In this document: positions 1 to 20,000 of the stretch, piece after piece
How the letters are laid out: the number at the start of each line of letters is the position of its first letter
Numbering within the stretch: position 1 is the first letter of the stretch
Source of the DNA: an uncultured virus (IMG/VR IMGVR_UViG_3300024317_000003)
Taxonomy: Duplodnaviria > Heunggongvirae > Uroviricota > Caudoviricetes
Virus record (IMG/VR): IMGVR_UViG_3300024317_000003
DNA: 20,000 nt
Direction: 5' to 3' (one strand)
Made by a program: the position numbers and the translations under genes
The notes under the pieces: model-generated
Database searches by the model: none
What the model saw: the letters and a program-made list of their open reading frames with translations, nothing else
Told to the model about the DNA's origin: nothing

Positions 1-157
1 CCTGCGCGAGCCAGTTGTTTTGACGGTCTTCAGCTTGTGAGGCGCGCGCTAGGTTGGCTTCCTCGACACCGCGATTGAACGTCTCCCACTGTAAGCGTTG
101 GTTCGCTAACGAATCAAAACCGGATCCGATTAGTGGTACGAAGTCAGCGACAGCCAT
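1..157 (-). CDS. 5' part of a probable virion/ejection protein, runs off the window (MAVADFVPLIGSGFDSLANQRLQWETFNRGVEEANLARASQAEDRQNNWLAQ...)
   Basis: ATG at 157-155, 2 nt after the stop of the 511 aa gene; open to position 1; Gln/Ala/Asn-rich helical composition. Translated by hand. Confidence 0.55.
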   Translation of the reverse strand, partial: MAVADFVPLIGSGFDSLANQRLQWETFNRGVEEANLARASQAEDRQNNWLAQ

Positions 158-159
158 AA

Positions 160-1695
160 TCAGCCAAGCGTTTCTTGCGGCACGTTCGCGTCCCCAATGT
201 AGCCGCCCGGCGTGTAGCTCGTGCCCTGGTATGGAGCGGGACGGCTGTTGATCCAGTCGGCGTAGTCCAGCGGAACGCCGCCAGCGCCGGAAGCTCCAGC
301 CGCGTAACCCGAGTAACTGGCAGGTTGATAACCGGGATACTGCGGCACGCCATACGCGTTAAGCCCGTAAGCTCCAGGGGGTGGCGGCCCTTGCGTCCCA
401 GTCCCAATCGAAGGGTAAACAGGCGTACCGGCAGCCGTGACCGGCTGCACTTGGATCGGAGCGGCGCCACCGCCGCCAGTGGGCAATGTGCCTGTTCCGC
501 CCGTGGCCGGGAAGCGTGGGTAACGGTTTGGTACGCCCGGATATTCCGGCCCGCCATAGGAAAAGCCCGTCGGTTGACTCGGATAAACACCGAGCACGTC
601 CTGCAGACCTTGATAGTGCGCCAGCGATTCGATATTCGAGAGCTGGCCCAACTGCCCAATCTGTCCGGACAAAATCTGTTGCTGCACAGCGGCAGGCACG
701 CCGAGCGACGTCATCCATTGCGTAGCGTTTTGCCAGCTCATTCCGGCTGCCGCATTCTTGAGCTGCTGCACGAGCTGCTCTGTTCCCTGGCCGGATTGGA
801 AAATCGCCGCAACTTGCGCCGGATTGAATTGTCCGATCCGAACAGTCTCGCGATTGGCGATGTCGCGCTGCACTGGAAGCGAGAGGTTCTGCAACAAATC
901 GTACTGCCGCGCGATCTTCTGTTCCTGCAACGGCAGGTTCACATCCGCAACCGCCCGAGCGAGGATCGCCGAATCAGCACCACCGAGGCTCGTTGGGGTT
1001 CCAGACCCCATTTTATAACGAGCATTTTGGGCCATAAGCGCGGCCAACTGTCGATCTCCGATTGCTTGAGCGGCCAAGTCGTACTGCGGCAGAGTTGCTT
1101 GTGCTTGCGATACAATTCCACGCTCCGCATCAGCATTTTGGGCGTTGAGCGTTGCGTAGTCTGCAGCGTTGCGCCCGAGTGAACCGGCGTAGCTGGACTG
1201 CAAGGTTCGGAGGTTGTTGATCGTCGGGGCAACGTCGGTCGCTGCGGCCGTTTTGCCAAAGGCTGTTTTGCTCGCATCTTTGAACGTGCTCAGGTACGAA
1301 CTGAAATCTTTCAATGCGCTCGAAGCGGAATCGGTAAAAGACTTCATCAGGTCCTGTTGACCCTGCGCAACATCGGGCTGCTTCGTGACTGAGACGGGCT
1401 TGTAACGCTGTGTCGGATCGTTCGGGTTAATGAACGTCTGCGTGCCGGGAACTTGCACGGTGCCGGGTGCGCCAGTCATCAACTTTCCGCCCTGATACAT
1501 CTGGCCGGTGCGGGGCTCTTTTCCACTCCAGGGTTTGCCGGTCAAGACGGAGACCACTGTGCCGTCTGGCATCTGCACGCCGTAGTCGGCGCGCGTGCTT
1601 GGAGAGGGGTAACGCGGACCGGTCGTCAACGGATTGCCGTTAACATCATAGCCTGAGCTGCCCACAAAATTGAGATTTGGATCGTAAACGGGCAT
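160..1695 (-). CDS. 511 aa Gln/Ala/Gly/Pro-rich protein, probable internal virion/DNA ejection (pilot-like) protein
   Basis: Long ORF with no Cys, an Ala/Gln-rich helical core and Pro/Gly/Tyr-rich ends, typical of ejection proteins. Function is inferred from composition only. Confidence 0.55.
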   Translation of the reverse strand: MPVYDPNLNFVGSSGYDVNGNPLTTGPRYPSPSTRADYGVQMPDGTVVSVLTGKPWSGKEPRTGQMYQGGKLMTGAPGTVQVPGTQTFINPNDPTQRYKPVSVTKQPDVAQGQQDLMKSFTDSASSALKDFSSYLSTFKDASKTAFGKTAAATDVAPTINNLRTLQSSYAGSLGRNAADYATLNAQNADAERGIVSQAQATLPQYDLAAQAIGDRQLAALMAQNARYKMGSGTPTSLGGADSAILARAVADVNLPLQEQKIARQYDLLQNLSLPVQRDIANRETVRIGQFNPAQVAAIFQSGQGTEQLVQQLKNAAAGMSWQNATQWMTSLGVPAAVQQQILSGQIGQLGQLSNIESLAHYQGLQDVLGVYPSQPTGFSYGGPEYPGVPNRYPRFPATGGTGTLPTGGGGAAPIQVQPVTAAGTPVYPSIGTGTQGPPPPGAYGLNAYGVPQYPGYQPASYSGYAAGASGAGGVPLDYADWINSRPAPYQGTSYTPGGYIGDANVPQETLG

Positions 1696-1699
1696 GGGA

Positions 1700-1891
1700 T
1701 CAGGTTTGGCCGCCGCGCAAGGCGATATTTGTCTTCACTCTCCACTGCTCGACTTCTTCCTCGTGCTTCACCATCGATGGGAACCGACGTTTTACGTCTT
1801 CAGGGTAAGGCGGGAATTTCTGGATCACTTGAGGCTGCGCGGATCCTTCCTGCAGTCGAGCGAATCGGTTCTTGTCTTCAGGCGATGCCAC
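1700..1891 (-). CDS. hypothetical protein, 63 aa
   Basis: GTG start; ends 4 nt before the 511 aa gene; protein-like composition. Confidence 0.6.
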   Translation of the reverse strand: MASPEDKNRFARLQEGSAQPQVIQKFPPYPEDVKRRFPSMVKHEEEVEQWRVKTNIALRGGQT

Positions 1892-1970
1892 GTGTTTAGA
1901 GAAGGCAGCCGGGAAGATGCCTTATGTGCAGGTTCTAAACCTACAACACAGGGCGCGCAAGGTTTAATTT

Positions 1971-2198
1971 TTAGCCCTTGCCGACTTCGCCCAATGGCAG
2001 GGATGGTTGATAATGCGACGGGCTCGCCGCCCAGCGGTGTTTCTGATGCTTTTTCTTCCAGTGGATTAAGGCGAACTGAACAAATGCATCGGTTCTAAAT
2101 TTTTTGGGCACGTTTAGCGTCCAGCGATCGCCGCACGTGTCGCAAGACAACACAACAGGAGTTGTTGTGCGGGTCAATTTCTCACTGCCTCTCGACAT
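1971..2198 (-). CDS. small hypothetical protein with CxxC (CDTC) and a His-rich tail
   Basis: 3' part of the 1971..2408 ORF. Start is ATG 2198 or TTG 2177, the latter overlapping the upstream stop. Confidence 0.45.
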   Translation of the reverse strand: MSRGSEKLTRTTTPVVLSCDTCGDRWTLNVPKKFRTDAFVQFALIHWKKKHQKHRWAASPSHYQPSLPLGEVGKG

Positions 2199-2725
2199 CC
2201 GAACGTCTCGATTTTTGGCAGGACTTGATTGAACGCTGCCTTTGCGTCTTTGGCATACACGATTCCGAGTGTCGACATTTTCAGCAGAAACCACAGGTCG
2301 CGATCGAAGTCCTTTTGAGCACCGAGAGAATGGCTTACACCGATCGAAATAAGTTTCCCCAATCCAAACGCCATCCCAACCTCTGCAATCGTGCCGTAGC
2401 AATCGCAAGAGTCGATCCAGGCGAACACAACATCGGCGTGATGGATATTGCTAATGCAGTTGTGGAAAGCTACAGCTCGGCCCGAGGGTATTTCGCCACC
2501 ACTACACCCCTCGTGCATCCCGTGATGCCCGGACACATGAGAACAGGAATGATCGCAACGGATAAAGAACGGCCCGACGTAGTTGTGGACGCCGTTGATC
2601 GCACTCTTGATAAACCCCTGACAAAGGCTCTCGTTGTCATAGCACTTAAAGCCGTCAACCAGTGTATGCCGCCAGCAGTTGGCTGTAATCTTTCCAGCAA
2701 AATAAGAGTTGATCGGATCTTTCAT
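2174..2725 (-). CDS. nucleoside 2-deoxyribosyltransferase / N-glycosidase-like protein (NDT superfamily)
   Basis: YFAGKI N-terminal strand, ADVVFAWID, and GTIAEVGMAFGLGK matching the GTxxExGxAxxxGK catalytic-Glu motif. Confidence 0.75.
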   Translation of the reverse strand: MKDPINSYFAGKITANCWRHTLVDGFKCYDNESLCQGFIKSAINGVHNYVGPFFIRCDHSCSHVSGHHGMHEGCSGGEIPSGRAVAFHNCISNIHHADVVFAWIDSCDCYGTIAEVGMAFGLGKLISIGVSHSLGAQKDFDRDLWFLLKMSTLGIVYAKDAKAAFNQVLPKIETFGCREAVRN

Positions 2726-2743
2726 GTGTCTCTGTATGGCATG

Positions 2744-2932
2744 TTAGCTTGCTATGAGTTTCTTTTCTTTCAGCCACTTTTGCCAAGCTCGTGTTTCTTC
2801 CATTACAATCCTCTCTAGTGGAACACCGTTGCGAGCCAGTGTGTCCGCGATCAGCTTCCAGACTTCTTTCCACTCTTTCCGCGCAGCTTCCATCTGCTCT
2901 TGCCTATGGTCGATAAAACCTTTAGCCGACAT
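2744..2932 (-). CDS. hypothetical protein, 62 aa (MSAKGFIDHRQEQMEAARKEWKEVW...)
   Basis: ATG 2932 overlaps the end of dnaB; amphipathic helical sequence. Confidence 0.6.
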   Translation of the reverse strand: MSAKGFIDHRQEQMEAARKEWKEVWKLIADTLARNGVPLERIVMEETRAWQKWLKEKKLIAS

Positions 2933-4334
2933 AGGGCGTTCGCGCGACGTCGGGAAACTCTGGTTCATCATCCGACCTTGAAGCTGATCCGAATCGGAAT
3001 TGTTGCGGGAAAAACACGAGATCAAGCTCGCCGGTTGGGCCGTCTTTGTTCTTGGCAAAATTCAATCGGACTGTGCGCTGCCTCTCATTGCTGAAGTCGT
3101 CACGAAACTGCGGATCGTAAAGCAGCCATGCTTTGTCCGCGTCATACTCGATTTGTCCCGAGGCTCGAAGATCAGATAGACGTGGAGCGCGCGGCTGTTT
3201 CTGTCCGCGCTCTGACTCCCTGTTGAGCGAGGAAATCAAAATCAAAGGCGCGTCAATCGATTTGCAAAGGTTTTTCGCGAACCGGCTGCCAGCGGTGATC
3301 TTTTCGTACTCAGACCTTCCGGGGCATTGCATGAGCTGAAGATAATCGATGATGAACAGTCGCGCGCCGCGTTGGTGCATCCTTCGGACAATGGCACCCA
3401 ACTCCGCGAGTGTGATGTCGCCGCGCTCACTCACCAGCAATTTGTCTGACAACGCATTGATCCGGCTGAACGCGGTCGTGACTTTCTGGATCTCTTCGCG
3501 AGTGGCATGCCCACGCATCAAGGCACCTCCTGATACTTCGGCCGAAAAACAGGAAATGCGGTGCATGAGTTTTTTGCCGGATGTTTCCAGCGAAATAATG
3601 CCGACGCAGATCCCGCTCTTAGCCACGTTGAGCGCGATGTTGAGCGCGAGGCTCGTCTTGCCGGTGCTGCGCAGGCCAGCAACAATTATCAGCTCCTGAG
3701 CCATAAGCCCGCCATTGAGCCGGTCAATGTCGGGGTATCCGGTTTGAATTCCGCTTGGCGTGTTGCGCTGGATCGCCTCTTCGTAATCGGCCTGCAGTTG
3801 CTGGATTGTGTCTTTGACGTCGACAAACGCAGACGCTGATTCCGTTGAGGCGCGGACGCCCATGACGTCCTGTTCGAATTTCGAGAGAAAATCCTCGGCT
3901 TGACCGTTAACTTTGTAAGCCCCGGTTGTGGTCTCTATGCAGAGCACAATCACGCGACGCAACAAAAACTTATTCAACACCAGATTGATGTAATCCGAAA
4001 GGTTCTGAGTTGAGGGTACATTGTTAGCAAGCTGCACGATATAGGACATGCCGCCACACTCATCCAGTTTTTCCCATAACTTGAGGCGTTCGCAAAGTGT
4101 CACGGTGTCGATCGCGCTGCCGTCGTCAAATAATTCCAGCATGGTTTCGAAAATCTGCCGGTGTGGAAGATGGTAGAACGCCATCGGGCCCGGCTTCAAA
4201 GCGACGATAGTGTCAGCCAAGCAGCGTTCCGGCTCGGTGAGGATGCAACCCAAAATACCCGCCTCTGCGTCCATCGCGTGCGGTGGAAGCTTATCCGGTA
4301 ATTGGTCTGGATTGTTTCGCGTGTTGGGCTTCAT
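2922..4334 (-). CDS. dnaB: replicative DNA helicase DnaB (phage-encoded)
   Basis: N-terminal LPPHAMDAEAGILG...FYHLPHRQIF; Walker A GLRSTGKTS; SLE; IIDYLQL; PRLSDLRASGQIEYDAD; AKNKDGPTG. Confidence 0.95.
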   Translation of the reverse strand: MKPNTRNNPDQLPDKLPPHAMDAEAGILGCILTEPERCLADTIVALKPGPMAFYHLPHRQIFETMLELFDDGSAIDTVTLCERLKLWEKLDECGGMSYIVQLANNVPSTQNLSDYINLVLNKFLLRRVIVLCIETTTGAYKVNGQAEDFLSKFEQDVMGVRASTESASAFVDVKDTIQQLQADYEEAIQRNTPSGIQTGYPDIDRLNGGLMAQELIIVAGLRSTGKTSLALNIALNVAKSGICVGIISLETSGKKLMHRISCFSAEVSGGALMRGHATREEIQKVTTAFSRINALSDKLLVSERGDITLAELGAIVRRMHQRGARLFIIDYLQLMQCPGRSEYEKITAGSRFAKNLCKSIDAPLILISSLNRESERGQKQPRAPRLSDLRASGQIEYDADKAWLLYDPQFRDDFSNERQRTVRLNFAKNKDGPTGELDLVFFPQQFRFGSASRSDDEPEFPDVARTPYVG

Positions 4335-5256
4335 ATTCTTCGCAGTCTTTCAACCAACCCAGGTAAGCCACCCGGTAACCGTCAAAAGTATCGTCCATCG
4401 CGGCGCCCCGTGCGAAGTGTTCGCGCTTTGGGCCCCCGTCCGTTCGAGTGTAGTAGCGTTCCTTTCCGCCGACGTACTGAACCCTGAACCGTTTCGAGCC
4501 CGGCACGCCGAACTGTTCCTTTTCCGGAACTTGCTCGGTAGGTTGGTCGAGCCACCGTTTGTCCCTGAGCCAGTTTCCGGGATCGGGGATGTAGCCACCC
4601 AGCCATTGCTCGGAATGCCGTTGGGCGGATATAGCGTCGAGCATCTGCTGCAGGAGCGGTAGCCCTCTGACTTCTACAAACGCGTGCTCAGCATCCCCCC
4701 TTTTGACTTTCTTAGGGTAGGCTTGCCAGAACCTCTCAAACGCAGATACCCCATCTGTAATACTGGCGTTACGGTTGTCAGTTGCTTTCATCTGAATCCC
4801 CCCTTGACCCCCCTCAGGTACAGAAACAGGTACAGAAGCAGAAGCAGAAGCAGAGATCTCGGGTGTAACGCTTGTAACGTTACGTAACGCCCTGTAACGC
4901 TCACGGTGTTTTCGAACCCGTTCTCTGGTAGATGTTGTTTGTGGATCGTTACTTAAACGGTCGCGGAACAAGTGATAATTGAGAATGAGCCACCCGTCGT
5001 CCAAAAACTCGACACGTCGACCTTCATATTCAGGCGTTCTAGATCTTGGGTCGGGCATGCGAAGCTTCTGTAACGCGCGCTCGCACTGCTCGGTAGACAC
5101 GCGAGACTTCCCTGCCAGCCACCCAGCCGAGCCCCGAACAAACCCGTCGGGATCCGCCAGCGCGAGCAGTGTCACCCATACCTTGCATGTGTAGGGATCT
5201 TCATCCCAAATCGAGCTATCCACGATGTCGCTGAAAAGTTTTACGTAGCCTGCCAT
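4291..5256 (-). CDS. phage replication initiator (replisome organizer / lambda O-like architecture)
   Basis: N-terminal domain MAGYVKLFSDIVDSSIW; basic helix RERVRKHRER; SASASAS linker with DNA repeats; C-terminal FERFWQAYPKK...IPDPGNWL; lies directly upstream of dnaB. Confidence 0.85.
   Translation of the reverse strand: MAGYVKLFSDIVDSSIWDEDPYTCKVWVTLLALADPDGFVRGSAGWLAGKSRVSTEQCERALQKLRMPDPRSRTPEYEGRRVEFLDDGWLILNYHLFRDRLSNDPQTTSTRERVRKHRERYRALRNVTSVTPEISASASASVPVSVPEGGQGGIQMKATDNRNASITDGVSAFERFWQAYPKKVKRGDAEHAFVEVRGLPLLQQMLDAISAQRHSEQWLGGYIPDPGNWLRDKRWLDQPTEQVPEKEQFGVPGSKRFRVQYVGGKERYYTRTDGGPKREHFARGAAMDDTFDGYRVAYLGWLKDCEEYEAQHAKQSRPITG
4815..4899. repeat. putative origin iterons inside the initiator gene
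   Basis: GTAACG at 4865, 4874, 4884 and 4894 (9-10 bp spacing) plus inverted CGTTAC at 4878; CAGGTACAGAA x2 and CAGAAG x3 at 4815-4850. Confidence 0.6.
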
Positions 5257-5286
5257 ACAGAAAGAAGGGGGTTCTGCCGGGAGACA

Positions 5287-5386
5287 CCAACACCGCCGCC
5301 TGTCCGCTTGTGCTGACCGAAAACACAGAGGTGAGTTCTGTCACGAACAAGCGGCAGCGTTGGAATCTCAGTTTTCGCTTCAGCAC
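5287..5386 (-). promoter_or_regulatory. structured 5' leader of the initiator gene with competing pairings
   Basis: Inverted repeats CCGCTTGT 5304-5311 / ACAAGCGG 5347-5354, CCAAC 5287 / GTTGG 5359, and GTGCTGACCGAAAAC 5310-5324 / GTTTTCGCTTCAGCAC 5371-5386. Confidence 0.5.
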
Positions 5387-5438
5387 GCGCCGACTTTGAG
5401 CCGTAAACCGGGTCCAGGCAAGAACTTTTTCCAGGGAC

Positions 5439-5482
5439 TTATTCACAACTTATTCACCGCTGTGAATAACTCCTGTGAATAA
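5439..5482. promoter_or_regulatory. cluster of four DnaA-box-like 9-mers
   Basis: TTATTCACA 5439-5447, TTATTCACC 5450-5458, TGTGAATAA 5461-5469 and 5474-5482; consensus TTWTNCACA. Confidence 0.7.
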
Positions 5483-5503
5483 CTCGTACTTGTAAAATTT
5501 CCG

Positions 5504-5533
5504 TTGACTCTCCAGGCTTACATCCGCTAGCGT
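5504..5533 (+). promoter_or_regulatory. sigma70-like promoter, probably giving a near-leaderless mRNA for the XRE gene
   Basis: TTGACT-18 bp-TAGCGT; ATG at 5541 is 7 nt downstream with no SD. Confidence 0.5.
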
Positions 5534-5540
5534 CCGTCAC

Positions 5541-5825
5541 ATGCCAAAATCTAAATCTAAATCGAAGGCGAAAGCCAAAGTCAAAGCGAGCAACCACAAG
5601 CCCAGCAGCAACCTGCTGATCTCATCGGTGTGCGCGAGGTGCAAAGGGACCGGCAAGTTCATGCTGCCGGACCGGATCGCGATGCGCAGATTGCGCAAGT
5701 CAAAAGGTCTGTCTGTGCGGGCAATGGCCAAGCGGCTCAAGGTGTCGGCCCCGTTTGTGTCCGACGTCGAGCTGGGTCGGCGCGGCTGCCCGGCGCACGT
5801 GCTGCAGGCTTATCAGAAGTTATGA
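5541..5825 (+). CDS. XRE/Cro-family HTH regulator with a basic tail and a CxxCxGxG knuckle
   Basis: RRLRKSKGLSVRAMAKRLKVSAPFVSDVELGRR is a typical HTH_XRE; CARCKGTG precedes it. Confidence 0.85.
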   Translation: MPKSKSKSKAKAKVKASNHKPSSNLLISSVCARCKGTGKFMLPDRIAMRRLRKSKGLSVRAMAKRLKVSAPFVSDVELGRRGCPAHVLQAYQKL

Positions 5826-6292
5826 ACAAGACCAAGCCCAAGCGCAGAATGCCCAGGAAGCCGGGCCCAAAGACCGTCGCGCTGATTGATCGGATCATCG
5901 CAGAAATCCAGAAGGAACGGTTGCGTTTCGACATGGCCAGTTGGACATATGCCAACGATCGCTTAGCGCCGTGCCAAACAACTGCGTGCATCGCGGGCTA
6001 CGCTGTAGTGCTTACCAGCACGCCACCAAAGGAAAGCTGGCGGGATCGCGTTATTAAATCGACGCAGGCGGTACGCGACGAGAAAAGCGGTTTTATTGCC
6101 GAAGGCCAAAAGGCTCTTGGCATCAGTAGGAAAGCAGCTCAGCTCCTGTTCTTTGCGGGCTCCTGGCCGCGGCGTTTCCTTGAGGCATATAACAGGGCAT
6201 CCCGCGAGCAGCTCAAGTCAGCGGACACCCGCGTGCAACGGGCTGACGTGGCCATTGCGCGTCTGCGCTATTTCGCGAGGACCGGCCGATGA
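5822..6292 (+). CDS. phage hypothetical protein (FDMASW...CQTTACIAG motif)
   Basis: ATGA overlap with the XRE stop; CxTxACxAG motif that I recall from uncharacterised phage proteins. Confidence 0.7.
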   Translation: MNKTKPKRRMPRKPGPKTVALIDRIIAEIQKERLRFDMASWTYANDRLAPCQTTACIAGYAVVLTSTPPKESWRDRVIKSTQAVRDEKSGFIAEGQKALGISRKAAQLLFFAGSWPRRFLEAYNRASREQLKSADTRVQRADVAIARLRYFARTGR

Positions 6293-6828
6293 TCCAGTTC
6301 GTCGTCACTATCGAGGAAGATCAAGGCGATCGGATTCGATTGCGTTGCGACACCCCAGGATCCCGGGCCACACTAAAGGAGCAAGCTGTTGGCATGGAAT
6401 TCAAGCAGGCGGTCAAAGACTTCACGCTCAGCGGCGTTAAAACGCAGATTGTTACCGACTGGCAGACCCCAAACGACATGCAGGCAGATCAGATGCCCCA
6501 GTCCATCGAGCGTAACGTCTACTGGCTGGCGCCCACGGCCATAGCCCTCACGCTCATAGCAATCCTGATGACGCGACCGCCACGACCCAACAACGCGCTT
6601 ACCAGACAGCCTACCAACGCGCTTTCGGCCGCATGGAACCAGGGTTTTGACGCAGGCGAGCACGCGATAATGTTTGTTGCCAGATACGCATTAACGAACG
6701 AAGTGCACGGGGACGCGGCATTCAACCTCGCTCTGAGCAACGTCGTTCGCTGGCGTTTGTTCAATCCGTACCTATCGAATGGGGCAGCAATCAACCCCCA
6801 AACCCCGCACAACAACCACCAAGATTGA
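6289..6828 (+). CDS. hypothetical protein with one central TM segment
   Basis: ATGA overlap; hydrophobic stretch YWLAPTAIALTLIAILM. Confidence 0.6.
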   Translation: MIQFVVTIEEDQGDRIRLRCDTPGSRATLKEQAVGMEFKQAVKDFTLSGVKTQIVTDWQTPNDMQADQMPQSIERNVYWLAPTAIALTLIAILMTRPPRPNNALTRQPTNALSAAWNQGFDAGEHAIMFVARYALTNEVHGDAAFNLALSNVVRWRLFNPYLSNGAAINPQTPHNNHQD

Positions 6829-6837
6829 ATGTAGCCT

Positions 6838-7032
6838 ATGACTGAAGAACATCGTCAGTACGAATTGCACAAGAAATTTCACGGTGAACTGGCCGCCGTC
6901 ATGCGAAAGTACCTCGATCAACGCTTAGCCCGGCCGCTGCTATTGGGTGCGCTGGAAGACGTGAAGCTCGTTGCATTCGAATCGTACATCGAACCCATCC
7001 GGAAGGAGGAACGTGAAAATCCTAACACTTGA
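6838..7032 (+). CDS. hypothetical protein, 64 aa
   Basis: ATG start, operon spacing, helical composition. Confidence 0.6.
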   Translation: MTEEHRQYELHKKFHGELAAVMRKYLDQRLARPLLLGALEDVKLVAFESYIEPIRKEERENPNT

Positions 7033-7077
7033 AGAGCCCAAACGCGCCGAGGTGGCGCGCGAGCAGGAAAGGAATTT

Positions 7078-7305
7078 ATGAAAGAGCGAATCATCCCAGG
7101 TCTACCCTACCGCGTGATCATCGGCGAGGGCGAACGCTGCGGCCTGCCCATCTCCGCGCCAGTCGGCGACTTAACGAGACCCCAGGTGATGCCCGGCGCG
7201 CTGCGCTGGCGCAAGCATCCAGAGGGCTATTTCTCCCTCGAACAATACGGCCGCCTCGGCTGTTGCGGCTTCGGCTGGTACGAGGTGCCCTGCGTGCAGA
7301 TATGA
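7078..7305 (+). CDS. hypothetical protein, 75 aa
   Basis: AAGGA RBS before the ATG; ATGA overlap with the next gene. Confidence 0.65.
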   Translation: MKERIIPGLPYRVIIGEGERCGLPISAPVGDLTRPQVMPGALRWRKHPEGYFSLEQYGRLGCCGFGWYEVPCVQI

Positions 7306-7514
7306 GCAGGTTAAGCCAACTGCGGCGAATGAACCCCGATTTCGACAAAGCGATCGCCCGCGGCGAATCGTGGGCCCTGAAGCGCGCCTTTCAGATTGAG
7401 GAAATCGACCGGCCGACCCGCCTCAATCCCGAACGCGAGTTTGACGGCCAGCCGCACCATCACTGCGAAGACTGCCCGTTTCCAGAAGGCTGTGTTGTCT
7501 GCGACCTGCAATGA
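7302..7514 (+). CDS. small protein with a C-terminal Cys cluster (HHHCEDCPFPEGCVVCD)
   Basis: Internal ATG 7302 with ATGA overlaps at both ends. Confidence 0.6.
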   Translation: MSRLSQLRRMNPDFDKAIARGESWALKRAFQIEEIDRPTRLNPEREFDGQPHHHCEDCPFPEGCVVCDLQ

Positions 7515-7735
7515 ACAAGCCACCAAAGGAATGCTCAGTCGAGCAGACGTCGAGGCAGGTGATCGAAAACGTGCTACTGGCCCGGCTGCAGGACGGCAAC
7601 ACCGTGGCTATCCTATTGAATGAGGATGACTTGGTTCTGCTGATCGCCGCGCTGCGCAATTACGATGCTCCAAAGGCCGCGGAAATGGCCCGGGACTTCT
7701 CGAAGCTGCTTGCGTCTGGATTCCCGCGAAAATGA
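7511..7735 (+). CDS. hypothetical protein, 74 aa
   Basis: ATGA overlap with the previous gene. Confidence 0.6.
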   Translation: MNKPPKECSVEQTSRQVIENVLLARLQDGNTVAILLNEDDLVLLIAALRNYDAPKAAEMARDFSKLLASGFPRK

Positions 7736-7747
7736 GCGAGCCCACCG

Positions 7748-7897
7748 ATGACACCCGCTGAACTTCAAACCGAGTGGGATTACCGCTTTACCGAGCGGCT
7801 CGGCATCATGGCAGAAGACCAAGAACCTACCGGCGAACAAATCATAATCGCGATGGCCGAAGCAGACGCGGCTATCGACATCCTCACCACAAAATGA
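7748..7897 (+). CDS. hypothetical protein, 49 aa (MTPAELQTEWDYRFTERLGIMAEDQEPTGEQIIIAMAEADAAIDILTTK)
   Basis: Translated by hand, below the ORF-track cutoff; ATGA overlap with the next gene. Confidence 0.6.
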   Translation: MTPAELQTEWDYRFTERLGIMAEDQEPTGEQIIIAMAEADAAIDILTTK

Positions 7898-8091
7898 ATG
7901 CGCTCAAACCGTTGGCTCCGCCTGACGAAATCGCCATGCTCGCCCTCTACGTCGAGGGCTTTGCCCAAGGCACCGGCGACGATCGCCTCAAGAAAGCCGC
8001 CAAGTGGCTTGAGAGGCTATCCGAAAACATCTGCGCCCAGGGCTACATCGGTTGCAAAAGCGGTCGACACTGCATCTCAGACCACAAATGA
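7894..8091 (+). CDS. hypothetical protein, 65 aa, C-terminal Cys/His motif (C..GYIGC..G..C.SDHK)
   Basis: ATGA overlaps at both ends. Confidence 0.6.
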   Translation: MNALKPLAPPDEIAMLALYVEGFAQGTGDDRLKKAAKWLERLSENICAQGYIGCKSGRHCISDHK

Positions 8092-8450
8092 AAGTCCACA
8101 TCACCCAAACCCAAGCTCACGTTCTCACCCTGATCGCTCATGGCTTATCCTCCAAAGAAATCGCCTCTTTCCTCGGCGGCTCCACCAAGACCGTCGAGAA
8201 ACATCACCAAGCTCTCAACCAGAAACTCGACGCCCATTGCCCCATCCAACTCATCCGCCATGCTGTTGCTGCGGAAGCTCTTCCCCCTGACATTCTTTCT
8301 TTGCCTTTCCCACCCCGGTCCGCTTTTTTCGACGTGGCTCAAACCCTTCCAGTACCAGGGCCCGATCGATTATCTCACGCGCACCCTTCTTCACAGGGCC
8401 ATCCAAATGCAGTATCCGGAAATGCTCAGCTCGCTGCTGCTCACGGTTAA
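8088..8450 (+). CDS. LuxR/GerE-type HTH protein without a receiver domain
   Basis: ITQTQAHVLTLIAHGLSSKEIASFLGGSTKTVEKHHQALNQKL matches LuxR C-terminal HTH; ATGA overlap. Confidence 0.85.
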   Translation: MKVHITQTQAHVLTLIAHGLSSKEIASFLGGSTKTVEKHHQALNQKLDAHCPIQLIRHAVAAEALPPDILSLPFPPRSAFFDVAQTLPVPGPDRLSHAHPSSQGHPNAVSGNAQLAAAHG

Positions 8451-8464
8451 ACTCACGCGGCATC

Positions 8465-8941
8465 TTACTGCGCACCCTTCGGTAAAGCCTCATGCTGTAT
8501 TCGCTGCGCCCCAGCCTCATCCCCCCTATCCATCGCCCTCACCGCAGCAGTTTCCCCAGGCAGCGGAAGTCCAGTGTTCTTTGACCGATACTCCCTCTGT
8601 TTCATCCGCTTATATTCCCGCCTGTCGTCCGCCGTCATCCTGTCCCTATACGCCGCCCCGTTCAACACCAACCACCCTCCCTCTACCTCCTTTATCCGCC
8701 TCCCCTCATGCTCCCGCGTCTTCGAATACGGGTCCGGCTCCATCAACCGCTTCAACGCCGCCTCACACTCCGCTAACTCCACCCCTGCAGCCTGCGCTAA
8801 CCCAGGCACACTGCACTCCACTACCTGTTGCTGGTTCTTCTTCAACAACATTGTTATCCACACCAACCGCGTCTCCTTGCTCTCTAACACCCACACCGTA
8901 GAGTCCAACAACGTCGTAAATAGCTTCGTATATCCTGCCAT
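8465..8941 (-). CDS. truncated paralog of the replication initiator (N-terminal domain plus basic helix), 158 aa
   Basis: MAGYTKLF...PDPYSKTREHEGRR...GWLVLN aligns by eye to 4291..5256 at about 45 of 105 residues; GAGGAG RBS before ATG 8941. Confidence 0.85.
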   Translation of the reverse strand: MAGYTKLFTTLLDSTVWVLESKETRLVWITMLLKKNQQQVVECSVPGLAQAAGVELAECEAALKRLMEPDPYSKTREHEGRRIKEVEGGWLVLNGAAYRDRMTADDRREYKRMKQREYRSKNTGLPLPGETAAVRAMDRGDEAGAQRIQHEALPKGAQ

Positions 8942-8988
8942 ACTCCTCTCACCTTTCATGCCGGGTTACCCTCCATCCTCCTTAACAC

Positions 8989-9100
8989 TGTCCACAGATG
9001 TCAACAACTTTGTCCACGTCCACAAGTGGACACTCGTGGATGCTGTCGACAGATCCAGATCCAGATCCAGATCCCCAAACCCCTTTCCACGCATGTCCAC
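8989..9100. repeat. iteron-like (T)GTCVAC array plus (AGATCC)x4
   Basis: TGTCCAC 8989, TGTCAAC 8999, TGTCCAC 9011, GTCCAC 9018, inverted GTGGAC 9026, TGTCGAC 9044, TGTCCAC 9094; AGATCC x4 at 9051-9074. Confidence 0.65.
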
Positions 9101-9116
9101 TGTTCCACGTGAAACT
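9101..9116. promoter_or_regulatory. parS: parS site (chromosomal type)
   Basis: TGTTCCACGTGAAACT, a 15/16 match to TGTTNCACGTGAAACA, in non-coding DNA. Confidence 0.7.
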
Positions 9117-9393
9117 TTACCAACGCCACCATCTCGCTCAGCCTTACCCAGCTCCAGGGCTACTCGAATCCCACAAACCGACCCAAGGATTGAGAAAACG
9201 AACGTATTGGGTCGCTGGGCGCACAGGGGGCCGCCCCCAAACCTCCCCGGGGGTTTTCCAGGCTGGGGGGCTTCGGCCGGGTAAAAGCATGCTTCGGCAA
9301 TTAAAGCTTTCGTATATTGTGCGAAGTAGGAGCGCAACCCCTTGACCCGCAACCGAGGTTACCCCATCGCCCGGCCGGATCCCCCGCCAGAAA

Positions 9394-9693
9394 TCACTCA
9401 GACACAACCGGTGGTGTACCATCCTGGGCAAATCGACCCCAAGTCAGCACATCCGTAAAGGTTGCTGCCTTACTGGGGTGTAGCAGGAAAGCCCAAGCAA
9501 ACCAGACACACCGCGCGGCCGGACCTACAGGAACGCGACGCGCGCGCCAGTTGTCTACAGTCCGCTTGCTCACACCCAACACGGCCGGAACCCGCCGCGG
9601 GAAAGCACGTTCCAACTCAGCAAGCATTGCGTAGACCTCACGATCTGTCGGCCGCAAGTTCAATTCCGGCCGCCACGTGAACTTTTCGCGCAT
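9394..9693 (-). CDS. small HTH-like DNA-binding protein, 99 aa
   Basis: VPAVLGVSKRTVDNWR resembles an HTH recognition helix; start taken at internal ATG 9693 of the 312 aa track ORF. Confidence 0.6.
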   Translation of the reverse strand: MREKFTWRPELNLRPTDREVYAMLAELERAFPRRVPAVLGVSKRTVDNWRARRVPVGPAARCVWFAWAFLLHPSKAATFTDVLTWGRFAQDGTPPVVSE

Positions 9694-9954
9694 TGGGAGA
9701 CGGTACCCGGCCGGATGCTGACGAGGGAAGAATAAACAAGGCCGCGGGCTTTTAAACCGCCCGTCTTGGACGCTGGAGCCGGGTAGGAGAGGTTTTGAAG
9801 CCCTTGGACGCATGTTGAGATGGGGTAAATGGTCCTGGGGCAATCCTGGGGTGAGAGGGTGAGCAAGGCAGGGACTGGAGCGCGAGGTAATGGGGCAAGG
9901 CAGGGCAGGCCGGGCTAGTGTCCAACAAATCGGACGCAATGTGTCAAATAAAGC

Positions 9955-9983
9955 TTGCGGCATAGGGCAGCATGGCTTAAATT
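9955..9983 (+). promoter_or_regulatory. sigma70-like promoter for the rightward AAA operon
   Basis: TTGCGG-17 bp-TAAATT with an A-rich upstream element and an A/C-rich leader. Confidence 0.5.
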
Positions 9984-10038
9984 CGGGACGCAGATTGTAT
10001 AAATTCAAAACCAAAAACCAAAAAGATCGGATCAAACC

Positions 10039-10350
10039 ATGAAGACAAAAGCAAAGATTAGGTACGTAGAGACGCACCGTGCAGGGAAGCGGACGATCTA
10101 TACGGCAGTTTACAAAGGAGTACGGCTTGTGAGTGGCGCCGACATCGCAGAGGTAACGCGACAGGCCGAGGCGATGAAAGCGGACAACGACGCTTTGCAC
10201 GTTGATCGGTGCATGATCCTGGGGACACCGATCGGACCCAGCAGGAAACCGCCGATCGCCGGGCAGTTGATCCGGATGCTGGAGACAGCCGGATCGTTCA
10301 TGCGCATTCCACAGGGCAACCCGCCCAAGCACGGGAAAGGCAGTCTATGA
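10039..10350 (+). CDS. hypothetical protein, 103 aa
   Basis: A/C-rich leader; ATGA overlap with the AAA gene. Confidence 0.65.
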   Translation: MKTKAKIRYVETHRAGKRTIYTAVYKGVRLVSGADIAEVTRQAEAMKADNDALHVDRCMILGTPIGPSRKPPIAGQLIRMLETAGSFMRIPQGNPPKHGKGSL

Positions 10351-11888
10351 AAAAGCAGACAAAGCCCTTGCATCCATTCATCCGCGCGCGCCGGGCAGCG
10401 GTGCCAATACTGATTATTGAGAGTTACGACCCGGCCGCAACGATCGCCGATTGTGTAGCGTCGCTGAACGGATCCCAAGACGAGACCCCGCTGTTAATTT
10501 GGGATTGTGCATCCGCACTGCGCGAGGTGACGAGCGCAGTTGACGGACGAATGCAAGGCAACCCGGCCGGGAAGGCTTGGCTTGCGATGTTGCCAGACGA
10601 GGTTAAGGCCGCTTGCGCGTCGCCAATGTTCCCTCAGACCTTGCTGCAGCATCCGCCGATATTTAACGACGTACCCGGGGCAGTGTTCGCTTTGAACATG
10701 CATCAGTTTATCGGGGACCCGAACCGATCGGACCCTGGAACCATACAAGCAATCTGGAACATACGCGACGCGTTCAAGGCTAACGGTTGCACGCTTGTCT
10801 TGATTGGCTGTAGTGCCAAACTCCCGCCCGAATTAAAGAACGATGTTCCGACATTCGCCGAGCCGATACCAGACGAGCCGATGATCAGTGACGTAATCGA
10901 TTCGATCTTGGGGGATGCTGAAATCGACGCGGGCAAAGTCGACAAAGCCAAGGTGACGGACGGGTTACTAGGTTACTTGTCCCGGTTTAGCGTTGAACAA
11001 TCGCTGGCGCTGAGTCTGGAGCCGGATGGGGTAGACCTTGACCAACTTTGGGATCTCAAGGTTGCAGCTTTAAAGGCAACTGCAGGGCTGGAGATAACCC
11101 GGCCGAAGCTTACATTCGCGGATCTCAAGGGATCAGCCGGATCCATTGACTTGCTAAACAAGTTGCTGCACGGGAAACGGCCGCCGCGCGCTGTCCTACA
11201 GCTTGACGAAATCGAAAAGATGATTGCCGGATCCGCTGGAGACTTGTCAGGAACAACTCAGGGTTTACTGGAGCAGTTTTTGACGTGGACCGAAGAGCGC
11301 AACGTGCAGGGAATTCTTTTGACGGGTATCCCTGGAGCCGGGAAAAGTTTGACCTGCAAATGCACAGCAGGCGAAGCCAACGTACCCTTGTTGCGCGCGT
11401 CAATGTCGACGGTGAAAGGCTCTTTAGTTGGGCAATCTGAAGGCCAAATGAAGGCTTTATTAGCGGCAGTGGATGCAGTAGGTCAAGGCCGGGTGCTACT
11501 GCTGTCGACTTCGAATTCATTCGAGAGTTTACCCCCGGAAGTTATCGCCAGACACCGGATCGGGGTGCTCTTTTACGATTACCCGCAATCGGCCGAATCT
11601 AAATCGATTTGGCAGTACTACCTCAGGAAGTACGAAATCAAAGACGACAAGATCCCGCCATCGCAGAATTGGGTAGGCCGGGAGATTGCCTCATGCTGTG
11701 AGCGGGCTTGGCTATTTGATTGCAGTTTGGCCGAGGCTGCAAAGTCGGTTGTTCCAGTTTGCACGGCCAACGCTGGCAAAATGGATGCATTACGCCGATC
11801 GGTTTCCGGCCGATTCCTGAGTGCATCGCACCCGGGATTATTCAACATTGAAATAGCCCAAAGCACGGGTAGAAAGATCGAGGTTTAA
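10347..11888 (+). CDS. Ycf46-like AAA+ ATPase with permuted core (Walker B block before Walker A), 513 aa
   Basis: Ycf46-like N-domain (IRARRAAVPILII...LPPELK); VLQLDEIEK, FLTWTEE, GILLTGIPGAGKS, LVGQSE, STSN, LPPEVIARHR, WVGREI; ATG 10347 overlaps the previous stop. Confidence 0.85.
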   Translation: MKKQTKPLHPFIRARRAAVPILIIESYDPAATIADCVASLNGSQDETPLLIWDCASALREVTSAVDGRMQGNPAGKAWLAMLPDEVKAACASPMFPQTLLQHPPIFNDVPGAVFALNMHQFIGDPNRSDPGTIQAIWNIRDAFKANGCTLVLIGCSAKLPPELKNDVPTFAEPIPDEPMISDVIDSILGDAEIDAGKVDKAKVTDGLLGYLSRFSVEQSLALSLEPDGVDLDQLWDLKVAALKATAGLEITRPKLTFADLKGSAGSIDLLNKLLHGKRPPRAVLQLDEIEKMIAGSAGDLSGTTQGLLEQFLTWTEERNVQGILLTGIPGAGKSLTCKCTAGEANVPLLRASMSTVKGSLVGQSEGQMKALLAAVDAVGQGRVLLLSTSNSFESLPPEVIARHRIGVLFYDYPQSAESKSIWQYYLRKYEIKDDKIPPSQNWVGREIASCCERAWLFDCSLAEAAKSVVPVCTANAGKMDALRRSVSGRFLSASHPGLFNIEIAQSTGRKIEV

Positions 11889-11889
11889 C

Positions 11890-12282
11890 GTGAGTCATTG
11901 GACAAATATAGACGTAAAGATCCAGACGTTGGCCGCGGCAGAAGCCGCTTGCCGGGAACTTGGATTTAAATTCGAACGCGCGCCGATCGGGCAAAAGCTT
12001 GACGCGCGAGGTTACAACGGATTAACCCGTAAAGCAGACGCTGTTATTAGGCTCCCTGGACCCTATGACGTAGCATTGACGCGGGAAGCTAACGGAAGCT
12101 ATTCGCTCGCTTGCGACTTCTGGAACGGACACGTTGAAAGATCCCTGGGGAAGAATTGCCAGAAATTCACGCAACTCTATGGGGTGCACGTAGCGACCGC
12201 GGCCGCCCGGGCTAAGGGTTATCAGGTTCGACGCATGCAGGGTGCAAACGGATCAATCAACCTCGTAATGAGCGTACCATGA
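11890..12282 (+). CDS. DUF1257 (Ycf35-like) family protein
   Basis: MSHWTNIDVKI...AACRELG...YDVAL...YSLACDFW...QLYG...ARAKGY pattern; adjacent to a Ycf46-like AAA. Confidence 0.75.
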   Translation: MSHWTNIDVKIQTLAAAEAACRELGFKFERAPIGQKLDARGYNGLTRKADAVIRLPGPYDVALTREANGSYSLACDFWNGHVERSLGKNCQKFTQLYGVHVATAAARAKGYQVRRMQGANGSINLVMSVP

Positions 12283-12467
12283 AAACGATCACCGTAGAGA
12301 TTAAGGAAGACGGACAGGTAAGGATCGAAGCTGCAGGCTTCACCGGATCCGCCTGCGAAAAGGCAACCGAAGCGATCGAAAAGGCTTTAGGGGTGCCCTC
12401 GGGTAACCGGAACAAAAAGCCGGAATACTATCAGGGCAACGCCGCAACGCAGAGGGTAACCCAGTGA
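12279..12467 (+). CDS. DUF2997 family protein
   Basis: ITVEIKEDGQVRIEAAGFTGSACEKATEAIEKALG...KKPEYY pattern. Confidence 0.8.
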   Translation: MKTITVEIKEDGQVRIEAAGFTGSACEKATEAIEKALGVPSGNRNKKPEYYQGNAATQRVTQ

Positions 12468-12712
12468 AAGACGTAATCATAAGGTTTGAGACCAACGGAT
12501 CCGCTAAATGCTTGTGGACCGAAGCGATCGACCTGAACGCAATCGGCCGCCTGCAGGTATTCCGCGCGTCGACAATCGAATATGATAACGCGCGCCGCCG
12601 CTGGATTGTGACTGTCGACGAGCAAGAGCTTTTCGGCCATGCCAGCAGACAAGCCTGCATTGACTTCGAACATGACGAGCTTAACCGCGCGCTAACCGAG
12701 GGCAGGATCTAG
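12464..12712 (+). CDS. small hypothetical protein of the AAA/DUF1257/DUF2997 module
   Basis: GTGA overlap; G.AKCLWTEAIDL..IG.L...RAS.IE motif, which I recall from similar gene clusters. Confidence 0.7.
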   Translation: MKDVIIRFETNGSAKCLWTEAIDLNAIGRLQVFRASTIEYDNARRRWIVTVDEQELFGHASRQACIDFEHDELNRALTEGRI

Positions 12713-12717
12713 ACTAC

Positions 12718-12744
12718 CACCCCGGGACCAACCCGCCCGGGGTG
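12718..12744 (+). other. GC-rich intergenic hairpin
   Basis: Perfect 9 bp stem CACCCCGGG/CCCGGGGTG with a 9 nt loop and no U tract. Confidence 0.55.
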
Positions 12745-12812
12745 AAGTCTGGATCATTGCATGTAAGCAATGCCAGCTAACACCAAAACAACACAATGAA
12801 AGGATCGGAAAC

Positions 12813-13949
12813 ATGGACAGTATTACAACATTAGACGCAGAGGCTTTTAAAGACTCTGTATTCCTGCACGTATCGGTCAAGGGTGCAACCCCCTGGACCG
12901 CTAAGGTGACCAACGCCGAAAAGGTACAAGAATATCACGCCTTACAGGCCGCGGAAATCGAAGCGAAAAAAGCCGGTGGGGAGACGATCGATCGATCGCG
13001 CATTGCCCTGGAAAGCCCTAGCGGTGCCAGTACTGGCGCCGGGAAAACCGCTCTGCGAATGACCAAGCGACTACTCTATTCCCCCCAGTTTGACGCACTG
13101 AGGAAACACTTAACAGACGCTAAATACGCTATTGTTGCGCCGCCGCAATATGGGGGATTGGCCAACCCAAGCGGGATCATGGATGGACTCTTTGAATTGC
13201 ATAAAAGCCTAGTCCCCCGGGTGAACGCTGCGATCGCCGAAGCCAAACGCCGCTTGCTGGAACCTTGGGTCGACGCTGAAGGCATGGAACATCCCGGGCA
13301 TTTAACCGCTTTCCTTGCTGATTATCCGGCCGCAATAGAACGCGCGCGCATAGCCCCGATCCTTGAGGGTGGTTTAGGTCCGCTTTTCGACTTGTCCGAC
13401 TACCCCAGCGAAAACGAAGTCGGGGCAGCTTTCGACATAGACCGCCGATGGCTGGCATTTGGGGTGCCTGAAGGTTTACCCCAGGAATTGCGTGAGCAGG
13501 CGCTGAACGAATTGCGCGCCGACTTGCGCCAAGCTGGGGAGACCATCAAAGAAACGCTGCGAAGTGGTTTGCTGGAGCTTTTACAACACGGCCGGGATGT
13601 ATTGACCCTGAAACCCGGGGAGAAGCCAAAGCAGATCAAGGAAAGCTTGATCGGGAATGTTCTGCAGTTCTGCGAGGTGTTCAGTATGCGCAACACCCAG
13701 GGCGACGAGGAACTAGCCCGGATAGTAACGCAATGCCGGGAGACCTTGACGGGTTTTGACCCGGATAAATGCCGGAAGTTTGAAAGCGTGCGAGAGGAAG
13801 CGGCCGCGCGCTTTGCGCAGTTGCACGCGGCAGTTGACACGCTGATCACTACCACCAAAGGGAGACGGTTCGACTTTGGCGCCGGGCAAGAGCCGAGACC
13901 CGCGGCCGCGGCCGAACCCACTCCGCAACCGGACCTTGCTACTGCCTGA
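12813..13949 (+). CDS. 378 aa helical protein, DUF3150-like
   Basis: MTKRLL...LGPLFDLSDYPS...FCEVFSMRNTQGDEELARIV pattern; AAAGGA RBS; family recognised from motif and context only. Confidence 0.6.
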   Translation: MDSITTLDAEAFKDSVFLHVSVKGATPWTAKVTNAEKVQEYHALQAAEIEAKKAGGETIDRSRIALESPSGASTGAGKTALRMTKRLLYSPQFDALRKHLTDAKYAIVAPPQYGGLANPSGIMDGLFELHKSLVPRVNAAIAEAKRRLLEPWVDAEGMEHPGHLTAFLADYPAAIERARIAPILEGGLGPLFDLSDYPSENEVGAAFDIDRRWLAFGVPEGLPQELREQALNELRADLRQAGETIKETLRSGLLELLQHGRDVLTLKPGEKPKQIKESLIGNVLQFCEVFSMRNTQGDEELARIVTQCRETLTGFDPDKCRKFESVREEAAARFAQLHAAVDTLITTTKGRRFDFGAGQEPRPAAAAEPTPQPDLATA

Positions 13950-13962
13950 ACTAATCCGATCC

Positions 13963-13996
13963 GCCCGGGGTGCGAGCAGTAGCCGCTTCCCCGGGC
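13963..13996 (+). other. GC-rich intergenic hairpin
   Basis: GCCCGGGG 13963-13970 / CCCCGGGC 13989-13996. Confidence 0.5.
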
Positions 13997-14024
13997 AACT
14001 TTAACCACTAAAAAGATCCTACCC

Positions 14025-14372
14025 ATGCAAGCAATCAACATGCAGAGCGCGCTATGCCACGCGCAGATCATCCGCGACGACGCCGAAGCCCGGGCTTTCC
14101 TACTTGCCGAGAATGCGTTTTCCGGCCTTGTCCCGACGCCGCCCTACAATACGTGTTCGGCCTTTTGGTACTCAGCAAACACACACGCACACATTTACGC
14201 TCTAAATTCGCGAGTACCGGACGATCAAGGCTTTGTGATCGTGATGTTTCCCGAAAAGTTTTACACCGCGAAAGCCGCACAGGTGCTGGCGTCAATCATG
14301 GCAGCTTACAATAACGCCGCACCGGGGACCGAGTACAATTACGAGCAGCCGATCGACAGCCCCCCAAACTAG
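14025..14372 (+). CDS. hypothetical protein, 115 aa
   Basis: ATG after an AAAAGATC leader. Confidence 0.65.
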   Translation: MQAINMQSALCHAQIIRDDAEARAFLLAENAFSGLVPTPPYNTCSAFWYSANTHAHIYALNSRVPDDQGFVIVMFPEKFYTAKAAQVLASIMAAYNNAAPGTEYNYEQPIDSPPN

Positions 14373-14383
14373 GAGACACGCGT

Positions 14384-14566
14384 ATGCAATACAAAATTGA
14401 AGTGCACGCGCTTGGGTACGAAGACACAACTAAGATCGTCGAATGCTCTTCGTTGCGAGAGGCAAAACAACATGAGCGCCAAGCCAAGGTTGAATGGTGT
14501 GAGCATAACGACATCGACCTTGATACCGACTTTGAAATGCCATTTACACGAGTGAGCAAAATCTAG
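14384..14566 (+). CDS. hypothetical protein, 60 aa
   Basis: AGGAG RBS. Confidence 0.65.
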   Translation: MQYKIEVHALGYEDTTKIVECSSLREAKQHERQAKVEWCEHNDIDLDTDFEMPFTRVSKI

Positions 14567-14577
14567 GAGACACACAC

Positions 14578-14787
14578 ATGATCCACTACTTTCCAACCCG
14601 CCTGATCGCACTTGTTCATGATTGGGACGAGCGCAACGGGGGGATCAGCCTCGACGACAAGTACGAGCTTGCCGATCGCGCTGGCGTCACGCTACAGGAA
14701 ATTGAGGCGGCAATAGCCTACACGCTGGACACTCACGAAGAACCCAACCCGAGACTTACAACGACCGATTACGAGGAAGCACCATGA
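14578..14787 (+). CDS. acidic hypothetical protein, 69 aa, possible HTH (ELADRAGVTLQEIEAAIAY)
   Basis: AGGAG RBS; HTH-like segment. Confidence 0.6.
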   Translation: MIHYFPTRLIALVHDWDERNGGISLDDKYELADRAGVTLQEIEAAIAYTLDTHEEPNPRLTTTDYEEAP

Positions 14788-14948
14788 ACACCGACAAGGT
14801 TAGAGGGCTGATTAAGCTTTACGAGCTGCGCATAAAGGCAAAGGCAGCTTTGGAACGATGCCACGGCAAGGCCAAGGCAGCCGGGATCTGTTACGAGCTG
14901 CGAAGCGTGATCAAAGATCTGGAAACGCTTTTGAAGGGGGACGCATGA
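14784..14948 (+). CDS. hypothetical protein, 54 aa (MNTDKVRGLIKLYELRIKAKAALERCHG...)
   Basis: Translated by hand; ATGA overlaps at both ends; GAGG RBS. Confidence 0.6.
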   Translation: MNTDKVRGLIKLYELRIKAKAALERCHGKAKAAGICYELRSVIKDLETLLKGDA

Positions 14949-15175
14949 ACGACATACCACCCGGCAACACGGATATTTTGCCGCCCGGCCCGCGCGGGAC
15001 CACGTTTTATTGCGAGCGTTTTACGAGCACAGTCCAAGTCCGCCACCGAATAAGCGATTGCCGGAACGTGCTAGTGGCTGAATTCCCCCTTCCGTACAGT
15101 GCCCAATCCCGCCAATGGTGGGCGGATTTATTCCGCCCGGCAATCCAAGATTACTTGCGCACGTATGGGGCGTGA
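14945..15175 (+). CDS. hypothetical protein, 76 aa
   Basis: Internal ATG 14945 with ATGA overlap and GGGGG RBS. Confidence 0.55.
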   Translation: MNDIPPGNTDILPPGPRGTTFYCERFTSTVQVRHRISDCRNVLVAEFPLPYSAQSRQWWADLFRPAIQDYLRTYGA

Positions 15176-15221
15176 GTCAACAGAGGTTAACACACACACA
15201 AACCAAAGAAAGATCGAAACC

Positions 15222-15677
15222 ATGTATAACTACTATAACGCACGCTTCTGGGTGCAAACCGCTCGCCGTGCAAATATCGAAGGTTGCCAATGTTCCCGAG
15301 ATTACGGCTACGTTGTCCGCATTCACCCGCCGATCACGGGCGAAGGCAGGCGAAGCGGTAAATATGTGTCGTGGTGCAAAACCAAGGCAATCGCGCAGGA
15401 CGAAGTAAACCGGCAGCTAGACGCACAACGGAAGGGATACCACGCCTGCCCATGCGGCAGCGACAAGCAGGCACGCGCCTGTTGTGGCGTCCCCTTTGCA
15501 ACTACCGAAGGTATCACAACCGCTGAAGCTGCCCGACAATACGCCGTTGACTGGCAGCAATGGCAGAGCGAGCGAGCAATGTCTTACGGTGAAGTGATGG
15601 AGTGGCAGGAAATTTTGCAAAAGCTGGCGGATAAATTCGGCTTAGAGGCTGAATTCAAAGAGAACGGCATCCTATGA
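15222..15677 (+). CDS. hypothetical protein with an internal SEC-C-like zinc motif
   Basis: CPCGSDKQARACCG at 15447-15488; ATG after an AAAGATCG leader. Confidence 0.65.
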   Translation: MYNYYNARFWVQTARRANIEGCQCSRDYGYVVRIHPPITGEGRRSGKYVSWCKTKAIAQDEVNRQLDAQRKGYHACPCGSDKQARACCGVPFATTEGITTAEAARQYAVDWQQWQSERAMSYGEVMEWQEILQKLADKFGLEAEFKENGIL

Positions 15678-15937
15678 AAATTCGGTGGTTCAAATTCTTA
15701 CAGGTGTCGGCTATTGACCGTCAACGTCTGTACATCGACGGAAAGGAAACGCCGTACTTTGTCGATAAGGCGCATTACCGAGCGCATTTCACCTACGGCT
15801 TGCCAGTGGGACTATACGGCGCTGGCATGCACCCGCAGGGATGCGCTGCTTGCTTTGGTGGATTCCAAAGAATCAGGGACGCCAAGAAACGCGCCGTCGA
15901 GCTGGCAACGCAACCGCAGGAGGCACACACACCATGA
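15674..15937 (+). CDS. hypothetical protein, 87 aa
   Basis: ATGA overlaps at both ends. Confidence 0.65.
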   Translation: MKIRWFKFLQVSAIDRQRLYIDGKETPYFVDKAHYRAHFTYGLPVGLYGAGMHPQGCAACFGGFQRIRDAKKRAVELATQPQEAHTP

Positions 15938-16455
15938 AACGAACCTGGGTTATTCTCGCCGCCGCGCTAGTCGTGAGCGGAACGGCATTGTTTATCTATC
16001 TGGACGAGCGAAGCAGTCAACGCCAGCGCGATGAGCAGATCCGCCAACTGGAAGAGCAACGCCAGGAAGCCGAGGCAGACGCACGGCAGCGGGCGGAACT
16101 GGCCAGGATTGACGCAGAGGCACAGGCGCAGCTCGACCGAGACACAATAGAGCAGCACCGGCAGGACGAAGCCGATAGGATGGCCAAAATCGCCGAAGAT
16201 GCTGAATTCCAACGGACACAGGAAGGCTTCCAACGCCATTTGGCCGAACTGAACAAGCAAACGGACGCTTGGCTTGCCGAGAGCCACCGGCAACAGGAAG
16301 CCCGTCAACAATACTGGGATGCCCAAGCAGCCGAAAGCCGCCGCCGATTAGAGGAAACCCAACGGCAAATCAACCAACCCCGGCAGCCCGTCCGCTATAT
16401 CTGGCGCTACAACTGGTCCACCGGCAACTGGGAATTGACGCCCCAATACTATTAG
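15934..16455 (+). CDS. membrane-anchored or secreted coiled-coil protein, 173 aa
   Basis: GGAGG RBS; N-terminal MKR plus hydrophobic helix; Q/E/R/A coiled coil; aromatic C-terminal tip. Confidence 0.75.
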   Translation: MKRTWVILAAALVVSGTALFIYLDERSSQRQRDEQIRQLEEQRQEAEADARQRAELARIDAEAQAQLDRDTIEQHRQDEADRMAKIAEDAEFQRTQEGFQRHLAELNKQTDAWLAESHRQQEARQQYWDAQAAESRRRLEETQRQINQPRQPVRYIWRYNWSTGNWELTPQYY

Positions 16456-16458
16456 CCC

Positions 16459-16488
16459 TTGACATGAACAAGCCCAACGCTTTAACGT
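16459..16488 (+). promoter_or_regulatory. sigma70-like promoter
   Basis: TTGACA-18 bp-TAACGT, the same geometry as the promoter at 5504. Confidence 0.55.
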
Positions 16489-16590
16489 GTGCCCATGCTT
16501 TGCGAGAGCGTGACACGGATAGCGTTGAAATCCCTTTCGACCATCCGTGTCGAAAACAAACGAGCATCGAGTCGCACTCCGTGCTCAACC

Positions 16591-16626
16591 CCACCTCTAC
16601 TCGCAATAGGGGTGGACTCTTTTTTT
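16591..16626 (+). terminator. intrinsic terminator / attenuator
   Basis: CCACCTCTA-CTCGCAA-TAGGGGTGG (9 bp stem, one G-U) followed by ACTCTTTTTTT. Confidence 0.65.
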
Positions 16627-16992
16627 CGGCCTGTGCTGGCACCTCCAGTCTCGTCCCGCCAAGGATGGTCGTTATCCCCATACGCACGACGGGCGCTGGT
16701 CACAAAGGGATATGCCGTGGGCCAAAGTCAGCGGGGAAGCCCGCTGCCGTCCTGCAGAGAAGCCACGTCGGGACGCAAAAAAATGGCGAACTACCCAAGT
16801 TGCCGGACCAAAGCCTCAACTGCTGCGGCAGTTCGGGTGTTCCCCGGTTGCTGCGATGGGGAACGATCTTCCCCTTTAGCTTAACAGCGGCGAGCGTCGG
16901 TCGCGTAAGCCATGATGCCGCATACTACCCAGGGACGTTTTCTGCCCTTGTCTTATCCCGGCTCCCTCTCTCTACTCAGTTGTTCCCAGTTT

Positions 16993-17133
16993 ATGAAAGC
17001 TAGAATTCTTATTCCCATATTGCTGGTGTCCCTAGCGATTAACGTCGCTGGTGTCGCTACTCACAGCACGGTCCTTTGGGTGGTCAGCGTAATCGGCTTC
17101 ATTTCGTACTACGTGGCGAAGAAGAGCCTATGA
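16993..17133 (+). CDS. small two-TM membrane protein, 46 aa
   Basis: MKARILIPILLVSLAINVAGVA...VLWVVSVIGFISYYVAKKSL. Confidence 0.6.
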   Translation: MKARILIPILLVSLAINVAGVATHSTVLWVVSVIGFISYYVAKKSL

Positions 17134-17248
17134 CCCTTACTGAGGCTGATCGCGGTCTCCTACTGTATCGGGGATCGGTCAAAGTACCACACATGCGATA
17201 CGGTTCGGGCCCTGCTTTGGGCCCTGGATCGGATCGAGGAACTAGAAC

Positions 17249-17644
17249 ATGAGCAAACACAAACGCAGAGGGAAGGCGGCGGAAAAGTTGAGCGGCATAA
17301 TGGCGATCAAGTGCGGCAGTTGCCCATTCAGGACGGGCGGCTACACCGAAGTCGCAGACCTGTTGGCGATCCGAGCCGTAACGGAAGCGACTCCCATTTG
17401 TCATTCGACCGGGATCAGTGGCGTTGTTCCGATGAGTAAGAAAATCACGCGGAAGAATCTGGCGTGCCGAGGCGCCAGGGATGTTGCGCTCGCATGGTTC
17501 GCGGCGCAGGGGTTCATCGCGGAGGCAACGGACGAGGCGTGGAACGCGAAAGCCAAAGAGATGGGGTTGCCGGTGCTGCTGCCGACCGTGACCGCCGAAG
17601 TTTTGAGAGATTGGGAAGATAGCAACAAACAGTACTCACCATGA
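17249..17644 (+). CDS. Cys/His zinc-binding-like phage protein (CGSCPFR...ICH...CRG)
   Basis: GAGGA RBS; CxxCPF/CH/CxG pattern. Confidence 0.7.
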   Translation: MSKHKRRGKAAEKLSGIMAIKCGSCPFRTGGYTEVADLLAIRAVTEATPICHSTGISGVVPMSKKITRKNLACRGARDVALAWFAAQGFIAEATDEAWNAKAKEMGLPVLLPTVTAEVLRDWEDSNKQYSP

Positions 17645-17772
17645 AAACAAAAAACAAAGATGCCAGGATATTTGTCACCGTGCGCTACGGCTTTGACACT
17701 TACGAAGCGTATAGGGTATGGCTGAAGAAATGCCGCAAGGTCAAACAGATCGAGAAAATCATCGAGGAATAA
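17641..17772 (+). CDS. hypothetical protein, 43 aa (MKTKNKDARIFVTVRYGFDTYEAYRVWLKKCRKVKQIEKIIEE)
   Basis: Translated by hand; ATGA overlap. Confidence 0.5.
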   Translation: MKTKNKDARIFVTVRYGFDTYEAYRVWLKKCRKVKQIEKIIEE

Positions 17773-17778
17773 ATTTTG

Positions 17779-17854
17779 GGGCGCCGTGCTGGCTTCCCGG
17801 CTGGTTACCGGGGCGGTTTACAACATGGACCGACGATCGGCTGGTGCGGCGCCC
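17779..17854 (+). ncRNA. candidate three-way-junction RNA (C4/CI antisense-like shape)
   Basis: 15 bp closing stem 17779-17793/17840-17854 with four G-U pairs, enclosing hairpins 17795-17813 and 17814-17832; followed by a T run. Confidence 0.55.
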
Positions 17855-17966
17855 TGTTTTTAAGCACACACACAAATGAAACTCCATTTCCGAAGAGCGT
17901 CCTGATAACAGCCGCGGGACGATTCGACGATCCGCGCAGCGTCAAGATGTCCTGCAAGCCAAAGCC

Positions 17967-18218
17967 GTGAGCGGGAAGGCACACACAAGGCGCGTTGCCG
18001 TCACACACAAGAAACGGCGTAGTGACGAGTCAATCACCATGCAGATAACGACGACAAAAGCCGTCCGGCATGCCCTGGATCGCATCATGGAGACCGGGCT
18101 TTACGGCAATTCCAGGGCGGCCGCAGCGGAACGATTGATCACCGAAGGCATTCGGCATCTGTTACGCGAGGGGACAATCTTGAAGCTTTCAAAAGTATTT
18201 CCGCAAAACATCAAATAA
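17967..18218 (+). CDS. ribbon-helix-helix-like DNA-binding protein
   Basis: SITMQITTT strand, ALDRIMETGLYG helix-turn, NSRAAAAERLI helix. Confidence 0.6.
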   Translation: MSGKAHTRRVAVTHKKRRSDESITMQITTTKAVRHALDRIMETGLYGNSRAAAAERLITEGIRHLLREGTILKLSKVFPQNIK

Positions 18219-18258
18219 CTTCTGGACAGCTTACAGTGACTAACGCAGGATACCTTTT

Positions 18259-18666
18259 ATGAATGACCCCGGCTTTCATCGTGTGCAGATTTTCGAGTGG
18301 CAACCCGTAAGCGGAGGTGCCGTGCGCAAGTGGTCTGTGGATCTTGCGATGACATTGATCGAGCAGCTCGGATTAAAGCCCAACTGCGAAATGTCTCTGG
18401 CGGACGCACAGGAAGGGCTGCGGCGAAATGCCTTAGCAAACGCGCTGGACTTTAAGCACGTAGCGAAAGCCGACCTGAATCAGCCGATAATCCTGATCAC
18501 AATTTGGGATGACGCGGAGAACGGTTACCGCAACATCATAATTGACGGCTGGCACCGGATTAAAAAGATGGTCCTGCTTGGCAGAACGGAACCGCTCCAG
18601 GCTTACATCCTGAGCCCGGCGCACTCCGCAGAAGTGGAGATTGAAGATTACGTTGTCTATGAATAA
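18259..18666 (+). CDS. ParB/Srx N-terminal-like domain protein, 135 aa
   Basis: DLNQPIILI...IIIDGWHRI motif; no HTH follows. Confidence 0.65.
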   Translation: MNDPGFHRVQIFEWQPVSGGAVRKWSVDLAMTLIEQLGLKPNCEMSLADAQEGLRRNALANALDFKHVAKADLNQPIILITIWDDAENGYRNIIIDGWHRIKKMVLLGRTEPLQAYILSPAHSAEVEIEDYVVYE

Positions 18667-18862
18667 TCCCTCAGAAAGAATCGAAATCATCCCTGGACCT
18701 GAACAACAAAAGCTTGAGGCATCGATGGCACTAGCCGTGCAGGCGTTGATCCAAAGGAACGAGCAATTAACGCTGGCACTCAGGCGGATCGTCACTCACC
18801 TAAGCATAGCGCAAGTGATGTCAGCCAAGGAAATCGCAGAACGCGCATTGGAGGATTTATGA
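18659..18862 (+). CDS. hypothetical coiled-coil protein, 67 aa
   Basis: ATG 18659 overlaps the previous gene; ATGA overlap with the next. Confidence 0.6.
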   Translation: MNNPSERIEIIPGPEQQKLEASMALAVQALIQRNEQLTLALRRIVTHLSIAQVMSAKEIAERALEDL

Positions 18863-19074
18863 AAGAAAAACCGCTCGTGCATTTGCTGAAACTTGGTGAA
18901 TTCCGGGTTTGGTGCAGGCCGTCACAGGTACCGGCGAAGCTAGAGGTAACCGTCAAACCGAGCAAAGCGACCTGCACAAACTGCCTGACCGCGTATCGAT
19001 CACGCACGCAGGGAAGGCGCACGCAATTCAAAGTCTCGCACACAGGCCGGGACTACAACGACCACACACAATGA
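18859..19074 (+). CDS. small protein with H...C...CxxC (ATCTNC), possible zinc finger
   Basis: GGAGG RBS; ATGA overlaps. Confidence 0.65.
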   Translation: MKEKPLVHLLKLGEFRVWCRPSQVPAKLEVTVKPSKATCTNCLTAYRSRTQGRRTQFKVSHTGRDYNDHTQ

Positions 19075-19256
19075 AAAAGAAAGAAATCGAAAACGCAATC
19101 AGAACACTCCAGACCGCGCTCAAGGATGCATACGGCGAAGAGGATGTTGCTGAAATCATTCTCAAGCAAACCGGGGTGTCCCTGGATGACGACGAAGGCA
19201 CGATCGTTGTGAACGAGGCGACCGCAACCCAGGTAGCCGAGGAATTGGAGACATGA
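19071..19256 (+). CDS. acidic hypothetical protein, 61 aa
   Basis: ATG 19071; ATGA overlaps. Confidence 0.6.
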   Translation: MKKKEIENAIRTLQTALKDAYGEEDVAEIILKQTGVSLDDDEGTIVVNEATATQVAEELET

Positions 19257-19483
19257 ACAAGCCACACGTAACAGTTTTCATCAACGGCAACGAGCCGTTC
19301 ATCGCCATGCACATCAATGGATACCTGTCCGGATTGTGGCGCGGCGGCGGGATTCAAGCCTCAGGAGAAGTGCTGAAAGAACTTGTCAACGCTAACCTCG
19401 CCACGCTTACGGTAATCGGCGATAAGGCTCAATCTTTTTGGAACAACATAATCACCTGCAGCCAAGTACTGCCGAACCTATGA
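19253..19483 (+). CDS. hypothetical protein, 76 aa
   Basis: GGAG RBS; ATGA overlaps. Confidence 0.6.
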   Translation: MNKPHVTVFINGNEPFIAMHINGYLSGLWRGGGIQASGEVLKELVNANLATLTVIGDKAQSFWNNIITCSQVLPNL

Positions 19484-19803
19484 AGAACCTAGCCCAACTC
19501 AAACCGGAGTCCCCGTTTTATCACTTGTTCCCGCAGGGTGTGCCGATCAAGAACATCATGCTGCCGAATAAGGTAATCCTGCAAGGCGTCAGCGACGAGC
19601 AGCCGGTGGACGTTTACATGATCGACTTAGACCAGCTAACACCGGAAAAGTTCGAGGAACTATTTGAGATAGTTCGAGCGCAGTGCGACCCAGCCGGGCT
19701 CGTTCCGCGAGTTGTGGTTTGGCAGGAGATTAAAGCCCGCGGATTGCCATTGCGCGCCAGCCAAGTCACATCGGTCAGCAGCGACGTGCCATTTTTCCTT
19801 TGA
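19480..19803 (+). CDS. hypothetical protein, 107 aa
   Basis: ATG 19480 overlaps the previous stop. Confidence 0.65.
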   Translation: MKNLAQLKPESPFYHLFPQGVPIKNIMLPNKVILQGVSDEQPVDVYMIDLDQLTPEKFEELFEIVRAQCDPAGLVPRVVVWQEIKARGLPLRASQVTSVSSDVPFFL

Positions 19804-20000
19804 TAGCGACCAACGAACAACAAACGAGAGAGTTATGCCCGAAGAACAACCTAGCAAGCCAGCCCCCCGACATCAAATTCAGGATCTACCCGAGAGACCT
19901 GTTAGCCATGCGCCTATTACAGTCTAAGGATGAAACCCGATTTGTACTGAACGGAGTGCATTTCGAGATTCACCCGAATGGCAAGGTGCTCCTGAAATGC
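19800..20000 (+). CDS. 5' part of a DnaN (beta-clamp)-like protein, start uncertain, runs off the window
   Basis: Hand translation gives ...DIKFRIYPRDLLAMRLLQSKDETRFVLNGVHFEIHPNGKVLLKC; SKDETRFVLNGV matches the clamp S.DETR..LNGV motif. Confidence 0.6.
   Translation, partial: MIATNEQQTRELCPKNNLASQPPDIKFRIYPRDLLAMRLLQSKDETRFVLNGVHFEIHPNGKVLLKC

Follow-up and report, generated by a model that had tools for sequence, protein, structure and literature searches.

Phage-borne Ycf46-like ATPases with two adjacent segments of the AAA core in exchanged order

The window analysed here, a 20,000-nucleotide stretch of DNA from an uncultured virus, encodes an AAA ATPase (P0001) whose Walker B block precedes its Walker A block. 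Judging by the sequence comparisons described below, this order is a real, conserved and non-circular permutation of the AAA core. In our reading, which we hold with considerable confidence, P0001 is a Ycf46-like type-II AAA protein with a degenerate first domain (D1) and an active second domain (D2) of the classical clade, in which the adjacent segments B and C were exchanged once, in an ancestor that gave rise to a very large clade carried by phages, with purifying selection maintaining the exchanged order ever since; the usual three-dimensional core and the classical AAA motor action would have been preserved. The AAA+/ASCE core is a heavily studied fold, in which Walker A is taken, as a fixed rule, to precede Walker B. 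An ancient and successful natural family in which these units are exchanged indicates that a non-circular rearrangement of the chain can be accommodated by the fold and its active site.

The ATPase gene (Table 1) occupies an uninterrupted frame of 513 codons, which is open already from a GTG at 10209. We set the start at the ATG at 10347, from which all residue numbers are counted, because the N-termini of relatives align to M1 and because this ATG overlaps the stop codon of the upstream ORF as ATGA. An earlier note on this DNA had read the motifs AVLQLDEIEK, SGTTQGLLEQFLTWTEE, GIPGAGKS, LVGQSE, VLLLSTSN and LPPEVIARHR from the sequence, and all of them lie where it had placed them, in one frame. 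AVLQLDE (residues 282-288) has the hallmark of a Walker B motif, hhhhDE at the end of a strand (282-286 in the model), and GIPGAGKS, which conforms to GxxxxGK[ST], is the sole Walker A match in P0001 (residue 327). N390 and R402, the latter within LPPEVIARHR (residues 395-404), are the putative polar residue of sensor 1 and the putative arginine finger, roles that were assigned by alignment to relatives. Walker B lies 45 residues upstream of the Walker A lysine, and P0001 has no second Walker B after alpha2. Instead of the textbook chain order (beta1/Walker A-alpha1-beta2-alpha2-beta3/Walker B-alpha3-beta4), we thus observe the order beta3/Walker B-alpha3-beta1/Walker A-alpha1-beta2-alpha2-beta4.

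Table 1. Coordinates of the ATPase gene, its parts and neighbouring genes in the window. Residues are those of P0001.
Feature	Position	Strand	Content or basis
DnaB-like helicase	2922-4334	opposite strand	upstream of the ATPase
Replication-initiator-like protein	4291-5256	opposite strand	upstream of the ATPase
Upstream ORF	10039-10350	+	
ATPase gene (P0001)	10347..11888	+	513 aa, two AAA domains, stop codon included
D1, AAA-like domain without P-loop, residues 6-245	10362..11081	+	common to normal-order relatives
Moved block C, residues 282-319 (38 residues)	11190..11303	+	out-of-order profile match and DSSP of the model; strand beta3* 282-286, Walker B D287/E288 (11205-11210), pore-loop-2 region 297-302, helix alpha3 303-317
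Block B, residues 320-381	11304..11489	+	normal-order profile and Pfam AAA model 1-57 on 323-379; beta1 321-327, Walker A GIPGAGKS 327-334 (11325-11348), alpha1, beta2 348-351, pore loop 1 LVG 360-362 (11424-11432), alpha2 363-379
Segment D, residues 382-513	11490..11885	+	beta4, putative sensor-1 N390 (11514-11516), R402 (11550-11552), beta5, helical lid, C-terminal tail
DUF1257 (Ycf35 family) gene, 130 aa	11890..12282	+	Pfam PF06868, E 3.5e-12; 2 bases past the ATPase stop
DUF2997 gene, 62 aa	12279..12467	+	Pfam PF11211, E 8.5e-15; 4-base overlap with each neighbour
ORF	12464-12712	+	last in the packed gene run

The exchange is most evident in a comparison with a profile built from 20 normal-order relatives (492 nodes). 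This profile matches P0001 in four pieces: positions 8-231 on residues 7-264 (E 3e-23), positions 311-351 on residues 282-319 (E 2e-8, out of order), positions 249-311 on residues 319-381 (E 1e-19) and positions 354-477 on residues 383-503 (E 3e-31). All four matches are significant, they read A-C-B-D in P0001, and not a single residue is lost at the junctions. Identical pieces in identical order are found in gp103 of the cultured phage Tunturi_3 and in the deep-branching homolog P0209. Likewise, an alignment of ten swapped and seven normal-order relatives is colinear save for one block of about 41 residues, comprising beta3, Walker B, a DSGV/SGT loop and alpha3, which follows alpha2 in the normal-order proteins and precedes beta1 in the swapped ones. 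The proposal of the earlier note, that a beta3-alpha3 block of about 40 residues has moved ahead of beta1 and is gone from its usual place, is therefore borne out, and so is its view that segments were swapped and that this is no simple circular permutation. A circular permutation has new termini and the old ones joined, but in P0001 the chain termini and both flanks, segments A and D, are in place. The rearrangement amounts to an internal B-C that is rotated to C-B.

General domain models see only part of this core. Pfam PF00004 passes its gathering threshold (48.3 vs 21.2 bits, E 1.7e-12), but its best stretch covers only model positions 1-57 of 131, on residues 323-379. Sequence matches in the PDB span residues 318-386, and NCBIfam models, of which just partial FtsH and IteA matches were obtained, cover residues 321-368 in P0001 vs about 180 residues (256-438) with the same kinds of model in the normal-order homolog P0103. 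As domain profiles cover only some 57 of 131 positions, annotation pipelines report a truncated AAA match and miss the Walker B motif. The suspicion that such proteins pass for plain AAA proteins in ordinary annotation was justified, given that the source records call the relatives 'AAA family ATPase'.

The closest normal-order counterparts are Ycf46-like ATPases such as Mycobacterium phage Corndog gp96 (NP_817947.1), Rhizobium phage RHph_I4 EVC24_084, Agrobacterium phage JP1_048 and Planctomycetota P0103. Like P0001, they possess a degenerate N-terminal domain, a lid and a C-terminal tail, together with the full set of motifs. Identity amounts to 25-28% over 73-97% of the query, colinearity extends over 427 alignment columns, and the folds match the same p97/Cdc48, Vps4 and spastin chains. 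The two groups differ in that Walker A comes first in the normal-order relatives, whereas a Walker B block of 38-41 residues comes first in the family of P0001. With respect to the Ycf46-like ATPases of DUF1257/DUF2997 modules, P0001 has a degenerate domain at its N-terminus and a lid and tail at its C-terminus that are homologous to theirs, and DUF1257 and DUF2997 genes follow directly downstream, but it does not have the colinear AAA core.

The swapped order is widespread. In a word-indexed search for homologs, among which the earlier note had suggested looking for the same order, 100 of the 120 matches listed (33-100% identity) have Walker B first; the remaining 20 (25-28% identity) have Walker A first. 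In an exhaustive search of 1.84 billion representatives, we obtained 5237 matches at E ≤ 0.001, of which 923 reached E ≤ 1e-30; of the best 150, all of them representatives of 50% clusters, 148 have the swapped order. The two exceptions are P0130, whose P-loop is interrupted by an intein, and P0191, in which the Walker B pattern found no match. When full-length proteins and ORFs from the loci were pooled (n=505), 327 were swapped, 176 had the normal order and two were left unclassified; among these 505, which were drawn from the best 120-150 matches per large search, none has both orders or two Walker B blocks. An extra profile search with normal-order sequences returned mainly close Planctomycetota relatives and added little diversity. 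Three over-long members (P0130, P0156 and P0158) were considered as segment duplications and rejected, as their extra length consists of homing inteins in the P-loop region.

Both groups keep a characteristic spacing between the two motifs: the Walker B glutamate and the Walker A lysine are 44-48 residues apart in 305 of the 327 swapped proteins, and lysine and glutamate are 54 residues apart in 175 of the 176 normal-order proteins. Despite a mean column identity of 27% in 150 swapped sequences, E288, G327, G330, K333, G362, N390 and R402 are invariant, and D287 (at least 90%), K291, R483 and R509 are nearly so. The claim that P0001 keeps all catalytic residues can thus be extended to these 150 members, in which the catalytic set is invariant. 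Pore loop 1 reads LVG; the aromatic residue that many AAA unfoldases carry in this loop is missing, as it is in most normal-order relatives. The glycine preceding the P-loop lysine, on the other hand, is replaced in 101 of the 327 swapped proteins (by A in 82, by S in 15 and by other residues in 4) vs one of the 176 normal-order proteins, and Walker B reads EE in 14 of the 327. Given these replacements, part of the swapped clade may bind or hydrolyse nucleotide differently.

To trace the origin of the swap, we calculated a tree from 35 swapped rows (≤42% pairwise identity) and 20 normal-order rows (≤62%), leaving out all others; the latter group includes Corndog gp96, JP1_048 and RHph_I4 EVC24_084. 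As only the 427 colinear columns that are filled in both groups were used, the moved block has no influence on the result. A branch of length 0.94 with an SH-aLRT value of 100 sets the swapped rows apart from the normal-order rows, and a single state change suffices to explain the distribution of the two orders, compared with a mean of 16.4 for shuffled labels. The tree, which comes from a quick search with SH-aLRT support only, is unrooted and has long branches, fits a single origin of the swap. To our knowledge, all other AAA proteins have the normal order, which we consequently take as ancestral. A plausible route would be a tandem duplication of B-C, after which the first B and the last C were deleted; an intermediate of this route was found in none of the 505 full-length proteins.

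Despite their different chain order, swapped and normal-order proteins are predicted to be built from the same elements. An AlphaFold2 model of P0001, based on an alignment of 150 sequences, has a pLDDT of 94.8 and a pTM of 0.91, and its 10-residue pLDDT block means over residues 280-319 are 98, 88, 94 and 97. According to DSSP, D2 of this model consists of alpha0 (264-274), a strand (282-286), two helices (289-296 and 303-317), a strand (321-327), a helix (333-344), a strand (348-351), a helix (363-379), a strand (383-389), a helix (397-401) and a strand (406-410). The model of the normal-order homolog P0103 (40 sequences, pLDDT 88.1) shows the same elements in the textbook order; in a direct comparison, the element sets of the two models are equal, with the E5+H8+H15 unit relocated.

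In searches of known structures, the P0001 model matches the D1-D2 tandems of p97, Cdc48, NVL, Rix7 and Afg2 (Foldseek E about 1e-11), and its residues 6-490 align with 7lmz_C (p97/Cdc48 D1+D2) over 399 residues (Z 17.8, rmsd 4.8). Since the whole model matches a tandem of the p97 type, we regard the N-terminal half as a degenerate AAA-like domain. D2 alone aligns with the p97 D2 domain 6g2w over 197 residues (Z 16.7, rmsd 2.6). With a structural aligner that follows sequence order, 197/231 residues of the swapped/normal-order models are aligned on 6g2w, 199/232 on 6g2x, 203/247 on 3cf0_A, 212/255 on Vps4 6bmf_B, 218/254 on 3d8b_A, 221/255 on 6p07_B and 399/447 on 7lmz_C. At similar rmsd, the swapped model thus has 33-48 fewer residues aligned on the same chains, a deficit of the size of the block.

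A mean-field direct-coupling analysis of residues 245-440 in 232 swapped sequences (effective number 209) points in the same direction. Among the 100 strongest pairs of residues at least six positions apart (≥6), 31 join residues 281-318 to the rest of the domain. The start of the moved strand is coupled to the end of alpha2 (282-379, rank 1, and 281-380), its neighbour in the normal order. Further couplings connect beta3* with beta2 (284-351, rank 4), with beta4 (287-388, 284-383 and 284-385) and, beside the P-loop serine, with alpha1 (285-334/337/338); pore loop 2 is coupled to pore loop 1 (301-361 and 306-352/354/357), and alpha3 to beta4 (314/315-385) and, in seven pairs, to alpha2. Given that the moved strand is coupled to beta2, beta4 and alpha1, and considering the model confidence and the secondary structure, the usual three-dimensional core seems to be kept in the swapped proteins, although AlphaFold and the coupling analysis share overlapping alignments and are not fully independent. 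A complex prediction for three copies of residues 245-513 with 2 ATP and 2 Mg gave a score of 0.00 and a mark of 0.42, which speaks neither for nor against oligomerisation.

How the chain could be re-routed may be understood from the architecture of the sheet. In AAA domains, the strands are arranged in the order 5-1-4-3-2, so that beta1 and beta3 both flank beta4; a displacement of one strand would consequently be required for two of the re-routed connections, and one of two strands for the N-terminal linker. In the swapped proteins, alpha3 would reach beta1 instead of beta4, alpha2 would reach beta4 instead of beta3, and the N-terminal linker would reach beta3 instead of beta1; no connections other than these three would be re-routed. 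In the model, the linkers between alpha3 and beta1 (318-320) and between alpha2 and beta4 (380-382) are about three residues long each, which fits a re-routing by one or two strands. If beta3* still inserts between beta2 and beta4, as the couplings suggest, D287 and E288 would face K333, with N390 of sensor 1 between them, and R402 would act on the neighbouring subunit. From the conservation of the four catalytic elements and the pore-loop glycine, we infer an active, substrate-threading AAA motor, which would form a ring, hydrolyse ATP and pull its substrate through a pore lined by LVG and pore loop 2, probably in concert with the products of the co-transcribed DUF1257 and DUF2997 genes.

The rewiring might also have consequences of its own. 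In the swapped clade, the linker from D1 leads directly into the strand of Walker B and into pore loop 2, where in the normal order it would lead into beta1 and the P-loop; Walker B and pore loop 2 are thereby connected to the domain upstream and not to alpha2. It is conceivable, if rather improbable, that this change is not neutral but alters the control of the motor, with D1 or a bound partner (DUF1257/DUF2997) gating the catalytic glutamate and the pore directly. Such a new control route would explain both the emergence of a large clade from one ancient swap and the freely varying P-loop glycine.

Two rival readings are possible, and we consider either of them quite unlikely. In the first, the moved block becomes part of a neighbouring subunit's sheet, as in 3D domain swapping, or packs elsewhere, so that the active site is built differently. 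The short linkers described above would speak for this arrangement, as would the uncommon crossing of the re-routed connections below the sheet that the general topology of the fold demands. Yet the monomer model is confident throughout block C, and the coevolving pairs correspond to ordinary beta2-beta3-beta4 packing, even though such pairs are blind to the difference between contacts within and between the chains of a homo-oligomer. In the second, the protein is a pseudo-ATPase, which has kept its fold and nucleotide binding but lost hydrolysis, and serves as a nucleotide-dependent switch or scaffold. The frequent replacement of the glycine before the P-loop lysine and the occasional EE in place of DE speak for this reading; the catalytic glutamate, the P-loop lysine, the sensor-1 asparagine and the arginine at the finger position, however, are invariant in 150 diverse sequences, and a non-hydrolysing protein would hardly keep all four. 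Furthermore, three members carry homing inteins in the region of the P-loop, and sites essential for function are the usual targets of inteins. We therefore continue to favour the active motor with an ordinary core.

Finally, the permuted order could have arisen in this contig through faulty assembly or gene calling, and the earlier note had asked for a check of the assembly across the swap region. In contigs from three soil-metagenome runs, any of which may be the source sample, the whole of 10900-11900 is present, free of joints and with 0 differences, and a fourth run covers 11031-11282 and 11316-11900, likewise with 0 differences. While the window is metagenomic and the three spanning runs may be its own source, an artefact is practically excluded by the conservation of the swapped order across the family, with hundreds of independent relatives down to 33% identity and a cultured Tunturiibacter phage, Tunturi_3, among its carriers, by four runs free of joints and differences and by the uninterrupted reading frame.

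Among better characterized proteins, p97/VCP, Cdc48, NVL, Rix7 and Afg2/Drg1 have the same tandem AAA architecture and domain fold as P0001, and the region from Walker A through pore loop 1 can be aligned in sequence. Sequence identity to these proteins, whose structures are solved, is nevertheless only 12-15%. Unlike these p97-type ATPases, P0001 has a D1 without a P-loop, a different chain order in D2 and no N-terminal cofactor-binding domain. Altered motif orders within a retained fold are also found in GTPases of the YlqF/YjeQ type, which are circularly permuted P-loop NTPases. In these, however, the whole domain is circularly permuted and has new termini, whereas P0001 has unchanged termini and two exchanged internal segments; moreover, they belong to the GTPase class and P0001 to the ASCE/AAA+ class. 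Full-text searches of the openly accessible literature did not turn up any account of AAA domains in which Walker B precedes Walker A. The parts consulted of the literature on Ycf46 and DUF1257/DUF2997, including PMC4284462, do not describe such a permutation either, and the main text of the Tunturi phage paper (PMC11924767) does not mention the ATPase. For work on folding and design, the swapped and normal-order ATPases are a pair supplied by nature, made of the same parts but wired differently, and since the swapped form occurs in a cultured phage, as gp103 of Tunturiibacter phage Tunturi_3, the matter can be addressed experimentally.

In the window, the ATPase gene is the second of five close-packed genes on the + strand, from the upstream ORF through the DUF1257 and DUF2997 genes to the last ORF (Table 1). 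The pair of DUF1257 and DUF2997 genes also lies downstream of the swapped ATPase in Tunturiibacter phage Tunturi_3 and of the normal-order ATPase in Rhizobium phage RHph_I4, and the AAA-DUF1257-DUF2997 arrangement is thus found with either segment order. In 73 viral loci, Pfam searches of the first two downstream + strand ORFs (E ≤ 0.001) identified DUF1257 in 10, DUF3150 in 8 and DUF2997 in 1. Many small genes beside the ATPase in the viral loci are without a Pfam match. Scans of the window for tRNAs and Rfam families found none, and PADLOC returned weak, partial IetA matches around Walker A only, for which we claim no membership in a defence system. The relatives of P0001 sit mainly on viral contigs (227 of 267 pattern matches confirmed), and the protein atlas clusters that are nearest by sequence features are 57-96% viral.

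Of the 327 proteins in which the Walker B block precedes Walker A (swapped order), 101 have alanine, serine or another residue in place of the glycine preceding the P-loop lysine, compared with just one of 176 normal-order proteins. The two-domain AAA ATPase of the window (P0001) retains GKS in its P-loop (residues 327-334). Its lid motif, WVGREI (residues 442-447), contains a GREI sequence which, in an alignment of 17 sequences, is found in P0001 and its five closest relatives, while GAEI is found in the more distant swapped relatives and in all normal-order relatives.

Domains of inteins or homing endonucleases (Intein_splicing, LAGLIDADG_3, HNH_3 and Hom_end_hint) are present in three swapped-order relatives of 810-896 aa, the cluster representatives P0130, P0156 and P0158. 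The insertion in P0158 begins directly behind the P-loop GK (HPGTGKC...). Frame breaks were also observed exactly at Walker B, following ...FIDEI in a swapped-order viral locus (L069) and following ...LFVD in two normal-order loci (L126 and L130); in L126, ATPase-like sequence is found further downstream in another frame. The pattern of these breaks suggests a mobile insertion, an intron or one of another kind, that targets the Walker B codons.

For several structural neighbours of P0001, the protein atlas gives the aligned region the label PF30482 (Pfam 38.1), and the neighbours labelled in this way include a mostly cyanobacterial cluster described as a putative AAA family ATPase.

Coordinates of the ATPase gene, its surroundings in the window and the loci discussed
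Feature	Position	Strand	Remarks
DnaB-like replicative helicase	window, within 2922-5256	-	Pfam DnaB_C, E 9e-56; phrog_19, E 2e-76
Replication-initiator-like protein	window, within 2922-5256	-	phrog_270, E 5e-17; overlaps helicase gene
164-aa ORF	window, 8465-8959	-	
(CAGATC)x4	window, 9050-9074		perfect repeat
P0001	window, 10347-11888	+	513 aa
P0001 lid motif	window, 11670-11687	+	
378-aa protein	window, 12813-13949	+	
L069	4001-5684		swapped-order viral locus
L126-L132	about 2501-4400		normal-order locus set; protein match ends at residue 325

Proteins matching DUF3150 (about 280-490 aa) are encoded shortly 3' of the swapped ATPase in eight of the 73 viral loci (L006, L007, L022, L035, L039, L047, L048 and L054); the 378-aa protein encoded at the equivalent position in the window matched no Pfam or PHROG family. 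The genes for the DnaB-like helicase and the initiator-like protein are transcribed in the direction leading away from the ATPase operon. The overlapping + strand ORFs in the part of the window with the CAGATC repeat and the stretch at 8001-9000 matched no family, and over this 1-kb stretch the + strand is strongly C-rich, with a GC skew of -0.40.
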